DNA from: Octopus vulgaris
Lineage: Eukaryota
Direction of reading: 5' to 3'
Assembly: GCA_951406725.2 (NCBI GenBank)
Contig: OX597820.1
Coordinates: 95,232,001-95,296,000 of the forward strand
DNA length: 64,000 nucleotides
Part shown: positions 1-64,000 of the stretch, in pieces
How the letters are laid out: the number at the start of each line of letters is the position of its first letter
Position numbering within the stretch: the first letter of the stretch is position 1
Position numbers and translations under genes: made by a program
The notes under the pieces: model-generated
What the model was told of the DNA's origin: nothing
What the model saw: the letters and a program-made list of their open reading frames with translations, nothing else
Databases searched by the model: none

Positions 1-225
1 AGACATAGATACATTCTCAGTGGTTCTACCCTTGATTTAGCAGTATATCAAGGATATGACAACTGGAGGAAGTGAGGGCTGTTTCAGCACCTTGCTACTT
101 CTCACCTCTCAGCTGTGCAGACTGGAACAGTGCGAAATGAAGTCCCTTGCTCAAGGACACGCTCTACCACCTGCTCCAGGAGTCAAAGCAATGACTTTAT
201 AATCTTGTGCCCAACGCACACTCCA

Positions 226-258
<33 letters not shown>

Positions 259-1359
259 TGTATAAATATAGATAGATAGATATAATATGTTTGTGTCAAG
301 TGTTTCTAAAGTAACATAGAATAATTTGAAGAATGATTAGTAGGAAATTAACCACTCAAAAGTCAAGCCACTGTGGAAACTTCTATATGTTCCCCTGACC
401 TATTAGAAATATCAGTCAAATCTAACCCAAATCACAGACTGCTGTCTTAAAAAAAAGAAAGCACACATGGATAATGTAGTCCAAGATATATTATGCCTGA
501 ATAAAAGACAGTATGGTCATGGCTCTGTTTGAACAGAGTGATCTGGGGGTGGCAAATGAAATATAAAAGTGAATACTAACAACAGCAATATCCAATACTA
601 ATATTAAGATTATGTGTGTTTGTGTGCGACATTGTCTTGAAATCATGTGATGATAGTCAAATGAGCATCACCATCATTACAAGTGGCATTGTTCATTTCC
701 AGTCTTCCATAAAAAACACACCTGGCCACAAGGAAACTGGTGGAGTAGCTGGCCATAGAAAATTTGCTTTAACAATTAATATCTGACCCATATGAGCATA
801 GGAAAGGGGGCATTAGATGATGATGATGATTACGACAATGACAACGAGCTATTATTGTAGTATGACCTGTTAGGAATAGCTGCCAAATTTTCCTCAAAAC
901 ACTACCTATTAATTTGAAAGGAAGGATATACTGTATATTATGGACCCAGATTAAACTCTATAAAAAATGATAAACAGGTTGTTACCAGAATGCTGATGCA
1001 TAGTCCCAGGTCAACCCCGTTGGAGCAAGTCTATAGTCAATGACATTTCAACCCTGATCATCTCATTTTTATTCAGATGCAATGTATTAAAGACTACATT
1101 ATTGAATATGTCTTTTTTTTTTTTTTTAAATGTCTGTAGAATGTGAATGAACTGAAGAAGGTTGAGTGACTGTTTTGAGATTTTATCATTGGCTTAAACT
1201 GCTAAAATGTTTACATCATAGTTTGTTCTCTTCAATTCATACTGATCTGGGTCTTAACAACAACAGTGGCAACAACAATAAAATAATGGCCCTAGAAATT
1301 GTATTGATTAATATAAGAAATTAGTAATGACTGTATTAAATGCAGATGTTCTATTTCAG

Positions 1360-1452
1360 AATCTGATTGAGAGCCAAGATAAATACAACGGTCTCTATGC
1401 GGACATGAAAGAATACCAAAGAAATACAAATGAAGAAATTGCATCACTGAAA
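1360..1452 (+). CDS. Gene 1 internal exon (coiled coil); probable SPICE1-like protein, 5' exons lie outside the window
   Basis: tttcag| acceptor, |gtaagt donor, 93 nt open: NLIESQDKYNGLYADMKEYQRNTNEEIASLK, phase 0/0 into the next exon. Confidence 0.8.
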
Positions 1453-1515
1453 GTAAGTAGTGTTTGAAAGGAGGAAATTTATCTTTGTTGCAAGCTTAAA
1501 TTAGCTCAGCGTCTC

Positions 1516-1648
1516 TTTCAGGAACACTGGGACCAGTGTATTGCTGCACAAGGTGACTATTTCAAAGGAAATGATGTTAAAACTGGTACATAAGTTATTT
1601 TTTTATTAAACATAACTAGTCTGGGGACTTTTTGATACTGCCTTGTAT
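1516..1648 (+). mobile_element. Mariner 3' end fragment
   Basis: WDQCIAAQGDYFKG transposase tail followed by a TIR-like end gactttttgatactgccttgTA. Confidence 0.6.
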
Positions 1649-1704
1649 ACCAACATTTTAGCCATTCATTTATTTATAAGTTGTTGCTCTTTTTTATATT
1701 CCAG

Positions 1705-2233
1705 ACAAAAATCAATTTATTAACTAGCCCTGGAATGAATGGCACTATTTTGAAGCAGATTCAACAACAAAGGTCATCATCAGAAGTCGAACAACAACAT
1801 CAACAGCAACAAAATTACAGTTTTTCCTCTGTGCTCCATCAGCAGTTGTCCTCTCAGACCCATCAGCAGTTGCCTTCTCAAACCCATCAGCAGATACCTT
1901 CTCAAACCCATCAGCAATTACCTTCTCAAACCCATCAGCAATTACCTTCTCAAACCCATCAGCAGTTGCCCTCACCAACCCATCACCAGTTGCCTTCACA
2001 GAACGATCACCAGTTGTCCTCACAAGTCCATGCCCAATTACAGACACACGTCCAAAAGCTACAACAGCAATCATCTACACAGACCCATCAACAACTGAAG
2101 CAAACGACTGTGCAAGTTGAGCTGCAGCAACAGAAGCATCAATCAACTGTGCAGCTACAACATCAGCAACAAAAGCAAGAACTGGCACGTCTTGCTTGCA
2201 GTTTCCACTCCTTTCTGGATGACACTAGAAAAC
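1705..2233 (+). CDS. Gene 1 Q-rich exon with octapeptide repeats
   Basis: ttccag| acceptor, TKINLLTSPG...FLDDTRK, donor C|gtacgc phase 1, which matches the next exon (C+GC = Arg). Confidence 0.8.
1837..2028 (+). repeat. Coding minisatellite, 8 x 24 nt (HQQLPSQT)
   Basis: catcagcagttgccttctcaaacc-type units start at 1837, 1861, 1885, 1909, 1933, 1957, 1981, 2005. Confidence 0.95.
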
Positions 2234-3609
2234 GTACGCATTTCTTTAATTTCAAGTACCATTTCTTTTCATTGCGGTTTTTCTTCCCCCTTAGTATACA
2301 GTCTGGGTGATACTTGGGAGATATCTTGTTGAAGCAATTATTTTTACAGCCTTCCCTACTGCTAACCTTTTCAACCATCAAGTAGGGATGAAGCCAGAGT
2401 TTTGTCGGTCAGTTTGTTAGAAGAATAACTTGAGTACCAAAGAAAATGGTTAACAGTATTTCCTCAAGTCTTTTTATATTCTGAGTTCAAATCCTCATAG
2501 GGTTGATTGAGTATTAGTCACATACTGGGGTTAGTTTAACCAATCATTTTCACTGCTAATGTTACAAATCTATTTTATAGCCACCATTCTATGTTAGCAT
2601 AGGAAGGGCCAGAAATTTTCATATTTGAACATTTGCATTTAAATTATTTGAGAAAGGATTGTTGGTTATAGTTGTTGTTCCTGAGATCAACTTTGATCAA
2701 TGAGACCTATGATCAAAGAAGTTCTAATTGTGACATCATTTCATCTTTTTTGAAGATTAGTGAATCTAGGTATACTTCACTCAGTGTATACTTTTTATTT
2801 TTGCTTTGCTATTTTCGAGATGGTAGGTGTAATTTAAGGGAAATGTGGCTGCTGTTTTCAGTACTTTTTTTTGTTCATTTTCAGCTTGCTTTGATCTATC
2901 TCTGTTGACTCATGAGTAAGTATTGTTGGTGATGGAGGAGTGAATAGCTTCAGTCCATTCTACATGAACAGGCTAATGATTCGATGATAGCTGATGAAGT
3001 CTCACACTATAAATACATTGCAAATCTACTACACAGGCCATCATACAGTATTTTGTTGTTTGAGATCCATTTTAGCAATTTAGAAGTTTTGTGCTGGTTC
3101 AGATCACCTTGTAAATAATCATTTCCTGGTTTTGTTCAATGTTGTACTCATTGTCATAGAGCTTTTGAATTTTGCAGGGGGTAATGTAGCAAGAGTTAAT
3201 CCTCTGGTTCAGTATACTGGAATATGTCATCCATATACTCTAATTTTCTATTTGTTTCTGTACATATTGCATGTGACTTTCTGCACATATTGCATCCAAT
3301 TTTGCTTTTTGTATATGTTTTATATGTCTGTCTGTCCATAGGTTTGTTGGTGGTAGAAATTTGTATCCAAAATGAGCAAGGTGAAATAATGTGTCTTATA
3401 GCTTAGTTTTCTTCGGATAAATTATGTATTAACATCTTGTGTTAGAAAACTCACATTGGGCCTTACTCATTATCATTATTTCTATATATATAAACGTCAT
3501 TATATGCAATATCATAAATGCTATGGATGCTGAAGCATTAAATAAGGTAAATAGAACAAAACTATAATGAAGTGCCTATTTATTATAAAGTATCATCCTT
3601 CTAATTCAG

Positions 3610-3768
3610 GCCTGTTTGGATCAGCAACAGAAGAAGAGAATACAAATGGTTGGCATGATTCTTCTGCAGTTTATGAAACACATCAAGGAAATACTCTGAG
3701 CAGTTTTAAAGCAGCTTTCCAGCTTTCTCCTCCTGTGCAAAGAACACACGTGTCTTCAAATTCTAAAG
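3610..3768 (+). CDS. Gene 1 exon
   Basis: aattcag| acceptor, LFGSATEEEN...LSPPVQRTHVSSNSK, donor G|gtctgg phase 1, which matches the next exon (G+AT = Asp). Confidence 0.7.
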
Positions 3769-5052
3769 GTCTGGAGAATTTTTAATACTGTTTACGAATT
3801 CCAATAATTTACCCTTTTGCAGGCAGTTTCAGATAGACAGTTTTTCTACAATTGCATTATTATATTCTTTTAAATGCTCTTTTTATACTATAAGATTTTA
3901 AATTCAGCAGTGGATCTAAAAATCCATTGTTGACTTGAAACAATGTCAGTGAGTTCTGCTGAAGCTAAGCTTATAGCACTAGGGTAGAGTAGAGTAAGGT
4001 GCTTTCTTGAAAAATACATACAATGACTGTAACACTACTGTAGCTGTCAGTGATAGCAGCAACTTTCCATCATCCTGATCAAATAGATCTGTGGCATATA
4101 TTGATGATTATATAATTACATGCTAGCAATCTACATTCAGCATTCTAGATATACTAAGTCATTGCTGAGTTGAAGAGACCACAATGGGAACTCCAACATG
4201 CAATAATTTATTGTATGAAATGCACTGTGTCATTCTTGGCATAATTCTTCTGCCTATTTCTTGTAGCTCCTGGTGGTGGCTACTGCAGAGATGTTTAAGG
4301 TGGACTTAGAGCATACCATTTGTTGTAGTAGTGTTTTAACCAATAACTTAGATCATGGTTCTCCAATAATTTTGTAGCTGAAAAACAAGGATGAAAGGTA
4401 ATATGGTTTAAAAACCATTTCATCAAAGAGAGGTACAAGCAGATTTTGAGGTCTTTTTTTATATATCAATTAGTCAAAGAAGAGGCAGACTCTTGATTTT
4501 TACATGACTTCCTAGATCAGAGAGATTGATATGGTTGATACATAGCCTGAACATCTTTAGGAAATATATGGACAAGGAGGAGGCTTGTCTGAATGCTTGT
4601 AACAGAATGAACTTTGCTAAATGCACCCAAGGACCTGATAGTTGTATTAAACTGAGCAACATATTAGGACAACCACCTAATATATACTTAATACGTAAGC
4701 CCTTGCAATTGTTGTTTAACTTCAAATCAACTCTGATCAAGAAAACCTATGGCTAAAGATATTCTAATCATGACCATCTTGTCCTTCAGATATTTAGTTG
4801 AAAATCTGCAGATGCAATTAGTAGTAGATTAACTTTTGTAACATTTAAGAGCTAGCCTTTGATCTACACTTATTGGTTACTTTCATAAGTTTTCTTCCTT
4901 TAATTTGCAACCATAGGTCTGTTTCCTTTAAGCTGAGAAATGAGTGTAATCTTTTACTAACTAGGTAGGTTTAGGTTACAAGACTTGATCTAAGCTTAAA
5001 CACAAAAGCTATTGAGTAATCAGTAAAATTTTGTTTTATGTTATTCTTACAG

Positions 5053-5597
5053 ATCCACTAGAATTTTTGGATGAAGCTGAGCTCTCAGCATCGAAGTCCA
5101 TTTTTGATTTGACACAACAGCCTTCATTGAACACTTCATTTATATCAGATAAGCTTGTTACTGAAACTATTTTACCAGGACAAGTTCCAGAAGTGTACCC
5201 CTTTCAGAACGACACCACTGCTAGTTCTTTTAAACCAATAAACTCGGCAGTTTCTCAGTCAGTATTGCCTGAAATTCACAAAGACGTACCTGCTCGAGAC
5301 GACTGCCTTTCACCAGAGATAGAAAGCAAATCTTTCCTTGCCAGCCAAATTGAAGAATTAAACAAGCAACATGAAGAAGCAGAGAGACTTTTACAGAAAT
5401 TTCTTCAGAGTGGAAAAGAACACGAAGAAATGTTGAAACTTGGAGGAGAGTTTGAAAGACAATCTCAAACTGAGTTACAGAGAGCACAAGGAACTGATGA
5501 TTTTCTAACATTGCCTACATCTAACCAAATCTCCAATGAGGAGCACCCTCAAACTCTAGAACAACAGAGAAGTAACTCGCCACATATATTTAATGGT
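5053..5597 (+). CDS. Gene 1 exon with short coiled coil QIEELNKQHEEAERLLQKFLQ
   Basis: cttacag| acceptor, 545 nt open, |gtatgt donor phase 0. The coiled coil resembles the SPICE1 C-terminal motif IAELNRQSMEARGKLLQL as recalled, not searched. Confidence 0.8.
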
Positions 5598-6641
5598 GTA
5601 TGTATATAGAGTTAGTTTATTGTGTTCCTGTTTTTACTTTAATTCCTCATGTTGTATTTTTACTGCTTTATTGGAATTGTTAAATATCATTCTCCCTCTT
5701 ATCCATTCATCCAAGTGCTTATCCTTATTGCATATAACTTGTGATATAAATATTGTATAAAACTTGAAGCACAGTCTTGCACTAGATATTTCCTTGCACA
5801 ATGCACATGCCATGAGAATAAGGTTACAATAAACTTCTTTGTGAATTAGAGCTTGTACTCTAGCCTTAGTTCTAACTAATTGTAACTCCTACTGTGACTC
5901 CTAACCATTTTAATACTAACCATAAACCTAAGTCTAATCCTACCACACAGGGATCATAGTTTACTTGCAAGAGATTCTATTTGTTAGATCTATAATTATC
6001 CCAAGACATTTCTGCAAGTAAGATAGTGATTTCCAAAAAAGGGTTCAGAGATCTGTTCTACCATCAAAGAGAACATCAAAAATAGTATGAAATTCTTGTC
6101 TCTTCTTTAAGACCATTGTGACTTCAGGGAAGTGAAATTGGGGTAGGAGGATTGGGAAAATATTTAATATGGCATTCTGGGAGTAAGGCAGGTTTATGAA
6201 GCTGTTCAGTTTAACAAGACCTTCACTACAAAGTCCTTGAGTGTCTTAGGAAGTGTTCATTCTGTTGCAAACATTCAAGACAGATTCCTGTTCCCTTCAT
6301 ATCCACATTTCATTTCCTGCAAATGTTCAAGCTGTTCATCATTTGACCAGTTTGAGATGACCTACAAAAGTCATGGGCATTGCCCCTTCCTTTTTAACTT
6401 AGTTAAAAAAAAAAGGAGATAATACAGAGAGGAGGGATCATCAAGCTTTAAAGGGTTTGAACAAGAATGGGAAATAGTCAGAAAAGCTGGAACCAGTGTA
6501 TGTGTGGTAGAAAACACAGAGAAAAGACAATATGCTGTTGGATTAATGGCATGTGAGTGATTGTAGTATGTTGCTGATTAGCCTCTGATCAGTTCTATAA
6601 TGAAGATGTTCCAGTTGTGACCTATCCATTCTTTCATTCAG

Positions 6642-7225
6642 GTATATCCCAGGGGTGTAACCAGCCCACTTATGCATACCTTTTCCTTCTTTGGACACTA
6701 AACTCTGCTTGCAAAGACCTGTTGAGGCAAGTGAAATCAAAATCAAATTCGATGACTGGCATCCGTGCTAGCTGGGTGCAAAGAGCACCATACGAGTGTG
6801 ATCATTGACAGAGCGGCTAACTGGCTTCCATGCCAGTGGCACATAAAAGGCACCATTCAAGTGTGATCGTTACCAGTGTTGCCTTGCTGGCACTTGATCC
6901 CCATGCTAGTAGGGTGCTAAGAGCACCATCTGAGCGTGATCGTTGCCAGAGCAGCTATCTGGCCTCCATGCCGGTGGCATGTAAAAGATTCGAGCAAGGT
7001 CGTTGCCAGTACCGCCTGACTGGCCCCCATGCCGGTGGCACATAAAAGCACCCACTACCCTCTCGGAGTGGTTGGCATTAGGAAGGGCATCCAGCTGTAG
7101 AAACTCTGCCAGATCAAGATTGAAGCTTGGTGCAGCCATCTGGTTCACCAGCCCTCGGTCAAATCGTCCAACCCATGCTAGCATGGAAAGCGGACATTAA
7201 ACGATGATGACGATGATGATGATGT
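6642..7225 (+). mobile_element. RTE LINE 3' UTR copy with tandem hairpin units and (GAT)n tail
   Basis: Matches the sequence after the RTE ORF stop at 17403 and 26954. Confidence 0.85.
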
Positions 7226-7737
7226 TGATATTATCAGGGCACATTACTAAATTTGTCCCATTTTGAAAACACTAGGGTTAAATTGAAGGGTGCTTTGATT
7301 GCTATTTCTGGTAAGTCAAATGACCATATACATTGGTGAGTAATGGTATATCAGTCAAATATATATGATTGATTGATTGATTGATTCTAGTTTCAGCTTA
7401 TGAGCTGTGGCCATGCTGGGGCACCATAGCATTCGTTTAGATATGAATCTGTTTGTGTGGATAAATAATGCAATATGCAAATTCTTTTTTCTTTTTACCT
7501 TCCAACCAATACCAGTTTTAGAGAAATAGTTCTACTTGTCAAAGGAAAATCAAAATTATGAATTTTAGGTTTTGGAAAAAATGCTGAAAATCTTATAACT
7601 CTGTTGGACATTCGGTTAGCATATTGATGTATTTTGTTTTGTTGTTTTTTAAACATTTATTTCTTTTTGAGTAATTAAATTAGGTTAGTTTGTAACTAAT
7701 AAATCTTAACAACCAGTACAGCTACATGTGAACAGTA

Positions 7738-7973
7738 TTTATTTCCTTATTACCCACAAGGGGCTAAACATAGAAGGGACAAACAAGGACAGACATAGGT
7801 ATTAAGTCGATTACATCGACCCTAGTGCGTAACTGGTACTTAATTTATCAACCACGAAAGGATGAAAGGTAAAGTCGACCTCGGCGGAATTTGAACTCAC
7901 AACGTAACGGCAGACGAAATACCGCTAAGCATTTCGCCCGACGTGCTAATGGTTCTGCCAGCTCTCCACCTTA
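7738..7973 (-). mobile_element. tRNA-derived SINE family B (central gcctttcatcctttcggggtcgataa domain) flanked by a ~99 bp direct repeat
   Basis: Reverse complement of 14838-15070. Flanks 7634-7732 and 7974-8072 are nearly identical. Confidence 0.85.
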
Positions 7974-8269
7974 TTGTTTTGTTGTTTTTTAAACATTTAT
8001 TTCTTTTTGAGTAATTAAATTAGGTTAGTTTGTAACTAATAAATCTTAACAACCAGTACAAATACATGTGAATGGTACTGTAAAGTTTACACTTGTGTCC
8101 TGCAAAGTATCAGAGCTGCAATATGTTCTGATCATGAAGAGAGATATTATCTTTAATATCTTTTAAAATTGTAAATACCAATTCTCATTCATATTTTACC
8201 TTCAACTATTTTTAAAGATTCCCATTCATATTTGAGGTATAATATCAAAATAATGTCATTTTTCTGTAG

Positions 8270-8326
8270 GTATCTCCAGCAATATCGCCTATCATCGTTG
8301 AGGAATGTTTTGATCAAGCTGTTTAA
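8270..8326 (+). CDS. Gene 1 last certain coding exon, VSPAISPIIVEECFDQAV*; exon continues to the donor at 8333
   Basis: ttctgtag| acceptor phase 0, TAA 8324-8326, strong donor |gtaagt at 8334. SPAISPI resembles SPICE1 SPPMSPV (recalled). Confidence 0.65.
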   Translation, partial: VSPAISPIIVEECFDQAV

Positions 8327-8709
8327 TTATTTGGTAAGTGCCCTTTAAAGTGAAATGTTTGCCTCACTTATTCTTTGGCTGTTTCGCTCCCATCTGTATT
8401 GCTGTTGTTTAGTTTCCAACCCATATCTTGATAGAATCTGAGAGGACTGTCTTCTGCTCTACTGTCTACTTTGATATGGTTCCAATGACTAGATGTCCTT
8501 CCTAACACCAACCAATTTACTGAATTTACTGGTGGACGGGGGTGGGGTGGGGGGTGGGGGGCTTTCTCTTGGTATTAACACTAGTGAGGATTTTAGCTCG
8601 CAATACTAAAATCCCCTTGACTGAGTGGGACTCCAGTAGGGAAAAAGAGCAAGAAAGGCAGTTTTATGTTAAGTGTCAAGAGGTTAAATATATATATATA
8701 TATATAGTA

Positions 8710-9042
8710 AAGGCACATGACTTAGTGGTTAGAGTGTCAGGCCCACAATCATGAGGTAGTGAGTTCAATTCTCAGACCAGGCTGTGTGTTGTTGTGTTCT
8801 TGAGCAAGACACTTCATTTCACTTTACTCCAATTCACTCAGCTGTAGAAATGAGTTGCAGTGTCACTGGTGCCAAGCTGTATCAGCCTTTGCCTTTCCCT
8901 TGGATAACATCGGTGGCATGGAGAGGGTGTGCATGGGTGACTACTAGTTTTCCATAAACAACCTTTCCTAGAATTGTGCCTTGGTGAGAAACTTTCTAGG
9001 TGCAATCCCATGGTCATTTGTGACAAAAGGGGGTCTTTACCT
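8710..9042 (+). mobile_element. tRNA-derived SINE family D
   Basis: A-box tgacttagtgg, B-box gagttcaattc, then ttcttgagcaagacacttca. Relatives at about 29740 and 60432. Confidence 0.7.
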
Positions 9043-9112
9043 TATATATATATGTATAACTTTTTTTATCATCATCAAAATCTAGAGTTCTAATTATATT
9101 TTATATTTTCAG

Positions 9113-9237
9113 ATGAGCTATGTGAGTCAAAGATTCCCTCGTATCCGTCCAATCAGCCTAGAAGAAATGCCAACATCATATCACACTTCAACTACCAGTT
9201 CTTCATTCCTTATCTATTTGTATTATATTATTTATAA
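9113..9237 (+). other. Gene 1 terminal exon start (3' UTR, or coding if the TAA at 8324 is bypassed)
   Basis: tattttcag| acceptor at 9112. Continues the gene 1 frame to TAA 9235-9237. Confidence 0.5.
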
Positions 9238-10844
9238 CTTCCTTTTTTTTTTTCATTGTAAAATTATTATTTTAAGATTGAGTGGTGGTGGTAAAAACTG
9301 TAGAGTACCTGACTGAATGCTGAGTAACTTACAGTTATACTCTTTCATGTTCAGTTCAGACTCCACCAGAATTTACCTTAGTTTCTCATTTCACTAGATT
9401 CAGTAAAATGAATACCAATCTTGTAGAGGAATTGGTTATTTCTAAAAGATGGAATTTATCCACAGAGGCTCACCATTGGCTTGAATTTTAGATTTGTTGA
9501 AAATGATGGAGAGGACGGCATCGCACTGAATGCTCTTTCTTACCTACGTTTTACGCTTCATCACTACAAGTTCAAATCTGACTCCGATCATCTTATTTTT
9601 TATATTTCTTTTATCTATTTTTTTAAAACTTGTATCAGTCAATGAACTGCGACCATGTTGGGGGTACCACCTTGAAGGGTTTCAATCAAATGAATTGATC
9701 CAAGTACATATTTTTTTAAGGCCTGGTACTATTCTATCAGTCTCTTTTGCCAAACCACTAAGTACACATTGATGTAAACACTAACACCAGTTATCAAGTG
9801 GTGGTGGGGAATAAATGCAAACACACACACACACACACACATGATATGTGTGACTGGCTTGTTTCAGTTTCTATCTACCTTATCCATTCGAGTCTTTGGT
9901 TGGCCCAGGGCTATCATAGAAGACATTCACCCAAGGTGCCATGCTGTGGGACTGAATCCAAAACCATGTGTTTGGAAAGCAACTTCTTACTACATGGCCA
10001 TGCCTATGCCTTTATATATATATATTTTATTTCCGTGTAAAAGGAGATCCAGGACAGTTGGTAAAATTAGAATAAGCTTTCCTTGAATTTTGATGATTAG
10101 TATTCACTTGTTCAATCCATTGGTTGAGCATTGAAGTATTGTGTAAGTGATTGAGTATTCCATAGACATTTTTACCCTTCAGTGTAATTCTCAGTCTGAA
10201 TCAGCATAATGCAGTGTGTGACAAGAACGGACTTTTGCTTTGAAGTACAATCCTTTCGGCAAGCTTCCAATACAATTTCTGTCAGCCTGGTTTCATTCAC
10301 AGTTTGGGGTTGACCTGACTTATTGTAAAAGACACTTGCCCAACCCAGGGCATGAATGTTGTGAATAAAACAAAAACCAAGGCTATAATGAAGTTTGCTT
10401 CTTCCTTTTATATTTTACGTAACCAAAAATGTATAAATGAATATAAAAAAGCAATAAGAATCCCACCAGTTTCTTAAAAATAAAAAGAGCTTTTTGAAAA
10501 TAAAGTTTAAAAAATTAATTCAGTTTCCTTTATTTAATTTCACCCTCTCACTTTGTAAGTATGAGTGCAATGTTTGAGTGATGTTTAAGTACAAGTTTGT
10601 GTTGCATCGTTTTCAGATTTTCATCCAAGAAACTTCCTTCTTCTCACCTTGATAATTTTTTTTTAATTAAAGGAAAGTAAAGTTAACCTTATTTGACACT
10701 CGTGGTAGTTGGGTTGGTTGGTTGGTTGGTTGGTTAGTTGTTTAACAACTAAGGATGTCTCCCATCATACAACGGGAAGATATTATTAGACAGCAAGGAG
10801 TGTTTTGACAGGGATTTGACTCCTAATTCTAGCATTCTCTCTCT

Positions 10845-11228
10845 TTGACTCTTTTACTTGTTTCAGTAATTTGACTGTGGCCATGCTGGAGCACTGCCTT
10901 TAGTCAAGCAAATCGACCCCAGGACTTATTCTTTGTAACTTATTCTATTGGTCTGTTTTGCCGAACCGCTAAGTTACGGGGGTACGTAAACATACCAGCA
11001 TCAGTTGTCAAGCGATGTTGGGGGGACAAACACAGACACACATACACATACATATATAAACATATATATGACGGGCTTCTTTCAATTTCCGTCTACCAGA
11101 TCCACTCACAAGGCTTTGGTCGGACCGAGGCTATAATAGAAGACACCCAAGGTGCCACGCAGTGGGACTGAACCTGGGGCCATGTGGTTCGTAAGCAAGC
11201 TACTAACCACACAGCCACTCCTATGCCT
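10845..11228 (-). mobile_element. tRNA-derived SINE family A (~400 bp, internal microsatellite)
   Basis: Reverse complement of 48155-48547. Confidence 0.9.
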
Positions 11229-12235
11229 ATAATGTTAGTTATTTCACAGAGTTTCCTTAGGCAGTGTCAGATTTTTTTAATGGTAAGTCTTAAGGGAAAT
11301 TTTATTTCATAAGTGTTTACCTATATACAATGTATATAGTCCACAGATGAGATCCAGGGACTCTCCGTATAGATAATACTTAGTAATGCTCAAAAGATCC
11401 AAACTTAGTCTCCAACGTGTTTACAGGGGTTCAATTCCACAAGGTAAAGAAAGGCTATGAGAGGAATCAAGTTGAGTGGGTATAGGAGGCAATTATGCAG
11501 ATAAACAAATTAGATATATTAAATAGGCAATTATGCAGATAATTACCATATATACAGTGGTTTTCCTACTTATGAACATTTGAACATACCAAATCTTATA
11601 GGAACTTATTTTGTCTGTTAGTTCAGTACTACTCTTTGCAATATTGAATACTGTACACAACATTGTGAAAAAATCATAATGTAGGCTTATCTCAATAACA
11701 ATTAATAGAATATTTTATTCACCTTAAATAGTATTTTAATCTATTATGTGTTGTGTCCAGCTATATTTATTCCTCCCCTATTTTGTAAGTATGAGTGCAA
11801 TGTTTGAGTGATGTTTAAGTACAAGTTTGTGTTGCATCGTTTTAATTCTATCTCTCTCCCATCACAATCTCTGGGTAACAAGGGTTACATTGGATCTGTG
11901 TATAATCAATATACCATACCATCATTCTTCACTTCTGGCTATCATTCCCTCTGTCTTAGGTCTCTCATTATTAACATCTGTCACTCTCTCTTACCAGCAA
12001 ACATGAAACTATCATTCCCTCCTTTAGCACTCTCTCAAATAATTATTTATCTTATCTCCTTAGCAACCACGAATATGACAAAAATTAAAAGCATATCTAA
12101 ACCTTTATTTGTTTTACTGATTCCCTAGCAACTAAATGTGTGGCATTGATGTAAGTTGCTGAATGGTGATATAAGCATGTCTTAGCATTTATTTGTTTTG
12201 CCTGTCTCCTTGATTTGCAGAAATATGATGCACGC

Positions 12236-12830
12236 ATCATCATCATCATCATTTAACATCCATTTTTTCATGCTGGCATGGGTTGGATGGTTTGGTAGGA
12301 GCTGGCAAGGCCAGGAGTTGCACCAGGTTCTATAGTCTGTTTTGGCTTGGTTTCAACAGCTGGATACCATTCCTAATGCCAACCACTTTACAGAATGCAC
12401 TGGGTGCTCTTTAAGGTGGTTTAGGATATCAACTCTGTTCTATTGTGGTGAACAGGTCATCTTGAGTATAATAATGTGCCATATATCTTGACTCTTTGTC
12501 ATCTTCATAAGAGTCAGCATTTTGAGATTGGCCTTCACTACTTCATCCCATGTCTTCCTGAGTCTCCTTCTTCCACAGTTTCCATCCACTTTAAGTGATT
12601 AGCACTTCTTTATGCAACTGCCCTCATCCATATGCTTCACATGACCAAACCAGTGCAGTCTTCTCTTTTGCACACTGCATCTTATTCGTCTTATGCCAGA
12701 CTTTTCTCTCAATGCACTAACACTCTTTCACACATATACACTGACGTTGTACATCCAGCAGAGATTACTGTCTTTGTTCCTCTCTAGTCTTTGCAAGCCC
12801 TCTGCATTCAGGGCCCATATCTTACTGCCA
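12236..12830 (-). mobile_element. Old RTE LINE 3' end
   Basis: (CAT)n tail plus reverse-strand similarity to LRWFGHV...GRPRKTWDEVVK. Confidence 0.75.
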
Positions 12831-13435
12831 TGTAGCATCGACGATGTTTTGACATTTGTTGTTTTGCTTGTTTCTTTTACGACCAAAAATATTAGACTCA
12901 AATTGGAAATTTGTAGATCTAAGTTCAAACCACCTGCATAACATGAATTTATATTATTAACTGCAAAATCATTGGTAAATTATGAGATAGCTTCTTCCAA
13001 ATATCATTTGCTATCATAATCATAATCTCATGCCAAGAAGTATCAATGTTGTAGATGTTATAATTCTTCCAGAATTCCACTCTTTGTCTAATTCACATCA
13101 TAGCTGAAAGTTTTCCTTTGAGTGTTAGGCCTTAAAACTAGCTGTGGTACTTTGATCAATGGATTGGAAGACAGAGAGACATTGGGGGGCAGGTATATCA
13201 CCAAGATGTTGTTGTGGTAATTGACTAGGAATGATGGGTAACCTAGGGCATTCTCTTGACCAAGCAAGACTGAAGGGCAGATTTTTTTGCAGCAGAAAAA
13301 TGAAAAACCCAATCTTCAAAAATGAATGTTGTCATCCATGCTTTAGTGGTAGATGGCTACACAACAGGAAGTAAATCTTTGAAAACATCTCAAGAACCAC
13401 AAGACTTTCTGAATGATGGAGTAATAAAGGTTTAA

Positions 13436-13640
13436 CCCATTAGTATTTGGATTACTCTGTCAAATGTAAAGTTTATTCACATTGTTTTGAATTAATTATA
13501 CATTATCTCTTATCTTGAAGATTTTGATGATCTGATTGTATATTTTTAGAATGACATTGTAGTGTAGGTGTGAGAGCTTGGATCTGGCTAAAACAAGTAG
13601 AATATTTTGACTGGATATAGCCAGTTAAAAAGCTAAAGGG
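13436..13640. mobile_element. piggyBac-type MITE (opposite orientation to 46572 and 47834)
   Basis: TTAA-CCC...AAAGGG ends; internal sequence shared with the other copies. Confidence 0.7.
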
Positions 13641-13660
13641 TTTGTACCAATAAGAATATA

Positions 13661-14567
13661 TTGGGTCATCCCATAAATAATGCAGTTTTTTTCAACTGGG
13701 TGAACTAAAAGTCGGAGGGAGACAGGATAAACTACCTGCATCAACTTGCTATAAAAGCAGGTAGTAATTTTACCTTGTCCTTATTTTTAGTGCAAGTTTT
13801 GAAGAGTGCAGTTCAATTTTAACAGTTATTTTTTCAAAGCTATAATGGAAATGACAAATGGGCATATTTTGCTTTATGAGTTCAATAAAGGCAACAATGC
13901 AATGAAAAGTGCAAGGAATATTAATGCAGTGTATGGGGATTGGACAATAAGCGTAAGCCAATGTCAGTAGTGGTTCCAGAAATTCCGAGCCAGAAATTAC
14001 AGCTTAGAAGACAATCCTCCATCCTGGAAGATCTATAGAGTTCAACAAGCACATCCTGCAAACCCTGGTGGAACAAATCCCATCATAACTGATGAGGAAC
14101 TAGCAGAGAAGCTTAGATTTGGTCATTTAACCATTCACTGACACCTGCACTAGAAGATAAACGACCATCTTTGGTTTCAAGACAAAAGGTGTTCTTCCAT
14201 GCTTAGCCACATGCAGCAAGGATGACATTCCAAAGGATGGAGCTATTTGAATAGGAAACGATGCCCCACCCACCATATTCGTCAGACATTGCCCCATCTG
14301 ATTTTCATTTATTCCGCAGTCATCAAAATCATTTGGACGGAAAAAGCATGAATTCTGTAGATGAGGTCGGAACAAAACTGGAGGAGTATTTTTCATCATG
14401 GACAAGTGTATTTTGGAAAAGAGGCCTTGCAAGTCTACCAGATAGTTGGAAGAGCATTGTAGAAAATGAAGGAGAGTATATTTTAGATTAAAAAAGACCT
14501 TTGTTTATCTTAATTTTGAAAAATAAAAGAAGTATTAAAAAACAGCATTATTTATGGGATAACCCAA
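13661..14567 (+). mobile_element. Internally deleted mariner transposon
   Basis: TIRs ttgggtcatcccataaataatgc / gcattatttatgggataacccaa, TA on both sides, C-terminal HPPYSSDIAPSDFHLFRS (YSPDLAPSD motif). Confidence 0.95.
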
Positions 14568-14643
14568 TAAGTTTTCCCTTTGTTGCCATAAACCCCTAAC
14601 ATACAAATATTTTTTTTAATACTTTTTTAACATGGAACTGTGT

Positions 14644-14682
<39 letters not shown>

Positions 14683-14837
14683 ATATATATCTGTGGATAG
14701 TAAACATTGTTCTTACATGAAACAGTTAATGTGTCAATGTTAGTATGTCTGTATTGTATGAACAGTGAATGTAGCTCTTTCGTGGAACAGCTAAAGTGTT
14801 TAGTTTGTCTATATAGTATAAACATTAGTATAGTATT

Positions 14838-15070
14838 AAGGCGGCGAGCTGGCAGAAACGTTAGCATGCCGGGCGAAATGTTTAGCTGTATTTCGTCTGA
14901 CGTTACATTCTGAGTTCAAATTCCGCTGAGGTAGACTTTGCCTTTCATCCTTTCGGGGTTGATAAATAAAGTATCTGTTTCGCACCGGGGTCGATGTAAT
15001 CGACTTAATCCCTTTGTCTGTCCTTGTTTGTCCCCTCTATGTTTAGCCCCTTGTGGATAATAAAGAAATA
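14838..15070 (+). mobile_element. tRNA-derived SINE family B
   Basis: Head ggcggcgagctggcagaa, B-box gagttcaaattcc. Degenerate minus copies at 17765-18590. Confidence 0.85.
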
Positions 15071-15621
15071 GGTATGCATGTGTGTATGTATCATGAATAG
15101 GGGATTGGTGGAGTCAATGAAATGGTAGATTATATGCAGTTTCTTAGGTGCATGAATGTGATATTTAGGGTTCAGAAGAGAGAGTAAATAGCAGGTTACG
15201 GAGTTTGTGTGTGTGTGTGAATGACTGAAGATGTGCAGAAAGCAAGTGAAATAAAGTGCAGAGTTGAATGGGTGGAGGGAGCAGTTACAGCTCCATTCAA
15301 AGGATCAGTGTCATCATTAGGGTAACAGTATGGGGGAGGGGCAAACCTTTTGCCCCACCGAATCTGTTGTAGTTAAAAATACAAAAACAAACTAAGAAAG
15401 TTTGTATGGAAGTGGGAAGGGCTTTAAGTGATGTGGGGAAAGAAGCATCTGTGTCTCTGAGGATGATGATATGTGTGAATATATGTATTTCTGTGTGTGG
15501 TGATATGCATTTGTATGTAAGGAGTCATATTGGAGGGGAAGTGTCTGAAACACCTAGGATTATTTCAGTTTTTTTTTTCATTTCATGTATGCATATATAA
15601 ATGTGTACGTGTGTGTGTATG

Positions 15622-15664
<43 letters not shown>

Positions 15665-16068
15665 ATATATATATATATTCTGTGCAGGTGGCACGTAAAA
15701 AGCACCCACTACACTCACGGAGTGGTTGGCGTTAGGAAGGGCATCCAGCCGTAGAAACACTGCCAAATCTGACTGGGCCTGATGAAGCCTTCCGGCTTCA
15801 CAGACCCCAGTTAAACTGTCCAACCCATGCTAGCATGGAAAACGGACGCTAAATGAAGATGATACACGTATGTATGTGTGTGTGTGTATATATATATATG
15901 TATATACATATGTATGTATGTGTGTATATATACATACACACGTGTGCGTATATGTATATATGTATATCATCATCATTTAACATCTGTGTTCCATGCTAGC
16001 ATGGGGGTGGGGCACAGTACCATAAGAGCATATACATTTATATGTATCTGTGTGTATATATATGTGTA

Positions 16069-17620
16069 GACGCAGTTTGGATTCGTGCCAGGGAAAAGCA
16101 CCACTGATGCCATATTTCTGGTGAGACAGCTGCAGGAGAAATACCTAGCCAAAGATAAACCTCTGTACCTGGCTTTTGTCGACATGGAGAAAGCCTTTGA
16201 CAGGGTCCCCCAATCCCTTATCTGGTGGTCAATGAGGAAACTAGGGATAGATGAATGGTTAGTGAGAGCTGTACAAGCCATGTATAGGGACGCTGTTAGT
16301 AAGGTGAGGGTTGGTAACGAGTACAGTGAAGAATTCCGGGTAGAGGTTGGGGTCCACCAAGGTTCAGTCCTCAGCCCCCTCCTATTTATCATAGTCCTCC
16401 AAGCAATAACGGAGGAATTCAAGACAGGTTGCCCCTGGGAGCTCCTCTATGCTGATGACCTTGCTCTAATTGCTGAGTCACTATCAGAACTGGAGGAGAG
16501 GTTTCAGGTGTGGAAGCAAGGATTAGAATCGAAGGGCCTTAGAGTCAACCTAGCTAAAACAAAAGTTCTAATAAGTAGGAAGGTAGACAAATCACAAACA
16601 CCCTGAGGTAGATGGCCCTGCTTGATCTGTAGAAAAGGCGTAGGTAGAAACTCTATAAGATGCACCAAGTGTAAGCTATGGACACATAAGAGGTGCAGCA
16701 ATGTCAAAGGAAGGCTAACTAGGAAGATAGGTTTTGTATGTGGAAGATGCTCGGGAGCAATAAACACTGAAAATATGCAGAGACCATCTTCTACCACATT
16801 CCTTGGAGAAAAACTAGAAATAGTTGATATCTTCCGTTACCTAGGTGACCAAATCAGCAGCGGGTGCGGGTGCGCTGAAAATGTAACTGATAGAGTAAGA
16901 ATAGCCTGTGCAAAGTTCAGAGAGCTCTTGCCTCTGCTAGTGACAAAAGGCCTCTCGCTCAGAGTAAAAGGCAGATTGTATGACGCATGTGTACGAACAG
17001 CTATGCTACATGGCAGTGAAACATGGGCCGTGACTGCTGAGGATATGCTAAGCTTGCAAGAAATGAAGCCAGTATGCTCCGATGGATGTGTAATGTCAGT
17101 GTTCATACTCGACAGAGTGTAAGTACTTTGAGAGAAAAGTTGGACCTAAGAAGCATCAGTTGTGGTGTGCAAGAGAGACGTTTGTGCTGGTATGGTCATG
17201 TGGCAAGAATGGATGAAGATAGTTGTATGAAAAAGTGCCACACCCTAGCGGTTGAGGGAACCTGTGGAAGAGGTAGACCCAGGAAAACCTGGGACGAGGT
17301 GGTGAAGCACGACCTTCAAACTTTAGGTCTCGCCGAGGAAATGACTAGAGACCGAGACCTTTGGAAGTATGCTGTGCGTGAGAAGACCCAGCAGGGCAAG
17401 TGAGGCCATAATCCCGTGGCCTATACCTGGGATGTAGCCAGCCCACTTATGCATTCCTTTCCTTCTTGGGACACAAAACTCCACTTGTGAAGACCTGTTG
17501 AGGCAAGTGAAAATCAAAATCGTAATCTGTCAACATCAATGGAATTTGTAGTTGTGATACCAGTGCCGGTGGCACATAAGAGAATCATTCGAACATGGCC
17601 GTAGCCAGCGCCGCCCGTCA
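16069..17620 (+). mobile_element. 5'-truncated RTE LINE: RT, PHD finger, C-terminus, 3' UTR (disrupted)
   Basis: FVDMEKAFDRV, GVHQGSVLSPLLF, YADD. TGA at 16604 where the copy at 29160 has TCA. 1-bp deletion near 17049. ORF stop 17403. Confidence 0.95.
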
Positions 17621-18689
17621 TAAAATTGGTGCATTTTACGTGCCACCAGCACGGAAGCCAGTCAAGGCGGCGCTGGCATCGGCCATGATTCGGATGGTGC
17701 TTTTTACGTGCCACCGGCACGGAAGCCAGTCAAGGTGGCGCTGGCATCGGCCAGGCGGCGCTATCCCTAAAAATGAAAGGCAAAGTTAATTCTGGCTGAA
17801 TTTGATTTTAAAGTTTAAAGAGCCAAAAGAAATACTGCTAAGCTGTATATTGCACTAATAATTCTGCCAGCTCACTGTCTTAATAATAACGATCATCCTT
17901 TTTATTATAAGCAAAAGGCTTGAAATTTTAGGGAACAGGGTTAGTCAATTATATTGAATCCAGTGCTCAGCTGGTACTTGTTTCATCAAACCTGAAAGGA
18001 TGAAGTGCAAAGTTGACCTTAGTGGAATTTGAACTCAGCACAATAATAACAATACTAATTCTTTCTACTATATAGGCTCAAGGCCTGAATAATAATAATA
18101 ATGAAGATGGAGATGATGATGCTGATAAGGATGAAAGGCAAAGTTGACCTTGGTGGGATATGAACTCAGAACACAGTGCCAGATGAAATACTGCTAAGCA
18201 TTTCATCCAGTGTGCTAATGATTCTGCCAGCTCACTTCCTTAATAATAATAATAATCAAACCCGTGAGTGTGTTAAATTAATAAGGCACTAAAAGAGAAT
18301 GATTCTCCCAGAAACAATCACGAATTCAAATATAGAATCTTGCAAACCAGAAACGAAATAATAATAATGATAATAATAATAATAATAATAATAATAATTG
18401 TTTCTAATTTAGGCACAAGGCCAAAAAATTTGAGAAGAAGGTGTTAATTAATACCATCAACCCCCAGTACTTGACTGGTATATTATTTTACCAGCCCTGG
18501 AGAGATGAAAGTCAAAGTTGACATCAGCAAGATTTTGAACTCTTAAGACAAAAGCCTGTAACTAGATATTACATAGTATTTTGTCTGACACACTTGACCA
18601 TTGCAGACAATATACACAATGTATAATGTTATGCAAAAGATTACAAAGCATGGGGATGTGTGTGTGTGTGTGGTTTGGGCAGTGAGTAT

Positions 18690-18812
18690 GATGTCATCTG
18701 CAAGTCAAAGGTAGTGGCTCGCCATTGATGTTCACACCACCTCCCCAGTCAATATCTCTGATGACTGTTTCTAAACACATAATGAAAAACTTTGAAGACA
18801 TGGTATCTCCTT
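18690..18812 (-). mobile_element. Non-LTR RT fragment of a different RTE-like family
   Basis: QGDTMSSKFFIMCLETVIRDIDWGGGVNINGE then a degenerate ADD. Confidence 0.7.
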
Positions 18813-18826
18813 GAGATAGAGTGAAA

Positions 18827-19683
18827 TGGGCGGAGATTGCCGGAGATTGGCGGAATAGCATTTTGGGATATTTCCCAATAATGCTGGGTGTTAAAACACC
18901 TGGGAGAGAGGGAGATAGGCGTAGATAGAGTGAGATAGGAGGAGACATAGTGAGATAGGTGGAAATAGGCGAAGATTGGTAGATATTGGTTGAGATTGCT
19001 GGAGATAGGCGGAATAGCATTTTGGGAGATATCCCTATAATGCTGGGTGTTAAAACACCTGGAAGAGAGGGAGAGAGTGAGATTGGTGGAGAATGGCGTA
19101 GATGGGTGGTGGAGATTGGTAGAAATTTGCGGAGATAGGCGGAGATTGGCAGAGATACGTGGAGTTAAGCGGAGATAGGTGGAATAGCATTTTGGGAGAT
19201 TTCCCAATAATACTGGATGTTAAAACACCTGGGAGAGAGTGAGAAAAGCAGAGATAGAGTGAGATTGGCAGAGATAGAGTGAGATTGGCGAAGATTGATG
19301 GAGGTAGGCGGAATAGCATTTGGGGAGATTGCCCAATAATGTTGGGTGTTAAAACACCTGGGAGAGAGTGAGATAGGCGGCGATAGAGTGAGATTGGCGG
19401 AGTTTACCGGAGTTTGCCGGAGATTGCCGGAGTTTGCTGGACATTGCCGCTGATTGCCGGAGTTTGCTGGAGATTGCCGGAGTTTTCCGGACATTGCCGG
19501 AGATTGCCGCTGATTGGCCGAGTTTGCTGGAGATTGCCAGAGTTTGCTGGAGATTGTTGGTGATTGCCGGAGTTTACCTGAGTTTGCCGGAGATAGCTGA
19601 ATATTGGTGGAATAGCATTTTGGGAGATTTCCCAATAATGCTGGGTGTGAAAACCCCTGGGAGAGAGTGAGATAGGCGGAGAT
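18827..19683. repeat. Composite tandem array: five ~62 bp double-hairpin cores separated by 10-bp GA-rich units
   Basis: Cores start at 18849, 19008, 19178, 19307, 19606. Spacers built from gagattggcg/gagataggcg/gagtttgccg. Confidence 0.95.
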
Positions 19684-19738
19684 AAAATAAAATAAAATAA
19701 AATGTAAAACTGAAATAATGAAATAAAACGAAAAAAAA

Positions 19739-20484
19739 GGATGTTTTCCTTTTGAACGGCAGACAATTTCTAGTTAACTAAACACTTTAAAACTTCGTAT
19801 ACTGGTAGAATGTGTCAAAATAAAACATTTTTTCTCTTGGCTTTCTTGAGAAAATTGTGATTTGTTTGTTTAACGTACTTTTTCGAATTGTTTAACGTAA
19901 TTTTTCGAATTTTAACCAATCCTATGCTCTCAAAAATCATTTGCTGCCTCTAAAACTGAGACAACATCCTGTAACTAACCCTAAACCTCCCCTAACCCTA
20001 ACCCTTTTTTTTTCTTAATTGTTAAATTAATTTAATTGTTGCGCGTGTAAAAAAAACTAAAGCAATGGAAAATAATTTAAACAATTAACAAACAAAATAA
20101 TTCTATAATTTTATATACACGCTTTCCGTATACGTACGGAAAGCGTGTGTATAAAATTTAGTTTTTTTTACACGCGTAACAATTAAATTAATTTAACAAT
20201 TACGAAAAAAAAATTTAGGGTTAGGGAAGGTTTAGTGTTGTTACAAGATGTTGTCTCAATTTTAGACGCAGCAAATTATTTTAGTTCAATGGAGGTAATC
20301 GATTGGTTAAAATTGCCGAAATGCTCGGATTTTCCGACGAAATATCTTACAAACTATAGAATTTTCTCGATAAAACCAAGACAAAATGACGTTTTATAAA
20401 CACATTCTACCAGTATACGAAGTTTAAAACTTTTTAGTTACCTAGAAATTATGTTACAAACTGCCGTTCAATAGGAAAAGATCC
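19739..20484. mobile_element. Long foldback MITE, Merlin-type
   Basis: GGATgTTTTCC...GGAAAAGATCC termini, arms complementary over most of the length, central palindrome 20107-20158, A-rich imperfect TSD. Confidence 0.85.
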
Positions 20485-20928
20485 GAAAAAGAATAGTTCG
20501 CACGTTGGACAAAAGGCGTTTCTTTCTGCCGGAACAGTAAGTCACGTGAACCTAAATACACCAACGCCGCTTGACAACCGGTGTTGGGTGACAAACATAG
20601 ACAGAGGAACACACACACACAAACATAGGACAAACCTCTTTCGGTTTCTGACGTTCATAAGACTTTGATCGGTCCGAGGCTGCAGTTGAAGACACTTGTC
20701 CAAAGTTCCACGCAGGGGGACTGAACCCGGAACCTTGTAGAATGTGATTATAAAACATCTTTTCCGCAGCCTTGCCGTTTTATTGTGTGTGTATGTGTTC
20801 GTAAGATATTTCGTCTGAAAAACCGAGATGTTGGTTTGTTGACCAATCGATTTCCATTGAACTAAAATGTGGTTCGCTGCAAAGATATCGATAAAACTGA
20901 GACAACATCTTCAAAAAGAAAAAAAAAG

Positions 20929-21225
20929 GGATCTTTTCCTTTTGAACGGCACTTTGTAACATAATTTCTAGTTAACTAAACACTTTTAAACTTCGTATAC
21001 TGGTAGAGTGTGTTTATAAAACATCATTTTTTTTCTTGGCTTTATTGAGAAAATTTTATAGGTTGTAATATATTTCGTCTGAAATTTCGAGCATTTCGGC
21101 AATTTTAACCAATCGCTGGAGTCCATTTAGGTTAACAACATTCCGTGCTGTATGAATATGTCCCTCCTTTAAGAAACAGATTGGGTTTATTTACATTTGT
21201 GAAGAAAAAAATATACCCTTCCCCA
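20929..21225. mobile_element. Single arm of the same foldback MITE family
   Basis: Nearly identical to 22514-22808. Confidence 0.85.
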
Positions 21226-21635
21226 AAGTTCTGGGGTAGATTTGTTCGACTAAAATTATTCAAACCGGTTACCCCAGCATTCTTGCAGTCTAATGACTGC
21301 ATCAAGAAAAGAAAAAAATTAAGTACATCATCTGAAAAGTATTTGTAGAAAATTTCTATTAAAAAATATCAATTTCCCTCAAAGTTATGGCGAAATAAAG
21401 GCGGAGATAGGGCGAAGGACATACTAATGTGGGTAAACCCAAAGGTTAAAGATGTTTGGTTTAGGGAATATCATAACATGCCCGCAGTGCTTTACTTAAA
21501 TTTAAAACTTAGTCCTACTTGTAACTTCTTGTTACAGGTAGGAGTAAGTTTAAATGGCCAGAATGGTTCAGAAGTTCGCTTCGCAACAAAAAACGCCTGG
21601 GATTGGATCTTACTGCGTAACCTCTTAGACAAATA

Positions 21636-21669
<34 letters not shown>

Positions 21670-22045
21670 TTATTTTCTTTATAGTTTTGGGTCTGTCGAT
21701 ACCGTTGTGAACGAAATTGCGTAAACGGAAACTGTATGGGTGGAGTATACTTCTAATTCAAAAATAATAGCTTTGACATACACTCTGTCATGTCAACTCT
21801 TCCTGAGGAGCACATGAAGGGCACATGTGTCTGTGAGATACTCAACCACTTATGCGTTAATTTAATCGCATGTCTGTTGATCGGACAACCAAATCCTCAT
21901 CATTGAACAACCAAGATGACAATTATATTTACAGTTAAAGGGAAATAACTAAGGCAGTTTTTCACCTAAATTATCTCCCTTCCACCAGGCATGAGTAATG
22001 TAATTCGGTAGGTTATATTTTGAAAAAATAAATTACTCGCTCAAA

Positions 22046-22267
22046 TACGACGTAATGCTGAAGAGTTTCCGGCTTTGGGCAAAAGAAAATACAGGAGGAT
22101 CAGTTAATTATGATTTTATTCAACATATTACTCTCTCAGATTCACATACTTATTGCAGCAGTCCTTCAGTTTTTCTAAGCCTTGTAAAAGTACTCGGATG
22201 GTTGGGCTTCCAATCTGGACTTTCGGGATACCCTTAAAGCCAGGAACTTTCCCAGCACCCTCTTGTA
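22046..22267 (-). mobile_element. Mariner-derived MITE
   Basis: TA-bounded imperfect TIRs (tacgacgtaatgctgaagagtttccggcttt / aaagccaggaactttcccagcaccctcttgta) and a transposase tail GLEKLKDCCNKYVNL on the minus strand. Confidence 0.7.
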
Positions 22268-22513
22268 TGGGTAGCTTATTTGATTTAGGGGTGCTAATTT
22301 CGAATCTGTTTCTTGAATTTTCGAATCAAAGTTCTTTTTTTTGCCCCCCTTCTTTCAGACAGCGTTTTCAAATTTTATCAATATAGTTGTATATAAAATG
22401 CATAACATACAATTATATGATATAATAGCCAGAATAGAATAATTTTAGCGTTTGAAGATACGATCTATTCCATTTTCATTTATATACGACATTATGTTTA
22501 TAGTTAAGAAAAG

Positions 22514-23321
22514 AGATCTTTTCCTTTTGAACGGCACATGTCAACACAATTTCTAGTTAACTAAACACTTTTAAACTTCGTATACTGGTTGAATGTGTTT
22601 ATAAAACATCATTATTTTCTTGGCTTTATTGAGAAAATTCTATAGTTTGTAAGATATTTCGTCTGAAATTTCGAGCATTTCGGCAATTTTAACCAATCGC
22701 TGGAGTCCATTTAGGTAAACAACATTGCGTGCTGTGTGAATATGTCCCTCATTTAAGAAACAGATTGGGTTTATTAACATTTGCGAAGAAAAAAATATAC
22801 CCTTCCCCACCCCCAACCCTGAAATAGATTGAAATGCAATAGATCGATACTAGGGTTATAATTATGGGTGACAATTTCATATGACACCGCTACGGAAAAT
22901 GGGATTTTTTTCTAGCAGTGTCAAATGAAATTGTCACCCATAATTATAACCCTAGTATCGATCTATTGCATTTCAATCTATTTTAGGGTTAGGTTTAGAG
23001 TTATGGCTAGGGTTAGGGTTGGGGGTGGGGGAAGGGTATCTTTTTTCTTCACAAATGTAAATAAACCCAATCTGTTTCTTAAAGGAGGGACATATTCATA
23101 CAGCACGGAATGTTGTTTACCTAAATGGACTCCAGCGATTGGTTAAAATTGCCGAAATGCTCGAAATTTCAAACGAAATATCTTGCAAACTATAGAATTT
23201 TCTCAATAAAGCCAAGAAAAAACTGATGTTTTATAAACACATTCTACCAGTATACGAATTTTAAAAGTGTTTAGTTAACTAGAAATTGTGTTCACATGTG
23301 CTGTTCAAAAGGAAAAGATCC
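22514..23321. mobile_element. Complete foldback MITE with 8-bp TSD, Merlin-type
   Basis: TSD AAGAAAAG at 22506-22513 and 23322-23329. ~380 bp arms, ~20 nt loop, TTAGGG-like tract near 22983-23020. Confidence 0.9.
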
Positions 23322-23599
23322 AAGAAAAGTAGATATATTTTGAAAAAATTTATTAAAAATAAAATAAATCTTTAGCGCAAATGCAGATGTTCCTGCACTA
23401 TTTAGCCACGTAAAAGAAAAGAAAAAAACAGAAAGATGAAAACACAACAGCCACCACTGAAATAATGCACACAGTGTATGCATAACATAACCCAGCCAAC
23501 AAATTTTGTCCATTTTATTTTAATCCAGCGTCCAAAGATGTAGATTAAGCATACGTCCAATGTGTGCTGTTTAATCTTTCTCAAGCAGTTATTATTTAA

Positions 23600-23997
23600 T
23601 AATAATATTAATAATAATAATAATGAAATTATTGTATACAGTGCTCAGGTGCACCACAACTTGTCAGAAAGTGTGTATAAAGTATATGCAGTAATGTACA
23701 AATGTCTGGAAAGCAAACAATGTATGAGTCAGATACATGCTTGTGTGTGTATGGAGGGGAGAAAATCAGGTGTAGCGTTGGCGAATCTCAGAAAGCACGA
23801 AAGTTTTGAAGGATGCAGTGCTCCGACAACTAACGACTGATGCCGGCAATTTGTTCCATGCTTCAGCAACTCTCAGTGTGAAAAAATGTTTCTGAAAGTC
23901 ATGGGAGCTGTGCTGTTTTCTGACTTTGTAAACATGTCCACGGGTGTTAGACAGGTGGAGTTTGAAAAGGTGCTCAGAGTTATTGTTTGTAAGATGG
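23600..23997 (-). mobile_element. CR1/L2-type LINE 3' end, interrupted by the Gypsy element (resumes at 26288)
   Basis: KHFFTLRVAEAWNKLPASVVSCRSTASFK and an (ATT)n tail. Confidence 0.85.
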
Positions 23998-26287
23998 TGT
24001 AGTGTGAATGATGAAAAAGGACAACAGAAAAGGAGAAAGGAAATACAATTAGGTCTTACCTCGGCGAAGATTAGTCTACCAAAAACTCAGCGAAGATCAG
24101 ATCTCTCTCGATACGTCTCGTCCCTTCCTCGTGTGAGCTCCAACTGCCGCTTTGTCGATCCCACACCACTTCCGCATCCTGCTGCGCATGCGCCCTGCAA
24201 GCCCTATTTCCGCCCTCCCCTCATCTGTCGTCCTCTCCACCGACACCACACGCCCCCCTGATCTATAGATCACTGAACTGGCTTTCTCACTCGCTCCCCG
24301 CTCCCAAACTCGCACCTTAACTGGTTTCATAATCAGCCAACCAGGGAGGAGGGTGCCGTTCCCTCTGTGGTTGCAGTGCGACCCTAGGACTTGTTCCTGG
24401 TATGTTGCTGCTGGCCTCATCATCCTGTCTACTGGTGTTGTTTTCATCTTGCCCACTGCTGCTGGTCCCATCCTCTGAGGCATGGACAATCCTCCGTATA
24501 TCCAAAATGTGGCGTGGCATACCATCGACCGAGATGTTATTCTTTGAATTTACAGAGGGTATTGTCCCCCTTCCCCATTGTGATGTACACTGTGCGTTTG
24601 GGGGTTTTACCCAGGCGTGCTCTTCCTCTGCTCCGGGTCGCATTGATGTAGTACACAGATGCCTCCACTCGTACCTGAATATTGCCCTGTGTGACACCGA
24701 CTCCTCAGCATGTCCTGATCTGGGCGACATATTGTACCAAAATACGGCCTTGATTTGTGAAATGTGACCCCTCTTTGCCATGGTCTTGATGGTACGATGA
24801 TGCCTTTCCACCACCCCATTTCCACTTGGCCGGTATGCCGCCCTGAAGAAGCGGTTGACCTTCCACTCATCAAGCATTTCTTTCAGCACATCCAAGTGAA
24901 ATACAGTGCCATTGTCCAGAAGCAGTTCATCCACGGGGCCTCGTTCCAGGAATATCTCATTCAACACTTTCACAATTTCTTCTGTGGTCCCTGTCTTCAT
25001 CTCCCTCCATATGGCCAACCGCAATCGCTCACAACGTCAGCTGTAGTCCCTGCACTACAATCTGCGCATCTGTAACCCCTTCACAGTGTACTTCTCTTCC
25101 GTCGACAGCCCTAACATGCTTCCTCCACTCCACGTCTCTGCCACTTCTGTAGTTATCAGGGTCGTTGTATAGCCCATGTACACAAGGGCTCGCGACATCT
25201 TCCCCTCCACAGGTAGCGATGATAAGCGCACCTCTACTGATCCGAAGGGACGACTAGTGGCGCAGTAGTCTCCCACAGTCCATTTCCCCGCAGACACTCG
25301 CTGGCTATATGCCCCGGCTCTCGACACCGGTAGCAAATCACCTCAGGCTTGGGTGACAGGCAGTCACGCACCATGTGTGGACCTTGGCACCGGAAACACT
25401 GTCCTTTGAACGGTCGCACATGTTCTTTCTTTAGCCCCTCTCTGCTACTCCTAGCTGGGCCACTTTTCGATGTTGCAGTCACTGCTACCGACGTCATCCT
25501 GCTGCACGAAACTAGTACGCGTGCCCGAGATGTGATGTCTGCCATCGGCATCGAATGCACATTCGGAAGTTTCTGTAGCTCGACCGACATGTTGTCGGGA
25601 AAGCCAGTCATGAATGCCAACCTAACCGTCCGGTCCAGCGACTCTCCCTCATAACCCGCCAGTTTAGCCAGTCTTCTAAGTTCATTTGCAAACACGTCCA
25701 TCTCGTTCTACCCAGGCGAGCATATGCCTCGAACATTCCCTCCGCAAAGGCCTCCATCAACCGATTTCTACTTTCTCTGCACTGAGTTGGTCCGTCTCCT
25801 CCATCTCTAAATACAACGCCAACGCCGGGCCATCCAAGTACAGCGGCATGAAGCTCGCCAGGTCACCTATACCATGGAGCTTCGCCACCAACTTCACTTT
25901 CTTCAGCCAAGCGACTACATCTGTGTCGCCACAAAACAGTGTTATAAGTTCGTGCGAAACACGGGCACTCTTCATTATTTTTATTTATAAAACCGATTGT
26001 TTATATGCCGAAATAGCTTGTGGTGTGAATGATGAAAAAGCACAACAGAAAAGGAGAAAGGAAATACAATTAGGTCTTACCTCGGTGAAGATTAGTCTAC
26101 CAAAAACTCAGCGAAGATCAGATCTCTCTCGATACGTCTTGTCCCTTCCTCGTGTGAGCTCCAACTGCCGCTTCATCGATCCCACATGTGCGTCGTCCCT
26201 CACCGCTTCAGCGTCCTGCCGCGCATGCGCCCTGCAAGCCCTACTTCCACCCTCCCCTCATCTGTCATCCTCTCCACCGACACCACA
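23998..26287 (-). mobile_element. Gypsy LTR retrotransposon, deletion derivative (gag, partial protease, partial integrase; no RT/RNase H)
   Basis: LTRs 26019-26287 and 23998-24250 (TG...CA), TSD GATGG, PPT next to 24251, gag with two CCHC knuckles, integrase DNG...GNGVVERHHRTIK. Confidence 0.95.
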
Positions 26288-26686
26288 GATGGTTAATAAT
26301 TTCAGGTAGTGTTTCTCCACCATTTTAAAAATCTCAAGCTCCACTTCATACATGTGTGTGTACGTGTGTGTATTTGCTCGCTTGCTTCATGTTCTTGCTT
26401 GATGGGACTGGGGTCATCCCAGGCTGGTGGTCCCAGAGACATAATCTTGGGTAGATCCGACCAGGTTCAACCCCTTTGCATCTTCCAAGATGACGTTAAG
26501 CCTCCAGAGATCTTCCGTAATCACATCTTGTGTGAGGCCTCTTTCAATCCACTGCTGCTGTACCGAATGTGAGTAAGACCTGGTATGTATGCATATATAT
26601 ATATATATAAGTTCAGCAAAATTTAAATTCAGATGAATATGGTACTTAAGTTAAAGGCACCAGATTTTGTATGGTACTATCCATAT

Positions 26687-27406
26687 AAAGCTGGACCTAA
26701 GAAGCATCAGTTGTGGTGTGCAAGAGAGTCGTTTGCGCTGGTATGGTCATGTGGCGAGAATGGATGAAGATAGTTATGTGAAAAAGTGCCATACCCTAAT
26801 GGTTGAGGGAACCTGTGGAAGAGGCAGACCCAGGAAAACCTGGGACGAGGTGGTGAAGCACGACCTTCGAACTTTAGGTCTCACTGAGGAAATGACTAGA
26901 GACCGAGACCTTTGGAAGTGTGCTGTGCGTGAGAAGACCCAGCAGGACAAGTGAGACAATAACCCGGGATGTGCCAGTCCATTTATGCATACCTTTCCTT
27001 CTGGGGACACAAAACTCTACTTGTGAAGACCTGTTGAGGCAAGTGAGAATCAAAATCGATCAACATCAATGGAAATTGCAGCTGTGATACTAGTGCCGGT
27101 GGCACGTAAGAGAACCATCCGAACGTGGCTGTTGCCAGCACCACCCCGACTGGCCTCGTGCAAGTGGCACGTAAAAAGCACCATCCAATCGTGGCTGTTT
27201 GCCAGCCTCGTCTGGCACCTGTGCCAGAGGCACGTAAAAAGCACCCACTACACTCACGGAGTGGTTGGCATTAGGAAGGGCATCCAGCCGTAGAAACATT
27301 GCCAGATCAGACTGGGCCTGGTGCAGCCTTCTGGCTTCCCAGACCCCAGTTGAACCGTCCAACCCATGCTAGCATGGAAAGCGGACACTAAACGATGATG
27401 ATGATG
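26687..27406 (+). mobile_element. RTE LINE 3' end with complete 3' UTR
   Basis: RLRWYGHVARM...GRPRKTWDEVVK, stop 26954, (GAT)n tail. Confidence 0.95.
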
Positions 27407-27450
27407 GGGTGATTATAATCAAAATAAGCAACAAGGATATCCAAGGTAGA

Positions 27451-27536
27451 GTAGTACAATTGTTTCATGCTACTTCATTTTATTAAACCCTGTAAGTATT
27501 ACATCAGTTTTAAAATGTCGAGCAATCTTCAGCCAC
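27451..27536 (-). ncRNA. Minimal type I hammerhead ribozyme candidate (inverted copy)
   Basis: Reverse complement of 27625-27710 with all core and stem positions identical. Confidence 0.65.
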
Positions 27537-27624
27537 ATGTAGAATTTTTCAATTAAACGGACAATGCACATTCTTATACTTATTTCAATTTGTCATTGTC
27601 CATTTAATTGAAAAAATTCTTTAT

Positions 27625-27710
27625 GTGGCTGAAGATTGCTCGACATTTTAAAACTGATGTAATACTTACAGGGTTTAATAAAATTAAGTAGCATGAAACA
27701 ATTGTACTAC
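27625..27710 (+). ncRNA. Minimal type I hammerhead ribozyme candidate
   Basis: GTGG-CTGAAGA-tTGCT...AGCAt-GAAA-C-AATT-G-TA-CTAC: complete core, palindromic loop III, GUA cleavage site at 27706. Confidence 0.65.
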
Positions 27711-27753
27711 TCTACCTTGGATATCCTATTTGCTTATTTTGATTATATACATA

Positions 27754-28163
27754 TATATAGTCATAAATGACAGAAATATTTAGATGAATCTTTATTGATT
27801 AAAAAAAACCCAAATATCCACGACAAATTTGTTTCATAACTCAAAAAACATGTAAACAAATAATTTTGTCATACTGAATAATAAATAAATTACACATCTG
27901 AAATAGACTTTATGTTAATTTCTTTTTTTTGACATGAAATATATTTCACCTGATAATATAGCTCAAATTCTTCTGCATTATTTTGACAGACTTTTTTACA
28001 TTTCGTATTAGTGCAGACATGTAAGTAATCTATTTATTATTAAATATGATAATACAAGCTATTTACGTGTTTTTTGAGTTATGAAACAAATTTGTGATAT
28101 TTAGATTTTTTATTGTGAAATAAAGATTCATCTAAATAGAGCTCTGTCATTTATGACTATATA
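27754..28163. mobile_element. Second, older foldback element with a decayed hammerhead-like motif
   Basis: tatatagtcataaatgacag / ctgtcatttatgactatata ends. GAAAC-AAATTT-GTC on the minus strand at 27822-27835. Confidence 0.75.
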
Positions 28164-28189
28164 CACTCCTTACCTTTTCCTCTTGTATT

Positions 28190-29676
28190 ATCATCATTGT
28201 TTTACGTCTGCTTTCCCTGCTGGCATGGGTTGGACAGTTTGACTGAGGACAGGTGAGCCAGAGGCTGCAGCAGGCTCACTCTGATCTAGCAAAGTTTCTA
28301 CAGCTGGATGCCCTTCCTAACACAAACCACTCCGAGAGTGGAGTGGGTGCTTTTACGTGCCACTGGCATGAAGGCCAGTGAGGTGGTTTTGGCAACGACC
28401 ATGCTCAAAAGATGTTTTTACGTGCTACCTGCATGGGAGCCAGTCCGGCGGTACTGGCAACGACCACGCTCGAATGTTGTTTTTCACGTGCCCCCAGCAC
28501 ATGTGCTGGTAAAGTGATGCTGGCAATGATCATGCTCGAATGGTGCTTTTCACATGTCACTGGCATGGGAGCTAATCCGTGGCCCACCTGCATGGGAGCC
28601 AATCTGTGGCCCTGGCAATGATCATGCTCGGATGCACTTTTAACGTTCCACTGGCACGAGTGCCAATCAGGTGGTACTGTCATCAGCCATGTCAGCGATT
28701 TTGATTTGTTTACACTTGCCTCAATAGGTCTTCGCAAGCAAAGTTCATCATCCAATGAATGAAGGGTACTCATACGTAGGCCGGTTACACCCCACGTTTG
28801 GATGTGCTTTTAACATTCCACTGTGTATGTACACTGATGTTATACATCTAGTGGAGTATATTCGCTTCATTCCTTGCAAGCTTACGCATTTCCTCAGCAG
28901 TCACAGCCCATGATTCACTGCCATGTAGCATGGCTGTTCACACTTACTCTGAGCGAGAAACCCTTTGTCACCAGCAGAGGTAGGAGCTCTTTGAACTTTA
29001 CCCAGGCTATTCTTATTCTAGCAGCTACACTTTCAGAGCATCTTCCTAGTTAGCCTTCCTTTGACATTGCTGCACCTCTTATGTGTCCATAGCTTACACT
29101 GGGTACATCTTATTGAGTTTCTACCTATGCCTTTTCTACAGATCGAGCAGGGCCATATACCTGAAGGGATTTGTAGTTTGTCTGCCTTCCTACTTATTAA
29201 GACTTTGGTTTTAGCTAGGTTGACTCTAAGGCCCTTCGATTCTAATTCTCACTTCCACACCTGAAACTTTTCCTCTAGTTCTGATAGTGACTCAGCAATT
29301 AGAGCAAGGTCGTCAGCATAGAGGAGCTCCCAGGGGCATCCTGTCTTGAATTCCTGTTATTGCCAGGAGGACTATGATGAATAAGAGGGGGATGAGGACT
29401 AATCCTTGGTGGACCCTTGGCCATACTTGGAATTCTTCACTGTACTCATTGCCAAACCTCACCTTACTGACAGCATCCCTGTACATGGCTTGCACAGCTC
29501 TCACTAGCCATTCATCTATCCCTAGTTTACTCATTGGCCACCAGATAAGGGATCGGGGGACCCTGTCAGAGGCTTTCTCCATGTCAACGAAAGCCAGGTA
29601 CAGAGGCTAGGTATTTCTCTTGTAGCTGTCTTACCAGAAATATAGCATCAGCAGTGCTTTTCCCTGGCACGAACCA
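28190..29676 (-). mobile_element. RTE LINE 3' half with internal deletions
   Basis: Reverse complement of parts of 16080-17110 plus the 3' UTR. Confidence 0.95.
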
Positions 29677-29998
29677 TAGTTTGTATTGTACAGTGGCTCG
29701 TTAAATAGCTTTTCTATGAGTATTATCATGTGTGTGTGTGAAGGTGCATGGCCTAGTGGTTAGGCAGTTGCACTCACAATCGCTAGATTGTGGGTTCGAT
29801 TCCTAGACTGGGAGGCGCGTTGTGTTCTTGAGCAAAATACTTCACTTCATGTTACTCCAGTCCCCTTTCAATCAAGGGGGATTGTTGGCCTGCTCGCCTA
29901 ACCAGCAAGGTGGCATCATTCAATGGCCAAAACGATGTAAGGCACATTGTGACCAGCGATGTGTGACAACATGGTTGGTCACGGGACCCTCCACACAC

Positions 29999-30338
29999 AA
30001 CATGCATTTGTTAGTTCACTTCTTATTATTTATCAATTAGTTGATAATTTAGCTAGTAAATCAATTTACTAATTGATTGTTTTATTAACCATTTGGTCAA
30101 TCAATCAGCTAGGTTTGTCAAAGTTCTTAAGTCACCATTCACAACCTCATCAATGACATAGGGCATGTCATTGATGAAATCATGAATGGTGAGGAAAAGA
30201 CTCTTGACAAACCTAGCTGATTGATTGACTGATGAAATGATTAATCAAACAATCGCTTAGTTAATTGATTTACTAGTTAAATGATTAATCAACTGAAAAC
30301 TGAAAAATAAAGAAGTGAAACTAAAACAGTGCATGTGT
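29999..30338. mobile_element. Third foldback element
   Basis: tcaatcaatcagctaggtttgtcaa / ttgacaaacctagctgattgattga and central tcatcaatgacat / atgtcattgatga. Confidence 0.8.
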
Positions 30339-30486
30339 TTATTATTGGTATACTAACGTTCCAGAGATACAACAAAATCTGTTTCAACATACAAGTTCAC
30401 ATCACGAATCTTGCAAACCATTCATATAAAACGAAATCTACAAGGTGCATTTCAGAAGTTTTGTGATTATTGAAGAAAGGCAGTTA

Positions 30487-30880
30487 ACTCTTTACTCTTT
30501 ATACTTGTTTCAGTCATTTGACTGTAGCCATGCTGGAGCACCGCCTACAGTCGAGCAAATCGAGCCCAGGACTTATTCTTTGTAAGCCTAGTACTTATTC
30601 TATCGGTCTCTTTTGCCGAACTGCTAAGTTACGGGGACGTAAACACACCAGCATCGGTTGTCAAGCGATGTTGGGAGGACAAACACAGACGCACACATAT
30701 ATATATATACATATATACGATGGGCTTCTTTCAGTTTCCATCTACGAAATCTACTCACATGGCTTTGGTCGGCCCAAAGCTATAGTAGAAGACACTTGCT
30801 CAAGGTGTCAGGCAGTGGGACTGAACCCAGAACCATGTGGTTTGTAAGCAAGCTACTTACCACACAGCCACTCCTATGCC
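30487..30880 (-). mobile_element. SINE family A
   Basis: Reverse complement of 48155-48547. Confidence 0.9.
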
Positions 30881-31180
30881 TAGATTATTGTACGTTTAGG
30901 ATATCATTACCATACAGCTAATAAGTGGCCTGCCAGTGTTTTTATTCCAGATTGAAAGAGATGGCTGTAACAGCATTTTGAACACACCCTATTAAACACT
31001 ACTTGTTACAGCTGCCTAGTTTGCAGAATGATGTTGGAGCGTGAAGACAATTTGCTAGGATGAAGGCATGTTGGCAAAACACTGCTCCTCTAAATCGAAA
31101 CCTTACCTGGCACAATCATGTGATAGGTTGTACTGGGTTACATACTATCAGTAGTAATAAGAGTAATCTGATATAATGTA

Positions 31181-31622
31181 AACTAGCGGGGCCTGCGAGT
31201 AAATCATGGAATTAAGGGTAAACCTATTGGATTATTTCTGAAAACTTTATCCAAAAGACCCGAAAACGTAGCCTGTGTTGTGTCTGTACAGAAAGATAAT
31301 TGCTCATCTGCTGCTTATTGAAAAGTGAAAGAAATTGGAATATGATGATTGCTTAATGCACATTGTGGCTGTGTGGTAAGTAGCTTGCTAACCAACCACA
31401 TGGTTCCGCGTTCAGTCCCACTGCGTGGCATCTTGGGCAAGTGTCTTCTGCTATAGCCCCGGGCCAACCAATGCCTTGTGAGTGGATTTGGTAGACGGAA
31501 ACTGAAAGAAGCCTGTCGTATATATGTATATATATATATATATACCTTCAACTAACTTTTTAACCATGTAATAAATATTATGTCCTCCTTACCTCATGTC
31601 ATGGACACTTATTTCTCCTTTA

Positions 31623-31667
<45 letters not shown>

Positions 31668-32545
31668 GTGTGTGTGTGTGTTTGTCCCCCTAGCATTACT
31701 TGACAACCGATGCTGGTGTGTTTACGTCCCCGTCACTTAGCGGTTCGGCAAAAGAGACGGATAGAATAAGCACTGGGCTTACAAAGAATAAGTTCCGAGG
31801 TCCATTTGCTCGACTAAAGGCGGTGTTCCAGCATGGCCGCAGTCAAAATGACTGAAACAAGTAAAAGAGTATACACTTTACATACTTTATGCACACTTTT
31901 ATTGACTTAATACACAACATTCATAAAATAAATATTCACTCTTATTTTTCCATTTTCCCCATAAATATCCGGTACATATGATACAACCTTTATTTAAATT
32001 GCATATATCTGCCAAATAAATAAGTGTGAATATTTCACAGAATTGCACTTATGCACATGCGTTAAGTGATAGGTGATATAAAAAAAAACTTAGTTCAATT
32101 AAAAAAGCACACACTTTACACTATCCAATCACCACCACCATCACCTCTCTCTCTCTCTGCTTTTCTTTAACCTCACCATCAGAACATCACCCCTCTGCTA
32201 AAATTATACTTTTAACTCTCCTCTCTATCATCACTACCTTCAACTAACTTTTTTAACCATGTAATAAATATTATGTCCTCCTTACTTCATGTCATGGACA
32301 CTTCTTTCTCCTTTTTCTCTCTGTCTTTTTCTTTCTGTTTCACTCTTCACCTTATCCTCTTTTTCTCTCTCCCTTTCCTTTCTCTTCTCTTTCCCTTCAA
32401 CTAATCATATGAAAGCGTTACAATTACATTCCCTTTACTCCACGTCATGGATGCTTCTCTCTCCCTCTTTTTCTCTAATCACGTGAAAGCATTATCGGCG
32501 GGCTAAGTAACAGAATGACAAGCAGAATTATTAAAACATATGCAT
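31181..32545 (-). mobile_element. Possible non-autonomous Helitron/Helentron-like element with nested SINE A (31364-31871, +)
   Basis: aaCTAG end with a degenerate hairpin, internal CT-rich repeats. Boundaries approximate. Confidence 0.4.
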
Positions 32546-32574
32546 CCATGCATACACACACACACAAATTATTT

Positions 32575-33880
32575 GTACTATTTAACCAAGAACTTACCTA
32601 CATCATCCAATGAACAATGCACAAAATCATTGCTAGAGAAAATTATAGACCTTACGAAATAGGTATGGTGGAAGGTATTCTTCTATGAGTTTCCATGGCA
32701 AACTTCAGACTCAGAAGATTTTGACTTAAACTCCTGAAAGCTCCCATCTAAAATAGGACCTGGATTGTTTTGAATTGAACTTCCTGGTTCTTATACTAAA
32801 ACTATGATTCTGTAAGTATTCTAACCATTTCCAGAATAAGTTTAGATCTGACATAAAGAGTTTAAAAGATTCAAATAAGATTTGCATTTCTCTGACAAGA
32901 CCAAATATTTATATGAGGTAGATAACTGATTGAACTGTATGAACAGTTTTTATGGACAACATCATTTAGAAATGTGTGCAGGCTGACTGTCATCATCGTT
33001 TAACGTCCATTTTCCGCGCTAGCACCAGGTTCCAGTCTGATCTGGCAGTGTTTCTACAGCTGGATGCCCTTCCTAACGCCAACCACTCCATGAGTGTAGT
33101 GGGTGCTTTTTACGTGCCACCGGCACAGGTGCCAGGGGAGTCTGGCAGCGGTCACAATCGGTTGGTGCTTTTAATGTGCCACTGGCACGGTAGCCAGTCA
33201 AGGCGGCGCTGGCATCGGCCACGTTCGGATGGTGCTTTTTACGTGCCACCAGCACAGAAGCCAGTCAAGTCAAGGCAAATTCAAGCAGTGAAGCCAAAGA
33301 TTTAGCTTAAAAGTTAGATATAAATGACAGAACAGAGGCACAAGTTAATTGTAAGGCTTTGAAAGACCAGTAGGATAACTTTGCCTCCAAGCCTACATGT
33401 AGGGTGACAAACCACACAAAATCAAAGAATGGTATAGTTAGTAAGCATCTACTTTGGAATATCAATAACAGCATTAGGAAAGCTTCTGAACTTGCACAGT
33501 GGTGTAGCACAAGTGAAGTCATTACACGGGGTTCAACGGCGTCAGAAGCAAGATCAAGGGAATATTTACTCAGTTTGACAAAATGGATTTTTATCCATCA
33601 ATTTTCAAGGAGATATTAATGCAGACACAAGAGTTTACTAGAAATTTTGCTGGTATAATACACAAAGGTTATGCATATTAGGAAAACATTTCTCTTTGAT
33701 ATGGATTGAGCTTGGATCAAACAACCCTGCCTAAATGATTCCTTTGATGTGAAAGTGGGTCTGTTTGGCAGCGTTGATATGCATGTCCTGGATCACAGGG
33801 ACCTATTTATCTCATTTGGTTTATACAGGGATGACACAAAAGCTATATCTAGAGGTATTAATGGCCATATCCTAGAAATT
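32575..33880 (+). mobile_element. Penelope-like element RT relic, interrupted by an RTE tail (32990-33270, -)
   Basis: TKNLPTSS..SLLEKI..WWKVFF, SDKTKYLYE, QFDKMDFYPSI (33571-33603), SFDV, GLYRDD (33818-33835), with stops and frameshifts. Confidence 0.8.
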
Positions 33881-34245
33881 CTTCTTTAGTTTATCTAGGG
33901 CCTAGATAAACTAAAGATGGACATAAACCAAAACAGTTTGTCGCAAGAATTTTTTATTGCGAACAAAGATGCCTTTTTTTTTCTAAGGAAAGTTATCTCC
34001 TGTGCATTTGTGATGGTGAGCATGGAAGAACATCTATACATCCTGGAAACACATTTTGGAAATATATGGGCACTTCTTCATGACATGGAACTAAACAGTT
34101 TATTCAATGCTATACAAATGTCACTTTCCAGCATTTCCAGTTTTTGTCTTGGAAAACACATATTTCTTGGCAAAGTAAATATTTTCTCTTTATGTTACAA
34201 TGCAGAAGCATGTAAAATCTCTGGTATTCTGTTATTTAACATTAT

Positions 34246-34620
34246 GAGTGGCTGTGTGGTAAGTAGCTTGTTTACCAACCACATGGTTGCGGGTTCAGTC
34301 CCTCTGCGTGGCACCTTGGGCAAGTGTCTTCTACTATAGCCTCGGGCCGACCAAAGCCTTGTGAGTGGATTTGGTAGACGGAAACTGAAAGAAGCCCGTC
34401 GTATATATGTATATATATGCGTGTTTGTGCTTGTCCCCCTAGCATTGCTTGACAACCGATGCTGGTGTGTTTATGTCCCCGTCACTTAGCGGTTCGGCAA
34501 AAGAAACCGATAGAATAAGTACTGGGCTTACAAAAGAATAAGTCCCGGGGTCGAGTTGCTCGATTAAAGGCGGTGCTCCAGCATGGCCGCAGTCAAATGA
34601 CTGAAACAAGTAAAAGAGTA
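34246..34620 (+). mobile_element. SINE family A
   Basis: Same sequence as 48155-48547. Confidence 0.9.
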
Positions 34621-35899
34621 TATATATTTATTGAAATGCTCGAAATAGTTGCATGCACAAATAAAAGGGATGGGTTTAAAATATTCGATTGAATATATTT
34701 TTGTATATTTAAGAAGTGGTATTTTGGAAAATAGATTTTTCCCAAACATTATTTCCGTATTTGTCAACGAGTAATTAAAAAAAAACACCCAACAAAAACT
34801 TTTTTCGAAATATTCCGAAAGATTGACCGCCATCTTCTTCAAGCATTACCAATCCACCTAAGGATGGGGGTGTCCTTCGTATAACAAACACTAAGCAGAT
34901 GACGTTTACTAGGCCTCAATGTAGTTGCTCGACATGCTAGAAATAATAGCAAAATCACTCTCAAACCATTCACGGGGGCTGAGTTGCAGTTATAAGTCTT
35001 CATAAATCCTTTTTCTCTCTCAGTTATTAAATCATTGAATTTTCATATCGGGATAAAGTGTGGTGGAGGCCGGGGCCAGGGTGCAGAACAAATTTAATTT
35101 CAATCGTGTAAAGTACGTTGACGGGTGGTGATGACGGGCCGAGTGGGTTTGCGAAATTTTGTCTCCAAAAATGCGGGTTACACATTTCGCAATGTGGAAT
35201 ACTTATAATATGACGAAAGCAAAAGTTAAGAGAGAGAAAAAAAAAAAAAAAGAGATCAGACGTTTAGAAAACATGAATTAGAAAGGTTTCCCCACATTGT
35301 TTTGAAATGCAGGAAACCAACAAACTGGGGAGGGAGGAATGGAGAAGGGTATTGAAATTTTGATATGCTATGTTTTTTTATTTGGCAAAATCGAAACTGT
35401 TGTTGTCGAATGCAAAAAAGAAGTAGGGGAAAATGTTCAATAACTCAAAGTTGGCTGTTATTTCTACCACATGTAAGATCATATCATGCACTGATTGGAA
35501 ATCACACCCAGATGCAGAAGTGAGCAAATATTGGTGTGGATGAGCGTGGGGGTAAGGAGACTGAATTGTTAGTACCCACCCTTTTACGCTTTTTCTTTCT
35601 TTCTATGGGTTCTTACATTTTCGACAACGGAGATTCTAATTATGCCAAAATCAGCATAGAACACTGCATCGGGAAACAAAAGATGCGATGGTGATCTGTA
35701 CTGAATGCAGGCACAACTTAAAAGTAAAACAGGTAAACTTGACATAATGTCATGTTACATACAGCTGGAATTTACGAAGGATAAACCTCGGCAATGTGTT
35801 TCAGAAATGTACAAAAATGCGGGAACGAAATTTGCTTAGTGGTTGCAAACCCAGGACGTTCCTAGCGTTTTCATTGCCCACTAAAATTTTAGAGTGTGC

Positions 35900-36285
35900 A
35901 AGCGCACCACCTGTTCCGGATCCTATGGGAATGTATAGAAATTCTGGAAACGATTCGTAAAATTCCCGGATCTGTTCATTGTAAATTGACTCGATCAGAG
36001 GACCACCTCATTTCCCCAATCGATCGGCTGATGTATTTTAGGCGTCTTTTGATACAAGATCAATAGGTCTCGATATGGTTAGTGCATGCCCCGGCGTAGA
36101 AATTCACGAAATCATTGGCATGATTCACTGTTCGGTGAATGTACATAAGTTGGTGGTGATTCCGATAACTGGCTCATTAATCAGTAAAAATTACCGTACC
36201 CGGCAAGACATTTTCCTTTTGACAGATTCTTAAGTGACTGTACTCCTGTCAGGTACGTAGTGAAGGGAACCTTTGTTGGTGGGGG
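35900..36285 (-). mobile_element. Merlin (IS1595/ISXO2-like DDE) transposase relic
   Basis: YVPDRS...NVLPGTVIFTD**ASY...YIHRTVNHANDFVN..GACTNHIETY*SCIKRRLK. Confidence 0.8.
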
Positions 36286-36300
36286 AATCATAACACATAT

Positions 36301-36493
36301 AACCTATATTTTTTTTTACACATTCTACCGACATTGTTCTTTTTGTCTGAATAACAAACTTTTAAATCTGTCTCCATTTCGAAAAGATCCAAAAAATGTT
36401 TTATTTTGACACATTCTACCAGTATACGAAGTTTAAAAGTGTTTAGTTGAATAGAAATTGTGTTGAAAACTGCCGTCCAAACCGAAAAGATCC
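36301..36493. mobile_element. Two tandem TIR ends of the foldback MITE family
   Basis: cacattctacc...AAAAGATCC ending at 36390 and 36493. The second closely matches 23220-23321. Confidence 0.75.
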
Positions 36494-36629
36494 GAGCTTT
36501 ATTATCCAGCTTCTTGGCTCTACACACTTTTCGGCAAACTAATCTGTAACCCTCCAAACTGCTGGTCCTGTGCCTAAATTAAAAGTCCATTTACTATGTC
36601 ACCGAGATATGCAGCCAACGAAACTGAAG

Positions 36630-36715
36630 GATTCAAAATATTTGCACTGCGCATGTCCACAATTACGATCAACCAATCAGAAGCTGTATTTCAAATTTGT
36701 GGCAAATTTAAATAT
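36630..36715 (+). promoter_or_regulatory. Putative G2/M-type promoter of the kinesin-14 gene
   Basis: TGCGCATG (NRF1-like) 36648, CCAAT 36673-36677, CHR-like TTCAAA at 36632 and 36690, TTTAAA 36707; CpG-retaining region about 100-170 nt before the ATG. Confidence 0.55.
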
Positions 36716-36800
36716 TTTCTCGCTGATTAATCTGTCAGGATCTTCATTCCATTACAATACGTGTTTTCTTAATTCATTTATTTGTGAAATATAAACCAAA

Positions 36801-36812
36801 ATGAATAGTCAG
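36801..36812 (+). CDS. KIFC1: Kinesin-14 exon 1 (MNSQ)
   Basis: caaaATG AAT AGT CAG|gtgaga, phase 0 fits exon 2, promoter motifs directly upstream. Confidence 0.65.
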
Positions 36813-37764
36813 GTGAGAATATTTATATTTTATGTGATTTCAGTTGTTTTAATTATTTCTGTCGAATATTTTCCGTTACATTTCTTTCAGTTTAATTATC
36901 ATTGTGGTTAGTTTACACGTTACTGAACAGCTAATTTGCTCTCTCTTGTGTATAGAATAAAATTTTAAGAAGCACCTATCATTATCATTACTTAATTTCT
37001 TATAAGATAATTAAGTCATTAATAGTGCCCGTCATTCTCACTTTGATCGATAACGTGCCTATTGCACAATAAACAATTATATTGTTTTTATATTATTGTT
37101 TGTTATGTTTATTGTGTACGGAAGATCCTCCTAAATGACTTGTAATATAATTTGGCCGTTAAGGCATCTTTATCGAAGTAAATGATCTCAATATTAATTG
37201 TAAATGAAAATATTTTGTACCGAAAAAACTTGTTGAAAATCTTGATGTAATATTTTAAAGAAGTGAACAAGAAGCTCTTTTAACATTTAGTTTGAGTATT
37301 TTGGTTAGTTAACTGATTATAACTATTTACCATTTTGAACTCGGTGAATCTCTTTGCGAGATATTCAAGATATTGGAATTTATTTTGGTAATATTTATCT
37401 TTTTATAATTTTAAATTGAATTTCTGTTTAGATCTACCCCGTAGTGATTCACGTTTCATTGGGTGGTGGTGGTGGTGTGTGAATATATACTCTTTTACTC
37501 TTGTTTCATTCATTTGACTGTGGCCATGCTGGAGCACCGCATTTAGTCGAACAAATCGACCCCAGGACTGTAAGCCTAGTACTTATTCTATCGATTTTTT
37601 TTGACAGCTGCTAGGTTACGGGGACGTAAACACACCAGCATCGGTTGTCAAGCGATGTTGGGGGGACAAACACAGACACGACGAAAAAAAATTAGCAAAA
37701 AGTTAACAGTCGGATTTAAATATTATTTACGCCTGCGCTAAATATGACCTATGTGCAAAGGAAT

Positions 37765-37849
37765 GGCAGAGGTAAAGAATATGCACATCTCCCGTTTTCG
37801 GCGTAACAAAAACCCTAACCATCTGGTGTTCGTATTCTTTACCCTCGCC
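37765..37849. mobile_element. 85-bp MITE with 8-bp TSD, Merlin-type
   Basis: GG...CC ends, ~25 bp TIRs, TSD AAAGGAAT at 37757-37764 and 37850-37857, internal ccctaacc. Confidence 0.85.
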
Positions 37850-38989
37850 AAAGGAATTCCAACACGACATACACAAACCCATATCTCGATTAGTTGTACT
37901 CAACACTGTTTAATACAGTTTATAATTAGTTATTGTGAATGTGCAGAAAATGGATCGGACCTTTTCGTTTTGTAAACATTTCTGGGCATCCAGAATTTTC
38001 TATTTGTTCACGTAGCAGAATCAGAGTGCTGGTCAAAATGACTGACGGTTATCATTCCTTCAGTTCAAATCCTCACAGGGTCGATTTCTCCCGGGGACCA
38101 TACAATAAGTACCAGCCATATATTGTAGTCGAGTGAACGAACCATATTTTTGACCGCACCCCATATATGTGGATTTGCATCATAAATCATTATTGTTGGT
38201 AAAATGTTTACTAATCTTAAAATAATCGTTTCCTTCTTACTGTATTTCAAAATTTCTGACAGCTGGGGGAACTGGCGGTAGATAGGGGGGCGCATGGCTC
38301 GCACTAACCATCATACAAGGCAATGCTTTATAAGTCTCCTCTCAACAATGACTTTTAAATACAAACGGTATCAACGAAACAAAACACTAAAAAATCAAAA
38401 AAACACATTTTAGCTTTGGGCGGAATTCTGGTTTTACGCTTTCTATAGTTAAGTAAAGAACGAGCATCATGCAATTCTTATCAGCTTATATTTGTGGCAG
38501 TGGGATGGTAGATATTGGATTATTTCCTATTTTAGTAACGTGTCTAAATGATTCAGAAGTTGTTTTTTTTTTTAAAAAAAAAAGATGAAATAGATCAACA
38601 AATGAGAAGCTGCTCTCCGAATACGGAATACAACGGCGAATCTTATATTCATGTTCAAATCTTTCCCATTGTGTTTGAGAACGAATGGATACATTAAAAA
38701 GTACATAATTTTCTGTGTATAAACTCTGTATTTAGTTTATATATACATGGGACATACTACAAAAATATAACTGTTTCAGCATCATCATCGTTTAACGTCC
38801 GTTTTCCATGCTAGCATGGGTTGGACAACCTATTATACGAAGTAAAACCAGCATTCCAACCGCTCTCATCTAGTCAGATTATTTTGAAAAAAAAATGATA
38901 TAAAGACTATATTTCTACATTCTATAAATTGTATAAATATTTAACGATTTATTCATTCACACACACACACACACACATATATATATAAC

Positions 38990-39530
38990 GAGGTGGTCAA
39001 GCATGACCTTTGTACTTTGAGTCTCACAGAGGCTATGACGAAAGACTGAGACCTCTGGAGATATGTTTTGACTTCGAAGACCCGACAACTGAAGTGAGTT
39101 CTTGGTTCGCAGAACGGCCTGCTGTGCTAGCCTTGGACCCGCTGTTCTTGAGGAGACCTATTGAGTCAAGTACATCAAAATAAAAATTCAAATGGAAATT
39201 GTAGTTAAGACACCCGTACCGGTGACACGTAAAAAGCACCGTCCGAACGTGGCAGATGCCAGCGCCGCCTGACTGGCGTCCGTGTCGGTGACACGTAAAA
39301 GCACCAACCGATCGTGGCCGTTTGCCAGCCTGCTCTGGCCCCTGTGCTGGTGGCTCGTAAAAAAGCACCCACTACACTCACGGAGTGGTTGGCGTTGGGA
39401 AGGGCATCCAGCTGTAGAAACTCTGCCAAATCAAACTGGAGTCTGGTGCAGCCTCCATGGCTTACCAGACCCTGGTCGAACCGTCCAACCCATGCTAGCA
39501 TGGAAAACGGACGTTAAGTGATGATGATGA
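38990..39530 (+). mobile_element. RTE LINE 3' end
   Basis: DEVVKHDL-like end, tandem UTR units, (GAT)n tail. Confidence 0.85.
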
Positions 39531-39559
39531 TATGAGTGTAACTGGTTTAGTAGTATCAT

Positions 39560-40560
39560 TGTGACTGCTACGAGAACAAAGGAGATATATTAGAGCAAGG
39601 AAATTTACAAAGCATCAAATTTTTGGACAAATTTTCGATCACTTGTGATCAGGAGTGGAATTAACTTAGATGAGATGCAATTGGGCTTTATGGCTGGAAG
39701 AGGCACCACAGTTATCATCCTTGCAGGAAAAATACTTAGCTAAGAGTTAGCCTCTTTACCTAGCATTTTTTAGCTTCAACAAGGACTTTGACAGGATGTC
39801 ATGCTCTGTATTTGGCTCATCACATAGGCAATTAAGTGCAGATAAATGGCTTTGTGAGGGCTGTACAAGCTATGTATAAAGATGCTGTTGGCAAAGTGAG
39901 TGTCAGTGATGAGTTTAGTGACATATTTAGTATAAAGGTATGTGTCCGGCAGGGTTCATTCCTCAGCCCCTCTTATTCATCATAGTTGTACAGGCCTCAC
40001 TAGGGAGTTCCATCATCATAGTTTAACGTCCGCTTTCCATGCTAGCATGGGTTGGACGGTCCAAGATTGATTAATCGTGTTTCTTTTATGTGCTGATAAT
40101 CTGGTTTTCATAACTGAATCTGTTGTGTGTTGAGAAGTGAAAACCTGGCATCAAAAGGCCTTAAGGTAAACTTAGTAAAAACTAAAGTGTTTGTAACAAA
40201 ATTGACAGGACTTTAGTCCCATGAGGAATATGGTCTTGCTAAATGAAAAAAAAGGACGGAAACCTTTTTATGGAAAAAATTATATGCAGAAAAGGAGTAT
40301 GTAGAAACTTCATATTGTTGTACTCAGTGTTAGCTGTGGATAGACATGAGATGACAGGTTAACCACACAAGGTAGACTTTGTGCGAGGCAGATGCACTAG
40401 AGAAATAAAAGCTGAGAGCGCACTGGAGATAGATTCTCTTAGATACCTGGCAGGTTCACTAGAAGTAGTTGATAGCTAAGTGCCATAATTAGCAGTGATG
40501 GTTGTGGTTCCAAAAGTATAGTCACTTGGGTAAGAACAGGATTGTTAAGGTTCGTGGAAG
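39560..40560 (+). mobile_element. Old degenerate RTE RT fragment
   Basis: FMAGRGTT, DFDR, QGSFLSP, ADN remnants collinear with 16075-16920. Confidence 0.75.
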
Positions 40561-40659
40561 CAGTATTAGTACAAAAAGGCAATCTTTTATATCCATCTTA
40601 ACATGGATGTCTTGTTAGAAAGATGAATACTGCCATTGTTTTTGTCACTAATAATCATT

Positions 40660-40885
40660 TACTCTTTACTCTCTTTACTTGTTTCAGTCATTTAACTGCG
40701 GCCATGCTGGAGCACCGCCTTTAATCGAGCAACTCGTCCCCGGGACTTATTCTTTTGTAAGCCCAGTACTTATTCTATCGGTTTCTTTTGCCGAACCGCT
40801 AAGTGACGGGGACATAAACACACCAGCATCAGTTGTCAAGCAATGCTAGGGGGACAAACACAGGCACACAAACATACACGCACAT

Positions 40886-40942
<57 letters not shown>

Positions 40943-41108
40943 TACGACGGGCTTCTTTCAGTTTCCATCGACCAAATCCACTAACAAGGGTTTGGTCGGC
41001 CTGAGGCTATAGTAGAAGACACTTGCCCAAGGTGCCACACAGTGGGACTGAACCCGGAACCATGTGGTTGGTAAACAAGCTACTTACCACACAGCCACTC
41101 CTGCGCCT
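40660..41108 (-). mobile_element. SINE family A
   Basis: Reverse complement of 48155-48547. Confidence 0.9.
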
Positions 41109-41379
41109 ATTTCTTAATCTATTTGCAATGTCTGTGGAAAGACACTGGTAATATATCATGGTAGCGAGATTTGGCTGTTACTGAACTTACATACACTGTC
41201 ATATCTCACATGCTTGAACCCAATCTTATCTACCTCTTGTTCACCTTCCCCACTTCAGTCATCTATCACTCATACTTGTTTATCTCATCTCCCTTCTACC
41301 TGTGGTACTTACTAATGATAAATGGTCCTCTCCACATCTTCATCCTCATCATTCTCCCTCCTACATCTTTCACTAAGCT

Positions 41380-42372
41380 TAGTGATGTAAAGGAAGAAAA
41401 AAGACGGAAGCGAAGAGAGAATTACTGTAGTCATACCTGTCGGTCCAGAAAAAGGGTCACTTTCAACATCCATGTGCTGTCTTGATCTCCAAGGTTCACT
41501 CCACGTCGCTGTACAGTCTCACATGTCCGCTCTGATGTGCTGTCCACTGCCAACTGGCACCTCGTGCTTTTCTGTTGCTGCATGTCCACCACTGCACTTC
41601 CGGTGGGATCCACAGGCCCCACTTCCAACAGGACATGCCTACCCCCTCACTTCCGATCCTTCCCTACAACACAGCCTGGCTCATACCCCCCCCCGATCTG
41701 AAGATCATTCAACCAACCTGCCCATGCCCTCTTCTTGACCCCGACCACATACCTTATCTTGTCTTATAATCAGCCAACCAGTGAGGCAGGTGGCGCTCCC
41801 TCTGTGGGACTTCAAGACTGGCCTCAGCTCCCAGCATGTTCCTGCTGGCTTCATCCTCTTGTCCATTCCTGTTGGCCCCATCCTCTGTCACAGTGATGAT
41901 CCTGTGCACATCCAAAACATGTCTTGGCATGCCATCTACGGATACATTTTTCCCCAAATTCACAAAGGTTATTGTCCCCCTTCCCCACTGTGATGTACAC
42001 TGCACATTTGAGGGCTTAACCCAGACTTCTTCTCCGACCTGCACAAAGGCATGCTCTTTCTCTTTTGCAGGATGCGGCAATGCAGTACATGGATGTCTTC
42101 ACTTGTACTTGAATATTGCCCTGTGTGACACCTACTCCTCAGCCTGTCCTGTCCTGGGTGACATATTATACCAAAAAATGGCCTCGACCAGTGAGATGTG
42201 GCCCCTCCCTGCTATGGTCTTGATGGTACGATGATGCCTCTCTACAACCCCATTGCCACTTGGCCTGTATGCCGCCCTGAAGAAACGGCTGACATGTCAC
42301 TTGTCGAGCATTTCCCCCAGCACCTCCATGCGAAACGCACTGCCATTGTCCACAAGCAGCTCATCCACAGGA
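41380..42372 (-). mobile_element. Gypsy fragment: integrase C-terminus, PPT and 3' LTR (related family, different LTR)
   Basis: VWVKPSNVQCTSQWGRGT...VSVDGMPRHVLD...PQRERHLPHWLADY parallels 24317-24940. C-run PPT 41686-41694. Confidence 0.9.
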
Positions 42373-43117
42373 TGATCCTAGATATGCAAAATACAACCTG
42401 TCTCATCACAAGTTTGCATGCACAAGGGACAGACTGAAGTTAGCTATTTACTAGAGTGCTTGAAGTTAAGTCTTGACAAAAATTGGAGTTTATGGCCAAC
42501 CCAATAGATGACAAATAAGTGGAGAAAGCACAGGGTTTTGAGATCTCTTTATTCTTATCTTAGGACTTAATAACCTTTCTAATGGTAATTACACCATGAG
42601 AAAATGCATGTAGTACTCTTTGTAATGTGGTTGATAAGGTTGACATCCAGCCATAAAAACCAAGTTATATGGCATGCATAAACACCTAAACACCAGTCTG
42701 TTAGAGCAGCAGCTTCCCAAAAAAACTTTGTATTGTAATGCCTTGTCCAACCTATGCCAGCATGGAAAGTGGATGTAAAAATGATGTTCGTGTTTTGTCA
42801 TATATGTATATATATGAGTGACCTAGTGGTTCGGGTGTTGCACTCATAATTTCAAGATTATACTTTCAATTCCTGAAGTGATTGGTGCATTGCATTCTTG
42901 AGAAAATCAAAACACTTCATTTCACGTTGCTCTTTGAATGCTTAAACATCCATGCAGCTATACAGGTAATGTGTATATACACACTCAATGTGTGGGTGCT
43001 ACTTTAGCATGCAGTCTGCTACAATATCCATAGTCTACACTGGGAAATAACCTGATCTGGGTTAGGATTAAGGTTAGGGTTAAACTGTACACTAAAGAGG
43101 AATCACTGTTTGTGTGT

Positions 43118-44022
43118 ATGACTGGGCTGTGACCGCTGAAGATTTCCGCAGGCTTGAAAGAAATGAAGCTAGTGTGCTTCGCTGGATGTGTAATGTTAGT
43201 GTGCATGTACAAGAGAGTGTTAGTGTCTTGAGAGAAAAGTTGGGCATAAGAGGCATCAGATGTGGTGTGCAAGAGAGATAACTGTGTTGGTATGGTTATG
43301 TGATGCATATAGACGAGGAAAGCTGTGTAAAGAAGTGCCAATCTTTAACTATGGAAGGAACCTATGGAAGAGGTAGTGCTAGAAAGATATGGGATGAGGT
43401 GGTGAAGCATGATCTTCTAATGTTGGGCCTCATGGAGGTGATGACAAGTGACTGAGGCCTCTGGCGATATGCCGTGTGTGATAAGGCTCATCAGGCCAAG
43501 TGAAATAGTAGTTGTGGCCATGCAAATGGCACCTGTAAGTCATAGTTTTGGTTGCTACTGGTGCCATGTAAATGACACCTGTGAAATTGAAGTTGAGCTG
43601 TTGCTGGTGCTTTGTAAATGGTACCTGTGAATCATTGTCATTGACGGTGTCAGGTAAGCGGTACCTATGAATCATAATTCTGGTCGTTGATAGTGCCATG
43701 CAAATGGCACCCATGAATTGTTGTTGTGATCGATGCCAGTACCATGTAAAGGGTACGCATGAAGTGTTGTGGTGGTCATTGCTGGTGCCATATAAACGGC
43801 ACCCGTGAATTGTAGTCGTAGTTGTTGCCAGTGTCATGTAGATGGCTGGTGGCACATAAAAGCACCCATTTCACTCCTTGAGTGGTTGGTGTTAGGAAGG
43901 GCATCCAGCTGTAGAAACCTTGCCAAATCAAACTGGAACCTAGCGCAGCTCTCCAGCTTATCAGCTCCAGTCAAATTGTCTAACCCATGCCAGCATAGAT
44001 AGTGGATGTTAAAATGATGATG
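43118..44022 (+). mobile_element. RTE LINE 3' end, older subfamily with shorter UTR repeats
   Basis: WAVTAED...RWMCNVS...WDEVVKHDL, then repeated gtgccatgtaaatggcacc units and a (GAT)n tail. Confidence 0.85.
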
Positions 44023-44728
44023 TATTGAAATTAGTAAGATTACAAATTTAATTGTGAATCAGTATTTTCATTTATTAAAGATGTTTCTGCCAAGGATCAC
44101 TATGCAGGCACAAGGACTGAAATTTTCTGTGAAGGGGCAAGTTGATTGCATCAATCTAAATGCTCATCATCATCATTGTTTAACATCTGCCTTCCTTGCT
44201 GGCATGGGTTGGACGTTTTTACAGGAGCTGGCAAGGTAGGAGCCTGCATCAGACTTCTGTGTCTGTTTTGGCAGGGTTTTTACAGCTGGATACCCTTCCT
44301 AACACCAACCACTCAGCAGAGTTGACTGAGTGGTTTTTACATGGCTCCAGCAAAGGCAAGGTTTTTACGGCTGGATGCTTTTTTATGTGGCATCTGCACT
44401 GGCAGGATTGCCAAGTGACTTGCATGACAAAGATCCTTCGGCTGATACTTATTTTATCAACTCTGAAAGGATGAGAGACAAAGTTGACCTTGACAGAATT
44501 TGAACTCCCGATGTAAAGCCAGAAGAAATATCATTAAGCTTTTTGTCTGGTATGATGATTCTGTCAGCTTGCTTAGTACTAAAAAGGGATAGTCAATAAA
44601 TGCAGTAATGACAACAGTAATTTATATGTTTTATTTAAGTTTTTATCACATTTATTTTTCTTGGTGTCTTTGTCAAATTATTCTCATTAAAACATGCTAA
44701 AAAAAAAATTATGATTTTTTTGTTTCAG

Positions 44729-44818
44729 CGCAAAGTCCTGGCTGATACAGCAAACTGTTCCAGCAAGTTGCCCAAGTTAACACCAAAGTTAACAAAAAGA
44801 AAAAGCAGCCTAAATGAG
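44729..44818 (+). CDS. KIFC1: Kinesin-14 exon 2 (D-box, SKLP, first half of NLS)
   Basis: tttcag| RKVLADTANCSSKLPKLTPKLTKRKSSLNE |gtaatt, phase 0/0. Confidence 0.8.
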
Positions 44819-46009
44819 GTAATTAAAATAGTTATTTACTTAAATCTAATAATAAGTTTTAGATTCTATTGTTTTTTAATCAACTGTTATTTTACTGAGG
44901 AAGAGCATATTAGAATGTTGAATTGTGTTCTAAAACTCAGTATTGTTTTAGATCTTCCCAAAATTTTAATTATCTATAATATCTATTGAAATGTAGAAGT
45001 AGCAATAGTACTAGTAATAGTAGTATTTACTGAAATAGTTTTGTATAATGGCTTTATGTATTTTTTTTTTCTGGTTAGTCACATCTATTGTGTATTTTTC
45101 TTTGTGCTGAGAACCCAGGACCGACATTGTCCAGTATGCTCTAATCTAAGTTGAAGTGTGATTTGAAGGAAATTTGGTTGCTGTTTCTAGCAAATTGACA
45201 GTCATTAGAACATAGGGCAAAATACCTTTTCATACTTGTTCCTTCTCTCAGAGTTTCAATTCTACTGAGCTCAACTTTAACTTTAGTCCTTGAGGGTCCA
45301 CACAGACACCTCTTCCCTGCTCCACCCCTATCACCCTCCATCCTCTCATCTAAAAACATGAATAGTCATGTGAAGTAATGGGGCTTAGTGATTAAGGTAT
45401 TCAGCTCACAGTTGTGAGTTCAATTCCTAGTGGTGTGTTATATCTTTAATTTCACATTGCTCTAGTCCTCTCACCTTGTGCAAGTGCACAGTAGCTGTAA
45501 TTTAAAAGGGCCAGCCTTGTCTTATTCTATGCCACACTGAATCCCCATGACAACAATATTAAGGGTACATGTGTCTGTGGAGTGCCGATGTTAATTTCAC
45601 ATGCAGGGTGATCCATTAATCAGATCACCTGGAACCCTTGTTATTGTAGCCATGGAGTGCCTGCCATATAGTCCCTCTACAACAAGAGACCTGTTCTGCT
45701 CTTGCCTCTTCTCTTATACTTTTACCCCTTGTCTCCTTGCATAAAGCTTCTCCCTCAGGACTTGTAGTTTTGCAAGCTGCATGGCGACCCCACTAGTGTT
45801 GGTGGTTTGGAAAATGCACTCATTACACTTTGTGAAGTGGCGTTGAGAAGGGCATCATGCTATAGAAACCATGCCATGGGCTTATTGGATCCTGTCAAAC
45901 AGTTTAACCCATGCCTGCATGGAATATGGACATAAAATGATGATGACTATGATGATAATTTTAGTGTCAGTAAAATAAAATACATTAATGTCTTAACATA
46001 AAAAGAAAA

Positions 46010-46321
46010 AGGCATAACATTCGAGTGAGGTCGTTGCCAGTGCCGCTGGACTGGCTCCTGTGCAGGTGGAATGTAAAAAACACCATTTGAGCATGGCCGT
46101 TGCCAGTACCGCCTGACTGGCCCTCGTGCCAGTGGCATGTAAAAGCACCCACTACACTCTCGGAATGGTTGGCATTAGAAAGGGCATCCAGCTGTAGAAA
46201 CTGCCAGATCAACTTTGGAGCCTGGTGCAGCCATCTGGTTCGCCAATCCTCAGCCAAATCGTCCAACCCATGCTGGCATGGAAAGCGGATGTTAATCGAT
46301 GATGATGATGATGATGATGAT
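46010..46321 (+). mobile_element. RTE 3' UTR copy (others at 15680, 47020, 49190, 52625, 56505; minus copy at 44165)
   Basis: gttggcattagaaagggcatccagctgtagaaac...(GAT)n. Confidence 0.85.
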
Positions 46322-46571
46322 ATGGTTTTGCACTATGACAAACAGCATTTTTGCTGTCTTTTAAACTCTGCTGAGCTCAACTTTGTCTTTCATCCTTTTA
46401 GGGTCAATGAAATAAAGTAGAGCCTTAAAAAAAGAGCATGTGGGATAACATTGTCTTGCATACACTGCATGGAAAAAAAATGTGTTTGTCATAGGTTATA
46501 TACCTTTGATCATCATAGGTTCTGTATACCTTTGTTCATTGGGCTGACTCGGGAGTGAGAAAATGTCTTAA

Positions 46572-46790
46572 CCCTTTAGTATTTAAACCGGCCATATCCG
46601 GCCAAAATAGCTAATCTGTTTTATGTTCAAACTGACCAGATCCAGGCTCTCACACCTACCCTATAATGTTATTCTACATTAAGTAATTACACCATCAAGA
46701 TCTTGAAGATATGAGATAATGCATGATTAATTCAAATTAATGGGAATCAATAAGCATTATGTTTGATAGAATAATCTGAACACTAAAGGG
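46572..46790. mobile_element. piggyBac-type MITE
   Basis: TTAA-CCCTTTAGT...ACTAAAGGG-TTAA. Confidence 0.85.
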
Positions 46791-47685
46791 TTAATCATCA
46801 ATTTTTTAAACTTGTATTAGTTTAGAAAATTTATCAAAAGATGTAGGCATGGCTGTGTGGTGAAAAGCTTATTTACCATTCACATGGTTTTGGTTTCAGT
46901 CCCATTGCATGGCACCTTGGGCAAGCATCTTCTGCTACAGCACTAGGCCAACCAAAGCCTTGCGAGTGGATTTGGTAGACATAAACTGAAAGAAGCTTGT
47001 TGTATATGTGTGTGTATGTGTGCCAAGAGCACCATCCGAGTGTGATCGTTGCCAGAGCAGCCAACTGGCTTCCGTGCCAGTGGCACATAAAAGGTCACCA
47101 TTCGAGCATGATCATTACCAAAGTTGCCTTACTGGCACCTGTGCTGGTGGCATGTGTAAAAGGATTCAAGCGAGGTCATTGCCAGTACCGCCTGACTGGC
47201 CCCCGTGCAGGTGGCACGTAAAAAGCACCCACTACACTCTGAGTGGTTGGCATTAGGAAGGGCATCCAGCTGTAGAAACTCTGCCAAATCAAGATTGGAG
47301 CCTGGTGCAGTCATCTCGTTCACCAGCCCTCAGTCAAAATCGTCCAACCCATGCTAGTATGGAAAGCGGACGTTAAACGATAATGATGATATGTGTGTCA
47401 TACTGTTATCTTCCTTTGTCATCACATGATATATGTAAACAAGTTTCACCATCACACAAGTAGTTTCCTTCATTTCCAATCTTCTGTAAAAACATGACTA
47501 CTCGCAAGGAAATATTACCTTAATTGGAAATGGTTGAGGCTTGGTGATTGGAAGGGCATCTGATTGTAGAAAATCTTCTTCAGCAAATTCTGTCTGATTT
47601 ATGCAAGCATGAAGAAGTGGTTGTTAAAATGATGATGATTCTTAGAAATAAATAAACGTTTCATTGAATATTTCTCTTTGACTAG

Positions 47686-47803
47686 AGTGAACCAGGGAAA
47701 AAGAGGAGGCTTGAAAAGCCCGTCTATAAGGTCAGAACTAATGTGGCACCCAGTTCCCGTATAGCAAGTTCTCGAAATACTTTAGTTTACAATCCAAGGC
47801 GAG
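47686..47803 (+). CDS. KIFC1: Kinesin-14 exon 3 (basic tail)
   Basis: actag| SEPGKKRRLEKPVYKVR...YNPRR G|gtaagt, phase 0/1. Confidence 0.8.
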
Positions 47804-47833
47804 GTAAGTTTGCTTTCAAAGTATCATTATTAA

Positions 47834-48054
47834 CTCTTTAGCATTTAATCAGGCCATATCCAGATCAAATATTCTACCATTTTCTATGTTAAAACTGACC
47901 AGATTCAACCAATTACACCTACTCTACAATGTCATTCTAAGAACATACAAACACACCATTGAAATTGCAAAGCTACAAGATAATGTATGGTTAATTCAAA
48001 GCAAAATAGATGAATAAGTATTACATCTGACAAAGCAACCTGAATGCTAAAGGG
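47834..48054. mobile_element. piggyBac-type MITE, same family
   Basis: TTAA-CtCTTTAGCATT...AATGCTAAAGGG-TTAA. Confidence 0.85.
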
Positions 48055-48154
48055 TTAATGTTTCTCATTGTTTAGAAAATTTCTTTAATTATTAATTTTT
48101 AATTAAAAAAAAAAATCTTTTGTGTCATTCATAAAAAATATTTTTTTATACATA

Positions 48155-48547
48155 GGCGCAGGAGTGGCTGTGTGGTAAGTATCTTGCTTACCAGCCACAT
48201 GGTTCTGGGTTCAGTCTCACTGCGTGGCACCTTGGGCAAGTGTCTTCTTCTATAGCCTCAGGCCGACCAAAGCCTTGTGAGTGGATTTGGTAGACGGAAA
48301 CTGAAAGAAGCCCGTCATATATATGTATATATATATATGTTTGTGTGTGTGTTTGTCCCCCCAACATTGCTTGACAACCGATGCTGGTGTGTTTACGTCC
48401 CCGTAACTTAGCGGTTTGGCAAAAGAGACCGATAGAATAAGTAGAAGGCTTACAAAGAATACGTCCCGGGGTCAATTTGCTCGACTAAAAGGCAGTGCTC
48501 TAGCATGGCCGCAGTCAAATGACAAATAAGTAAAAGAGTAAAAGAGT
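48155..48547 (+). mobile_element. Full-length SINE family A
   Basis: A-box tggctgtgtgg, B-box gggttcagtc, internal (TA)n(TG)n, tail (gtaaaaga)n. Confidence 0.9.
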
Positions 48548-49495
48548 TACAATTTATTTTATAAATGTAATTTTATTTTGTTATGCATTGGCATATCTGT
48601 ATGGTTAAGAAGTTTGTTTTGCAATCTCTTAGTTTCAAATTCAGTCCCATCGCTCAACATCTTGGGCAAATGTGTTCTTTTATAGCTCTATGCCAACCAG
48701 TGCTTTGTGAGTGAATCTGGAAGACATTGTGTGGAAGCCAGTACACACACACATGTTAAAACTTGTTTTTATGTTATAAAAATACAATCTTACATTAAAC
48801 TGAAGGATTACTCAGTACTTTTGTAGAATACAAATTTAATTATTCTTCAACAAGAATAATATTGACAGGAACTTCAGAGTTTCAGCCAGCTAAGCAATCA
48901 TTGGACTGTAGTACATTTTGAGTTCATCTTGGCTTTATTTAGTCTCAGCTAAAAGTTTCTAGTGTAAACTGATATTGTTGAATGATAATTAGGATGTAGG
49001 ATAAGTTATGATGGAGGGGTGTTGTAGAAAATTTTATTCATTAAATTTAGGATTGTGTTATTCAGAATTTATTCATCTATGTAGAATTTTTGTTATCAGG
49101 TTTGTCTATTTAGGTATGTCAGCATGGCTGCAGTCCCATGACTGAAGCAAATAAGCTAAAAGATGTGTGTGTGTGTGTGTATATATACACACACTCACGG
49201 GGTGGTTGGTGTTAGGAAGGGCATCCAGCCGTAGAAACATTGCCAGATCAGACTGGGCCTGGTGCAGCCTTCTGGCTTCCCAAACCCCAGTTGAACCGTC
49301 CAACCCATGCTAGCATGGAAAGCGGACGCTAAACGATATATGATTTGGGTCCCATGCTTGTAGTTAGAAATATATTATTTTACATTTTGGCTAAAATTAC
49401 AATGTATTTACAATGATTTTGTTCCCTTGGACTCTAATTTAGCATAGCAGTCAGATATTACAAAAGTAAAATTTATTGTATTTCACTGTGTCTAG

Positions 49496-49612
49496 AAACT
49501 ATGCCTGCACGTGGAAATGCTATTATGAATAGTACTGTTGCTAAACCAGATAAAAGTGTTGCTGCAGTTAGACCAACTTTGTCTGTCTCTCCTATTGAAG
49601 CAAGTAAACAAA
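49496..49612 (+). CDS. KIFC1: Kinesin-14 exon 4
   Basis: tctag| (E)TMPARGNAIM...IEASKQ A|gtaagt, phase 1/1. Confidence 0.8.
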
Positions 49613-51017
49613 GTAAGTAGGTTATTGTTTCTTTCTTTCTCTCTTCTTTTTTTGTCTAACCTCACCACTTAGTGTATGGGTAATTAAAGACATAATTACC
49701 AGTTGTCACAGCTTTTCTTTTTTTCTTTTTTTTTACCCCATTTGGCACCCTATCAATTTTGTAAGAGGAAGTGGCATGCTTGACAAAAATCAATCCTACC
49801 CATTTTTTCTCCTGGTGTGTGTCTTGGACACAGACTTTCAAAGCTACTAATACAGAGAATCACTGCTTTTCACAAGAATACTGTGGTTATAGGGATTTAC
49901 ATCTTTAATCCCATTTTAAAGTGCAAACAGTATTAAGAAATTCATTCAAGATTTGCAACTCTTGTCTTTTGAAAGAAGCCTGCAAGACACCAGTATCTGT
50001 TGATTAAATTGTTCTTCACCGTTACGTTTATTTTGTTGATTTCTGCTGGTAAAGATGAAAGGTAAAGTTGGTATTCTATTGATACTTTATTTATTGCAGA
50101 GAAGTGAAGCAGCCAAGATTTTAACTTAGACTGAGAGAATATATTTATATTAAAATAGAATATATTTTATTTACTCTGGCATTACTTTGGTAGTATTGAT
50201 AGACAACTATTAATTATTACGATCTATGTGTTGCCAATGTTTGAGGTTCATCAGTAAAACTTTGGTAAAATTTGTTATTCTTTGTTATTACCGGCTACTG
50301 TTCTTATAGCTACTGCTATTTTTGGCTGTTAAAGGTTTTAATGGAACTATCTTAGATTACACCAATTTAGATATTGTTTTTATTTTCTGTGTGAATGGAA
50401 TCTAAATTTTTGGCTGAGTTTTCACACATGTTCCCACACTATGTTTTGACTTTGTCTGTAATACTTTTTGGGAACAGGGTGGGTAAGTTTAATAAAATAA
50501 CAGTAATATACTAGGGATGATTTAGTCAGTTATTTTCCCCTATCAAATTGATTTTGAGCTTCAGGTAAAAATTATGTTGAGACCAAGAGACTAAATTTGA
50601 TAAGCTTTTTTAAAGTGTTCAATTTTTACTTACTGTATGCAGTAAGTTTTTCTTTGCCATGTTGTATAATATGTACTAGTTGAGTAATTGGATGGAAGAC
50701 TTTAACCACTTAACCATCTATAGTGATTCATTTTACTGGAACCTTCTTTTATAGATATAATGACAGTTATATGACTAAATGCTACATTATTTTCAAATTT
50801 TTTTGAAACAAAGGCTATGTGTTTCAATGCAAATAATGTAACTCAGCCCTGCATTTCCATATAATACCTACTTAGAGGTATATGGATTGTGTCATTTACG
50901 TTAAATGCTTTCACTAAGTGCTTAACATCTTTGCATCAGTGACAGAATAAAAATTTTCTAGAAGATTGCATTCTATTTATCTCTTCTGACTGTAAATGCC
51001 TGTAGATTTGCAATATA

Positions 51018-51537
51018 TGGTAATGCCTTGATATACGAGTTAATTTGTTCCTAGGAAAGTGTTTTACCTATAAAATTTATAATACTCATAAATAAATGGC
51101 AATAAAACAACAGGAGAATGTAAAGAATATTTTATGTAAATTAAAAAGAATGTCAAGATCATTTATAATAAAAAATATTATTATCGTTTTCTGAATCACT
51201 TTCACTTGGCTTTGTTTTTCCCGTTGTATTGCCATCATGCATTTTTACAATTTCATACTTTGCTCCCAAAGTAATGGATTTTCATTTCTTTTTGTTCCCC
51301 TTGGTGTCCATTGTACTTATGTTTAGACATATTGGGTAGGTTTTCAAAAATGCTAAAAATAATAGTGTAAATACATGTATACTATATAAAATATGCGGCA
51401 TGAAGACTTAACTTATAATAATCTCTCTCAACAAAGTGCGAGCACAAACTAAGGCTGTTTAGCCTTTTTATTATAAAATAAAACTCGTAAACCTGGTGTC
51501 TTGTAAAACGGGTCCTCATAAAGTGAGGTATTACTGT
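51018..51537 (-). mobile_element. Tigger/pogo-derived non-autonomous element
   Basis: ggtaatgccttg / tgaggtattactg ends. Minus-strand KSITLGAKYEIVK resembles the CENP-B-type N-terminal HTH. Confidence 0.65.
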
Positions 51538-51552
51538 TGTTGTACTTTTAAC

Positions 51553-52232
51553 TTTCTGGGCAAACTTCTTCTTTTCTGCTACATCTTTGGCTATGTATAC
51601 CTGCCGCCCAGCCTCCCTTTTGCCTACCTGGTACAGTTCCCTGCTACCCCCATCCCTCCAGGCTTTCCAGGCCTGTTTCTTTGCACTAATGGCTATGTCT
51701 ACTGCACTATTCCACCACCACGTAACTCTAGGTCTGGAAGGGACTTTGCACCATCCACAGACTTGGTCTGTGGCACTCAGCAAGCTGTCCCGTAGGAATT
51801 TCCAGCTACCTTCTATGTCCGACGTCTGTAGCTCCTCCTCCCTCTCATCAAATTTCTTGATGAGGATGTCCCTAAATCTCTGACCATGTGAAGGGTTCTT
51901 TAGCTTCCAAATCCTTCTTTTCTGGATTGGTCTGTTTCTTGCAATCCTTCTGGCCTCAAGCCTAAAATCACTAATGATTAGCCTATGCTGAGGGGGTACA
52001 TTCTTCACCCTGGAGGGTCTTTGTATTTAAGAGCAACCCTGCATCCCGCTGTATGGTGAGGATGAAGTCTATTTGGCTAGCGGAGTCTCCTGACTGATAG
52101 GTTATTAGGTGGCAGTCAGGCTTCCTGAAGTTAGTGTTGCAGATTAAAAGGTTACATGCATCACAGAATTCCAGTAGTCTAGTTCCCTCATCATTTCTGG
52201 TGCCAATACCATGGCCACCGTGTACCCCAGTG
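51553..52232 (-). mobile_element. RTE LINE endonuclease/linker fragment
   Basis: QIDFIL, PQHRLIISDF, RIWKLK, TWWWN motifs. Confidence 0.9.
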
Positions 52233-53489
52233 AAAATAAAATGACTAAGTATAATTTGTTTGCAACTGCAAATTTTAAATTCTGGTGAAAATCAATGCAA
52301 ATTTGATTATACATATTCAGAAGTTAGTTGTAGACAATAGATGAATGACATGTTTCAAATAGGAAGGCATGATTTTCAATCAGCTGGTGATATTTATGCA
52401 ATACAGGTATTAGATTAATAGATTGCCTGTTCCTGATAATATCCTCAGTTGTGAAGTATAGTAAATAATTAATCTCTGTAATTTGAGGGATATATGTCCT
52501 GTAAGCATGGCTGTATTTCTTCTCAGTCCTGGCACTGGGATGTCTGGTACTATAGGCCCAGGCTGGTCAAAGCCTTGTGAATGGATTTGGTTGATGGAAA
52601 CTGAAAAGAAGTCCATTATGTGTATAAAAAGCATCCAGTACAGTCTGTAAAGTGATTGGCATTAGGAAGGGCATCCAATTGTAGAAATCATGACAAAACA
52701 GACATTGGAGCTTGGTGTGGCTCCTGGCCTTGCCAGCTCTTGTCAAACTGTCCAACCCATGCCAGCATGGAAAACTTTCTCACTATAAAATGGTGTTTGG
52801 ATCATAAATAAATGTGAAATTTTGATGGATAGTTTTAATTTAGAATACTTTAAAACAAGAAGCTTGTATCATAGAACCAGGGGCTATCTTGTGCGGGTTG
52901 GTATCAAAAGTGTTAAGGAGCAAAGGGCTCCTAACCCTAACCCTAATTCTTTTTTTTTTTTTTGGGATGGGGTGATTCAGCCTGGTACTCGTCAGTTTGA
53001 AAACCATGCTAGGATTGCATGGTTTTACAACTGGCATCACCAACCAGTCTGTGGAATATTTGATACCAAACTACACAAAAAGAGTAAATTTTAAAATTGC
53101 ATTTATTTTTATTGACTATTGCTGTCTGCTTGGTGTTTTTACACAATATATATGTATTATATGTGTAATGATTGAATTATATAGTTATCATTTGACATCA
53201 GTTTTCTATGCTGGCATGACAGGAGCTGAAGAGCTGCCCACGCTCCATGTCTGTTTTGGCATGGTTTCTATGGTTGGCTGCCTTTCCACTTTATAAGGTG
53301 GATGCCAACCACTTTATAAGGTGTACTGGATGCAGCTATAGTACGGGTGGTTTACACTTTGTGTTTTGTAATGTGCCTGATCCTCTGGTCCATGGAAAAA
53401 TTGTCTTGCATGAAGCCAGTCCATGGTGCAAAAGAGGTCAGAGCCTGCTGATTTATATTAATATTTTTTCTTTCTTTTTTGTTTTAAAG

Positions 53490-53709
53490 AGTTGAAAAAA
53501 AGACCCGCATGGGACCTGAAGGGTCGTATTCAAGACATGGAAGAGCAGTTAAAAAACAAGAATACATTAGAACGACAATTATATGCGATGACTAGTCGTA
53601 TTGATCAACTGGAGAGTCAAAAAGAACATTTGACTGGCACTGTTAATGAGAAGGAAGAATTTGCCACTAACGTTTCTAAAGAAGTTGAAGATTTAAAGCG
53701 TACCTTGCG
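53490..53709 (+). CDS. KIFC1: Kinesin-14 exon 5 (KRPAWDLKGR motif, start of stalk)
   Basis: ttaaag| acceptor phase 1, KKRPAWDLKGR typical of KIFC1/XCTK2, CG|gtaaga phase 2. Confidence 0.92.
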
Positions 53710-53905
53710 GTAAGATTTTGCTCTTTTGATTTTTTAGCATTCCTATGATCTGGTAGCCCATTTCATCTCATTACACCCAATATCATTATAAGTCATTTGA
53801 ACTAGCTATTGTCAGCCATTTTCTTACTTTTAGTGAAAAACAACAATTTTGAGCTCTACAGTTGCTCCTTTGAATTTTTTTCATTCATATTTTTTGTTAA
53901 TTTTG

Positions 53906-54198
53906 TTTGTTCATTCTTGAGCCATGCCTGGCTTATAAGGGCCGGTTTCCTTGGTGTATAGGTTCCCCACCTGGATGGGATGCCGGTCCGTTGCAGGGGA
54001 GCTGCAAGATGCAGGAGGAAAGAGTGAGAGAAAGTTGTGGCGAAAGAATCAGCAGAAGTTCACCATTACCTTCTGCCAGAGCCACGTGGAGCTTAGGTGT
54101 TTCACTCATAAACACACACATCGCCCGGTCTGAGATTCAAACCCGCGATCCCTCGACCGCGAGTCCGCTGCTCTAACCACTAGGCCATTTGCCTCCAC
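53906..54198 (-). mobile_element. tRNA-derived SINE (well-preserved tRNA-like head)
   Basis: Minus-strand tggcctagtggttagagc A-box and gggtttgaatc B-box followed by a non-tRNA body. Confidence 0.8.
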
Positions 54199-54595
54199 TT
54201 TTTTGTTAGTAAGGAAAGAAAATATGGATTTTGTAAATTTTGACTTATAATGAAATAAGGGTGAAACTATTTTACATTTCTTTATTTTTGTTCCACAGTA
54301 ATACTTATGTATAACCAAACAAAATATCATGTTTTCACCAAAAGCAAGTTACAGTGAATGTTATAGGTGTTATACTTGGTATCTTCTCAATTGAGTGTTA
54401 CCTGTTCAGTCATGAATTTGGAGTGGAAGATGTCAGGCAAGCAATCTGAGAAAAATGGTATTGTCTTTGCTTGGAGCCACAAGAAATGTTTGAAACTCAT
54501 GTTAGTGTAAATAATAGTCCACCTCAACCCTTAAAATTATTTTGATGTTGCTGCTAAACTGCTAAACTGATTTCTCTGTTTCTTTTTTTTTATAG

Positions 54596-54785
54596 TACTA
54601 AAGAGGATGAGATCTTTGAAATGTCCACTAAGTTCCGAAGAGAAATGGATGAGATAACCAGGAGAGAGTCTACTTTGTCAGCTCAGCTGAATGGTAAAGA
54701 ACTAGAAGTAATTGCTCTTCAGTCATCCCTAGCTGAACAGTCAGCTGCTCATGCAACTATTCGGGCAGACTTGGAAGTAGCTAAG
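54596..54785 (+). CDS. KIFC1: Kinesin-14 exon 6 (coiled coil)
   Basis: tatag| phase 2, TKEDEIFEMSTKFRREMDE...ADLEVAK |gtgaga. Confidence 0.9.
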
Positions 54786-57133
54786 GTGAGAAAAAATTAA
54801 ATTAACTTCTAATCCAATGTTGGCAATTTTAATTAAAAAATTATTTATTTTTTCATTAAATTCTTAATGTATCAAAAATATGGAAAGAATTGAAATTTAA
54901 ACTAAAATTTTATGAAGAATTTGAACATTTTTAATGGTTGTGAATTTGTATTTTTGTCATTTTATATAAATTTTTTTCTTTTTGTTTTCATTTTCATCGA
55001 ATTTCGAATATGGTTTGAATTTAAATTTGATCTTTTTTGTTGTTTTCTTTATCAATTTTGGTCTTTAAAAAACTTTTCACTTAATTATATTGATGTTTCA
55101 AACAGTCTCTGTACACTCATACACATACAAGAGACTGTTTGAAACTTATTATTAAGTTTTCAAAAACTGGAATTCGGAAAAAAAAAAACAAACAAAAAAA
55201 AACTAAAAGCAATTTCTCAACCTGCTCAAGACTCCCTGGTGCCATGATACAAATTTCAATCATTGTTATCATCTTTTATTTAACATTGCTTGCGTGGGTC
55301 AGATGAAATTTGTTAAGGTAGATTTTCTACAGCCCTTCCTCTCGCCAAATTTTACTTGTTTCCAAGCAAACTATTATTTCTCATGCTCAGGTATGTTTCT
55401 CTTGAAGGATAGGAAAAGAATAACATCATTTTTATGATGGTACTCCTTTATGCTCATCATGTTGATGTCAAGGCAAGGGTGCATACATACACATATAGAC
55501 AGTTGGCTTCTTCCAGTTTCTGGCAATATTAATCCATTTACAATGCTTTGATTGGCCTAGAGCTATAGCAGAAGAGACTAGCCCAAGGCACTGCGATGTT
55601 GATTTATACTTCAAACGCCAGTTTAACAATTTCAGAATTATTTCATTAGATTCTCTATTATTTTACAAATTAATTGAAAGAAAGGCAGTGTATTTCAACA
55701 GAAATATGGTAACAAAAGTGCTAAATAAACTAAAATCAAAATTGAAACTTCATTTTAAATTAATGACAAAGAAAAAAATTAAATTAAATGACAGAACTAT
55801 AATCCTACACCCCCCCCCCCGTAAAATGATAAGTAGGTTTTGGATAGTATCATGTTGCAGTCTGTACTCAATCCCAATTTTTTTCAGCTATCAGAAAGCT
55901 TTATATTACTCTATGAATGAAACAAGGGTTAGCTAAGAGTCTGAAAACAAGTGTGAGGACAAACTAATGAAATTGCTTTGGACAAGCAAAAGCTTACAGT
56001 GACTGATATTCTTCTTGCAAAGATTCCCTATTCCATGGTTTGCTGCTGCTTTTCTGAACTAGTTAACTGCTTTCCATATCCATACATTGTACTTGACTCT
56101 TCTACAGGTGTTTTTTTTTTTCACTTGTTGAATCTGGAGGAAGAGGTAGTCCCACAGTCTTTATAGTCCTTCCAAGACTGGTCAGATTGTATCTCATCTC
56201 ACAAATTCAATGCTAAAAATTGTTCAATCATATTCTTTTCAAAACATTGCAGTACTTTTATCCACATTTTCCCTATAGATGTCAACTTCTGTTACTCTCC
56301 TGTGGTTCAAATGGAAAAATCAACTACATAAGTATAGGAGGTCCTGCAAAGATTATGAGCACTGTTCTCCCTCTTCCCATTGAGCAATTAAAAAAATGCA
56401 CATTCAGTCTTCTAGAGAGACGACTGCACTGGTATGGTCATGTAATGCGTTTGACTGAAGACAGTTGCATCAAGAAATGCTGAGCTCTAATTGTGGAGGG
56501 AGCTGGTGCTGTGTAAAAACATCTAGTATACTCTGTAAAGTGGTTGGCATTAGGAAGGGCATCCAGCCATAGAAACCATGCCAAAACCAACTTAGAGCCC
56601 AGATGGCTTTTCAGCTGGTCATCTCCTGTCATACTCATGCCAGCATGGAAAAAGGATGTTAAATGATGATGTATGTGTTCATCCCACAAGGCCCATACCT
56701 GATACGTCAGCACCCTCTTTTTCTCTCTTTCCAGCTCCACATTGATTATTCTCACCCACTCTTGTATAATGTGTATAGTCTTGTATCTCCTCCACCACAA
56801 GAAATTTATTCTGGTACTTCCTTTCACACTTGAACCTTTCATCTCCTACTCTCTACTATAACCCTATTCAATTGAAGGGGGTCTTAAGCTTACAAATTAC
56901 ATGGCAACCTCTCATGTGCTGGTGCAATAGAAAAGTATCCAGTACACTCTATAGAATGACTGGCATTAGTAAATGCATCCACCTTTAGGAGTCATACCAA
57001 AGCAGATTTTGGTGCATGATGCAATCCTCCAATCTGTTGGGTTCTTTCAAACTATCAAGCCCATATCAGTAAGGAAGATGGATGTTAAAAGATGATGATA
57101 TTGATACTGATGATTGACTTTCTCTTGTTTCAG

Positions 57134-57301
57134 CTCAATTTTGAATCTGCTCAGAAGGATATCGTTTCAAAAGGGTTGCACATCGATGAACTTAAACAAA
57201 CTGTTCAAAACTTGGAAGCAATTATAGCAGATAATAAACAGAAGATACTTGAGCATGAAACCGTTCGTCGCAAGCTGCACAATACTATATTAGAATTGAA
57301 G
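57134..57301 (+). CDS. KIFC1: Kinesin-14 exon 7 (stalk/neck)
   Basis: tttcag| LNFESAQ...ETVRRKLHNTILELK |gtgagt. Confidence 0.95.
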
Positions 57302-57759
57302 GTGAGTGTAATTTAAACACCAGTGTTAGCTTTGCTTTGATTATTCTTTTGACTTGCTCTCTGTTTTTGTATTCAGCTGATTTTCTAAAATCTGAATGTG
57401 GTTCTGTTGTCTCATTTTTTTTTCTCTAGTTAGTTTCTATGTATCATATTACTTTAATCATGTCTTCTGAGATAAAGCTCATGAGAAATTACTTACCTGG
57501 TTACTGAATCACCAATCTTTAAATTTGATAATTGATAGTATTTAATAGGTGCAGACATGGCTGCATAATTAAGAAGCTTGCTTCCAAACCATGTGGTTAT
57601 GGGGTCAGTCCCACTGTACAGCACTTTAGGTAAGCATCATCTACTTATTCTAGGCTGACTAGATCCTTGTAAGTCAGTTTGACAGATGGAAACTGAAAGA
57701 AACGCATCCTATATATATGTATGTATATAGATATATAGATATATGTGTATATATATATG

Positions 57760-57805
<46 letters not shown>

Positions 57806-57926
57806 AAATCCCATTCTGTGTGTGTGTATAAAATATTATTATGGACATATTTTTCAACTGGTTTTCTTCAAACTGGGAACATACATTACTTATGTTCCAG
57901 AGATGGTTTTAGACTCTTTAAATTTT

Positions 57927-59518
57927 TCACATAATGAGGAACGGACTCCCTGGGGGCAGAAAATACCTGTTCCTGGGTTACGTGGACAAGGGAGATAACT
58001 CTTTGCAAAGTAACTTTCAGAAATTGGATTGTCTCCTTCACATCCATTGGTCATAAAAAAAATATAAAAATATTGTTTTTTATATTAGATTCACGTCTTT
58101 GAAAGTCTTTTTAAAATACATATTTCTGGTTTTCATGCACCAGTGATGTCTATATCTCTATCCATCTATCTATATCTCTCTATCCATCTCTGTATCTATC
58201 TATCTGTCTATGTCTTATCTGTATCATTTGTCTAACTAGCTAGCACTCTATATCTCACTCACTCTCTATTGTTTTCACTTCCATTTTTCAGGCACTATTG
58301 TTTTCACTGTAAGTTTTCAATCGATATTTACGAACAACAATGACAAATTCTGACAGAAGTTCACAATTACTGATGAAAGTAATTTCATACATTATTTACT
58401 GACAGAAGTAACTTACAAAAATTTCACTTAACTCCGTACACTTATTTAATTTCCCTAAAAATTTCTTATTTATGTTTGCAACGGTTTTTGTGTTTTTCTG
58501 TTGTTAACTGCTTTTTTCGGGTTCCTTTGATACTGGCTTTTTGGTTCACTGACAAATTTCGCTTCAGGCTGTACAATTCTTTTCTTTCCGTAAAACCTTA
58601 TTTACTTTCTGCCCATTGTATTAAATATAATTTGTTACCCAGTTATTTTCATTGTTTACTATCTTCTGCACCCATGTATTTCTGTATATGTATATAACCA
58701 TGCCTAGAAGGAAAGTGTCAAAGTCAGCCAAAAGAATGTCTCTGTCCAGGGAAAGAAAGGCAGCTGTAGAAAGGGAAGCATACCAAGAAATGAACAGACT
58801 GTCCACTACAAAAGCCAGGGCATCTCAAAGTGATAGACAGAGGTATGCACGGGTTACAAGGAATAGGATCTCCACTGCAAAATGAAGAGCAGTTGCAACA
58901 GCTCAGAGAAGCAGCTTCTATGAAGCTGCTTTCAATTATGATCCAGCAATTCATTATGGAGATTGCACTAGAGTTTCCATTAGTGCAATGACAACTGAGT
59001 GCATTACATTGTAAAGCAAGGAGAGACACCTGCACTGTGCTGCAGTGGTGGAAAGGTTAAACTCCCTGCAATCTCCTAACCTCCAGAGCCCTTAAAGAAA
59101 CTGTTGTCGTCAACTGACCAAGATTCCAAGCACTTCTAAAACAAAATTAGACAATACAATACTGCACTACAGATGACATTATTTGGAGTCTCATGTAAAA
59201 TTTCAAAATCTAAGGTTAGATTTATCATTGGATTGGCTCTCTACCACCTCTGTGAAATGAATCGCCAAAATCAGCCTTTTATTGTTTATAATTTGTACCC
59301 GTGTCTTGGTTATGAAATAAGCTACACAAAACGTGTTTTTGAATTACGTATATTTACTTTATATACATATATGAGTTGTAAACTTTCTTTTAACATTTCA
59401 CTTAATGTCTATGTTCCATGTTGGCATCTCAGCTATTAGCAATTGAGACCTGTGTAATCTAGATGGCGTTTTAAAATTTCATTATTCTCTTTAACCCAGG
59501 CAATGCCAGGTATTTCTG
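57927..59518 (+). mobile_element. Internally deleted Helitron
   Basis: AAFNYDP...CSGGKVKLP...PPEPLKKLL...SKHF..IRQYN..QMTLFG...IYHWIGSL (RepHel N-terminal region) and a 3' hairpin acccaggcaatgccaggt near 59494. 5' end approximate. Confidence 0.85.
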
Positions 59519-60034
59519 TGTCTTTGTGTTTGTCTACCACCATTGCTTGACAACCGGTGGTGGTGTGTTTACGTCACTGTAACTTAGCAGTTTGACAAAA
59601 GAAACTGATAGAATAAATACCAAGCTTTTAAAAAATGCGTGCTGGGTTCAGTACATTCGACTAAAGATTCTGCAAGGTTGTGCCCCAGCATGGCCACACT
59701 CTAATGACTGAAACAAACGAAAGACAAAAGATGAAAGATACTTCATGTATTAACAAAAAGGGGGAAGGCAGATATCTGATGTCTGGAAAAAGTTTGAACT
59801 TAACTTTGGTTCTCTATAGATTTTTCTAAATTCAGATAAGACATTGTTTAGTGAGTAAATTTACAGTTGGCTACCATTCAATCTTAGTAGTGTAGAAGTT
59901 GGAATGGTATTTGACCTCAGTCAATGTACTTCAGAAATTGTACTTTTAGTTTGATATTTGTATTTTTCTTAATTTCTTTTTTTTTTTTTTTTTTTTTTGC
60001 TTGAGTTTAAAGTAAGTTTCATTTTCTTCTGCAG

Positions 60035-60181
60035 GGAAACATTCGTGTGTTCTGCCGTGTCCGTCCTTTGCTTACAGATGAAATAAACTCTGGTCAAGGA
60101 GTAATTAGTCACATTAACTTCCCTGATGTTGATGGAAAGACAGTGGAACTTGAGAGTGCCTGCTCAAATACTCATAATGAA
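60035..60181 (+). CDS. KIFC1: Kinesin-14 exon 8 (neck/motor start)
   Basis: ctgcag| GNIRVFCRVRPLL...THNE |gttagt. LKGNIRVFCRVRP is the C-terminal-motor kinesin-14 signature. Confidence 0.95.
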
Positions 60182-60998
60182 GTTAGTCACCAAGATTTTT
60201 TATTCTACCTTTTCATACTTTTCTCCCTCTCAGTCATGCTTCTGTTACTGTCTGTCTTTGAAAGTAATAATTGACTGGCTCATTTAATTTGGGGTATTTG
60301 TTTGACCCCAGGTCAAACAAATTTGATCAAGTAAAATTTTGATAAGGTGTTCCAGCTGCAAGCAGTTCATCTTTCTATGTATCCATAACTACATTGTTTA
60401 ATGTAACCTTTTCACTTTTAAATTAATTAGTGAAGGTGTGTGGCTAAGTGGTTAGGGTGTTGCACTCATGATTATATAACATTGTGGTTTCAATTCTCAG
60501 GCCAGGATAGTGTGATGTGTTCTTGAGAAAAACACTTCATTTCATGCTGCTCAAGTCCACTTGGCTATAAATGAGCTCCAGCAATAGCCGAGAAGTTAAC
60601 CTTAAGAGGACTGGCGTTCTATTCAAGAGCGGATGAGTGCCGTAATCTCACTCATACACTATGGAAACTAGGTTAATCTCTGGCTCTATGAGTCTTAGAG
60701 TTCAGGACATACCTAACATGAAACCTAAGTAAGAGTGTGATTTGGTGAAGATTTGATTGCTACTTCTAGCAGATTCAATGGCTCACTAAAGGAATCTGTA
60801 TTTATTACAACACACTACTACTCTTTTGATTGTGAACTACTAAGCTTCATGTAGGAGCAGGACCTCTTGTTTACAGTTACACAAACTGGGCTCAAGCAGT
60901 TATGTATCCTACCTAAGAGTCAACTACAGTTATGTCTGATATCATGAACTTGTGTCACCAATAGTTATGCATCTTAACTTCTCAAACATTGTATTTGA

Positions 60999-61048
<50 letters not shown>

Positions 61049-61228
61049 AAAATATATTTGTGTGTCTGTATTCTGTTAATGAATTGCTATCAGAATGTCT
61101 TTGATGATTCATATGATCATAGAGCATCTCTGTTACTCTTCTTGCGTTTATGGGTCACTTGTGCCGGTGGCACGTGAACAAAACATTCGAGCGAGGTCGT
61201 TGCCAGTGCTGCTGTATGTATATATGTG

Positions 61229-62263
61229 TGTAGGAATACGACCGTATGTGAGGAGGTTGGTGACATAGGTCTCCTTTGTAGCCACACGGTCGCATCCCTA
61301 ACAAAATAGGATGAGCCATAATACAATTTATACAATACAGTGCCAACAGAATATAAATGAATGAGGACAAGCCATTCCACTGTTGAGAGAAGATAATATT
61401 TTATTAAGGTGTTAAGTTTAGAGGGTTGTGAGTGCTAGCAAGTGTTGTGTATGTGTGCATGCAACAAGTGTTTGTGCCTGTGTGTTTGTGTGTGTGACAG
61501 ATACAAATAAGGTGAATGCGTATGACACAGAAATACAGAGCATAGAGTTAAAGGTAGAATTTGGATTACCAGTTCATAAGGTACACGATATGCAAGAGTT
61601 CTATAACAAGATGTTGTGGACATGAGGCAGAAGCCGGTTGGGCACATGTCGTGCAGCGGTTGGGGCTTCAATGCCATGCCGAGTCTCTTAATACAGAATT
61701 TCTTCATTGGAAGGACTGTTATACGTGGTGAAAGGATTCACTCTAACAGCGTTAGTAAAACTGGTCGTGTTGGTGAGTACATGTCTGAAGTTGACGGCGA
61801 TGATGGTGGAGATGACTTGAAGTTGGTATGATGATGGTGACGATGGCGGCGGAGATAGAAGACGTTCTGTTGCGGGTGAACATTAGCGTCGTCGTAGCTG
61901 AAGCAGGAGCATGGCTGGTCATTTGTTGCTGGAACTGGAACATGTTGAGTAGGTCTGTGGTCAGTGACTAGACCTCAAAAGGTCTGAAGTCAAAAGACCA
62001 AGTATGCTGAGAGCAATCCCTTATATACAGGAGAGATGGCTCATTAGAGCCTAGGAAAAAGGGTGTCACGAGACCTTAACCAAAGGCCGTGATTAGTTGG
62101 CTTTGGACAGTGGCGCAAAATAAGTAGAGACAAACCGCACCACATGTCAACCAATCAGATCAGTGGACACAACAGGAACAACCCAACCAAAGATGGCTGT
62201 AATCTCAAGCGAGATCATTCCTGTTGTGTCTCTCAAACAGTGAGGATATCAGATACTGCTACA
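61229..62263 (-). mobile_element. Probable solo LTR (~1.03 kb), antisense in KIFC1 intron 8
   Basis: TGTAG...CTACA ends, TGTG flanks, minus-strand TATATAAG 62020-62027, CCAAT 62151, minus-strand AATAAA 61400-61405. Confidence 0.65.
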
Positions 62264-63032
62264 TGTGCGTGTGTTTGTGTGAGTGAGTTTGTATTTCTCT
62301 TTTCTTCTTTTGTGTTTGCTGGTTGTTATCAGTGGCCTCACTGACAATGTCATTTGTTTCTAGCTTTTCCAAGTTGTTTGTTGTTTCACAAATTGGGAGA
62401 TTATCTTGCTTGGAAACAAATGCCATCTAACCATAAAAACTCTACTCTAATGTACTCTTGTCTGACACATGTAAGTTTGGAAAGTGGATATTAAACTGCT
62501 GTTGTTTGTTTGAGAGTACAAGGTGAAAGTGGTTCACCAATAGATATCTCCAACGACGAGGACTCTGCACTTAAAGTAGAGCCCTAAGAAATTACTATAC
62601 TTGTTAGTCTCAACAACAACCACTGGATTCCAGCTAGGCTATTTGCAGAGACTGAATTAATGGTTAATATCTTGCTTTATTAGCCACACAGATGGGACAG
62701 ATTACAAAGTAGAGCTTTTCTTTTTTGGGGAGTGAAAAAAAAAAAAAAAGAGGTGGGGTAGGTTTTCGATCAAAAGGGATCGTAAAAGGGAAAGAAAAGA
62801 AAAAAAAAACGATCAATAGGGATCGTGTATCACAGTGTCATGATGTAAAGTGTAAAGGGGGAAGCAGATAAGGTGGGAAGAAAATTATCCATGAGTCCTA
62901 TTTCTGTTACTCTTCCCTTTATCATTTGTAGTCACTATGCTTCTTCTTTGACTAACTTATAGAAATTTTTTGAAAGACCACCCGTATTATCTTTACACAG
63001 TTACTTAAGTAACATCAATATTTCTAATATAG

Positions 63033-63152
63033 AGTTTGTCAACATCAGTTGCTGAGAAGTCCAGAAGAAAATTAAACTTTACATTTGACAAAGTGTTTCA
63101 GCCAGAAACAACTCAATCGGAGGTCTTCAATGAAATTTCCCAGCTTGTTCAG
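63033..63152 (+). CDS. KIFC1: Kinesin-14 exon 9 (motor); gene continues beyond the window
   Basis: atag| SLSTSVAEKSRRKLNFTFDKVFQPETTQSEVFNEISQLVQ |gtatga. Confidence 0.95.
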
Positions 63153-63339
63153 GTATGATAGTATGTTATTGGAATTTGCAATTTGTTTTCTTTCTAAACG
63201 TCAAGTTTTATTGATTTCGTTTTCTTTTGTTTTACTAACATTGAAAATGATCTGATATGGTATTTTGAACTGGTATTGTTCATTTAATTTAAAAAGATGT
63301 TCAAAGCATTATTATTTTTTGTTATTGTTATTATTTCAT

Positions 63340-63925
63340 TTACACACAACAGATTAGACTGCTGGAAAAAATTCTTGATATTAGGCTACAAGTAACCTTA
63401 GATGCCAAGAATCTTCCTTAGTATCCTAGTTGCCCCTAATAATACTGTTTTCTGGAGCTGCACTAAACTAGGTGTTATGCCTATTTGCTCTATCCATCAG
63501 TTGAAACCTTCAGAATATTCCTATAACTACAGCAATACATTTTATCCCAACTTTCCATAGCCCCTGTAACTCAGCGACTCCCTAACACTTTGTTATTTTC
63601 TCTATACCTCTTGTATTGACTTTCACATCATTTGAAACTGTAAAGTTAATTACTTGGCACTTTCTATTCTCATTGTCTACCTTTACTAAATCAGTCCTTC
63701 TAGCTTCTATTAATCTGTCCGTTTGGATGTTAAAATCCCACATCTTACATTCTTTATTTTCTAACACTTTAGTATGTTCATTTTCATACCACTTATCAGT
63801 ATGATCAAATCCTAGTTTCCTACATAACTCCCGATGGATTATTCTCCCTAGGTTGCCATGTCTTTTCTTGTTTTCCTTCTGTGCCAGCATACTACATTCA
63901 CTAACTATGAGTAACACTTTCTTCT
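63340..63925 (-). mobile_element. R4/Dong-type LINE 3' end (CCHC + restriction-like endonuclease)
   Basis: IVSECSMLAQ..KKRH..IIHRELC...WDFNIQTD..IEARRTD(PD)LV. Confidence 0.85.
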
Positions 63926-64000
63926 TTTGATTTACATAGCCTGTATTGGAAATCTACGTAACTTTTGTCTATCTTGGCTTTTATCCAGTTAGTCCTAAAT

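Follow-up and report, generated by a model that had tools for sequence, protein, structure and literature searches.

The inverted repeat at 27414-27747 of the window, the 64,000-nucleotide stretch of Octopus vulgaris DNA analysed here, very probably stems from a single insertion of a Penelope-like element (PLE) of the Hydra clade in a TA microsatellite, 5'-truncated and 5'-inverted, and consists of the two 3' ends of that insertion. The insertion was likely primed on both target strands and is now likely inert, and its hammerheads are predicted to be active only in the RNA of master elements. The 334-bp feature is part of a larger insertion and not a stand-alone foldback element. Judged from its sequence, it derives from an abundant octopus PLE, which forms a new family within the known class.

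The two inverted arms, 27414-27566 on the minus strand and 27594-27747 on the plus strand, are about 154 nt long and 95% alike, in agreement with the ~153 bp inverted repeat first reported. Inverted-repeat detection gives 96% identity for the core arm stretch (27414-27549 and 27612-27747), and the arms extended across one indel are 95.3% identical over 148 nt. Their alignment contains one indel, one end gap and six substitutions, and the hammerhead core is free of substitutions. The earlier note had placed the left boundary of a discrete foldback element at 27414. The left copy passes this position, continues to 27405, and resumes from 26689 to 26606 on the far side of a nested insertion, about 800 bp further on. 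The whole Penelope insertion spans 26606-27747 (Table 1). At the site of the nested insertion, about 5-7 nt of the tail are gone. The RT/GIY-YIG ORF is absent from the truncated window copy. The plus-strand and minus-strand copies overlap by 2 nt at the inversion junction. In a genome-wide search (2.8 Gb), the junction pattern matched only the window locus. Because the junction is unique in the genome, the foldback was never mobile as a unit and formed once, at this locus.

Table 1 Features of the window, with positions counted from its first letter.
Feature	Position	Strand	Description
(TA)n target, left side	26593-26610	.
Tail remainder	26606-26689	-	Remainder of ~99-nt tail, family +17..+99; ends at site B, then (TA)n
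Nested insertion	26690-27403	+	Younger, splits the tail; 3' end of LINE-like ORF and dispersed repeat ending in GAT repeats
Main 5'-truncated copy	27405-27595	-	Family -186..+9; the arms are separated by its extra 27 nt; 2-nt junction overlap
Second hammerhead motif	27451-27536	-	Mirror of the plus arm; GUA site (A17) at 27455
Inverted 5'-truncated pLTR copy	27594-27747	+	Family -158..0; ends at the short end (site A), then (TA)n; with hammerhead motif
Type I hammerhead motif	27625-27710	+	Stem I, CUGAAGA, U.U closing, 59-nt stem II region, GAAA, palindromic CAAUUG; GUA site at 27706
Stem I, GTGG	27625-27628	+
Core 5' half, CTGAAGA	27629-27635	+
Closing U, 5' side	27636	+
Stem II, TGCT	27637-27640	+
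Stem II, AGCA	27690-27693	+
Closing U, 3' side	27694	+
Core 3' half, GAAA	27695-27698	+
Helix III, C-AATT-G	27699-27704	+
UA	27705-27706	+
CTAC after the site	27707-27710	+
(TA)n-like target, right side	27744-27759	.
Last five coding exons of SPICE1-like gene	1345-8323	+	Protein match; one exon with Gln-rich repeat

Each arm contains a putative type I hammerhead, in whose sequence CUGANGA, GAAA, UH and the three helices can be recognized. Both cores and their GUA sites lie where they had been claimed. The 59 nt between the core halves form a long stem II hairpin, and stem III has 2 bp. The earlier designation as a minimal type I hammerhead is apt for the type I core and the palindromic loop III; "minimal" does not suit the motif, since the stem II region is 59 nt long. 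A hammerhead descriptor, composed only after the motif had been seen, matched twice in the window and in none of 100 block shuffles. The Rfam scan of the window returned no hammerhead family and only hairpin miRNA models below the gathering score. Rfam probably missed the motif because 59 nt separate CUGAAGA from GAAA. Minimum-free-energy folding of a single arm was no better than that of shuffles (z 0.29, -1.61, 1.00). The predicted cleavage site, at family position -41, is within the pLTR, 41 nt ahead of end A and 140 nt ahead of end B.

The R10.1-Y11.1 pair of hammerheads, usually G-C, is absent, and stem II is closed by U.U instead. This closing is fixed in the subfamily of the window (U in 49/51 and U in 58/60 sampled arms), and sister subfamilies close stem II with G-C, G-U or A-U. 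The earlier note had listed the U-U pair as a caveat. Stem II has this pair at its base in 14 of the 25 Hydra-clade families that Craig et al. 2021 list in File S2 (PMC8557442); by this sequence comparison, it is a trait of the Hydra clade and not a defect.

A further hammerhead-like motif with a long stem II, a G-C closing and a different palindromic helix III is present in the region L064:4522-4619. The PLE-linked copies L107 and L142 carry identical hammerhead motifs on both strands, and because of this identity their inversions are considered very young; L107 has a different helix III palindrome.

A genome BLAST search with one arm, which the earlier note had recommended, gave 1846 candidates, 40 of which were scored. 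A tight pattern across the hammerhead core has 694 exact genome matches, compared with 0 for the control. The window locus is one among hundreds to thousands of dead copies. Insertion ends were counted in 84 non-redundant loci (90 fetched via three queries, minus 6 duplicates), which are best BLAST matches rather than a random sample, and two of which gave no match at the level of at least 84%. The family is polar: its 3' ends are fixed, whereas its 5' ends vary. Among 109 arm ends, 37 coincide exactly with site A, which is the right end of the feature, and 50 are at site B, 99 nt beyond it. The 5' ends spread from -2 to -1846, with one at +35, across the 84 loci. The insertion ends adjoin (TA)n, and both fixed sites read TTATA/AT. 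Single-armed, polar copies account for 55 of the 84 loci. Head-to-head inverted pairs, whose junctions differ, account for 27; inverted pLTRs of this kind are also published for Penelope elements. The 5' truncation points cluster at internal TA-rich spots at family positions -258, -180 and -910, a pattern suggesting that the 5' junction, too, involved microhomology to the (TA)n target.

Full elements of the family are organized as pLTR-ORF-pLTR, and the ORF comprises an RT, an Asn-rich linker and a GIY-YIG domain. The expected linkage of the hammerhead to Penelope ORFs was found: a GIY-YIG domain is located upstream on the hammerhead strand (Pfam PF01541, E 4e-5 and 6e-6), and RT motifs together with the EN occur on this strand at loci L062, L088, L096 and L103. 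The RT was called from motif matches to the published Hydra alignment, with reference sequences compared by eye, and from the ESM Atlas. There, the N-terminal 480 aa matched RT-like clusters (best 0.98), with RVT_1 in 16-48% of the members of the three listed clusters. A Pfam search of two long ORFs, from L103 and L096, returned no family. Locus L088 belongs to the same subfamily as the window and shares 94% identity with the hammerhead/tail stretch of copy L021. It is composed of an inverted tail-less pLTR, a broken RT-EN ORF and a tailed pLTR, which is the design of the window with a longer body. Loci L090 and L092, from sister subfamilies, have the direct order pLTR-ORF-pLTR, and their tail continues into the ORF leader about 60 nt ahead of the start codon. 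Such a continuation was seen in 10 places. The family thus shows the direct or inverted pLTRs, optional tail and 5' truncation of PLEs. The linkage to RT and GIY-YIG, the layout of L088 and the two fixed ends confirm the earlier view of a ribozyme-bearing Penelope derivative with inverted pLTRs, rather than a DNA MITE.

The diagnostic characters of the Hydra clade are RWK, DKT, a CxCX5C linker, a GIY-YIG domain without internal CxxC and a (TA)n target, to which a 3' type I hammerhead is added (Craig et al. 2021, PMC8557442). The octopus family shares them. RWK and DKT are present at L103, an RWI variant and DKT at L090 and L092, and DKT at L088. The EN translations of L047, L050, L088 and L103 have the CxCX5C linker, no CxxC inside GIY-YIG, a CxxC before E and a CxH after N. 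The (TA)n preference is evident in the family and in the flanks of the window insertion.

Locus L103 (2551-5391, minus strand), L104, L105 and L106 contain near-identical copies of a related subfamily with about 65% EN identity. Their frames are open over 766-947 aa, with a long Asn-rich insert between RT and EN. This subfamily may be the youngest branch.

Among the Hydra families listed in PMC8557442, Penelope-5_HM has a hammerhead core and stem II opening identical to those of the octopus family. Penelope-13_HM has an inverted, 5'-truncated copy that, like the window, carries the motif on each strand. The octopus family differs from the listed families in the distance between the core halves (59 nt versus roughly 12-26 nt), in its ORF of about 950 aa with an Asn-rich insert, and in its 3' UTR of about 1 kb. 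Its tail of about 99 nt exceeds the 30-40 nt stated for PLEs. Hydra-1_Obim from the same source is, by eye, another family with a different N-terminus and hammerhead. The metazoan PLE minimal hammerheads described by Cervera and de la Pena 2014 (PMC4209133) are likewise of type I, with a short helix I, a palindromic helix III and a predicted action as dimers. They have a highly conserved G10.1-C11.1 pair and a 7-8-bp helix II, whereas the octopus motif has the U.U closing and a long interrupted helix II. The same paper reports opposite-strand hammerhead pairs in Schistosoma, 100-700 bp apart, and ascribes them to truncated PLEs. The Penelope families of Adineta share the tail on one inverted pLTR, the head-to-head inversion and the Asn-rich inserts (Arkhipova et al. 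2013, PMC3846280). Inverted 5'-truncated pLTRs with one tailed end, opposite-strand hammerhead pairs and an octopus Hydra family with a hammerhead are already published. A literature search limited largely to open-access papers found neither this octopus PLE family nor a stem II of such length in any Hydra hammerhead.

The feature could also be a non-autonomous retrozyme, or a foldback element, that amplifies as a unit via circular RNA. The short repeat of non-LTR retrozymes, which contains a type I hammerhead, is related to PLE pLTRs, and an origin from these has been proposed in a 2026 retrozyme preprint, whose main text does not mention octopus. We consider the retrozyme reading very improbable for the window feature. 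Retrozymes as described so far are head-to-tail tandems, whereas no short tandem array was present at any of the 84 sampled loci, 27 of which hold head-to-head pairs with differing junctions. The window junction occurs once in 2.8 Gb. Insertion ends are not enriched at the hammerhead cleavage site: among 109 arms, a single 3' end at -42, which is interpreted as an internal deletion, and a single 5' start at -40 are close to it. The octopus copies are the 5'-truncated ends of a coding element.

The ribozyme is conserved between subfamilies of this PLE. The 3' UTRs were extracted via an anchor outside the ribozyme, which was present in 38 of 65 EN-linked loci and missing from 27. Three of the anchored loci were dropped as rearranged, which left 35 sequences in 14 clusters. 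Conservation reaches 0.98 at the 12 core positions, 0.54 at N7, 0.77 in stem II and 0.57 in the flanks, the last value being depressed by gap columns. The core is better conserved than stem II (P=4e-5). In 24 chosen sequences, 84.8% of the cells of the hammerhead structure are paired, versus 79.7% after shuffling (0/500), and 53 cells have a two-sided change, versus 21.6 (0/500). Both values far exceed those of slid controls; the structure was drawn from the same related sequences on which it was tested. The number of pairs with a two-sided change is a weak signal (21/500 shuffles), and further pair types are not above the shuffles (385/500). The stem covariation that the earlier note had called for is thus seen in the two-sided changes and not in the further pair types. 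The middle of stem II is only weakly paired, and RNAalifold recovered only a distal 5-bp stem II hairpin, not the hammerhead fold. The varying pair of helix III is A-U in 16 sequences, G-C in 6 and G-U in 2. The helix stays palindromic or wobble-compatible, as would be expected for action as a dimer.

Within the subfamily of the window, the core is not better conserved than its surroundings. In 71 arms from 53 of 57 loci, chosen without reference to the ribozyme, mismatches affect 24/674 core positions (3.6%) and 321/7779 positions elsewhere (4.1%, P=0.54), with 6 polymorphic columns excluded from the counts. The core is intact in 33 of 48 sampled arms of the subfamily. In inserted copies, the core decays as fast as expected under neutrality. 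The anticipated excess of core over flank conservation exists between subfamilies (0.98 versus 0.57) and not among copies of one subfamily. Because the core is kept between subfamilies and decays neutrally within one, selection probably acts on the master elements and not on inserted copies. From its sequence, the hammerhead is predicted to be a type I ribozyme.

The inverted pairs indicate how the foldback may have formed. With ends at -15..+1 assigned to site A and those at 80..99 to site B, the 27 pairs comprise 22 A+B, one B+B and no A+A combinations, as well as four in which an arm reaches neither end. The two-ended inverted copies thus join a short end to a tailed end in 22 of 23 cases. 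In the two sets not selected by tail, 12 of 13 inversions are A+B, the window included (P=0.002 versus 0.5). In the Poseidon element PAc of Anolis, cutting and extension take place on both target strands, the template is uncleaved RNA, and two internal RT starts define the tail (Frangieh et al. 2024, PMC11167929). This scheme fits the octopus family because the cleavage site at -41 precedes nearly all of its ends. In PAc, initiation occurs at a site without homology to the cut DNA, whereas ends A and B of the octopus family share TTATA with the target. The octopus family also differs from PAc and Adineta in that its hammerhead and both ends are upstream of the start codon.

We hypothesize, on the model of Frangieh et al., that the element protein nicks both (TA)n strands and that reverse transcription begins within uncleaved RNA at sites A and B. 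Since both sites read TTATA/AT, a nicked TATA end may anneal to either of them. One strand would prime at B and the other at A, and the two short cDNAs would be joined head-to-head via the 2-nt microhomology. The tail of the window copy was split later by a retroposon. The hammerhead may be selected during transposition only, likely as a dimer formed via the palindromic stem III. Self-priming on an antisense template has been put forward as an alternative route (Arkhipova et al. 2013, PMC3846280).

Read-through RNA of the window locus would fold into a near-perfect duplex of about 150 bp, a plausible ADAR substrate. Double-stranded RNA is heavily edited in octopus, and both hammerhead cores of the window copy are intact. 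The earlier note had suggested from this arrangement a switch between cleavage and double-stranded RNA, tipped by ADAR editing. We consider co-option of the copy for such a switch very improbable. With cores intact in 33 of 48 arms despite neutral decay, two intact cores need no selection. Since the motifs face outward, transcription of either strand produces the antisense arm ahead of the ribozyme. Predicted energies are -229.1 kcal/mol for the duplex and -6.8 kcal/mol for the hammerhead fold, and the latter does not even correspond to the minimum-free-energy structure of a single arm. The 2-bp stem III probably requires a same-strand partner, and editing would presumably strike core adenosines as well. 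The insertion is 18 kb from the nearest mapped gene, whose end is at 8323. Contigs from four presumed-RNA runs cover the arm, and no row of A-to-G changes lies within the element; as the sequence has many copies and 5' ends are not visible in contigs, this result counts neither for nor against the switch. The predicted product of read-through is plain double-stranded RNA, possibly edited and uncleaved. The locus is likely the inert scar of a single insertion and not an RNA switch.

The reading as a DNA MITE with terminal inverted repeats (TIRs) in a TA target and an incidental hammerhead match, to which the 334-bp near-palindrome with TA flanks at 27414-27747 lends itself, was rejected as having a negligible probability: no TIR-bounded unit is repeated, the junction is unique, the left "TIR" runs on into the family tail, single-armed, polar copies are in the majority, the arm is linked to the RT and GIY-YIG of a PLE, the core is conserved and the stems covary.

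The exon at 5016-5606 is 100% identical to an Octopus vulgaris SPICE1-like protein. The last coding exon of this gene is at 8258-8323, and the Penelope insertion lies outside its coding span. The right side of the insertion adjoins an AT-rich, MITE-like foldback (27754-28163; 21-nt perfect outer arms, 71-nt inner arms, 85%), which is unrelated to the hammerhead arms. Other repeats of the window include a near-palindrome at 30023-30306 (85-nt arms, 79%; inner 28-nt arms), with a hairpin score below the Rfam threshold, and inverted arms of 306 nt at 22515-23320 (93%, spaced 194 nt). A GC-rich element at about 23900-26300 resembles an LTR retrotransposon with a deletion; its two ends are similar in sequence, and it contains zinc-knuckle and integrase-like frames on the minus strand. 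Near 41750-42230 there is a related piece of an integrase.

Taken by itself, the window locus is a transposon scar of the ordinary kind and of minor importance, though it offers a modest lead on mechanism. The leads of worth are the long stem II and the A+B rule. The long stem II was missed by Rfam here and exceeds the spacers of the published descriptor search, and such motifs may therefore be undercounted. Tentatively, we speculate that the octopus Hydra family records PLE integration: a dimeric RT-endonuclease would prime the two strands of a TA microsatellite at two TTATA-marked RNA sites, one per strand, which would lead to the near-obligate pairing of short and tailed ends. The covarying 59-nt stem II would, in the same scheme, be a protein-binding arm that gates the U.U-closed hammerhead and would represent a long-stem class missed by standard descriptors. 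We regard this scheme as possible rather than probable. The A+B rule (22/23 two-ended inversions, both ends TTATA) is countable and bears on the mechanism of PLE integration, and the two fixed end points may hint at the mode of PLE insertion.
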